Below the pieces are notes generated by a model. The model ran no database searches. It saw only the letters and a list, made by a program, of their open reading frames with translations, and was not told where the DNA came from. From Chloroflexota bacterium (GTDB taxonomy: Bacteria > Chloroflexota > Limnocylindria > Limnocylindrales > CSP1-4), in the NCBI GenBank assembly GCA_025935655.1, contig JAICUV010000003.1:1-33908 (forward strand): a stretch of DNA of 33,908 bases. The letters run 5' to 3'. This document shows positions 1 to 33,908 of the stretch, piece by piece. Every line of letters starts with the position of its first letter. Within the stretch, counting starts at the first letter, position 1. The translations under genes and the position numbers were made by a program.

Positions 1-192
1 AAGGGCGACGCCCGGACCGCGGCCGTCGTCGCCGCGATCCAGGAGGACGGCTCGATCTGGCTGGGCGGGACGACGTGGCACGGGATGCGTGCGATGCGGC
101 TATCGGTGTCGAACTGGGCCACGACCGAGGCCCACGCCGAGGCGGCGGCGGCCGTCGTGCGCCGGATCGCGGGGGAGATCCCCGCGGGGTGA
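1..192 (+). CDS. PLP-dependent (group II) decarboxylase family protein, C-terminal fragment (5' end outside window)
   Basis: Frame 1 reads KGDARTAAVVAAIQEDGSIWLGGTTWHGMRAMRLSVSNWATTEAHAEAAAAVVRRIAGEIPAG* (TGA 190-192). The G-x-x-W-x-G-x-T-x-W-x-G...MRxSVSNW-x-TT pattern is typical of aromatic-amino-acid/glutamate decarboxylase C-termini. Not in the ORF track. Confidence 0.75.
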   Translation, partial: KGDARTAAVVAAIQEDGSIWLGGTTWHGMRAMRLSVSNWATTEAHAEAAAAVVRRIAGEIPAG

Positions 193-238
193 GCATCGAC
201 GACGGCACGGTGGCCGCGATCGAGATCGCGGCGGCTGG

Positions 239-358
239 GGACGTCGTGTCTGACCCCGTCCGCGCGGCCGCGGACGTCGTGCCCGCTCCCGTGCGCGCGG
301 CGGGGGTTCGCCTCGTCGGGTTCGCCCGGGCCTTCGCCCTCGTCGGGTTCGCCCGGGC
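239..358 (+). repeat. Two adjacent short tandem duplications (periods 33 bp and 27 bp)
   Basis: GGACGTCGTG...CGCGCGGC starts at 239 and again at 272; CCTCGTCGGGTTCGCCCGGGC occurs exactly at 311-331 and 338-358. Confidence 0.8.
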
Positions 359-639
359 AGCGCTCGAACGGTGGCGTGGGCGCATCCGCTGGCCCGCGCG
401 CAGGGCGATCCGTGGCGGGAGGCGGCCCCCGTGCCATCGTTGGCCCGCCCGATGGGCGCTTGCGGGTTGGCGCGCCACCGTACGACCGCTGGGCGGGGAG
501 GTGGCCGGGGAACGGCTGCGTGGGCGGGCTCGTCGGGGAACCCCAGGGCGCGCGGGGGAGGAACCCTGGCCGGGCGGGCCCCGCGGGCGGACGCGCTGGC
601 CGCGCGGCCCGGGACGTCGCATCGGCCCGGCGCGCGCTG

Positions 640-648
640 TGCTGTAAT
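640..648 (+). promoter_or_regulatory. Putative extended -10 promoter (TGcTGTAAT) for the aminotransferase-ABC operon
   Basis: Only AT-rich -10-like hexamer in an extremely GC-rich spacer, about 63 nt before ATG 712. Confidence 0.45.
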
Positions 649-711
649 GGCCGCCACGCCAGACCCCGAGCACACGCGGGCCGCCGGAGGGCCGCCCGGA
701 ACGGAGGACCC

Positions 712-2046
712 ATGGGCATCAGCGCCGCGCCCGGCATGACGAGCGAGGAGATCGTCGCCCTCTCCCGGGAGCACACCCTGTTCTCGTGGTCCGTCCAGGG
801 GGCGCTCGACCCCATCGCGATCGACCACGCCGAGGGGGTCTACCTCTACACCCCCGAGGGCCGCCGGATCCTCGACTTCAACGCCCAGCTCATGTCCGTG
901 AACATCGGTCACGGGGACCGCCGCGTCATCGACGCGATCACCGAGCAGGCGACCAAGCTCCAGTACGTCCAGCCGGCGTTCGCGACGGAGATCCGCGCCC
1001 GGCTCGGCGCGAAGCTGGCCGAGATCCTGCCCGGGGACATGAACAAGGTGTTCTTCACGCTCGGCGGGGCCGAGGCGATCGAGAACGCGATCAAGCTCGC
1101 CCGCCACCACACGGGCCGCTACAAGCTCCTCGCCCGCTACCGCAGCTACCACGGCGCGACCTTCGGCGCGATGACGCTCACCGGCGACTACCGCCGCTGG
1201 GCGAACGAGCCGGGGCTCGTCGGCGTCGTGCGCTACCCGGACACGCACCGCTGGGGCGAGGCGGAGCCGCGCTCGGCCGACGAGGCGCTCCAGGGCCTCG
1301 AGGACGTGATCAAGTACGAGGGCCCGCACACGATCGCGGCGATCTTCCTCGAGACGATCGTGGGGACGAACGGCATCCTCATCCCGCCGGACGGCTATCT
1401 CAAGGGCGTCCGCGAGCTGTGCGACCGCTACAACATCCTGATGGTCGCGGACGAGGTCATGGCCGGCTTCGGGCGGACCGGGCGCTGGTTCGCCGTGGAC
1501 CACTGGGACGTCGTCCCGGACCTCATGACGATGGCCAAGGGCCTGACGAGCAGCTACCTCCCCCTCGGCGCGGTTGCCATGCGCCAGCACATCGCCGACG
1601 GCCTGGAGCAGAAGATGTTCTATGGCGGGCTGACGTACAGCTCGCACCCGGTGAGCCTCGCCGCGGCCCTGGCCACGATCCGCGTGTACGAGGAGGACGA
1701 CCTCATCGGCAACGCCGCCCGGCTCGACGGCGTGATGCGACGCCATCACGAGGCCCTCGCGGCGAAGCACCCGAGCGTGGGCGCACACCGCAACCTCGGC
1801 CTGTTCGGGATCCTGGACCTCGTCCGGTCGCATGACCCGTGGACGCCGATCACCCCGTTCAACGGCACCTCGGACGAGATGAAGGCGATCGGCAGGTTCC
1901 TGCGCGAGAACGGCGTGTACACGATGATCGCCAACAACTCGATCCACACCAACCCGCCGCTGTGCATCACCGAGGAGCAGCTGGCGGAGGGCTTCGAGGT
2001 CATCGACCGCGCGCTCGACATCGCCGACCAGGCGGTCACGGGCTAG
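712..2046 (+). CDS. Class III PLP aminotransferase (beta-alanine/taurine:pyruvate type), 444 aa
   Basis: GGAGG RBS at 703-707, ATG 712. Motifs GGAEAIENAIK, YRSYHG, ETIVGTNG, DEVMAGFGRTG and DLMTMAKG (PLP lysine). The ORF-track extension to 376 is spurious. Confidence 0.93.
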   Translation: MGISAAPGMTSEEIVALSREHTLFSWSVQGALDPIAIDHAEGVYLYTPEGRRILDFNAQLMSVNIGHGDRRVIDAITEQATKLQYVQPAFATEIRARLGAKLAEILPGDMNKVFFTLGGAEAIENAIKLARHHTGRYKLLARYRSYHGATFGAMTLTGDYRRWANEPGLVGVVRYPDTHRWGEAEPRSADEALQGLEDVIKYEGPHTIAAIFLETIVGTNGILIPPDGYLKGVRELCDRYNILMVADEVMAGFGRTGRWFAVDHWDVVPDLMTMAKGLTSSYLPLGAVAMRQHIADGLEQKMFYGGLTYSSHPVSLAAALATIRVYEEDDLIGNAARLDGVMRRHHEALAAKHPSVGAHRNLGLFGILDLVRSHDPWTPITPFNGTSDEMKAIGRFLRENGVYTMIANNSIHTNPPLCITEEQLAEGFEVIDRALDIADQAVTG

Positions 2047-2082
2047 CGACGAACCCCAGGCGACCGACGGCAGGAGGAGCGC

Positions 2083-3036
2083 GTGTCGGCCGGCACCGAG
2101 CGGAACGAGATCCACCTCCTCGAGCGTGAGCTCGAGCTGGAGCTCCATGCCGCCCAGCCGCGGGTTCCTCGGCTCAAGTGGCGCCGCCCGTTCGCCTTCC
2201 TGCTGATGATCACGCTCGTCCTGTTCCTGTGGGAGGGCGTGAAGTTCCTCGGCGGGACGCCCTGGCACCCGGTGGGCGCCGGGCCCGGCTCGCCGGTCAT
2301 CTGGAACCCGCCGTTCCGCTGGCCGTTCGCCAACGACCTCAACCTCCCGCACGTGTGGAACATCGCCTATGCGATGGGCCAGCCGTTCCAGCGGGGCGCG
2401 GACCAGACGCTGCTCGCCTACCTGGTCGGCGCCGCGTTCTACACGTGGCGCGAGGCGTTCCTGGGCTTCGTGCTCGGCAGCCTGCTGGGGCTCGGGCTCG
2501 CGACCGCGTTCGTCCACTCGCGCCTCGCGGAGCGGGCGTTCGTCCCGTACGTCATCGCGAGCCAGACCATCCCGATCATCGCGCTCGCGCCGCTGATCGT
2601 GTTCGCGCTCGGCCAGGGCGTGCTGGCGGTGGTCGTCATCGCGACGTACCTCACGTTCTTCCCCGTCACGATCGCGATGCTGCGCGGCCTCCGCTCGTTC
2701 GACCCGCGCGCGCTGGAGCTGCTCCGCTCGTACGGGGCCTCGCGCCGGGGCGTGTACACGAAGCTCCGCCTGCCTGCCTCGTATCCCTACCTGTTCACGG
2801 CGCTCAAGATCGCCGCGACCGCCGCCATCGTGGGCGCGATCATCGGCGAGGACACGGGCGCGATCCAGGCCGGCCTGGGCCGCGTCATCACGACCTTCAA
2901 CCAGTACTACGCCACCGGCCCGGAGAAGCTGTGGGCGGCGATCTTCGTCGCGGCGACCCTGGGCATCGTGTTCTTCCTGCTCGTCCGGGTCGCGGAGATC
3001 ATCGCCCTCCGCCGCCGACCGGGCATCGACGCATGA
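2083..3036 (+). CDS. NitT/TauT-family ABC transporter permease 1
   Basis: GGAGGAG RBS then GTG. Hydrophobic helices, SQTIPIIALAP, FFPV and an EAA-like loop (ELLRSYGAS...KLRLP). Confidence 0.9.
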   Translation: MSAGTERNEIHLLERELELELHAAQPRVPRLKWRRPFAFLLMITLVLFLWEGVKFLGGTPWHPVGAGPGSPVIWNPPFRWPFANDLNLPHVWNIAYAMGQPFQRGADQTLLAYLVGAAFYTWREAFLGFVLGSLLGLGLATAFVHSRLAERAFVPYVIASQTIPIIALAPLIVFALGQGVLAVVVIATYLTFFPVTIAMLRGLRSFDPRALELLRSYGASRRGVYTKLRLPASYPYLFTALKIAATAAIVGAIIGEDTGAIQAGLGRVITTFNQYYATGPEKLWAAIFVAATLGIVFFLLVRVAEIIALRRRPGIDA

Positions 3037-3905
3037 CCACAGGAGCCGACCGCCCAATGACCGGACCCGCCACAGCGCCCGTCGTCCAGATCCGCGGCGT
3101 CGACAAGGTGTTCGCCGGTCGCGACCGCGGCCAGACGGTGGCCCTCCAGGGCATCGACCTCGACATCGCGCCGGGCGAGTTCGTCTCCCTCATTGGCCCG
3201 TCCGGCTGCGGCAAGTCGACGCTGCTGCGCGTCATCGGCGACCTCGTCCAGCCCAGCAAGGGCTCGGTGGAGGTCAATGGCAAGCCGGCGCCCCAGGCGC
3301 GCCGCGACCGCGACTACGGGATGGTCTTCCAGGCGCCGGTGCTGTTCGACTGGCGGAGCGTGGAGGACAACGTCAAGCTCCCGCTCGAGATCCTGGGCAA
3401 GGACAAGGCGTGGCGCAGCGCCCGTGCGAAGGAGATGCTCGAGCTCGTGGAGCTGGGCGACTTCACGAAGCACATGCCGTACCAGCTCTCGGGCGGCATG
3501 CAGCAGCGGGTCGCGATCGCGCGCGCGCTCTCGTTCGAGCCCCGGATCCTGCTGATGGACGAGCCGTTCGGCGCGCTGGACGAGATGACCCGCGAGCGCA
3601 TGAATGACGAGGTGCTCCGGATCTGGGAGCAGACCGGCACGACGGTCGTGTTCGTGACCCACTCGATCCCGGAGGCCGTGTACCTGTCCTCGCGCGTCGT
3701 GGTGATGAGTGCCCGGCCGGGGCGGATCACGAAGGTCGTGGACATCGACCTGCCGCGGCCGCGCAGTGACGCGTCGCGCGAGACGCCGCGCTACTTCGAG
3801 CTGATCACCGAGGTCCGCGAGGCGCTGCGCGCGGGCGGCGGCGAGCTCGACGATTCCGGGGTCCCGTCCGCGGCCCGCACGATGGCCGAGGGCGCGGTCG
3901 GGTGA
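3033..3905 (+). CDS. NitT/TauT-family ABC transporter ATP-binding protein
   Basis: ATGA overlap with the permease stop (alternative ATG 3057). Walker A GPSGCGKST, signature LSGGMQQR, Walker B LLMDEPFGALD, H-loop VTH. Confidence 0.95.
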   Translation: MTTGADRPMTGPATAPVVQIRGVDKVFAGRDRGQTVALQGIDLDIAPGEFVSLIGPSGCGKSTLLRVIGDLVQPSKGSVEVNGKPAPQARRDRDYGMVFQAPVLFDWRSVEDNVKLPLEILGKDKAWRSARAKEMLELVELGDFTKHMPYQLSGGMQQRVAIARALSFEPRILLMDEPFGALDEMTRERMNDEVLRIWEQTGTTVVFVTHSIPEAVYLSSRVVVMSARPGRITKVVDIDLPRPRSDASRETPRYFELITEVREALRAGGGELDDSGVPSAARTMAEGAVG

Positions 3906-4765
3906 GCGCCGTCCAGGGCGTCGTGCCCGCCGGAGGGCCGTCCCCGGCCGCCGCGCCGCGCGCGCGCCGGGGCTACGACGTGCGCCGGGCGTTCCGCGAG
4001 TACGTGCCCGCGATCGTGGTGATCGTCGGCGGGCTCGTCCTGTGGGAGCTGTCGATCCGGCTGCTCGGCCTCAACGCGTTCATCCTGCCGGCCCCGTCCG
4101 CGATCTGGGGCGCGCTCGTGGAGAACTGGAACGGGGAGCGGTTCCCGCTGTTCGAGTCCGCCAAGAACACGATCGTCGAGGCGGCGGGCGGGTTCGTCAT
4201 CGGCACGACGGCCGGCGTCGTCGTCGCGTTCCTCGCCGCCCGCTGGTCGGGGATGCGGGCGCTGCTGCTGCCGCTGGCCGTGGCCGCGAACGCGATCCCG
4301 ATCATCGCCTTCGCGCCGCTGTTCAACACGTGGTTCGGGCTCCTCAACCCGCTGTCCAAGATGATGATGGCCGCGGTGCTGTCGTTCTTCCCGGTGATGG
4401 CCAACGTGACCCGCGGCCTGTCCGGCGTGGACCCGGCCGCGCTGGAGCTCATGCGCTCGTACGCGGCGAGCGACGGCGAGATCCTGCGCAAGGTCCGCGT
4501 CCCGAACGCGCTGCCGTACTTCTTCACGGCCCTCAAGCTCGCCTCCACGCTCAGCCTCATCGGCGCGATCGTCGCCGAGTACTTCGGCGGCCAGGGCTCC
4601 GTGCTCGGCCGGATGATCGTCCAGAGCGCGTCCGCGCTGAAGTTCGACATCACCTGGGCCGCGGTCTCCCTGGCGGCGGTGGCTGGCATCGCGTTCTACC
4701 TGCTGATCGCGTTCGTCGAGCGGCTCGCGATCCCGTGGCACTCGTCCGCGCGCAACGACGGCTGA
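3902..4765 (+). CDS. NitT/TauT-family ABC transporter permease 2
   Basis: GTGA overlap. ILPAPSAI, NAIPIIAFAP, FFPV, ELMRSYAAS...KVRVP, GAIVAEYFGG. Confidence 0.92.
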   Translation: MSAVQGVVPAGGPSPAAAPRARRGYDVRRAFREYVPAIVVIVGGLVLWELSIRLLGLNAFILPAPSAIWGALVENWNGERFPLFESAKNTIVEAAGGFVIGTTAGVVVAFLAARWSGMRALLLPLAVAANAIPIIAFAPLFNTWFGLLNPLSKMMMAAVLSFFPVMANVTRGLSGVDPAALELMRSYAASDGEILRKVRVPNALPYFFTALKLASTLSLIGAIVAEYFGGQGSVLGRMIVQSASALKFDITWAAVSLAAVAGIAFYLLIAFVERLAIPWHSSARNDG

Positions 4766-4809
4766 CCGCGACCGCCGAGCCCGCCGCGTCTCCGGGGCGG
4801 ATCGAGAAC

Positions 4810-4843
4810 GACCGTTCCCACGACGGTCCGGATTCGGTATCGT
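4810..4843 (+). promoter_or_regulatory. Possible internal promoter for the SBP gene (-10 TATCGT 4838-4843) with inverted repeat GACCGT-N7-ACGGTC (4810-4828)
   Basis: Seen in the 154-bp gap between permease 2 and the SBP gene; function inferred. Confidence 0.35.
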
Positions 4844-4919
4844 TCCGCGGACCGCGGCTGCGTGCCGCTGGAGGAGCCGGCGTCCCCACCCCGAGCGGAC
4901 GCCTGAGTAGAGGAGAGGC

Positions 4920-6113
4920 ATGAGGAAGCAGATGCGCGTCCTCGGGCTGGGCATGTTCGCGACGATCCTCGTCGCGGCGTGCAGCGGCTCGACGGCGACC
5001 ACGGCGCCCGCAAGCGAGGCCCCGGCCTCCGCGCCGGCCTCGCAGGCAGCCAGCGAGGCGCCCGCCAGCCCGGCCGCGGCGGCGGCCAAGGTCCGGCTCC
5101 AGCTGCAGTGGGCGCCCCAGGCGCAGTTCGCGGGCTACTTCGCCGCGGCGGCGCAGGGCTACTACAAGGCGGAGAACCTCGAGGTCGACATCCTCGACGG
5201 CGGCCCGACGATCGTCCCCCAGCAGGTCGGCTCCGCGCCCGATGGCCCGGAGTTCACGATCTCGTGGGTCCCGAAGGTGCTCGAGGCGCGCGAGAGCGGC
5301 TCGGACCTCGTGGACATCGCCCAGGTCTTCCAGCGCTCGGGCACCCTGAGCGTGACCTGGAAGGACAGCGGGATCGACGACCCGTGCAAGCTGGCCGGCA
5401 AGAAGGTCGGCGTGTGGGACTTCGGCAACGAGTTCGAGGTCACGGCCGGGCTGTCCTCCGCGTGCGGCCTGACGCAGGGCCTGGAGAACAACGGCGATCC
5501 GGCGACGCAGTACCAGAAGGTCATCCAGGCCTTCGACATGGTCGCGTTCCTGAACAAGGAGATCGACGCCGCCGAGGCGATGATCTACAACGAGTACGCG
5601 CAGGTGCTCGAGGCGACGAACCCGGCGACGGGCGAGCTGTACAAGCCCGAGGACCTCAACATCATCAACTGGAACGACGTGCGCAGCGCGATGCTCCAGG
5701 ACGCGATCTTCGCGCGCGAGGCGTGGCTCAAGGAAGGGACCAACCGTGACATCGCCGTCCGCTTCGTGCGGGCGTCGCTCAAGGGCTGGATCTACTGCCG
5801 CGACAACCCCGCCGACTGCGTGAAGGCCACGACGGACGCGGGCTCGCAGCTGGGCGCCGGCCACCAGGCGTGGATGATGAACGAGATCAACGCGCTGATC
5901 TGGCCGTCGTCCGGCGGCGTGGGCGCGCTCGATCCGATCACGTGGAACCAGACGGTCCAGGTCGCCAAGGGCGCCGGGATCATCAAGCTCGACCCGTCCA
6001 CGAGCGCCTACGACACCTCGATCGTCACCGATGCCTGGAGTGGCATCGAGGGCGACACGAAGGGCGCGGGCTTCACCAAGGGCACCGTCCAGGTCACCCC
6101 GGGCGGCAACTAG
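4920..6113 (+). CDS. ABC substrate-binding lipoprotein, NMT1/THI5-like
   Basis: AGGAGAGG RBS; lipobox LVAAC; Ala/Pro/Ser tether; LQLQWAPQAQFAGYFAA and QVFQRSG motifs of NMT1/THI5-like SBPs. Confidence 0.9.
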   Translation: MRKQMRVLGLGMFATILVAACSGSTATTAPASEAPASAPASQAASEAPASPAAAAAKVRLQLQWAPQAQFAGYFAAAAQGYYKAENLEVDILDGGPTIVPQQVGSAPDGPEFTISWVPKVLEARESGSDLVDIAQVFQRSGTLSVTWKDSGIDDPCKLAGKKVGVWDFGNEFEVTAGLSSACGLTQGLENNGDPATQYQKVIQAFDMVAFLNKEIDAAEAMIYNEYAQVLEATNPATGELYKPEDLNIINWNDVRSAMLQDAIFAREAWLKEGTNRDIAVRFVRASLKGWIYCRDNPADCVKATTDAGSQLGAGHQAWMMNEINALIWPSSGGVGALDPITWNQTVQVAKGAGIIKLDPSTSAYDTSIVTDAWSGIEGDTKGAGFTKGTVQVTPGGN

Positions 6114-6139
6114 CCCCACCAGCTCTCCGGAACGACGAC

Positions 6140-6169
6140 GACGGCCGGCCCCGCGAGGGGCCGGCCGTC
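6140..6169 (+). terminator. Strong hairpin ending the ABC operon
   Basis: GACGGCCGGCCCC-GCGA-GGGGCCGGCCGTC: perfect 13-bp stem with a GNRA loop, 26 nt after the stop; weak U-tract (TCGATT). Confidence 0.75.
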
Positions 6170-6324
6170 TCGATTCCCGGCCGGCCGGACGAGCGCGTGG
6201 CCCGGCGCGTCGCGCCGCCAGATGTCGCGCGCCGGACACGCCGAGCGCCCCCGGGGGCCATACACTCGCGGTCGGTCGGGGGACACGCGCATCGACGGGT
6301 GAGGAGGATCCGGCCATCGGCACG

Positions 6325-8079
6325 ATGAGCGCCTACCGCGGCGTCCTGGGCAACAGCTCCCTCGTCCGGCTGTTCGCCGGCGAGTTCATCTCGGGGATCG
6401 GCGACTGGCTGTACCTCGTCGCCCTGCTGGTCATCGTCTACAACGAGAGCCAGGACCCGCTGCTGCTGGGCATCGTGGGTGCCGCGCGGATCATCCCGTA
6501 CGTGCTCCTGTCGGTGCCCGCCGGGATCATCGTGGACCGGTTCGACCGGCGGCTCGTGCTGCTCGTCACCGACGTGGCCCGCGGCCTGATCATGGTGGCG
6601 CTGACGATCATCGTCGCCAACGACGGACCCCTCCTCGCCGTCGTGGGCCTCGCGATCTTCGCGACCTGCTTCTCGTGCTTCTTCCGCCCGGCGATCGGCG
6701 CCTACATGCCCAGCCTGGTGCGCGACGAGCGCGAGCTCGGCCCGGCGAACAGCCTGTTCGCGACCCTCGGCGAGCTGTCGTTCATCATCGGGCCCGCGCT
6801 CGCGGGGATCATCATCGCGGCCTCCGACCTCACGCTCGCGTTCGCGATCAACGCGGTGACCTTCGCGGTCGTCGCGATCACCCTCGCGACCCTCCCGCCC
6901 GGCCTCCCGGGCAAGCCCGCGGGCGGCGTGAACCCCTCCCTCCCGGTGGACGACGCTGCGCCCGTCGCCGCCACGGAGGACGTCGCCGTCACCGCCGGTG
7001 CCGACGGCCCCGGGGCCGGTGCCGCGGCCGCCGCTCCTGCCGGCGCCGCGGCTGCGACCGACGAGCTGAGCACGCGCGCCCGGATCATGGCGCTCCGCCG
7101 TCCGCTCATGGGCATGATCGCCCTCGACACGACGGCCGGGTTCCTGTTCGGCGGGCTCTCGGTGCTCACCGTCATCATCGCCGTGGACCAGCTCAACGCC
7201 GGCGAGGCCGGCACGGGCTACCTCAACGCAGCCGTCGGCGTCGGCGGGGTCCTGGGAGCGATCGGCTCCGGCGCCATCCTCGCGCGCAAGAGCCTCGCAC
7301 CGGCGATGCTCGGCGGCGCGTTCATCCTCGCTGCCGGCTTCGTGATCCTCGGGTTCTCGACCTCGCTGCCGCCGGCCCTGTTCGCGATGGCGATCATCGC
7401 CGCCGGCTCGCTCGTCGCCGACGTCGTCAGCACGACGGTCTTCCAGCGGATCGTCCCGGACGAGCTGCGAGGCCGCGTGCTCGGCGGGATGCAGTCGATC
7501 ATGACCGGCACGTACGCGGCGGGCTCGCTGCTCCTCCCGGTCCTCGTGACGACGCTCGGCCCGCGGCTGATGCTCCCGATCGGCGGGGTGATCATCATGA
7601 TCGCGGCGTTCATCTCGTTCACGCTGCTCCGGCCGTACCTCACCCGCGAGGACGACGCGGCCGTCGATGCCATCACCCGGGTCAGCCGGCTGCCGCTGTT
7701 CGCCGGCGTGCCGGCCCCGGCCCTGGAGGCCGCCGCCGGCAGGCTGGTCCCCGTCTCGGTCAAGGCCGGGGATGTCGTCGTGCGCCAGGGCGAGCCGTCC
7801 GACCTGTTCTACATCATCGGCTCCGGCCGGTTCGCGGTCGACCAGACCGAGCCCGGGATCGGCGCGACGCACCGCCTGCGCGTCATGGGACCGGACGAGG
7901 TGTTCGGGGAGCTGGGCCTGATGAACGGCACCCCGCGCACCGCGACGGTGACCGCGGAGACGGACGGGACGCTGCTCTCGCTGCCGGGACCCGCGTTCCT
8001 GGAGCTCGTCAGCTCGGCGTCCGGGCTGTCCGGTCGCCTGACCGACCGCTACCGCGGCGTGGGCACCGCCGCCTCGTGA
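6325..8079 (+). CDS. MFS transporter with C-terminal cyclic-nucleotide-binding domain, 584 aa
   Basis: -10 TACACT at 6261-6266, GAGGAGG at 6301, ATG 6325. MFS motif A (GIIVDRFDRR) and VPDELRGRV; CNB motifs GDVVVRQGE, FYIIGSG and FGELGL...PRTATV. Confidence 0.9.
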   Translation: MSAYRGVLGNSSLVRLFAGEFISGIGDWLYLVALLVIVYNESQDPLLLGIVGAARIIPYVLLSVPAGIIVDRFDRRLVLLVTDVARGLIMVALTIIVANDGPLLAVVGLAIFATCFSCFFRPAIGAYMPSLVRDERELGPANSLFATLGELSFIIGPALAGIIIAASDLTLAFAINAVTFAVVAITLATLPPGLPGKPAGGVNPSLPVDDAAPVAATEDVAVTAGADGPGAGAAAAAPAGAAAATDELSTRARIMALRRPLMGMIALDTTAGFLFGGLSVLTVIIAVDQLNAGEAGTGYLNAAVGVGGVLGAIGSGAILARKSLAPAMLGGAFILAAGFVILGFSTSLPPALFAMAIIAAGSLVADVVSTTVFQRIVPDELRGRVLGGMQSIMTGTYAAGSLLLPVLVTTLGPRLMLPIGGVIIMIAAFISFTLLRPYLTREDDAAVDAITRVSRLPLFAGVPAPALEAAAGRLVPVSVKAGDVVVRQGEPSDLFYIIGSGRFAVDQTEPGIGATHRLRVMGPDEVFGELGLMNGTPRTATVTAETDGTLLSLPGPAFLELVSSASGLSGRLTDRYRGVGTAAS

Positions 8080-8088
8080 CGGGGCCCG

Positions 8089-8910
8089 TCAGGGCTTCGA
8101 GATCGTGATGTCCCGCCCCCAGCGCGAGTAGCTCAGCTCGAGGTCGATGGACACGGCCTGCAGCTGCCCGCTGACGCGCCCCGTGCCGTCCATGTTCCAC
8201 GTCCCGCGCACCGGGCGGCCGTCGGCGGTGACGACGAGCGTCAGCTTGGTCTTGCGGACGGTCTCGGCGGTGAGGTTGCGCGCCGGGATGAGCAGCGGGT
8301 GCATGTACATGCCGGTCGTCTCCACGAGGTAGTGGCCGGGCTCGCCCTTGACCTCGCCGAGGTACTGGACGTGGCCTCCCGCACGCAGCCCCGCGAACGG
8401 GTCCACCATCTCGGCCGGCGTCGCGCCCTTGACGGCCTTCCACGGATCCGCGTCGAACCGGAACCAGTCCGTGGTGCCGACGCGCCGGTACGCGGTGCGG
8501 GCGCGACCGCTCCGCGGGAAGTCGACCGTCGCCGTGAGCGCGGCGTCCGGGCCATCGATGTCGAGGGTGCCCTTCACGTCGAGGATGTCCGTGGTGTGGC
8601 GGGAGACGCCCTTGAACGTGACCCGGAACGACCGGTCGGTGTCGGCTGCGAACGCGCGCACGTTCGCGAGGACCGACAGCGCGGTGGCCGCGGCGGACGA
8701 CACGTCGGGCGTCGCGGAGGCGGCGGGTTCACCCGACGCCGCGGCGGCCGATGGCGCAGGCGCGGCGGGCGTCGGGGTCGCCAGGATCCCGCTGGGCAGG
8801 GGCGGCAGGGCCGTGGGGGCGCACGCGGCGACGACGACTGCCAGCGCGACAACGAGCGCGACAACGGGCGCGACCGCGGACACCGGGGCGGCATGGCGCA
8901 GGCCTGACAT
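8089..8910 (-). CDS. Lipoprotein, possibly LppX/LprAFG (LolA-like) fold, 273 aa
   Basis: GGGGAG RBS, ATG 8910; lipobox VVAAC; Pro/Ala/Ser/Thr tether then alternating beta-strand pattern (RVTFKG, VKGTLDID, YRRVGTTDWFR). The fold call is by resemblance only. Confidence 0.7.
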   Translation of the reverse strand: MSGLRHAAPVSAVAPVVALVVALAVVVAACAPTALPPLPSGILATPTPAAPAPSAAAASGEPAASATPDVSSAAATALSVLANVRAFAADTDRSFRVTFKGVSRHTTDILDVKGTLDIDGPDAALTATVDFPRSGRARTAYRRVGTTDWFRFDADPWKAVKGATPAEMVDPFAGLRAGGHVQYLGEVKGEPGHYLVETTGMYMHPLLIPARNLTAETVRKTKLTLVVTADGRPVRGTWNMDGTGRVSGQLQAVSIDLELSYSRWGRDITISKP

Positions 8911-9058
8911 CGGCTCCCCCTGTACGGCGGGCGGCGTCGAGTGCCCGCTGCCGACGAGCCTACCCGGCCGGCGTGCGGCGTGCGCGGATGCAGACGAACG
9001 CGGACGATGGCCCGTGGACACGCGCGAGCCCGCCGCCCCGTGGCATCCTTCGCGCCGG

Positions 9059-10948
9059 ATGGACGAACAGGCAGCGAACCCGATCGAGCCCGCCCACGAG
9101 ACGGGCGACGGCGCGGCCGCGTCCGACCGGGCGCCGACCGACGTGGACCGGGCGCGCCGGCGCACCGACCAGCTGCGCCGGCAGCTGTTCCTCGCCCTCG
9201 GCCTGCTCCTCTGCTACGGCTTCTTCCTCCAGGCACCTGCGTGGAACGAGCTGAGCCGCTACGACCTCGTCCGGGCGGTGGTGGAGCAGGGGACCGTCCG
9301 GATCGACAGCTTCCACGAGAACACCGGGGACAAGGCGTTCAAGGACGGGCACTACTACTCGGACAAGGCGCCCGGGACGGCCATCCTCGGCGTCCCCGTC
9401 TACGCGGCCTATCTCGCGGTGAACCGCGTCGCCGGGATCGTCGACCCGCCCCAGGACGCCGCCGTGGCAGCGCTGGCGTTCGCGATCTGCGGGCTGCCCA
9501 CGGTCCTCCTGGCCATCCTGCTGGTGCGGTTCCTCATCCCACTCACGGGCGAGCCCTGGGCGCTGGTGACGGGGGCCGCGTTCGGGCTGGGGACGATCGC
9601 CTTCCCGTTCGCCACGATGCTCTTCGGGCATGCGCTCTCGGCGGCATGCCTGTTCGCGGCGTTCTTCCTGCTCCACCGCTGGCGGCGCACCCGGGGCCGC
9701 TGGGAGCCCTACGCGGCGGGGTTCCTCGGCGGCTGGGCGGTGATCACGGAGATCCCCGTGGTCCTGGGCGTCGCCGTCCTGTTCGTCTACGCCCTGTGGC
9801 TCGGTCGCGGCACGGCGCTCCGGTTCGTCGCCGGGGGCCTGCCCGTCGCGCTGCTCCTGGCGGGCTACAACTGGCTGACGTTCGGCAGCCCGGCGAGCCT
9901 CGGCTACCAGTACACGACGCTGTTCGCGGACCAGAACGCGCAGGGCATCGTCTCGATCGTCGTGCCGTCGGTCGGCGTCCTCGCGGACCTGCTGTTCAAC
10001 CCGCGTGGCCTGCTCGTGCTGGCGCCGTGGCTCGCGCTCGCGCCGCTCGGCCTGCTCGCCGCGCGGGACCGCGCGATCCGGGCGGAGGTGCTCGTGAGCG
10101 CCGCGGTCTGCGCCGTGTTCCTGACCTACAACAGCGGGGCGCTCAACCCGTTCGGCGGCTGGACGCCCGGGCCCCGCTATCTCGTCCCGATGCTGCCCTT
10201 CGCCGCCATCCTCGTCGCGCTCGCCCCCCGACGGATCCGCCCGATCACGGGCGTCCTGATGGCCTGGTCCGTGGCGGTCATGCTCGTCGCCACCGCGACC
10301 CGGCCCAACGCCCAGGAGCTGTACGCGAACCCCCTCGTCGAGCTGTGGATCCCGAGGCTGCTCGCCGGGCACCTCGCGGACAGCCTCGCATGGCACCGCT
10401 GGGGCTTCACCGGCATCGAGCCGCTCCTGCTGCTGGCCTTCGGCGTGGTCATCGCGGTGGCAGGTCTGCTCGCGACCCGGGCACGGGACCGGGCGTCCAA
10501 CGTCGTCGCCCTCGCGAGCGCGATCGCCCTGGGCGTCCTCATCGTCGCGTGCGCCGTCCCGGCCCCGGCGCCGGCCACGGTCCTGATGCCGGGCGCCTCG
10601 AGTGCGGACGGCCCGCCCGCGCTCGGCGTCGCCGCGAGCGGCGCGTACCGCGTGACCGCCGGTGGCGAGGACCACATGGTCATGTGGGCCCAGCTCGCGA
10701 ACGCCGGAGGCGCCGTCGACGGCACCCGGATCGAGTACCGGGTGGCCCCCGCGGACGACCTCGAGGCGGCAAAGGCGGTGTGGTACGGCGACGTGGCGTG
10801 GTCGCCGGGCGAGCGCGATGCGTCGTCGCTCGCCTGGACGGTCGACCCGGGCGTCGATCCCGCAACCCGCGCCTGGCAGGTCCGCGTGGTGGGGCCGGAC
10901 GAGGAGGTCCTCGCGACGACCGGCGCCTTCCGGCCGTTCCGGCCCTGA
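9059..10948 (+). CDS. Multi-pass membrane protein, GT-C (ArnT/PMT-like) glycosyltransferase-like, with C-terminal beta-sandwich domain, 629 aa
   Basis: ATG 9059. First loop WNELSRYDL...GDKAFKDGHYYSDKAPG, many TM helices and a GGWTPGPRYLVP motif typical of uncharacterised GT-C proteins; soluble beta-rich tail. Confidence 0.65.
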   Translation: MDEQAANPIEPAHETGDGAAASDRAPTDVDRARRRTDQLRRQLFLALGLLLCYGFFLQAPAWNELSRYDLVRAVVEQGTVRIDSFHENTGDKAFKDGHYYSDKAPGTAILGVPVYAAYLAVNRVAGIVDPPQDAAVAALAFAICGLPTVLLAILLVRFLIPLTGEPWALVTGAAFGLGTIAFPFATMLFGHALSAACLFAAFFLLHRWRRTRGRWEPYAAGFLGGWAVITEIPVVLGVAVLFVYALWLGRGTALRFVAGGLPVALLLAGYNWLTFGSPASLGYQYTTLFADQNAQGIVSIVVPSVGVLADLLFNPRGLLVLAPWLALAPLGLLAARDRAIRAEVLVSAAVCAVFLTYNSGALNPFGGWTPGPRYLVPMLPFAAILVALAPRRIRPITGVLMAWSVAVMLVATATRPNAQELYANPLVELWIPRLLAGHLADSLAWHRWGFTGIEPLLLLAFGVVIAVAGLLATRARDRASNVVALASAIALGVLIVACAVPAPAPATVLMPGASSADGPPALGVAASGAYRVTAGGEDHMVMWAQLANAGGAVDGTRIEYRVAPADDLEAAKAVWYGDVAWSPGERDASSLAWTVDPGVDPATRAWQVRVVGPDEEVLATTGAFRPFRP

Positions 10949-10962
10949 CCGCGGGCCCAGGG

Positions 10963-12918
10963 CTACCAGATCCGCGCGCGCGCCTCCTCGGGGAGGGCCA
11001 TCGGCGAGCCCTCGGGGATCCCGAACGTCGCCGCGAACGGCGGGAAGTTGGCGAGCGGGATGTTGGCGCGGTAGCGACCGGGCGAGTGCGGGTCGACGTT
11101 GGCCATCATCCGCAAATACGCGTCGGTGTAGTTGGTGCGCCAGATCGTGGCGTACGAGGCGAAGAACCGCTCGGCCGGCGTCATGCCGTCCACGATCGGC
11201 GTCTCGCCGTGGAGCGCCTCGTGGAGCGCGTTGTACGCGATCGCGACGCCGCCCAGGTCCGCGATGTTCTCGCCCAGCGTGAGCTGGCCGTTGACCGTCA
11301 CGTCGTCGGCGACCGGGCACGCGTTGAACTGCTCGACGAGCACCTGCGCGCGGCGCATGAACTCGGTCCGGTCCTCCTCCGTCCACCAGTTGCGCAGCGC
11401 GCCCTCGGCGTCGAACTGCGAGCCCTGGTCGTCGAAGCCGTGGGTCACCTCGTGGCCGATGACGCTCCCGATGCCGCCGTAGTTGACCGCGTCGTCCGCG
11501 TCCGCCCAGAAGAACGGCGGCTGGAGGATGCCCGCGGGGAACACGATCTCGTTGAGCAGCGGGTGGTAGTAGGCGTTGACGATGTGCGGCGGCAGGAGCC
11601 ATTCGCCCTTGTCGACGAATTCCCCGAGGCGGCCGAACTGGCGGTCGTGCTCGAACAGCGCGACGCGCATCCGGTTCTCGACGAACGAGGTGTGGACGGG
11701 CACGAACGCCGTGTAGTCTCGCCACTCGTCGGGGTAGCCGATCTTGAACGTGAAGCCGGCGAGCTTGCGCAGGGCCTCCACGCGCGTCGCGTCCGTCATC
11801 CAGGGGTTGGTCCGGATCGCCGTGCCCATGGCCTCGAGGAGGTGCTCCACGAGGTGCTCGCAGCGGTCCTTGGCAGCCGGCGGGAACGCCTCGTCCACGT
11901 ACAGCTGCGAGACGAGCTCGCCGATGTCCTGCGAGGCGAGGTCGAGGACCCGCTTCCAGCGCGGCTTCTGCTCCTGCTGGCCGCCGAGGAGCGTGCCGTA
12001 GAACCCGAACGCCTCGTCCTCGATCGCCTTCGGCAGGCTCGAGGCGTACGACCGCACGACGTGCCACCGCAGGTAGTGCCGGAGCGTCGCGACCGGGGTC
12101 TCCGCGAGCGCGGCATCGAGCTCCCGGAAGAACGCGGGGCAGTCCACGCTCACCGTGGGCTGCGTGCCGCCGATCTCGCGCACCAGCCCGGCAAGGCCGA
12201 AGCCCGGCATGAGCTCGTCCAGCGCGTCCACGGCGTGCCGGTTGAGGGTGAGCGTGGGGTCGCGTCGCTGGACCATCGTCAGCGAGGCGGCGGCGAGGCG
12301 GCGCTCGAACGCGAAGATCCCGTCGGCCGCGGCGGCCGCCTCCGCCTCGTCCGTGCCCAGGTTGCGGAGCTGCGCCGCGACGTGCGCCCGGTACGCGTCG
12401 ATGATCCCGAGCGAGCGCTCGTCCTCGCCCAGGTAGTAGTCCCGCTCCGGGAGGCCGAGCCCGCCCTGGTCCACGTAGACGAGGTACGCGCTCGCGTCCT
12501 CGAAGTCGGGCAGGATGCCGATGGTGTACAGCGCGCCGACGCCGTGGCGCTCGAGGTCCGGCGCGAGCGCCCGCAGGTCCGCCACCGAGGCGATCGCGTC
12601 GATCCGGTCCAGGAGCGGGCGCAGCGGCTCGGTCCCCGCCGCCTCGATCGTCGCCTCGTCCGTGCCCGCCATGAAGTAGTCGCCGACCTTGTGCCGCACG
12701 GAGCCGTCCTCGCCCGGGTCGTCTGCCGCCTCGTGGAGCAGCCGGTGGAGGAGCTCCTGGTTGCGCCGGTTGACCTCGTGGAAGGCCCCGTAGGCGCCGT
12801 ACTCGGGCGGCACCGGGTTCGCGGCCAGCCAGGCCCCGTTCACGTGCTGGTAGAAGTCGTCGGCGGGCGAGACGGTCGCGTCCCAGGACCCGCGGTCGAT
12901 CGGCGTCGTGGCGGTCAT
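10963..12918 (-). CDS. pepO: M13 family zinc metalloendopeptidase (PepO/neprilysin-like), 651 aa, no signal peptide
   Basis: GGGGAG RBS, ATG 12918. DDFYQHVNG, VNAYY, FPAGILQPPFF, HEVTH (HExxH), GENIAD, DPHSP. Confidence 0.95.
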   Translation of the reverse strand: MTATTPIDRGSWDATVSPADDFYQHVNGAWLAANPVPPEYGAYGAFHEVNRRNQELLHRLLHEAADDPGEDGSVRHKVGDYFMAGTDEATIEAAGTEPLRPLLDRIDAIASVADLRALAPDLERHGVGALYTIGILPDFEDASAYLVYVDQGGLGLPERDYYLGEDERSLGIIDAYRAHVAAQLRNLGTDEAEAAAAADGIFAFERRLAAASLTMVQRRDPTLTLNRHAVDALDELMPGFGLAGLVREIGGTQPTVSVDCPAFFRELDAALAETPVATLRHYLRWHVVRSYASSLPKAIEDEAFGFYGTLLGGQQEQKPRWKRVLDLASQDIGELVSQLYVDEAFPPAAKDRCEHLVEHLLEAMGTAIRTNPWMTDATRVEALRKLAGFTFKIGYPDEWRDYTAFVPVHTSFVENRMRVALFEHDRQFGRLGEFVDKGEWLLPPHIVNAYYHPLLNEIVFPAGILQPPFFWADADDAVNYGGIGSVIGHEVTHGFDDQGSQFDAEGALRNWWTEEDRTEFMRRAQVLVEQFNACPVADDVTVNGQLTLGENIADLGGVAIAYNALHEALHGETPIVDGMTPAERFFASYATIWRTNYTDAYLRMMANVDPHSPGRYRANIPLANFPPFAATFGIPEGSPMALPEEARARIW

Positions 12919-12997
12919 GCGCTCCCCTGTGGCGTTGCGATGGGCACCCGCCTGCGACCGTACCAGATGGCGTCCCCGGCCCGCGGCGGCGGACCGG

Positions 12998-15550
12998 TCA
13001 GGCGACCCAGACCGTCTGGCCCCGGCGGACGGTCCGCACGACCTCGGCGAGGAGCGCCGGCGCGAACGCCACGACCGCGACGATCGCCCAGTCCAGCGCG
13101 TCGAGCGGCGTCGCGTGGAAGGCCTCGGCGAGCCCGGGCAGGTAGGGGATGGCGGCCTGGATCCCGACCGCGACGAGGCACGCCCCGAGCAGGAACCCGT
13201 TGGTCCCCAGGCGGTGGACCGGCACCCGCAGGCTGCGGTTCGCATAGGCGCGGACGCACTGGCCAACCACGAGGCACGTGTACGCGAGCCAGGCGGCGTG
13301 GTCGAAGTCACTGTCGTGGCCCAGCATCACCACGAGGGCCGCCAGCGCCGTGAACGCCCCGGCACCCACGAGCCGGCCGAGGAGGCCGTTCGTGAGCAGC
13401 GGCCGCTCGGCGTGGCGCGGCGGCCGGGTCATGAGCTCGGGCTCGGGGGGCTCTCGCTCGAACGCGACCGACGTCGCGAGGTCGATGAAGAACTCCATCC
13501 ACAGGATCTGGAGCGGGATGAGCACCTGTCGCTCGGCGATGAAGATCGTGGAGATGAGGATGAACCCGAGGAACGCGACGTGGGTGGACAGGAGGAAGGT
13601 GAGGCCCTTCTGGACGTTGTCCACGATCCGGCGACCCTCGGCGAGGCCGAACATCAGCGTCGCGAACGAGTCGTCGCCCAGGGTCAGGTCAGCCGCCTCC
13701 CGGGCGACCGCGGTCCCGCTGCCCATCGCCACGGCGACGTCAGCGCCATGGAGGGCCGGCGCGTCGTTCACCCCGTCGCCCGTCACCGCGACGATCCGGT
13801 GGTGGCCGCGGGCCGCGGCCACGATGCGCCGCTTCTGGTCGGGCGTGGAGCGCGCGACGACGTGGAGGCGCCCGAGCTCCTCGCCGAGGCGGTCGTCGTC
13901 CCATGCCGCGAGCTCCTCGCCGGTGACGATGCGGCCGGCGTCGAGCCCGGCCTCGTGCGCGATGGCCCCAGCCGTGAGCGGGTGATCGCCGGTCACCATC
14001 ACCACCTGGATCCCCGCCAGCCGCGCGGTCGCCATCGCGTCCGCGATCCCCGGCCGGATGGGGTCCGCGAACCCCACGAGCGCCCGCATGTGCCACCGGC
14101 CGTCGTCCACCCGCCGCGCGAGGGCCACCAGCCGCTCGCCGGCCGAGGCCGCGTCGTCGATGAGCAGGCCCCATCGCCTGCGCTCGGCGTGGGCGACGTC
14201 GGCCCCAACCATCCGCAGGACGACCTCGGGCGCGCCCAGGGCGAGCGACTCGACGGACCCGTCCGGACGACGCGCCCGCGTCCGCGTCACCGGGGTCGTG
14301 TCGTCGGCCGGCGACGCCTCGATGAGGTCCGCCGCGTCCAGCGTTCCGCTGCCGCCGAGGTCGACCACCGCCGTCCGGAGCGCCCGCGTGAACGACGCCG
14401 GCGCGACGCCCTCGCCGGGCCACGCGTCCTCCTCGGCCCGCACCGCCTCCTCGAGCCGTGCCCGAAGCTCGGCGGCATCCTCGATGGCACCGTCGGGCGT
14501 CCTGACCGACGACACGACGAGCCGGTTCTGGGTGATCGTCCCCGTCTTGTCCGTGACGATGAGGTCCACCGCGCCCAGCGTCTCCTCCGCGTTGAGGCGC
14601 CGGACGAGGACCCCTCGCTTGAGCAGGCGGTACGCGCCGAGCCCCAGGATCACGGCGAGGAGGACGGGCGGCTCCTCCGGGATCGCGGCGATGGCGGCCG
14701 AGATGCCCGCCAGGACGTTCTCGCCCAGCGGGTGACCGCGGAGGAACCCCATCCCGGTCGTGAACAGGATGAGGAACACGGCGACGACGAGCAGGATCCG
14801 CACCAGCCGGTCGAGCTCGCGCTGGAGCGGGCTGCGCCGACGCTCCCCGGAGGCGAGGCTCCCCGCGATGCGGCCGAACTCGGTCGCGGCGCCGATCGCG
14901 ACGACCACGCCCTCGCCGCGCCCGCCGACGACGCTGGTGCCGGAGTACGCGATCGCGTGTCGCCCGGCCAGCGGCGCGTCCACGGCATCGGCGTCCGTGC
15001 GCGCCTCCTCGGGGATCGACTCGCCGGTGAGCGAGCTCCGGTCCACGAGCAGCCGCTCCGCACGCAGGACCCGGAGGTCCGCGGGGACGACATCGCCGCC
15101 CTGGAGCAGGACGATGTCGCCGGGGACCAGCGCCGCCGCCGGGACGACGCCGATCGCGCCGGCGCGCCGGACGCGCGCCGTCGGCGCCGTGGCGTCGCGC
15201 AGCGCCTCCAGGGCCCGCTCGCCGCGGTACTCCGTGACGACGTCGGCGCCCACGATCGGCAGCAGCCCCACCAGGACGAGCAGGCCGTCGCGCACCTCGC
15301 CGACCACGATCGCGAGCAGTCCCGCGCCGGCCAGCATGAGCACGAACGGCTCCGTGAACGACTCGAGGACCATGTGCCACAGCGGCTCGCGCTCGGCCTC
15401 CTCGAGGGCGTTCGGTCCGGCGTCGATCGCGCGTCGTGCGGCCTCAGCCTCGTCGAGCCCGACCGCCGGGTCCACGGCGAGCAGGGCAGCCGCGGCCGTG
15501 GGGTCCTGCGCGTGGAAGGGGAGGGAAGTGGTCGCGGCGGGCGTCGTCAC
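12998..15550 (-). CDS. Cation-translocating P-type ATPase (type II-like, PEE-x subgroup), 850 aa
   Basis: GTG 15550 (leaderless-type start). GPNAL, TGES, AAIPEEP, ETLGAVDLIVTDKTGT, DPIR, MVTGDH, TGDGVNDAPAL, QILWMEFFID. Confidence 0.92.
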   Translation of the reverse strand: MTTPAATTSLPFHAQDPTAAAALLAVDPAVGLDEAEAARRAIDAGPNALEEAEREPLWHMVLESFTEPFVLMLAGAGLLAIVVGEVRDGLLVLVGLLPIVGADVVTEYRGERALEALRDATAPTARVRRAGAIGVVPAAALVPGDIVLLQGGDVVPADLRVLRAERLLVDRSSLTGESIPEEARTDADAVDAPLAGRHAIAYSGTSVVGGRGEGVVVAIGAATEFGRIAGSLASGERRRSPLQRELDRLVRILLVVAVFLILFTTGMGFLRGHPLGENVLAGISAAIAAIPEEPPVLLAVILGLGAYRLLKRGVLVRRLNAEETLGAVDLIVTDKTGTITQNRLVVSSVRTPDGAIEDAAELRARLEEAVRAEEDAWPGEGVAPASFTRALRTAVVDLGGSGTLDAADLIEASPADDTTPVTRTRARRPDGSVESLALGAPEVVLRMVGADVAHAERRRWGLLIDDAASAGERLVALARRVDDGRWHMRALVGFADPIRPGIADAMATARLAGIQVVMVTGDHPLTAGAIAHEAGLDAGRIVTGEELAAWDDDRLGEELGRLHVVARSTPDQKRRIVAAARGHHRIVAVTGDGVNDAPALHGADVAVAMGSGTAVAREAADLTLGDDSFATLMFGLAEGRRIVDNVQKGLTFLLSTHVAFLGFILISTIFIAERQVLIPLQILWMEFFIDLATSVAFEREPPEPELMTRPPRHAERPLLTNGLLGRLVGAGAFTALAALVVMLGHDSDFDHAAWLAYTCLVVGQCVRAYANRSLRVPVHRLGTNGFLLGACLVAVGIQAAIPYLPGLAEAFHATPLDALDWAIVAVVAFAPALLAEVVRTVRRGQTVWVA

Positions 15551-15588
15551 CCGGCTAGCGTGCCATTGCCGCCAACCCCCGCGCCAGA

Positions 15589-16554
15589 TCAGCCTGGCAC
15601 ATAGCGCTCCTGCACGAGGCGGGCCGTCTGGCCCGGGAGCGCACCTGAGGCCACGACGTCCTCGAGCGTCAGCGTGGCGAACGTCGTGCCGTCGGCGAGG
15701 CGCTCGCGATAGCGCGCGACGAGGCCGGCGATGTCCGGGTTCGCCGCCGGGTGGACGACGAGGTAGCGGCCCCACGTCCACGCTCCGGCCTCGTGCTGGA
15801 GCATGGACAGCAGCAGCAGGTGCTCGAGCCACAGCTCCGCGAACTCGCCGCGCCCAGTGAACGCGTCGATGTCCTCCGACGCGAAGGCGCCGGATCGTCC
15901 CGCGACCTCGAGGTTGCGCCACAGGTTCTGGGGCTTCGGCTGCTCGCGCGCCAGGCGCTCGTGGTACTTCACGTCCACCGCCACGATCCCTCGCGTCCCG
16001 TCGCCTCGGTCGAGCACGAAGGCGGCGTCGAAGGCCCGGAGGCTGTTGAGCCACGCCGGGTCGAGGCGCCCGGGCGAGTGCGCGAACCGGACCTCGGCGA
16101 CGCGCCCCGGCGCATCGGGCACGAGCGCGTGGAGCGCGCGATCGGCGGCCGCCGGATCAGTCGCCAGGTCGCCGAACAGGTTGAACGAGAGCGCCTCGGA
16201 CGAGAGCAGGTCGGCCCACAGGCGCTGGTGATCGAAGCTCTGGTGGCGCTCGACGAACGCCGTGCGGGCCCGCGCCGAGGCGAGTGCCCCGGGAGTGAGC
16301 AGGTTCGCGCCCGTCTCGCGCCCGTACTCGAGCGGCATCCGGCTTCCGACCAGACGGACCGGTCGACCCTCGACGGGCAGGTACGGCTGCGTGCCGATCG
16401 GGATCGCGCGCGCCTCGCGCCAGCGAGCCTGGTGCAGGCGCGTGCGTCGCCGGAACGCCGTCATCGCCGGGCGCCTGGGGAGTGCGTCCTCCCTGTCCCA
16501 GCACCACGCGGCGTCGAGCTCGTCGCTCGTCGGGGCGTCCTGGTCGTCGGGCAT
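15589..16554 (-). CDS. PGN_0703-like putative PD-(D/E)XK restriction-endonuclease-fold protein, 321 aa
   Basis: LLSSEALSFNLFG, HSPGR-x-DP, AFD...IVAVDVKYHE (D...D-x-K) and ELWLEHLL match my recollection of this family's pattern; leaderless-type ATG. Confidence 0.65.
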   Translation of the reverse strand: MPDDQDAPTSDELDAAWCWDREDALPRRPAMTAFRRRTRLHQARWREARAIPIGTQPYLPVEGRPVRLVGSRMPLEYGRETGANLLTPGALASARARTAFVERHQSFDHQRLWADLLSSEALSFNLFGDLATDPAAADRALHALVPDAPGRVAEVRFAHSPGRLDPAWLNSLRAFDAAFVLDRGDGTRGIVAVDVKYHERLAREQPKPQNLWRNLEVAGRSGAFASEDIDAFTGRGEFAELWLEHLLLLSMLQHEAGAWTWGRYLVVHPAANPDIAGLVARYRERLADGTTFATLTLEDVVASGALPGQTARLVQERYVPG

Positions 16555-16684
16555 CCCAGAACCCTAGCGGGAACCGCACGGGCCGTCCGTACGAAGCCTG
16601 CAACACACGATCGCGGAGGTCGGTCGCGCACGGCGCGCGATTGGTGCGACGATCTCGGCAACCAGGCAGAGCGGGAGGACACGC

Positions 16685-17545
16685 GTGCACCGGATGATCA
16701 CGGGTCTCATCGACCGGCAGGCCGGCTGGGCGAAGCCGTTGGGGGACAAGGCGCAGAAGGTCCTGGGCGAGCTGTTTGCCGGCCGCGCGCCACTCAAGGA
16801 TGCGCTGAACGGGACATGGCTCGGTCACCCGGTGCATCCGGTCGTCACGGACATCCCGGTCGGCGCGATGACGCTCGCGGCCGTCCTCGACGCGACCGGC
16901 AACGACCGCGCCGCGGATCTCGCGGTCGCAACGGGTCTCGCGGGGATGGCCGCCTCTGCCGCCACCGGTGCGGCCGATGCGGTCGACGCGGAGGGCCGGC
17001 CCCAGGTGCTCGCCACCGTGCACGCGACGCTGATGGTCGCGAGCCTCGGCGCCTACGTCGGTTCGTTCGCGCTCCGGCTCGGACCGCGTCGTGGACGCCC
17101 GCTCGCGCGACTCCTGTCGTTCGCGGGCTATGGCGCCCTGACCGCGGGCGCCTACATCGGCGGCGACCTCGTCTTCCGGACGGGCAACCAGGTCGATCGC
17201 CATGCATTCGACAGCGAGAGCACGAAGTGGAAGGCGCTCGACGTCCGGGAGGTTCCCGCGGCCACCCTCGTGAAGGCGAAGACGAGCACTGACACCCTGG
17301 TCCTCTACCGCGCTGCGGACGGCGACCCGATCACGGCCTTCCACGCGGTGTGCTCGCACGCCGGTGGCCCGCTGGACAAGGGGTCGATCGTGGACGGCTG
17401 CGTCGAGTGCCCGTGGCACGGCTCGCGGTTCGCGCTCGCCGACGGGCACGTGCGCCGCGGCCCCGCCGTCTACGACCAGCCGCGCTACGAGATCCGTGAG
17501 ACCGAAGAGGGCAAGCTCGAGGCGCGGCGGATGATCGCCGGCTGA
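16685..17545 (+). CDS. DUF2231-like membrane domain fused to Rieske [2Fe-2S] domain
   Basis: GGAGGA RBS then GTG. GTWLGHPVHPVVTDIPVG, VHA and GGDLVF in the membrane part; CSHAGG and CPWHGS Rieske ligands. Confidence 0.9.
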   Translation: MHRMITGLIDRQAGWAKPLGDKAQKVLGELFAGRAPLKDALNGTWLGHPVHPVVTDIPVGAMTLAAVLDATGNDRAADLAVATGLAGMAASAATGAADAVDAEGRPQVLATVHATLMVASLGAYVGSFALRLGPRRGRPLARLLSFAGYGALTAGAYIGGDLVFRTGNQVDRHAFDSESTKWKALDVREVPAATLVKAKTSTDTLVLYRAADGDPITAFHAVCSHAGGPLDKGSIVDGCVECPWHGSRFALADGHVRRGPAVYDQPRYEIRETEEGKLEARRMIAG

Positions 17546-17556
17546 GGTCGCCGACG

Positions 17557-18048
17557 GTGGGTCAGCTGGGGGGACGGCCGCAGCTCGTCGTCGCCCTGGT
17601 GGCGACCGTGCTCCTGTCCGGCTGTGCCGGGTTGGTGCCTGACGCCTCGTCCGTGCCAGCGGGTGCAGTGTCGCCGGGCTGCCCCGACATGCCGTGGAGC
17701 GGGTTCAGCGGCGTGACGGACCTGCCGGCTCCCGATGGCCTGACGATCGCGCGCACGCCTGACGGCGTCAGGGTCTCGAATGGGACCGCGACCACGTGGA
17801 CCCTCCGGCCTGCCTGGTGGGTGGACCAGTTGTGCTTCGGGTGGTCCGAGGCCGGCGATCCTGGATCCCCGCTGTCGCTCGCGCCCGGCGCGTCGGCGGA
17901 CGTGCCCGTTCGCGACCCGCACATCGACGGCGCTCGGTCGTCGCGGATCGGCGTCGAGTTCTGGAGCGGCGCATGTGCCGGGGATTGTCCGGCGCAGGCC
18001 GATGGCTTCAGGTGGATCGAGGTCCCGACGCCGGGCGCATCCGGCTGA
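17557..18048 (+). CDS. Hypothetical small lipoprotein with four further Cys
   Basis: GTG 11 nt after the Rieske stop; hydrophobic signal with lipobox LLSGC; Trp/Cys-rich mature part. Confidence 0.65.
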   Translation: MGQLGGRPQLVVALVATVLLSGCAGLVPDASSVPAGAVSPGCPDMPWSGFSGVTDLPAPDGLTIARTPDGVRVSNGTATTWTLRPAWWVDQLCFGWSEAGDPGSPLSLAPGASADVPVRDPHIDGARSSRIGVEFWSGACAGDCPAQADGFRWIEVPTPGASG

Positions 18049-18060
18049 CCGAGCGTCCAG

Positions 18061-18081
18061 CTGACGCCGCGAACGCGTCAG
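18061..18081. terminator. Hairpin between convergent genes
   Basis: CTGACGC-CGCGAAC-GCGTCAG, 7-bp stem overlapping the serine hydrolase stop. Confidence 0.4.
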
Positions 18082-18989
18082 GAGCCGTCGCGTATCGCGG
18101 CCTCGAGCAGCCGCAGGGCCAGCCCCTGCGCGTCGTACCGCTCGTCGCGCGTCAGGACGATGGCGAGCGCGCCCGCGGCGGGCGCGGCGAACACACCGTG
18201 GGCGTATCCCGGCCCGCCCCCGCCGTGCCCCACGACGAGACCCAGCGGCGACGCGGGGTCGGCCATCAGGCCGAGCCCGTACGCGGGCCGGACGAAGCCG
18301 GTGGCGGGGTGGCCGATAGGGATGAAGGTGGCGGGGTCGAGCATGGCCGGAGGCAACGTGCGCCAGAACCCCAGGAGGTCGTCGGCCGTGCCGACCAGCG
18401 TCCGGTGACCGACCCACCGCGGGTCGTAGGCGCCGCGGATGTCGTCCACGCCGTCGCCGATCAGGCGGCTGGGCGCTGGTGCGACCTCGTCGAGGTCCTC
18501 GGGACGGAGCGCGACGGTCATCCCCGGCAGGCCGAGTGCCGGAAGGTGCGACGCGAGGCCGCCATGGCGGTCGAGGAGGCGGCGCAGGAGGAGGTAGCCG
18601 GTGTTGGAATAGGCCCAACCGCCGCCGGGCTCGAACGTGGGGCCCGCCGCGGCGGCGCGACGGAGGAGCTCCCGATCGGACCACGGCCGGAGGGGGCGCG
18701 TCCGCACGGCCTCGTGGTAGGCGGGCAGCGCGCCGTAGTCCCGTGCACCGCTCGTGTGGTCGAGGAGCTGCCGGACGGTCCCCGGCCAGCCGTCGGGGGC
18801 GGGGTCGTCGAGCGAGAGTCGGCCCTCGGCCACGAGCCGCAGGATCGCGGCGGCGATCACGGGCTTGGTGAGGCTGTAGATCGGGTAGCGAGCGGACCGG
18901 TCGCCGGTCGCGCGGACCCGGCCGCGGCTGACGACGAGGGCCGTGCCGGGGATGGGCGGTGCGGCCAGCAGGCGGTCGAGGGGCCTCAC
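18078..18989 (-). CDS. Serine hydrolase, beta-lactamase/AmpC-like family, about 303 aa
   Basis: SxxK (YSLTK), LLDHTSG, YSN (WAYSNTGY) and GHGGG. GTG 18989 chosen because TATCGT lies 8 nt upstream. Confidence 0.88.
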   Translation of the reverse strand: MRPLDRLLAAPPIPGTALVVSRGRVRATGDRSARYPIYSLTKPVIAAAILRLVAEGRLSLDDPAPDGWPGTVRQLLDHTSGARDYGALPAYHEAVRTRPLRPWSDRELLRRAAAAGPTFEPGGGWAYSNTGYLLLRRLLDRHGGLASHLPALGLPGMTVALRPEDLDEVAPAPSRLIGDGVDDIRGAYDPRWVGHRTLVGTADDLLGFWRTLPPAMLDPATFIPIGHPATGFVRPAYGLGLMADPASPLGLVVGHGGGGPGYAHGVFAAPAAGALAIVLTRDERYDAQGLALRLLEAAIRDGS

Positions 18990-19136
18990 GGCCGCCAACG
19001 ATACCGGTCCGGGCGCCGGCGAACCGACGTGCCTCGGCGGCCCGTGGGCACCGAGGAGGACCGCGCGAGGTCGCGCCCGCCCGTCACCTGGTCGGACACG
19101 TGGATCGGCTTGCGCGCGCTGTGCGCTTGCGGGAGG

Positions 19137-20501
19137 TCAGCCGGACGGGACCAGCCGGCCCGGGCCCGGCGTGCCGAGAATCTCGCGGGTGGTGGCGAGG
19201 CCCCAGGCGTCAAGGTCCGCGAGCCGGTCGGACGAGACCCGCAGGCCGCCGTGGCGGGCGATGTGCGCCGCCCACGCGTCGCGGCGCTCGACCGCGGGGC
19301 GGACGATCAGGCAGTCGGGGTCGTTCGTCCAGAACCGGCCGTGCATGAACGCCCGGCCGGCGCTCGTGAGCACGGCGCTCCGGGCGCCGGGCTCGGAGAG
19401 GTCGCCCGAGGACGGCTCCCAGTGGGGGGCCGTGTCCGGGCCGACGCGCATCGCGTCGACGAGGCCGACGGTCGGCAGCACCGGCGCACCGCAGCCGAGG
19501 AGGTACGCGTCGCCGATCGAGGCGCGCACGAGCTCCATGCCGCGGCGGTACGCCTCGAGCGGCGGCACCGGCTCGTACCGCCGGCCTGGGACCGCGGCCG
19601 ACCAGACGAAGTCGGCCTTGACATAGTCGATGCCCAGCGACCGCAGCCCGCCCAGCGCCGACGCGAGCGACGCCGCCGCGGCCGGATGGGTCGTGTCGAG
19701 CGCGTACAGGTCCTGGTCCCAGTTGCGCCCGACGACGGCCGCGCCGCGGTCGTCCGCGACCAGCCATTCGGGATGGGCGGCGGCGGTCGCGCTCCGGGCG
19801 CCGACGAGGAACGGGGCGAGCCAGGCGCCCGCTCGGCGGCCCGTCGCCCGGATCCGCCCGACGAGCGCCGCGAAATCGCCGAAGGCGGGCGACCAGGCCG
19901 CCCAGTCGCCGATGCCCGCCTGCCAGCCGTCGTCGACCTGGACGACCTCGACCGGCAGCCCGAGGTCGTCCATCGCCCGGACGTTCTCGTCGACGTCGGC
20001 AGCCGTGACCGCGGTGAAGTAGTGGTACCAGCTGCACCAGCCCACCGGGGGGCGACGGATCGGCGGCACGCCCGCCCGCGCGGCGAACCCGTCGGCCCAG
20101 CGGGCGAGCGCGCCCTCGAGGCCGCCTGGGCCGTTGTCGGTGTAGTGCTCGACGGGGCCGTCGGCGAAGACGGCGAGGAGGCCGTCCTCGAACAGTGCGG
20201 CGATCGACGGCACGCCGAGGCGGGCCCCGGATGCTGCGAACACGTGGGTGGCCGCGTCCGCGGCCGGGCGCACCGCGAGCAGCCCCTCGCCTTGGAACCC
20301 TCCCGCGACCCAGCCGCTGCGGGGGCGGGCGTTGAGGCGGTGCAGCCGCTCGTCCCTCGGGCGGATCGGCGTATCGCCGAGCCCGTACGTCGTCGTCGGG
20401 GTCCAGGACTGCCAGCCGTGCTCGAACACCCGAGCGCTCCGGGCGTCGACCGCCAGTGTCGCGACGGGCTCGAAGCCGGCGGGCATGCGGGGAGGTCTCA
20501 C
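19137..20501 (-). CDS. GH36 alpha-galactosidase-like glycoside hydrolase, about 454 aa
   Basis: GWQSW, GWCSWY, QVDDGWQ, YVKADF (nucleophile), LGCGAP, MRVGPDT (acid/base), NDPDCL. GTG 20501 has CACGAT 6 nt upstream; ATG 20486 is an alternative start. Confidence 0.9.
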   Translation of the reverse strand: MRPPRMPAGFEPVATLAVDARSARVFEHGWQSWTPTTTYGLGDTPIRPRDERLHRLNARPRSGWVAGGFQGEGLLAVRPAADAATHVFAASGARLGVPSIAALFEDGLLAVFADGPVEHYTDNGPGGLEGALARWADGFAARAGVPPIRRPPVGWCSWYHYFTAVTAADVDENVRAMDDLGLPVEVVQVDDGWQAGIGDWAAWSPAFGDFAALVGRIRATGRRAGAWLAPFLVGARSATAAAHPEWLVADDRGAAVVGRNWDQDLYALDTTHPAAAASLASALGGLRSLGIDYVKADFVWSAAVPGRRYEPVPPLEAYRRGMELVRASIGDAYLLGCGAPVLPTVGLVDAMRVGPDTAPHWEPSSGDLSEPGARSAVLTSAGRAFMHGRFWTNDPDCLIVRPAVERRDAWAAHIARHGGLRVSSDRLADLDAWGLATTREILGTPGPGRLVPSG

Positions 20502-20638
20502 CAGGCCATCGTGGGTCGACTCGCCGCGGGCGGCAAGCGCAGCCGCGCCGGCAGGGGATCGGCCGGGTGCGCGTCCGGCGCCCACATGCTCCCTTTCGCG
20601 TGGCGCGGGACCAACGCGGAAAACGCACAGGGTCCCGT

Positions 20639-21222
20639 CCCAACTGCGCCACCCAGTGTGGGAAACCCGCTGACCTCAGTCGCAGACAGGGCGATCGGAC
20701 GCGATGCGAAGTCCCAGGCCCGTCATGTCATCGCCCCCGATCTGGCCGAACGTCGAGACCGCGCCTGGCGCCTTCGGGTGGCGGGCGATCACCATGCACA
20801 CGTCACCCCTCATTGCGGGAGCAGTCGCCTGCCAGCACGTCGAGCTATCGGCCCAGTCGGGCAGCGGTCCGGGGCAGGCGCGCGCCTCAACGACAATCCT
20901 CCCGCCGCTTGCCTCGAGCACGCCCTTCCAGTTCCGGGCCAGGTTGTTGACGAAGAGCTTGGCGACGCCCTTGCAGTCGTCAGCCTGCACCCACGAGCAG
21001 GTCGCGGTCCAACCATCGAAATGCACGGTCGCCTCAGGCATGCACGCCCCGACCAAGAGGAGTGCGGTCGCTGCTACCGCGAGACCCTTCATCCGGGTAT
21101 CCCCCACTGCTTCATTGCTCGATCTTCGCCGTTTCTCGAACGCTTTACACCTGGTCTCCGGTTGCCGTTAGGACCGGGAGTCCGCAACCGGGAGGTTTCA
21201 CACACCCGGTGGCGCAGTTGGG
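20639..21222. mobile_element. Putative non-autonomous cassette bounded by 29-bp imperfect inverted repeats
   Basis: Left 20639-20667 CCCAACTGCGCCACCCAGTGTGGGAAACC; reverse complement of right 21194-21222 is CCCAACTGCGCCACCGGGTGTGTGAAACC (26/29, outer 15 bp perfect). Lower-GC interior, no transposase, no clear target-site duplication. The repeats are certain; mobility is inferred. Confidence 0.55.
20676..21092 (-). CDS. Hypothetical Cys-rich lipoprotein, 138 aa
   Basis: GGGGGA RBS, ATG 21092; MKGLAVAATALLLVGAC lipobox; six further Cys; many A/T-ending codons unlike neighbouring genes. Confidence 0.75.
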   Translation of the reverse strand: MKGLAVAATALLLVGACMPEATVHFDGWTATCSWVQADDCKGVAKLFVNNLARNWKGVLEASGGRIVVEARACPGPLPDWADSSTCWQATAPAMRGDVCMVIARHPKAPGAVSTFGQIGGDDMTGLGLRIASDRPVCD

Positions 21223-21235
21223 CCACGTCGCAGGC

Positions 21236-21265
21236 TTGACAGGTGACTGATTGGTCACGTATTGT
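21236..21265 (+). promoter_or_regulatory. sigma70-type promoter TTGACA-N18-TATTGT with palindromic operator GTGAC-N6-GTCAC (21243-21258) in the spacer
   Basis: Directly visible; perfect -35 hexamer; 34 nt upstream of ATG 21300. Confidence 0.75.
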
Positions 21266-21299
21266 CGGCCGCACAGACAACGCAACGGAGACACGAGCG

Positions 21300-21737
21300 A
21301 TGGCGAGCAGCACGAACACCACGAGGGCGACCGACGGCTTCACGGCGGAGGAGAAGGCAGCCGTCAAGGAACGCGCACGGGAGCTCAAGGCGGCGAGCTC
21401 GAAGGCGGACGGCGAGCGCGACCTGCGGCAGAAGATCGCCGAGATGCCGGAGCCGGACAAGTCGATGGCCGAGCGTGTGGACGCGGTCGTGATGGCCGCC
21501 GCCCCGGAGCTCGAGCGCAAGACGTACTACGGGATGCCCGCCTACGCGAAGGACGGCAAGACGCTGTGCTTCTTCAAGCCGAAGTCCAAGTTCAAGGTCC
21601 GCTACGCGACCTTCGAGCTCCAGCCGGACGCGATGGTCGACGACGGCTCGATGTGGCCGGTCGCGTTCGCGCTGACCGAGCTGACCGAGGCGAACGAGGC
21701 TCGGATCACGGAGCTCGTGAAGCGGGCGACGCGCTAG
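21300..21737 (+). CDS. DUF1801 (YdhG-like) domain protein, 145 aa
   Basis: GGAG RBS, ATG 21300. GFTAEEKAAVKERARELK, KIAEMPEPD, YGMPAYAKDGK, KFKVRYAT, DDGSMWPVAFALTEL. Confidence 0.85.
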   Translation: MASSTNTTRATDGFTAEEKAAVKERARELKAASSKADGERDLRQKIAEMPEPDKSMAERVDAVVMAAAPELERKTYYGMPAYAKDGKTLCFFKPKSKFKVRYATFELQPDAMVDDGSMWPVAFALTELTEANEARITELVKRATR

Positions 21738-21743
21738 AGCCGG

Positions 21744-22622
21744 TCAGGGCGTCGGCGTTGCCTCGACCGCCTTGAGCTTGGACCGCCTCGCGGCCCACGC
21801 GCCGAGCTCGCGCAACCGCTGCTCGGAGACGGAGCCAGGCTCCGCCGCGTACGTCTGGAGCGTGAGCCCGGGATCGGCCGGCAGATCGAGCGCCTCGAAG
21901 GTCAGCGTCAGCTCGCCGACGAGCGGGTGCCGCAGCTGCTTGGTGCCGCTCAGATGGTTCTTGACGTCATGGGCGGCCCAGCGGACCGCGAACTCCTCGC
22001 TCCTCGTGGTGAGCTCGCCGATGAGGTCCGAGAGCGACCGGTCGTAGGGATTGCGCCCGGCCTCGGCGCGGAGCACCGCGACGGTGTCGCTTGCCGCGCG
22101 CTCCCAGTCGATCCAGTAGAGGCGCGAGCGGGGGTCGAGGAACGTGAACCGGGCGGTGTTGGGGCCGCGCGGGTCGCGGTACAGGTCGGAGTACAGGGCG
22201 CGGCCCATGTCGTTCGCATAGACGATGTCGAGGCGTCCATTGCGCACGGCCACCGGGATGCCGACGATGGCATCCACGATCCGGGCGATGCTGGGACGAA
22301 CCTTCTGGGGTGTCGCGGCGCGGCGCGGGGGTTGCTCGGCGTTGGCGGTCCGGCACAGGTCGATGAGGTGGCCGTGCTCGGCCTCGTCCAGCTGGAGCGC
22401 GGCGCTCACGGCCTGGAGCACGCTCTCGGACACGCCGCGCGCGTTGCCGCGCTCCAGGCGGGTGTAGTACTCGACGCTGATGCCGGCGAGCAGTGCGACC
22501 TCCTCGCGGCGGAGGCCCGCGACCCGGCGCTGGCGGCCGAACGCCGGCAGGCCCACCCGCTCCGGCGTCAGCTTGGCGCGGCGGGTGGTGAGGAACTCGC
22601 GGATGTCGCTCTCGGTGCTCAT
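21744..22622 (-). CDS. MmyB-family (XRE HTH + PAS-like ligand-binding) transcriptional regulator
   Basis: EFLTTRRAKLTP, RRVAGLRREEVALLAGISVEYYTRLERG, LRAEAGRNP, HPLVGELTL. Confidence 0.93.
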   Translation of the reverse strand: MSTESDIREFLTTRRAKLTPERVGLPAFGRQRRVAGLRREEVALLAGISVEYYTRLERGNARGVSESVLQAVSAALQLDEAEHGHLIDLCRTANAEQPPRRAATPQKVRPSIARIVDAIVGIPVAVRNGRLDIVYANDMGRALYSDLYRDPRGPNTARFTFLDPRSRLYWIDWERAASDTVAVLRAEAGRNPYDRSLSDLIGELTTRSEEFAVRWAAHDVKNHLSGTKQLRHPLVGELTLTFEALDLPADPGLTLQTYAAEPGSVSEQRLRELGAWAARRSKLKAVEATPTP

Positions 22623-22656
22623 GACACACCAACCCTACGCTCCGGGCCCAGGACGT

Positions 22657-22694
22657 GGGAGGCACTGCCAGTACCCCTAAGACCAGTGCCTTCC
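22657..22694. promoter_or_regulatory. Probable MmyB operator: GGGAGGCACTG-N16-CAGTGCCTTCC inverted repeat
   Basis: 10/11 inverted repeat around a CAGTACCCCT core in the divergent spacer, just upstream of the MmyB -10 (TAGGGT, minus strand, 22632-22637). Confidence 0.65.
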
Positions 22695-22725
22695 TCGCGC
22701 CCGTCCACGATGGTTCCATGTGGCC

Positions 22726-22986
22726 ATGACGAACCCCACTGCTCCCCAGGGCGCCGACCCGATCGATGCGTCGATCCTGTCGCTCGCCCATGTCGGCGAG
22801 ACGCGGCGACCCGTGAAGATCGTCGAGCATCCCGCCTTCCGCAACCATCCCCGGCGCACCGACACGCTGCGCACCAGCACCGTCCCGCGGATCCCGATGG
22901 ACCTGCGCCTCGGGCCACTCGACCTCCCGCGGCCGGCCTCGATGGCCGCCCGGCCCGTGGCCACGGCACCCTGCGTGGCGGCCTGA
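22726..22986 (+). CDS. Small hypothetical protein (about 86 aa) divergent from MmyB
   Basis: ATG 22726 (or GTG 22720) just past the operator; GC3-rich codons; no recognisable domain. Confidence 0.45.
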   Translation: MTNPTAPQGADPIDASILSLAHVGETRRPVKIVEHPAFRNHPRRTDTLRTSTVPRIPMDLRLGPLDLPRPASMAARPVATAPCVAA

Positions 22987-23193
22987 CGACGCGTGGCGCC
23001 AGCTTCGAGCGGCCCCGCGACATCGCCGTCGTGGACCGGGGGTACCCGACGGTAGGACGTCCGATGCGCATGCCACGCGTGTGCCGAGCGACCCCCGGCA
23101 AGGGGCGATAGGCCCCATCCCCGGGCACTGGCCGGCGGGGCACCCTGTGACCCGAGTCCGTGCACCCGCCGCACGGGGACCAGGAGTCCCGCC

Positions 23194-23640
23194 ATGCGCG
23201 TCCCGACGCTTGCCAAGAACCATCTCGTGCTCGTCGCCGGCCTCGTGTGGTGCGCCGCCGGCGCGATGGTCGTGCTCGTCGGGCTCCCGCTGGAGCTTCG
23301 ACTCGCGCCCGAGCACCTCGTCCTGCTGCCGCTCGCCGCGCTCGTCTTCGTGGCGTTCTACGTGCTGGTGTTCTCGCGCCTCGTGCGCAAGCACACGCAC
23401 CGGATCCGCGCCAGCGACGAGGAGCGGCTGCCGTTCTGGCAGTTCTTCAACGGCGGGTCGTGGGCCGTGATGGCCGTGATGATGTTCGGCGGCATGGGCC
23501 TCCGGTTCGGCCACGTGATGCCGGACTGGATGATCGCGTGCTTCTACACGGGGCTCGGCATCGCGCTGTTCGTGTGCGGCGTGCGGTTCCTGGGCGCCTT
23601 CGCGCGCAAGGACGTGCTGGTCCCAACACCCGGCGACTGA
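23194..23640 (+). CDS. Hypothetical membrane protein (about 4 TM)
   Basis: AGGAG RBS; four hydrophobic segments; FWQFF...MMFGGMGLR...FYTGLGIALF. Confidence 0.8.
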   Translation: MRVPTLAKNHLVLVAGLVWCAAGAMVVLVGLPLELRLAPEHLVLLPLAALVFVAFYVLVFSRLVRKHTHRIRASDEERLPFWQFFNGGSWAVMAVMMFGGMGLRFGHVMPDWMIACFYTGLGIALFVCGVRFLGAFARKDVLVPTPGD

Positions 23641-23695
23641 CCATCCGCCCCACGGGGCCCGCTCGCGCCGTACGCTCTTCTCGAGGAGTCGGACG

Positions 23696-25267
23696 ATGCC
23701 GGACGCGCCCAAGGACCACGTCTTCCAGGCCTATCCGGCGACGCCGGGCGCGGTGGTGAGCACCCTGTTCCGCGCGACGATCGACGGCGAGCCCCTGTCG
23801 GTCGAGGCATACGCCGGGATCAGCTATGTCCGGTTCGCGTTCAGCGGCGTCGTCGTCGTCCAGATCAGGGTCGACGGCGAGGTCGGAGCGACGAGGATCC
23901 TGCCGCGGGACGCTGCCGTGGCTGAGACCGGCGCGGACGGCTCGCTCCGGCTGACCCTGACCGAGCCCCGGCCGTTCGTCGCCTGGATCGGCGACCGCGA
24001 GAAGCTGTTCGTGCTCGCCGACCCACCCGAGCGGGCGCCGGTGCCCGACGGGACCGGGGTCGTCGCCGTCGCGCCGCCCGACGCGGGCACGGCACCCGCC
24101 GGCCTCGCGACGCTCGCGATCCAGTCGGCGCTCGATCGCGTCGCCGCGCTGCCCGGCGGCGGGACCGTGGTGCTGCTGCCAGGCCGGTTCGTCTCGGGAA
24201 CGATCAGGATCCCCGGCCACGTCACGCTGTACGTCTCGGCGGGCGCGCTGCTGGAGGGATCGGCAGACCCCGCGGACTACCCGGTGGACCCGGGCCGCAT
24301 CGAGCGCGGACGCGACACGACCCTGGACGGCGACGCGCGCTTCTACGGGCGGACGATGACCTTCTCGCGGCTCGTCCTGGTCGACGGGGCGACCGACGTC
24401 CGGATCCGCGGACGGGGGACGATCAGCGGCAGCGGGCGACTCCTCCGGACCCGGCACAACGCCGTCCCGAACCTGGTGCGTGTCCGGGAGAGCCGTGACG
24501 TGTCCATCGAGGACGTGCTGCTGCGGGACGCGGCCGCGTGGACGCTCCACATCCTCGCGTCGGACGGGGTCGCTGTCTCGAACGTGAAGATCGTGAACGA
24601 CCGCGACAACCTGAACACGGACGGGATCGACCCGGACATGTCGACCCGGGTGCGCATCGACCGCGCGTTCGTCTACACCAAGGACGACGCGATCTGCGTC
24701 AAGGCGAGTCGCAACGACGAGCTGGAGGGGGACGTGGTGGATGTCCGGGTCACGGACAGCGTCCTGAGCTCGCGGGACGCGGCGCTCAAGGTCGGGACGG
24801 AGTCGAGCGCGGCGGTCTTCCGCGACATCGTGTTCGAGCGCTGCTGGGTCTTCGAGTCCGGGCGGGCGATGTCGGTGGTCGTGCGGGACGGTGCGGCGTA
24901 CGAGCGGGTCACCTTCCGGGCGATCTTCGTGGATCGCGGCGTGGACCATCTCGTGGAGCAGGTCATCGGCGTGCGCGACCCGCAGGCCGGGCTGGGGTCG
25001 ATCCGCGACCTCTCGTTCGAGGACGTCCACGCGCCCGAGTACCGCGTCCCCGACCTGGCGTGGACGTGGTACGCGCAGTTCCGCCCGGGGCGCCCGCCCG
25101 AGGGCACGGCGGTCCCGGTCTTCGCCGGCGCCGACGAGGAGCATCGCGTGGAGGGCCTTCGGCTGCGCAACGTCGTCGTCAACGGCCGGCGGCTGGCGAC
25201 GCACGAGGACGCGAGTGCGGTCGGTCTGACGATCGGGCCGTTCGTGGACGACGTCGACATCGGCTGA
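23696..25267 (+). CDS. GH28-like right-handed beta-helix glycoside hydrolase, no signal peptide, 523 aa
   Basis: GAGGAG RBS. TLAIQSALD...GGGTVVLLPG, NTDGIDPD, TKDDAICVK, ALKVGTES. Confidence 0.82.
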   Translation: MPDAPKDHVFQAYPATPGAVVSTLFRATIDGEPLSVEAYAGISYVRFAFSGVVVVQIRVDGEVGATRILPRDAAVAETGADGSLRLTLTEPRPFVAWIGDREKLFVLADPPERAPVPDGTGVVAVAPPDAGTAPAGLATLAIQSALDRVAALPGGGTVVLLPGRFVSGTIRIPGHVTLYVSAGALLEGSADPADYPVDPGRIERGRDTTLDGDARFYGRTMTFSRLVLVDGATDVRIRGRGTISGSGRLLRTRHNAVPNLVRVRESRDVSIEDVLLRDAAAWTLHILASDGVAVSNVKIVNDRDNLNTDGIDPDMSTRVRIDRAFVYTKDDAICVKASRNDELEGDVVDVRVTDSVLSSRDAALKVGTESSAAVFRDIVFERCWVFESGRAMSVVVRDGAAYERVTFRAIFVDRGVDHLVEQVIGVRDPQAGLGSIRDLSFEDVHAPEYRVPDLAWTWYAQFRPGRPPEGTAVPVFAGADEEHRVEGLRLRNVVVNGRRLATHEDASAVGLTIGPFVDDVDIG

Positions 25268-25276
25268 GACGCCACC

Positions 25277-25297
25277 CGGCCCGTTCGGCGCGGGCCG
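25277..25297. terminator. Hairpin between convergent GH28-like and GH3 genes
   Basis: CGGCCCG-TTCGGCG-CGGGCCG, 7-bp stem filling most of the 30-bp gap. Confidence 0.5.
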
Positions 25298-27682
25298 TTA
25301 CTCGACCGTCGTCGTGGTGAGATACCGCCGGCGCTCGACGAGCTCCACGACCGGGCCCCGCAGGGTGAGCTCGGCGGCCAGCGGCAGGTCGGTGGAGGAG
25401 GCACCAACCTGCACGCTGACCCGCCCGGGCTCCACGACGCGGCGGAGGTCCGCCCCGACGTAGCAGAGCTGTTCCGTGGAGAGGCCGAAGCTGACCGTGC
25501 GTCGCTCGCCCGGCTCCAGGTGGACCCGCCGGAAGCCGCGCAGCTCGCGCACCGGGCGCGCAATCGTCGCCTCCTCGTCACGCACGTAGAGCTGGACGAC
25601 CTCGTCGCCGGCGACGGGTCCGGTGTTGGTGACGTCGACCCGGATGGCCACCTCGTCGCCGGTCGTCTCGACCGTCGACCGGTCGAGACGCAGGTCCTCG
25701 AACGCGAACGTCGTGTACGAGCGACCGAACCCGAACGGCCAGAGCGGGCTCACCGGCGAGTCCACGTAGTCGCCCTTGGGGTGCGAGCGCCCGCCCGTGG
25801 GGTGGTGGCGGTACGAGAGCGGGAGCTGGCCCACGCTGCGCGGCATCGACACCGGCAGCTTGCCGCTGGGGTTCACCGCACCGGTGAGCACGCCCGCGAT
25901 CGCGTCGGGGCCCGCGTCGCCGGGAACCCACGCGAGCAGGACGGCGGCGCAGTGCTCGGCGGCCCACGGGATCGCCAGTGGCCGGCCGCTCACGACGTCG
26001 AGCACGACCGGGGTGCCGGTCGCGACCACCGCCTCGAGCAGCTCCTGCTGGCGGCCCATGAACCCCAGCCCCACGCGGTCGCGGAACTCGCCGGTCGTCG
26101 AATCGTCGGTGAGGCCCGAGCGTTCGCCGAGCACGACGACCGCCACGTCGGCGTCGCGAGCGGCGGCAACGGCCGCCGCGAGCTCCTCGTCCGACCCGTC
26201 CGAGATGCCCGTGCCGCGGGCATGGACGACCTGCGCCCCGGTGACGGCGGAGCGCAGGGCGTCGAGGATCGTGCGTCGCCCGGTCAGCTCGTCGCCGGGC
26301 GCGAACACCTCGCCGTCGCCGATGACACCCAGCGCATCGACGCCCGAGCGCATCTCCTGGAGCGTCTCCATGTGGACGAGGTGGCTGTAGTCGCCCAGCA
26401 GGTCGCGCGCGCTGTCCGCGATCGGGCCGACGACCGCGATCCGGCGCAGGCCCGGGTCGAGCGGCAGCACGCCCCGGTTCTCGAGCAGCACGATCGACCG
26501 CTCGGCGAGCGAGCGGGCCGCCTCCGCCTCGGCGACCGCGAGCTCCTCGAACGCGCCGTCCGTCGGCGGGTCGACGTACGGGCGGTCGAACAGGCCCAGG
26601 CGCAGCTTCATCCGGAGCACCCGCTCCACGGCCGCGTCCAGGAGCACCTCGTCCACGCGTCCGTCCGCGAGAGCATCGAGCAGCGGTCGGCCCCAGGCCA
26701 CGGTCCGCGGCAGCTCGGCATCGACGCCGGCGGCGAGCGCGAGCCGGGCGGCCTCGCCCAGGTCCGGGGTCAGGCGATGCGCCGTCGAGATCATCTCCAC
26801 GCCCATGTAGTCCGAGGCGACGATCCCGTCGAAGCCCCACTCGCCGCGCAGGATCGACCCGAGCAGCTCGGTGGACGCGTGGCAGGGCACGCCGTCCACG
26901 TCGCAGTACGCGGGCATCACGCTCCCGATCCGCGCGTGGCGGACCGCCGCCTCGAACGGCACCAGCTGCTCGTCGCGGAGCTCGCGCGGGCCGAGATGCG
27001 CCGGGGCCTGGTTGCGGCCGCCCTCCGCCAGCCCGTGGCCGACCATGTGCTTTGCCGTCGCGAGCACGCCGTCCGCGAGATCCGGGCCCTGGAGCGCCTC
27101 GACGTACGCGCACCCCAGCACCGTCGCCAGGTACGGATCCTCGCCGTACGTCTCCTCGATGCGGCCCCAGCGCGGGTCGCGGGCGATGTCGAAGACCGGC
27201 GCGAGGGCGTGCCGTGCGCCGGTCAGGAGCATCCGCCGGCGGATCGTCGTCGCGACCGCCGTCACGAGGTCCGGGTCGAAGGCTGCCGCCGCACCGATCG
27301 ACTGCTGGAAGGTGGGCGCGGCCCACGCGATCAGGCCGTGGAGGCACTCCTCGTGGATGATCGCGGGGATGCCGAGGCGCGTCCCCTCCACCAGCTGGCG
27401 CTGGATCGCGTTGGCCGTCGCGGCGACCTGGTGCGGGCGGAGGTTCGTGGAACCCGCGAGGCGCGTGATGTGCCCGATGCCGTCCGGCGCCAGCGCGGCG
27501 AGTCGCTCGACGTCGAGCGCGTCGTCGCGGACGACCTCGAACGCCCAGAACGAGCCCAGCTGGGCGACCTTCTCGGCGCGGGTCATGCGCGCGAGGAGGT
27601 CCGCCGCCCGCGTGCCGATGGGCAGCGCGGCGTCCCGATAGGGCAGCGCCGGGTCCCGATAGGGGAGCGCGATCGTGGTCAT
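25298..27682 (-). CDS. GH3 beta-xylosidase/beta-glucosidase (BxlA-like), 794 aa
   Basis: ATGA overlap with the permease. HEECLHG, RDPRWGRIEETYGED, KHMVGH, IVASDY (nucleophile), GEFRDR, PFGFGRSYT and an Fn3-like tail (EVVQLY...ELRGF). Confidence 0.95.
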   Translation of the reverse strand: MTTIALPYRDPALPYRDAALPIGTRAADLLARMTRAEKVAQLGSFWAFEVVRDDALDVERLAALAPDGIGHITRLAGSTNLRPHQVAATANAIQRQLVEGTRLGIPAIIHEECLHGLIAWAAPTFQQSIGAAAAFDPDLVTAVATTIRRRMLLTGARHALAPVFDIARDPRWGRIEETYGEDPYLATVLGCAYVEALQGPDLADGVLATAKHMVGHGLAEGGRNQAPAHLGPRELRDEQLVPFEAAVRHARIGSVMPAYCDVDGVPCHASTELLGSILRGEWGFDGIVASDYMGVEMISTAHRLTPDLGEAARLALAAGVDAELPRTVAWGRPLLDALADGRVDEVLLDAAVERVLRMKLRLGLFDRPYVDPPTDGAFEELAVAEAEAARSLAERSIVLLENRGVLPLDPGLRRIAVVGPIADSARDLLGDYSHLVHMETLQEMRSGVDALGVIGDGEVFAPGDELTGRRTILDALRSAVTGAQVVHARGTGISDGSDEELAAAVAAARDADVAVVVLGERSGLTDDSTTGEFRDRVGLGFMGRQQELLEAVVATGTPVVLDVVSGRPLAIPWAAEHCAAVLLAWVPGDAGPDAIAGVLTGAVNPSGKLPVSMPRSVGQLPLSYRHHPTGGRSHPKGDYVDSPVSPLWPFGFGRSYTTFAFEDLRLDRSTVETTGDEVAIRVDVTNTGPVAGDEVVQLYVRDEEATIARPVRELRGFRRVHLEPGERRTVSFGLSTEQLCYVGADLRRVVEPGRVSVQVGASSTDLPLAAELTLRGPVVELVERRRYLTTTTVE
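27620..27670 (-). repeat. In-frame 21-bp tandem duplication at the GH3 N-terminus
   Basis: GGGCAGCGCGGCGTCCCGATA / GGGCAGCGCCGGGTCCCGATA / GGGGAGCGC, encoding ALPYRDP-ALPYRDA-ALP. Confidence 0.85.
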
Positions 27683-28521
27683 CCCTTCACCGATCCAGCC
27701 GTCAGGCCGCCGACGAGCTGGCGCTCGGCGAGGAGGTAGAACCCGAGCGCCGGGATCAGGGCGAGCGTCGTGTAGGCGAGGATCCGGGCGGTGTCGGTCG
27801 TGTACTGCGTGCTGAAGTTGGTCACGCCGAGGGGCAGGGTCCAGTTGTTCGCGTCGGACAGCATCACGAGCGGCAGCAGGAACTGGTTCCAGCTCGAGAC
27901 CAGCGCGAGCACCGCGACCGTGACGAGCGCCGGCTTGGCCAGCGGCAGCAGGATGCGGAAGAAGAAGCCCAGCGGCCCGCAGCCGTCGATGGCTGCGGCA
28001 TCCTCCAGCTCCATGGGGATGCTCCGGAAGAACGGCCGCAGGATGATGATCGTGAGCGGCAGCGCGAACGCCGCCTCCGGCAGGGCGAGGCCGAGCGGGT
28101 TGTCCAGGAGGCCCAGGTCGCGGACGAGGATCAGCAGCGGCAGGATCGCGACCGTGACGGGGAACAGCAGCCCGAGCGTGAACACGGTGTACGCGACCTC
28201 GCGACCCGGGAACTCGCGCCGTGCGATGACGAACGCGGCGAGCGCCGCGAACAGGACGACGACGCCGGTCGACAGGCCGGCGACGATCGCGCTGTTGCGC
28301 AGCTGGATCCAGAAGCTCGGCGACGTCAGCGAGTCGGTGTAGTTGGTCCACACCCAGGGATCCGGCAGGCCCACCGGGTTGGCCGCGAGCTGCGGTGCGT
28401 CGCGGAACCCGCCGAGCGCCGCGAACGCCACCGGCGTCACGATCACCCCCGCGACGACGAGCAGCACCGCGTAGCGCAGGACGGACCCTGCGACCCGGCC
28501 CGCGCGGATCGGCTCAGCCAT
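27679..28521 (-). CDS. Carbohydrate ABC permease (MalG/BxlG-like)
   Basis: IPMELEDAAAIDG EAA loop; WNQFLLPL; GGLTAGSVKG C-terminus. Confidence 0.95.
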   Translation of the reverse strand: MAEPIRAGRVAGSVLRYAVLLVVAGVIVTPVAFAALGGFRDAPQLAANPVGLPDPWVWTNYTDSLTSPSFWIQLRNSAIVAGLSTGVVVLFAALAAFVIARREFPGREVAYTVFTLGLLFPVTVAILPLLILVRDLGLLDNPLGLALPEAAFALPLTIIILRPFFRSIPMELEDAAAIDGCGPLGFFFRILLPLAKPALVTVAVLALVSSWNQFLLPLVMLSDANNWTLPLGVTNFSTQYTTDTARILAYTTLALIPALGFYLLAERQLVGGLTAGSVKG

Positions 28522-29440
28522 ACGTGGTGGCTCCTTCGGTGTCGCGCCGCAGCACCCACCGCTGGTAGGCGAGGGCGAGGACGAAGCAGATGAGGAACAG
28601 GATCACGGCGACGGCGCTGCCGTAGCCGAACTGGAAGCGCACGAACCCCCGGTCGAACATGTAGACGGCCATCGTGTTCGAGGCATTCACCGGGCCGCCG
28701 CGGGTGGTGACCCACACGAGGTCGAACAGCTGGAGCGACCCGATGATCGAGAGGAACACGGAGACCCGGATCGTCGGGCCGAGCAGCGGGAGCGTCACGT
28801 AGCGCAGCGCCTGGCGGCGCGTCGCGCCGTCGATCGCGGCCGCCTCCTCCAGCTCGCGCGGGATGCCCTGGAGCCCCGCCAGCAGGAGGATCATGTGGAA
28901 GCCGAAGTACTTCCACGTGATGATGAAGAACAGGGCGACGAGGACCGTCGCGGGGTCGGCCAGCCACGGGTGGTAGGCGTCTCCGAGGCCGATCGTCGTG
29001 AGGAAGTGGTCAGCCAGGCCGTTCGGCTGGAGGATCAGGCTCCAGACGATCGCCGTGATGACCTCGGCGATGACGTACGGGGCGAAGAAGATCAGGCGCA
29101 GGACGGCCCGGCCCGGGAACCGCCGGTTGAGCATCAGCGCGATGCCCAGCGCGAACGGGACCTGGAGCACGAGCGAGAGGACCACGATCAGCGCGTTGTG
29201 GCTGACCGCGCCCAGGAACACCGGGTCCGAGAGCGCCCGCTGGAAGTTCGCGAGCCCGACGAACTTGTCCATCGCCTGGAGCCCGTTCCAGTCGTAGAGG
29301 CTGTAGCGGGCGGCCTGGACGATCGGGAACAGCACGAACACCGCGTACAGGACCAGCGCCGGGAGCATGAACAGCCCGGCGAGGCCCCAGGCACGCAGGT
29401 TCCTGCGGGAGCGGGAACGGACTCGGACGGCGGACGCCAC
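28514..29440 (-). CDS. Carbohydrate ABC permease (MalF/BxlF-like)
   Basis: FVGLANF, LAGLQGIPRELEEAAAIDGA, FGYGSAVAV. Start uncertain: ATG 29476 lies inside a 12-bp hairpin, so GTG 29440 or TTG 29449 is preferred. Confidence 0.92.
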   Translation of the reverse strand: MASAVRVRSRSRRNLRAWGLAGLFMLPALVLYAVFVLFPIVQAARYSLYDWNGLQAMDKFVGLANFQRALSDPVFLGAVSHNALIVVLSLVLQVPFALGIALMLNRRFPGRAVLRLIFFAPYVIAEVITAIVWSLILQPNGLADHFLTTIGLGDAYHPWLADPATVLVALFFIITWKYFGFHMILLLAGLQGIPRELEEAAAIDGATRRQALRYVTLPLLGPTIRVSVFLSIIGSLQLFDLVWVTTRGGPVNASNTMAVYMFDRGFVRFQFGYGSAVAVILFLICFVLALAYQRWVLRRDTEGATTYG

Positions 29441-29462
29441 GTGACTCAACTCAGCGGGTACG

Positions 29463-29492
29463 GAATGGGCCGGCATGGCAGCCGGCCCATTC
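29463..29492 (-). terminator. Intra-operon hairpin after the sugar SBP gene (partial terminator or mRNA stabiliser)
   Basis: GAATGGGCCGGC-ATGGCA-GCCGGCCCATTC, perfect 12-bp stem 27 nt after the SBP stop. Confidence 0.7.
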
Positions 29493-29519
29493 GTCGTCGT
29501 GCTGGGTCAGGGGTTCGGG

Positions 29520-30857
29520 CTACTGGCCGGCGGCCGCCTGGATGGCCTGGACCACCGACTCCGGCGTGCCGGTGCCAGCGTACAGCGTGGCCACGGCCTC
29601 GTTGATCGCCCCACCCAGCTCGGGCGAGGTCGCCTGGTCGAGGTAGAGCTGGACGAACTTCGCCTTCGCGCGGCCCTCGAGCACGAGGGTCAGCATCGGG
29701 TCGGTCGTGGACGCCTCGGAGCCGTTCGTCGTCGGGAGGATGCCCGAGTTGAGCGCGCCCCAGCGGTTGGCGGCGTCGAGGGTGACCAGGGAGTGCAGGA
29801 AGTCGACCGTCTCGGGCGGCGCATCCTTGCCCACGGCGAAGCCGTTGCCGCCGCCGAGGCCGTCGAACGCATCGCCCGCACCGCCCTCGACCGCCGGGAA
29901 GGGGAACCAGCCGAGGCCCTCACCCATGGCGCGCTTGTCGCCGGAGTTGGCGTTGACCGTGCCCGGGAGCCACTGGCCCATCAGCTGGATCGCGCCGTTG
30001 TAGGTCGCCTGCGCGGCGGCCGAGCTGCCGGCGCCGTCCCACGGGGCGGCCAGGAAGCCTTCCTGGAACGGCTTCAGGTCGATCAGCTGCTGGAAGTCCT
30101 GGCCGGCCTTGACGAAGCAGGCATCGGACCAGTCGCCCGTCGTGACCGCCTTGTCCATGCCCGCCTGGCCGCACTCGCGGACTGCGAGGTACGCCCAGTA
30201 GAAGGCGCCGGTCCAGGTGTCCTTCCCGGCGAGAGCGATCGGCGTCTGGCCCTTGTCCTTGAGCGTCTTCACCGTCGTCAGGAAGTCCGCCCACGTCGCG
30301 GGAAGCGTCGTGATCCCGGCATCCGTGAAGGTCTTGGTGTTGTACCAGAAGCCCACGAGGCCGAGGTCGAACGGGACGCCGTAGTTCTTGCCGTCCACCG
30401 CGTACATGCCGAGCGCGCCCTGGTTGATCGTGTCCTTCCACGGCGCGATGTCGGCGGAGATGTCCTTGACCAGGCCGGCCTCGACCTGCTGGCGCAGGCC
30501 GCCGCCGCCCCACGTCTGGAACAGGTCGGGCACGTCGCCCTGCTGCAGCAGCGTGGTCAGCTTGGTCTTGAACGCCTCGTTCTCGTTGACCTGGATGTCG
30601 ATCTTGACGTTGGGGTGGGCCGCCATGTACTCGTCGGCCAGGTCCTTCCACAGGCTCAGGCCCGGGTCGTTGTTCTGGATGTGGTACCAGGTGATGGTGA
30701 CGGGCTCGCCGGCCTGCGCCGACGCGCTCGCGGCCGTCGTGGGTGCCGCCGTCGCTGCGGCGGACGGCGCGGTCGTGGCAGTGCTGCCCGAACACGCCCC
30801 CACGACCAGCATCGCTGTGGTCGCCAGCGCGGCGATCCGTCCTCGGGACATCGACAT
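29520..30857 (-). CDS. Sugar ABC substrate-binding lipoprotein (family 1, BxlE-like), about 445 aa
   Basis: GAGGAGGAG RBS; ATG 30857 or 30851; lipobox VVGAC; ENEAFKTKL, PDLFQTWGGG, GFWYN, LMGQW, QLYLDQ. Confidence 0.93.
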   Translation of the reverse strand: MSMSRGRIAALATTAMLVVGACSGSTATTAPSAAATAAPTTAASASAQAGEPVTITWYHIQNNDPGLSLWKDLADEYMAAHPNVKIDIQVNENEAFKTKLTTLLQQGDVPDLFQTWGGGGLRQQVEAGLVKDISADIAPWKDTINQGALGMYAVDGKNYGVPFDLGLVGFWYNTKTFTDAGITTLPATWADFLTTVKTLKDKGQTPIALAGKDTWTGAFYWAYLAVRECGQAGMDKAVTTGDWSDACFVKAGQDFQQLIDLKPFQEGFLAAPWDGAGSSAAAQATYNGAIQLMGQWLPGTVNANSGDKRAMGEGLGWFPFPAVEGGAGDAFDGLGGGNGFAVGKDAPPETVDFLHSLVTLDAANRWGALNSGILPTTNGSEASTTDPMLTLVLEGRAKAKFVQLYLDQATSPELGGAINEAVATLYAGTGTPESVVQAIQAAAGQ

Positions 30858-30877
30858 GTGTCCTCGCTCCTCCTCTT

Positions 30878-31001
30878 CCGAAAGTTGCGAAATCGTGGCC
30901 GCTCGTTTCGGTTCGGCCACTCTAGGATCGGGGTTCTCGGGGCGTCAACCCCTGCCTGAATCTTTCGTGAGACTCCTGCACAAACCGGCCGAAACTTTCG
31001 G
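30878..31001. promoter_or_regulatory. LacI (BxlR-type) operators: CCGAAACTTTCGG (30989-31001, perfect), CCGAAAGTTGCGA (30878-30890), CTGAATCTTTCGT (30956-30968)
   Basis: One perfect and two degenerate copies of a CGAAA-N-TTTCG palindrome in the SBP/LacI divergent spacer. Confidence 0.75.
30919..30948 (-). promoter_or_regulatory. Promoter of the sugar ABC-GH3 operon: TTGACG-N18-TAGAGT
   Basis: Reverse complements of CGTCAA (30943-30948) and ACTCTA (30919-30924), flanked by two operator copies. Confidence 0.7.
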
Positions 31002-31012
31002 GACGCCGGCGC

Positions 31013-31018
31013 TATACT
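31013..31018 (+). promoter_or_regulatory. -10 box TATACT of a leaderless lacI transcript
   Basis: 7 nt before ATG 31026, no RBS; the perfect operator covers the -35 region. Confidence 0.7.
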
Positions 31019-31025
31019 CCGCGCC

Positions 31026-32069
31026 ATGACCGCGACATCCGAGGGCCGATCGGGCCGAAGAGGGCCGACGATCGACCTGATCGCCCGCGAGGCGGGCGTC
31101 TCCGTGCCCACCGTCTCGAAGGTGATCAACGGTCGCGCCGACGTGGCGCCCGCCACCCGCCGTCGGGTGGAGGCGGCGATCCGCGAGCACGGCTACCTGC
31201 GACCGGCCCGGCCGGGTCGTCGGGCGCCGCTGCTGGAGGTGATCTTCCACGAGCTCGAGAGCGAGTGGGCCCTGGAGATCGTGCGCGGCGTCGAACGTGT
31301 CGCGGGGCGCCACCAGCTCGCCGTCGTGCTCACGGAGATGCAGGGCCGCCGACGGCCCGGGCAGGGCTGGATCGAGGGCGCGCTGGCGCGACGGCCGATG
31401 GGCGTCATCGCGGTGTTCTCGGACGTGGACGAGGCGATGCGCGAGCAGCTCCACAGCCGCGGCATCCCGTTCGCCGTCGTGGACCCGGCGGGGGAGCCGC
31501 TCCACGACACCCCGTCCATCGGCGCCACCAACTGGAACGGTGGCCTGGCGGCGACACGGCACCTGCTGGGGCTCGGCCACCGGCGGATCGGGGTCATCGG
31601 CGGCCCGGCGGGCGTCCTGTGCAGCCGCGCGCGCGTCGACGGGTTCCGTGCGGCGATGGACGAGGCCGGCGTGCCCATCGACCCCAGGCTCGTGAGCCAC
31701 GGCCCGTTCCAGGTCGACGAGGGCATCGCCACCGGGCGGCGCCTCCTTGCGCGGCGCGACCGCCCCACGGCGATCATCACCGGCAACGACCTCCAGGCGC
31801 TGGGCGTCTACCAGGCTGCGCGCGAGGCGCGCCTCCACATCCCGGAGGACCTGAGCGTGGTCGGCTTCGACGACCTGCCGATCGCCCGCTGGGTGAGCCC
31901 GCCCCTCACGACGGTCCGCCAGCCGCTGATCGAGATGGCGGAGGCCGCGGCGGAGCTCGTGCTCGGCATCGCCCGCGGCGAGGAGCCCGCCCAGACGCGG
32001 GTCGAGCTGTCGACCGAGCTGATCGTGCGCGAGAGCACCGCGCCGCCCGCGAGCATCGACGCGGCCTGA
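31026..32069 (+). CDS. LacI-family transcriptional repressor (BxlR-like)
   Basis: HTH TIDLIAREAGVSVPTVSKVING; ATNWNGG, LGHRRIG, IPEDLSVVGFDD, PPLTTVRQP. Confidence 0.96.
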   Translation: MTATSEGRSGRRGPTIDLIAREAGVSVPTVSKVINGRADVAPATRRRVEAAIREHGYLRPARPGRRAPLLEVIFHELESEWALEIVRGVERVAGRHQLAVVLTEMQGRRRPGQGWIEGALARRPMGVIAVFSDVDEAMREQLHSRGIPFAVVDPAGEPLHDTPSIGATNWNGGLAATRHLLGLGHRRIGVIGGPAGVLCSRARVDGFRAAMDEAGVPIDPRLVSHGPFQVDEGIATGRRLLARRDRPTAIITGNDLQALGVYQAAREARLHIPEDLSVVGFDDLPIARWVSPPLTTVRQPLIEMAEAAAELVLGIARGEEPAQTRVELSTELIVRESTAPPASIDAA

Positions 32070-32197
32070 GCCATCGTCCCCGGCGCTGCAATGCACGGCG
32101 GCGGGACCGGCCATCGCCACCCGATCCCGTTCGTGACCCTCGGCTCTTGATGGTCAGCGGGGCTGCGTTCAACGTGGCGCACCGAGGGAAGCCAGTC

Positions 32198-33688
32198 TTG
32201 TCCGGGTCTCGATCCGTCGGCATCCTCGCGTCCGCGATCCTGGTCGCGGCGTGCGCGTCAGGCGCGAGCACGCCCGCCCCGTCGCTCGCCGGCCGGGCCC
32301 TCGACGGCACGCAGCTCGGGCCGTGCATGATCAAGGGCGACGTCCCGGTCACCGCCGAGGCCGCCGCCCTGTGCGGCACGCTCACCGTCCCGGAGGACCG
32401 GTCGAAGCCGGATGGGCGGACGATCGGCCTCCGCGTCGCGGTCGTCCCCGCCACTGCCTCCGTCCCGGCGGCCACGCCGCTGTTCGTGCTCGCGGGAGGG
32501 CCGGGCGACGCCGCGACGCAGTTCTTCGCGTGGTTGCCTGGGCTCTATGCCGACGTCCACGCGACGCGGGACATCGTCCTCGTGGACCAGCGTGGGACGG
32601 GCGCGTCCAACCCCATGACGCTGCCGGCGATGCCCGACACGTCGGGGGCGTCGGCAGCCGAGGCCGACGGGCTCCTCGCGGCGTGGGCGAGGGACGGGCT
32701 GGCCGCGCTCGACGCCGACCCACGGATGTACACGAGCACGATCGCCGCCGACGACCTGGACGCGGTCCGGGCGGCGCTCGGGTACGAGACGGTGGACCTG
32801 TACGGCACCTCGTATGGCGGGGAGCTGGCCCAGTACTACCTCCGCCAGCACGCGGACCGGGTTCGGGTGGCGATCATGGACGGCACGACGCCGCTCGACG
32901 TCCCGGTCCTCGAGCGCATGGCGGCAACGAGCCAGCACGCCCTCGATCTCCTGCTGGCCCGGTGTGAGGAGGACGCGGCATGCGACGGGGCATTGCCGGC
33001 CGTCGTCGACGAGTGGTCGGCGCTGTTGGCGGCCCTCCGCACGGGCATGGAGGTCACCGATCCCGCGACGGGGGAGCACGGCACGGCCACGCTCGCGACC
33101 GTGGGCTCGTCCCTCCACTACGCCCTCCTGACCGAGGACCGTGCGTCCAGGCTGCCGCTCGCGATCGATCTCGTGACGCGGGGCGACACGGCGCGGGCCG
33201 ACGAGCTCGTGCCACCGATGGACGCCTCGCCGAGCGCGGGCAGCACGCTGCTCATGAAGGACGAGATCCTGTGCTCGGAGGCGTGGGCGCGATGGGACCC
33301 GGGCGAGGTCGCAGCCCAGGACCCGCAGAGCTATGCGGTCCCGTTCGTCACCGCGTGGGCGGTCTCCCAGGCGGCCCTCTGCAGCCACCTCCCCAAGGGT
33401 GTCGTCCCCGCGGACGATGCGGCGGCGGTCGTGACGGACCTGCCGATCCTGTGGCTGACCGGCGACGGCGATCCCCAGGACCCGCCGTCGAACCTCACGG
33501 GCGTGAGCGCCCAGCAGCCGAACAGCCTGGTCGTCGTGATGCCCGCGCAGGAACACGTCGTGGGGCACATCGGGTGCGCGCCGAAGGTGATCGCCCAGTT
33601 CCTGGATGCCGGACGGACCGCGGGCCTCGACACGGCGTGCATCACCTCGCGTGCGGGGTCGCCGGCGCCCTCGTTCGCCCTCCCGTGA
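32198..33688 (+). CDS. Alpha/beta hydrolase lipoprotein, TAP-like (S33) peptidase family, about 496 aa
   Basis: GAGGGA RBS then TTG 32198 (alternative ATG 32150); lipobox LVAAC; CGTLTVPEDR, AGGPG, DQRGTG, GTSYG (Ser), GDGDP (Asp), QEHVV (His). Confidence 0.88.
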   Translation: MSGSRSVGILASAILVAACASGASTPAPSLAGRALDGTQLGPCMIKGDVPVTAEAAALCGTLTVPEDRSKPDGRTIGLRVAVVPATASVPAATPLFVLAGGPGDAATQFFAWLPGLYADVHATRDIVLVDQRGTGASNPMTLPAMPDTSGASAAEADGLLAAWARDGLAALDADPRMYTSTIAADDLDAVRAALGYETVDLYGTSYGGELAQYYLRQHADRVRVAIMDGTTPLDVPVLERMAATSQHALDLLLARCEEDAACDGALPAVVDEWSALLAALRTGMEVTDPATGEHGTATLATVGSSLHYALLTEDRASRLPLAIDLVTRGDTARADELVPPMDASPSAGSTLLMKDEILCSEAWARWDPGEVAAQDPQSYAVPFVTAWAVSQAALCSHLPKGVVPADDAAAVVTDLPILWLTGDGDPQDPPSNLTGVSAQQPNSLVVVMPAQEHVVGHIGCAPKVIAQFLDAGRTAGLDTACITSRAGSPAPSFALP

Positions 33689-33908
33689 GCTCGCCTGCCG
33701 GGTCAGCCCTCCGTCGGTCCGGTGCCTGACCGCAAGCGTCCGGCGCACCGGGCGCGAGCTCGGTCATGACCTGGAACGGGCGAAACGCCGTCGCGCTGCG
33801 AGGCAGTTACCATGACGCGATGTCGCGCCTCGAGCGTCCGGGGCACCCTGTGGTGCGCAGCGGTCGTTCCGCCCCAGTCGTCGTCCCGTGACGGCCGTTC
33901 GCCCCGTG

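Follow-up and report, generated by a model that had tools for sequence, protein, structure and literature searches.

Inverted repeats around a single lipoprotein gene in an uncultured soil Chloroflexota point to a mobile insertion cassette of the Mutator/IS256 superfamily

How did a small lipoprotein gene come to lie, closely framed by a pair of inverted repeats, between a melibiase/GH36-like gene and a DUF1801 gene in the genome of an uncultured soil member of the Chloroflexota? The window, by which we mean the whole stretch of DNA that was analysed, is 33,908 nucleotides long (contig JAICUV010000003.1 of assembly GCA_025935655.1, positions 1 to 33,908). The two repeat arms (20639-20667 and 21194-21222) are 29 nt each, are complementary at 26 of 29 positions (90%), are separated by 526 nt, and bound a unit of 584 bp. 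Their outer 15 nt are identical; a search with this 15-mer gave two matches where 0.09 were expected, and none of 100 shuffles reached two. The stop codon of the enclosed gene (TCA on the + strand, 20676-20678) is 8 nt from the left arm, and 13 nt separate the end of the right arm from a TTGACA hexamer at 21236. An earlier note, made from the sequence alone, had reported 29-bp repeats matching at 26 of 29 positions with a perfect outer 15 bp, the 8-nt distance to the cargo stop codon and the 13-nt distance to the -35 box of the next gene, and each of these measurements is borne out. It had also described a single Cys-rich lipoprotein gene inside the repeats, which agrees with what we find: the sole ORF inside with coding-like composition (20676-21092, - strand) encodes a predicted lipoprotein of 138 aa, with a signal peptide, the lipobox LVGAC, and six further conserved Cys in the mature part.

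Could such a pair arise by accident in a GC-rich genome? Perfect 15-mer inverted pairs within 3 kb of each other are common in the 3.46-Mb assembly (244 in all), so a 15-mer match alone is not significant. At the full length of the arms, however, only six pairs at 26/29 or better (12-mer seed, arms 50-1500 nt apart) occur in the assembly, two of them being larger inverted duplications, as opposed to none in four second-order Markov genomes of equal size. The motif also recurs in 11 other genomes of the genus, with no control matches, and we regard chance as excluded. The junctions of the unit are not an assembly artefact; the left one is bridged by contigs of four metagenome runs from four studies, and the right one by contigs of runs X5 and X2, in X2 by 28 nt only. 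In all, 16 runs contain at least half of the words sampled to trace this strain in soil.

The passenger protein belongs to no Pfam or NCBIfam family. Its fold model (pLDDT 81.2) is a small alpha+beta domain with weak NTF2/cystatin-like structural matches only. A Foldseek search of the model against the PDB returned nothing at E<=0.001, and the best VIA-align matches, with Z values of 5.0-5.6, which the tool itself classes as common, were periplasmic TraM/DotI/NTF2-like proteins (the best, 5.6), amine-oxidase N-domains, and a designed cystatin fold. The 5' non-coding region of the gene, also inside the unit (21093-21193, - strand), contains no sigma-70-like promoter by consensus scan and shows no DNA homology to other loci carrying the cargo gene family. 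This family comprises 24 protein clusters, and the gene is present in three of the 36 genus genomes searched. A scenario in which the cargo family always travels with the repeats was ruled out: a terminal inverted repeat (TIR) of this kind is found at none of 21 other cargo-family sites (four in genus genomes and 17 on metagenome contigs). DNA similarity to those sites is confined to 20676-21026, inside the ORF. The absence of TIRs at the other sites and the end of homology at the ORF indicate that the cargo was captured and has not co-evolved with the repeats.

On the left, the melibiase/GH36-like gene (19137-20585, - strand) has the same orientation as the cargo, with its start codon 53 nt from the left TIR and 90 nt from the cargo, and it may be read through from the cassette. 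On the right, the DUF1801 gene (21300-21737, + strand) is served by a promoter beside the right TIR (21236-21265, + strand) consisting of TTGACA, 18 nt and TATTGT. This strong promoter-like site matches the consensus at 10 of 12 positions, with none expected, and contains a GTGAC-N6-GTCAC palindrome between its hexamers. The GC content of the unit is 0.661, compared with 0.729 for the genome, and the GC3 of the cargo is 0.82, compared with 0.83-0.98 in the 25 window ORFs that pass the GC3 filter. The description of the unit as a lower-GC cassette thus holds, if modestly, but the dip does not coincide with the unit and runs on to about 22500.

The identity of the repeats becomes clear from related genomes. 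Within the assembly that contains the window (407 contigs, 87% complete), exact pattern matching, blastn-short, and the family weight matrix all found the two arms to be the sole copies of the motif; repeats are often missing from assemblies. Among relatives, a 28-mer search allowing up to three mismatches located 19 sites in 12 of 70 genus genomes and none with the reversed control, and each relative genome contains one to five copies. The search of genome and relatives that had been suggested for the 29-mer thus has a divided outcome, with a solitary pair at home and recurrence elsewhere in the genus. In a class-wide sample the motif is present in seven of 301 genomes, all from the window's own family (f1, 6/91; f2-f5, 0/209). 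A 22-mer scan of one genome per species added five further loci, in MAGs titled Chloroflexota, Chloroflexia or Limnocylindria. A Phenylobacterium locus (L019) contained the 22-mer only, with no wider motif, and was taken as a chance match and left out of the site counts.

When the sites are aligned, conservation extends about 42 nt inward (CAACTGCGCCACC..GTGTG.GAAACC...GGTTATGAAG) and breaks off sharply at the outer end. The family TIR, of approximately 28-42 bp, can be written as NNCAACTGCGCCACC[CA/GG]GTGTG[G/T]GAAACC followed by GGTTATGAAG. Scoring against the aligned sites places both window arms in this TIR family. The right TIR (21194-21222, - strand), with its subterminal continuation CCTCCCGGTTGCGGAC, scores 60.6 on a 46-nt family matrix, and for the left TIR (20639-20667, + strand) a weight matrix derived from 28 sites of the family gives 47.3. 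The left TIR consists of the 29-nt terminal part only and lacks the GGTTATGAAG-like subterminal segment carried by most family ends, because the cargo stop codon follows so closely.

An autonomous element with these ends is found in G008:C11 (L044, 4104-6724), where two convergent copies of the motif bound 2621 bp and the whole is flanked by an exact 9-bp duplication, CCTGGGTCA. This element encodes a 663-aa transposase and a small membrane-protein ORF. The 663-aa ORF matches the Pfam family Transposase_mut (PF00872) with 28.1 bits (E 1.2e-6; gathering score 21), and also matches MULE and a treble-clef zinc-finger domain, DUF4379. An alignment of 17 relatives shows three invariant acidic residues, D190, D263, and E370 (73 and 107 positions apart), which presumably form the catalytic DDE triad. 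The TIRs of the family are linked to this DDE transposase. Against the NCBIfam IS256 equivalog NF033543 the transposase scores 25 bits, below the cut-off of 150, and a profile comparison with the solved "Mutator family transposase" 6xg8 gives E=0.25 only. Based on these two results, the parent transposase is assigned as a distant member of the Mutator/IS256 superfamily and not as a member of IS256 itself.

Autonomous copies range from 2182 to 2621 bp, and their transposases, of 600-670 aa, carry zinc fingers at both the N and the C terminus (extra N-terminal Cys/His; C-terminal DUF4379). At E<=1e-5, 28 relatives of the 663-aa protein were found among 90% clusters, many of them on contigs of 2.2-2.6 kb, and no source names any of the 28. 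Judging by these unnamed relatives and by the NCBIfam scores below cut-off, the parent element looks uncatalogued. Among 50% representatives there are 485 proteins at E<=1e-30, most of which, among those listed, match the zinc-finger repeats only. A transposase match at E<=1e-20 is present in 18 of 201 genomes from the family's other genera. Transposases from other genera that are 48-50% identical lie between perfect TIRs that resemble those described above without being the same (such as CCTCTGCGCCAGGCCCGGTGGGTAAA), which indicates that ends and enzyme have diverged together.

The same ends also enclose other genes. One unit of 1374 bp (G035) carries a 359-aa lipoprotein and is flanked by an exact 8-bp duplication, GCGGCCGG; another, of 886 bp (L021), carries a DUF4760 protein and is flanked by an exact 9-bp duplication, GCACCGCCC. 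A unit of 1767 bp with hipB and hipA (hipBA; G016) abuts a decayed autonomous copy, which carries a nested IS110-like gene, and a 7-bp GGCATCC flanks the hipBA unit and the decayed copy together. Two further units contain a DUF2975 membrane protein (934 bp, G360) or no called ORF (903 bp, G012). No duplication was found at the G360, G012, or inner G016 pairs. An inventory of what lies between inverted pairs, which the earlier note had proposed, thus yields variable cargo, plus the transposase in G008.

The elements share more than their ends. At nine of 28 distinct ends an outward-facing TTGACA is found 13-15 nt from the terminal CAACTG, and it occurs nowhere else in the 45-nt flank (binomial P ~7e-32, given a genome frequency of this hexamer of 2e-5 per position). 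In the three elements whose duplications are exact, the hexamer is found on a single side, 5-6 nt outside the duplicated sequence; TTGACA therefore belongs to the target site and is not supplied by the element. The arrangement extends to more distant elements. In L086, which encodes a 48%-identical relative of the transposase and has a different TIR, the duplication TGTGCGGC is followed after 6 nt by TTGACA, and in L110, a gene-less element of 126 bp with ends of a second family (CCTGTGTGTTATAGGCGTTTGG), CCCGCGAC is likewise followed after 6 nt by TTGACA. The duplications in G008, G035, L021, and L086 are 9, 8, 9, and 8 bp long, respectively.

The window conforms to this geometry in a degenerate form. 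A search around the unit for exact duplications of at least 5 bp found none. The 9-bp sequence GGTCCCGTC (20631-20639), followed by C and then by the terminus CAACTG, matches GGCCACGTC (21221-21229) at seven of nine positions, in the geometry of the sister elements; as in the G008 element, the order is duplication, one base, CAACTG ... CAGTTG, duplication. A 7/9 match with offsets allowed would be expected by chance at roughly a few percent, by our own uncomputed estimate. TTGACA begins 6 nt beyond the right degenerate duplication, as in the family target geometry, and the 13-nt gap between the right arm and the -35 box is explained by insertion of the family at a fixed spacing to TTGACA. The earlier statement that there is no convincing target-site duplication was accurate for exact copies, but did not take in the degenerate pair.

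The lack of an exact duplication could also mean that the lipoprotein gene is a resident, flanked by two lone ends that derive from independent insertions or from one element split by recombination. Lone ends do exist in the family, at 13 further loci judged over 1.5-8 kb of sequence, and a DUF2975 gene lies downstream of most of them; some ends may perhaps be retained for another reason, given this position. Moreover, the promoter beside the right end is a repeatedly hit hot spot, and the left end lacks the subterminal segment. The two ends in the window are, however, correctly convergent, and the 7/9 duplication falls in the exact geometry of the family. The left outward flank contains no TTGACA, which is what one insertion would leave on its distal side, the cargo has a lower GC3 than its neighbours, and sister cargo units of 0.9-1.4 kb with exact duplications prove that whole units transpose. 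We consider an origin from two separate events unlikely.

Instead, we take the 584-bp unit, with high probability, to be a mobile insertion cassette (MIC), which derives from an IS family of this Chloroflexota family and is not itself autonomous. We infer, by analogy with the sister units, that it once moved in one piece. A transposase acting in trans would have bound both TIRs and moved the lipoprotein gene as a single unit, possibly by a copy-out/paste-in route via a circle, if the element behaves like IS256, for which a two-step circle pathway is described in PMC3299598. The unit would have inserted some 15 bp ahead of the -35 box of DUF1801 without damage to the core promoter, and the cargo would thereby have come to lie upstream of the GH36-like gene, in the same orientation. 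This reading explains how a patchily distributed lipoprotein gene (3/36 genus genomes) arrived at this locus.

A Pfam scan of 26 window ORFs matched none of them to a transposase or integrase family, and the 87%-complete assembly likewise yielded no cognate transposase, in keeping with the earlier observation that the unit has no transposase. The sole distant transposase hit in the assembly (31% identity, contig C28) belongs to a different element with its own 30-nt TIRs. The insertion is read as old because its TIRs match at 26/29 and its duplication at 7/9, the left subterminal part is missing, and there is no cognate transposase. It is probably stranded, and immobile in this genome unless a transposase comes from outside. 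An empty site between the GH36-like and DUF1801 genes, which the earlier note had suggested looking for in close genomes, did not emerge. None of 69 other genus genomes contains a match to the GH36-like neighbour at E<=1e-30, so the interval cannot be aligned, and contigs of four metagenome runs contain no joint from 20638 to 21223 that skips the unit, although contigs drop rare variants.

The central proposal of the earlier note, a non-autonomous, MIC-like unit whose mobilising enzyme acts in trans and is encoded elsewhere, gains support from the G008 parent, the variable cargo, and the lack of a local transposase, all of which point the same way. Two of the options it listed fit less well. 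A MITE is a short non-coding element between TIRs, whereas this unit carries a complete 138-aa ORF. REP sequences and REPINs, associated with RAYT, are palindromic repeats present in many genomic copies, whereas the present motif has two copies in the assembly, is accompanied by duplications, and has a DDE transposase as its partner. The suggestion of an undescribed system also has to be given up, as MICs are a described class and the transposase is assigned to the known Mutator/IS256 superfamily. The note had reckoned with the repeats turning out to be the ends of a known IS family; this is partly so, in that the superfamily is known, but the IS256 cut-off is missed. The locus provides a worked example in which a single-gene cassette from an uncultured soil lineage is tied to an autonomous parent and to sister cassettes.

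A further alternative is that the repeat pair, whatever its origin, has been co-opted and is now regulatory, either as an RNA stem joining the ends of the lipoprotein transcript or as the sites of an invertible segment. When the - strand transcript of 20630-21230 is folded, the arms do pair in the minimum-free-energy structure, but the fold is no better than that of shuffled sequences (z = -1.07; 2 of 20 shuffles were as good), there are no Rfam matches at E<=1, and the variable positions of the motif occur in all four combinations, hence without covariation. Between the window and G016, which share the same promoter, the motif is conserved at 27 of 28 positions and the adjacent spacer at 8 of 15, which speaks for such a role; recent independent insertions, however, explain this conservation equally well. 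As for inversion, the window encodes no recombinase, and no strand-changing joint at the repeats is found in contigs of four runs, where rare variants would be dropped. Co-option is in our judgement very improbable, more so than the two-event origin considered above.

Within the MIC interpretation, the closest precedents are those in PMC3913671, which describes MICs as a class and lists MIC231 of Bacillus cereus, mobilised by the IS231A transposase, as well as mic-qnrD and mic-qnrS2. Like these, the window unit has two inverted repeats, no transposase inside, and the ends of an autonomous IS, and its sister units have duplications. It differs from them in that the parent IS is assigned to the Mutator/IS256 superfamily and not to IS4/IS231, the host is an uncultured soil member of the Chloroflexota, mobilisation in trans is putative, and the insertions occur at a fixed spacing to a TTGACA hexamer.

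Members of the IS256 family are compact, about 1.3 kb long, and encode one transposase of some 400 aa; their DDE spacing is similar to the 73 and 107 seen here, and their duplications measure 8-9 bp. The elements described above resemble them in having a parent transposase that exceeds the PF00872 gathering score, duplications of 8-9 bp, TIRs of about 26-42 bp, and three invariant acidic residues. Unlike IS256, the parent is 2.2-2.6 kb long and encodes a 600-670-aa transposase with zinc fingers, accompanied in G008 by a second small ORF. Pack-MULEs, described in PMC6446971 as eukaryotic Mutator-like elements with a tendency to insert in or near genes and acquire host sequences, share the transposase superfamily of the parent element and are comparable by analogy only. 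They are eukaryotic, with long TIRs and gene fragments, whereas the cassettes considered here carry whole bacterial genes and are placed at a defined distance from a promoter hexamer.

Three other explanations of the repeats were tried and rejected. Xer/pdif modules are enclosed by 28-bp sites in inverted pairs; this possibility was dropped, since duplications of 8-9 bp and a DDE transposase speak against it. The same two observations led us to drop the reading of the motif as the operator of a regulator, though co-option for such a role is possible. Integron cassettes carry attC at one end and form directly oriented arrays served by the IntI integrase. They were considered on account of an array in G018 and were set aside, since the ends here are inverted TIRs, the sister units have duplications, and there is no integrase in the window. 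By eye, the repeat of the G018 array loosely resembles the TIR core.

The promoter next to the unit is not an isolated case. The DUF1801 promoter is of an ArsR type, TTGACA-N-GTGAC-N6/7-GTCAC-N-TATTGT, that recurs in many genomes of the genus. In at least seven of 20 distinct copies examined, an end of a repeat family lies 12-15 nt upstream, whereas the rest have none, and three end families are represented. Ends of the family described above (family 1) are found at the copies in the window, G016, and L021, and a diverged family-1 end was recognised by eye at G178; a second-family end is present at G089, and a third repeated motif at G011 and G088. The window's own locus is occupied in more than one way: in one contig each of runs X1 and X8, a second-family end (CCTGTGTGTTATAGGCGTTTGG) is joined at 21220-21229, so that a second element occupies the same 8-10 bp in part of the natural population.

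On balance we lean slightly toward the view that the parent elements form an uncatalogued clade of the Mutator/IS256 superfamily that chooses its target via the -35 hexamer and keeps the promoter intact. Promoters would in this case serve as recurrent docking sites, at which transposase-less derivatives distribute small envelope and toxin-antitoxin genes. The cut would place the end of the 8-9-bp duplication 5-6 bp upstream of TTGACA, with the element in either orientation. A literature search, the scope of which did not extend to subscription journals or ISfinder, found no paper on promoter-hexamer targeting of this kind. If the spacing does reflect target recognition, it would represent a rare instance in bacteria of insertion that is directed to promoters and yet spares them, and TTGACA-spaced insertion could serve as a natural template for safe-site integration tools. 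The value of the parent family lies in its combination of unnamed proteins, a Mutator-like DDE core with zinc fingers, and a fixed spacing to TTGACA.

The second end family also has members with cargo. One unit of 763 bp (L109) carries a 179-aa lipoprotein, with a duplication matching at seven of eight positions and the usual spacing to TTGACA. A candidate transposase for this family, the ORF beside such an end in L106, shares only 22% identity with that of G008 (E 0.043 in a single comparison).

A conserved promoter of the form TTGACA-N-GTGAC-N6/7-GTCAC-N-TATTGT is a docking site that three repeat families have used repeatedly. It lies at 21236-21265 in the window and in 20 copies in relatives. 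In the relatives it stands upstream of a gene for an ArsR/HTH_20-AHSA1 fusion, with DUF1801 coming next; in the window it is accompanied by DUF1801 only.

Besides the repeats of the window's cassette, there is a second end-sequence family (CCTGTGTGTTATAGGCGTTTGG): in metagenome runs X1 and X8 it adjoins the window at 21220-21229, so that in part of the population it occupies the same target beside the cassette. The family is also present in 6 of the 69 other genomes of the genus (loci L105-L110), where examples include a 126-bp element with no gene and an 8-bp duplication, as well as a 763-bp unit that encodes a 179-aa lipoprotein and likewise sits at this ArsR-type promoter. Loci L117, L132, and L108 carry a third repeated motif (about CCTTGTGCGTCAAGGACGGTTGG); in genomes G011 and G088 its distance to TTGACA is the same as for the ends of the other repeat families, and in G034 it adjoins a second-family end.

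One genome, G007, carries a terminal inverted repeat junction (...GGCGCCTG|CCCAACTG) on contig C51 (1280-1325; L024), and on contig C103 (L134) of the same MAG the identical 18 nt continue into an unoccupied promoter. Judged from these sequences, the two contigs may represent a filled/empty polymorphism, with only 18 nt available for comparison before a run of N.

In G016, only 6 nt lie between a decayed autonomous copy containing a nested IS110-like gene and a hipBA cassette bounded by the same ends (L043 4881-12242, contig C19). Because a 7-bp repeat encloses the two jointly as one pair, this arrangement suggests that they transposed together as a single composite.

A different organization is found in G018, which contains at least 20 copies of a 23-28-nt repeat (gtCCGCCAGCGTGCGGGAATGTCACttga), all direct and on the same strand, at C6:1469-19208 (L012) and also on C10 and C2 (L111 and L112). 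The copies are spaced 225-4517 nt apart, and the intervals contain small orphan genes, most of which run on the strand opposite to the repeats; among these genes is a homologue of the window's cargo, the predicted lipoprotein, with 80% identity. Pfam returned no match for 13 of the 14 ORFs tried within the repeat-bearing stretch, and inspection of the first 30 kb revealed no integrase. This layout resembles a cassette array, though the repeat lacks an attC-like palindrome. The same repeat occurs in 15 other genomes of the genus, at 1-3 copies each.

The window's own genome also harbors a different Mutator-like IS (C28:2231-4355; 2125 bp) with perfect 30-nt terminal inverted repeats, whose ORF is 31% identical over 206 aa to the Mutator/IS256-like transposase of G008. 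Units of ~128-131 nt ending in 15-16-nt perfect inverted repeats (GGACTCTACGGTTCCG; GCGGCTGAACGGTGGC) occur at several places in this genome (C190:3800-3927, C278:1769-1896, C359:1964-2092, and C380:20644-20771, with further units at C308:784-912 and C388:10737-10867), and these may be MITEs or structured RNAs.

Within the window, summed contig depth increases 5- to 10-fold at 21494-21570 in all four runs, and loose contig ends are numerous at 21528 and 21560; this part of the DUF1801 gene is common to other organisms in the samples. A PD-(D/E)XK nuclease gene (PDDEXK_13, REase-ARP) at 15589-16554 on the minus strand has a P-type ATPase gene on one side and a Rieske/DUF2231 gene on the other.
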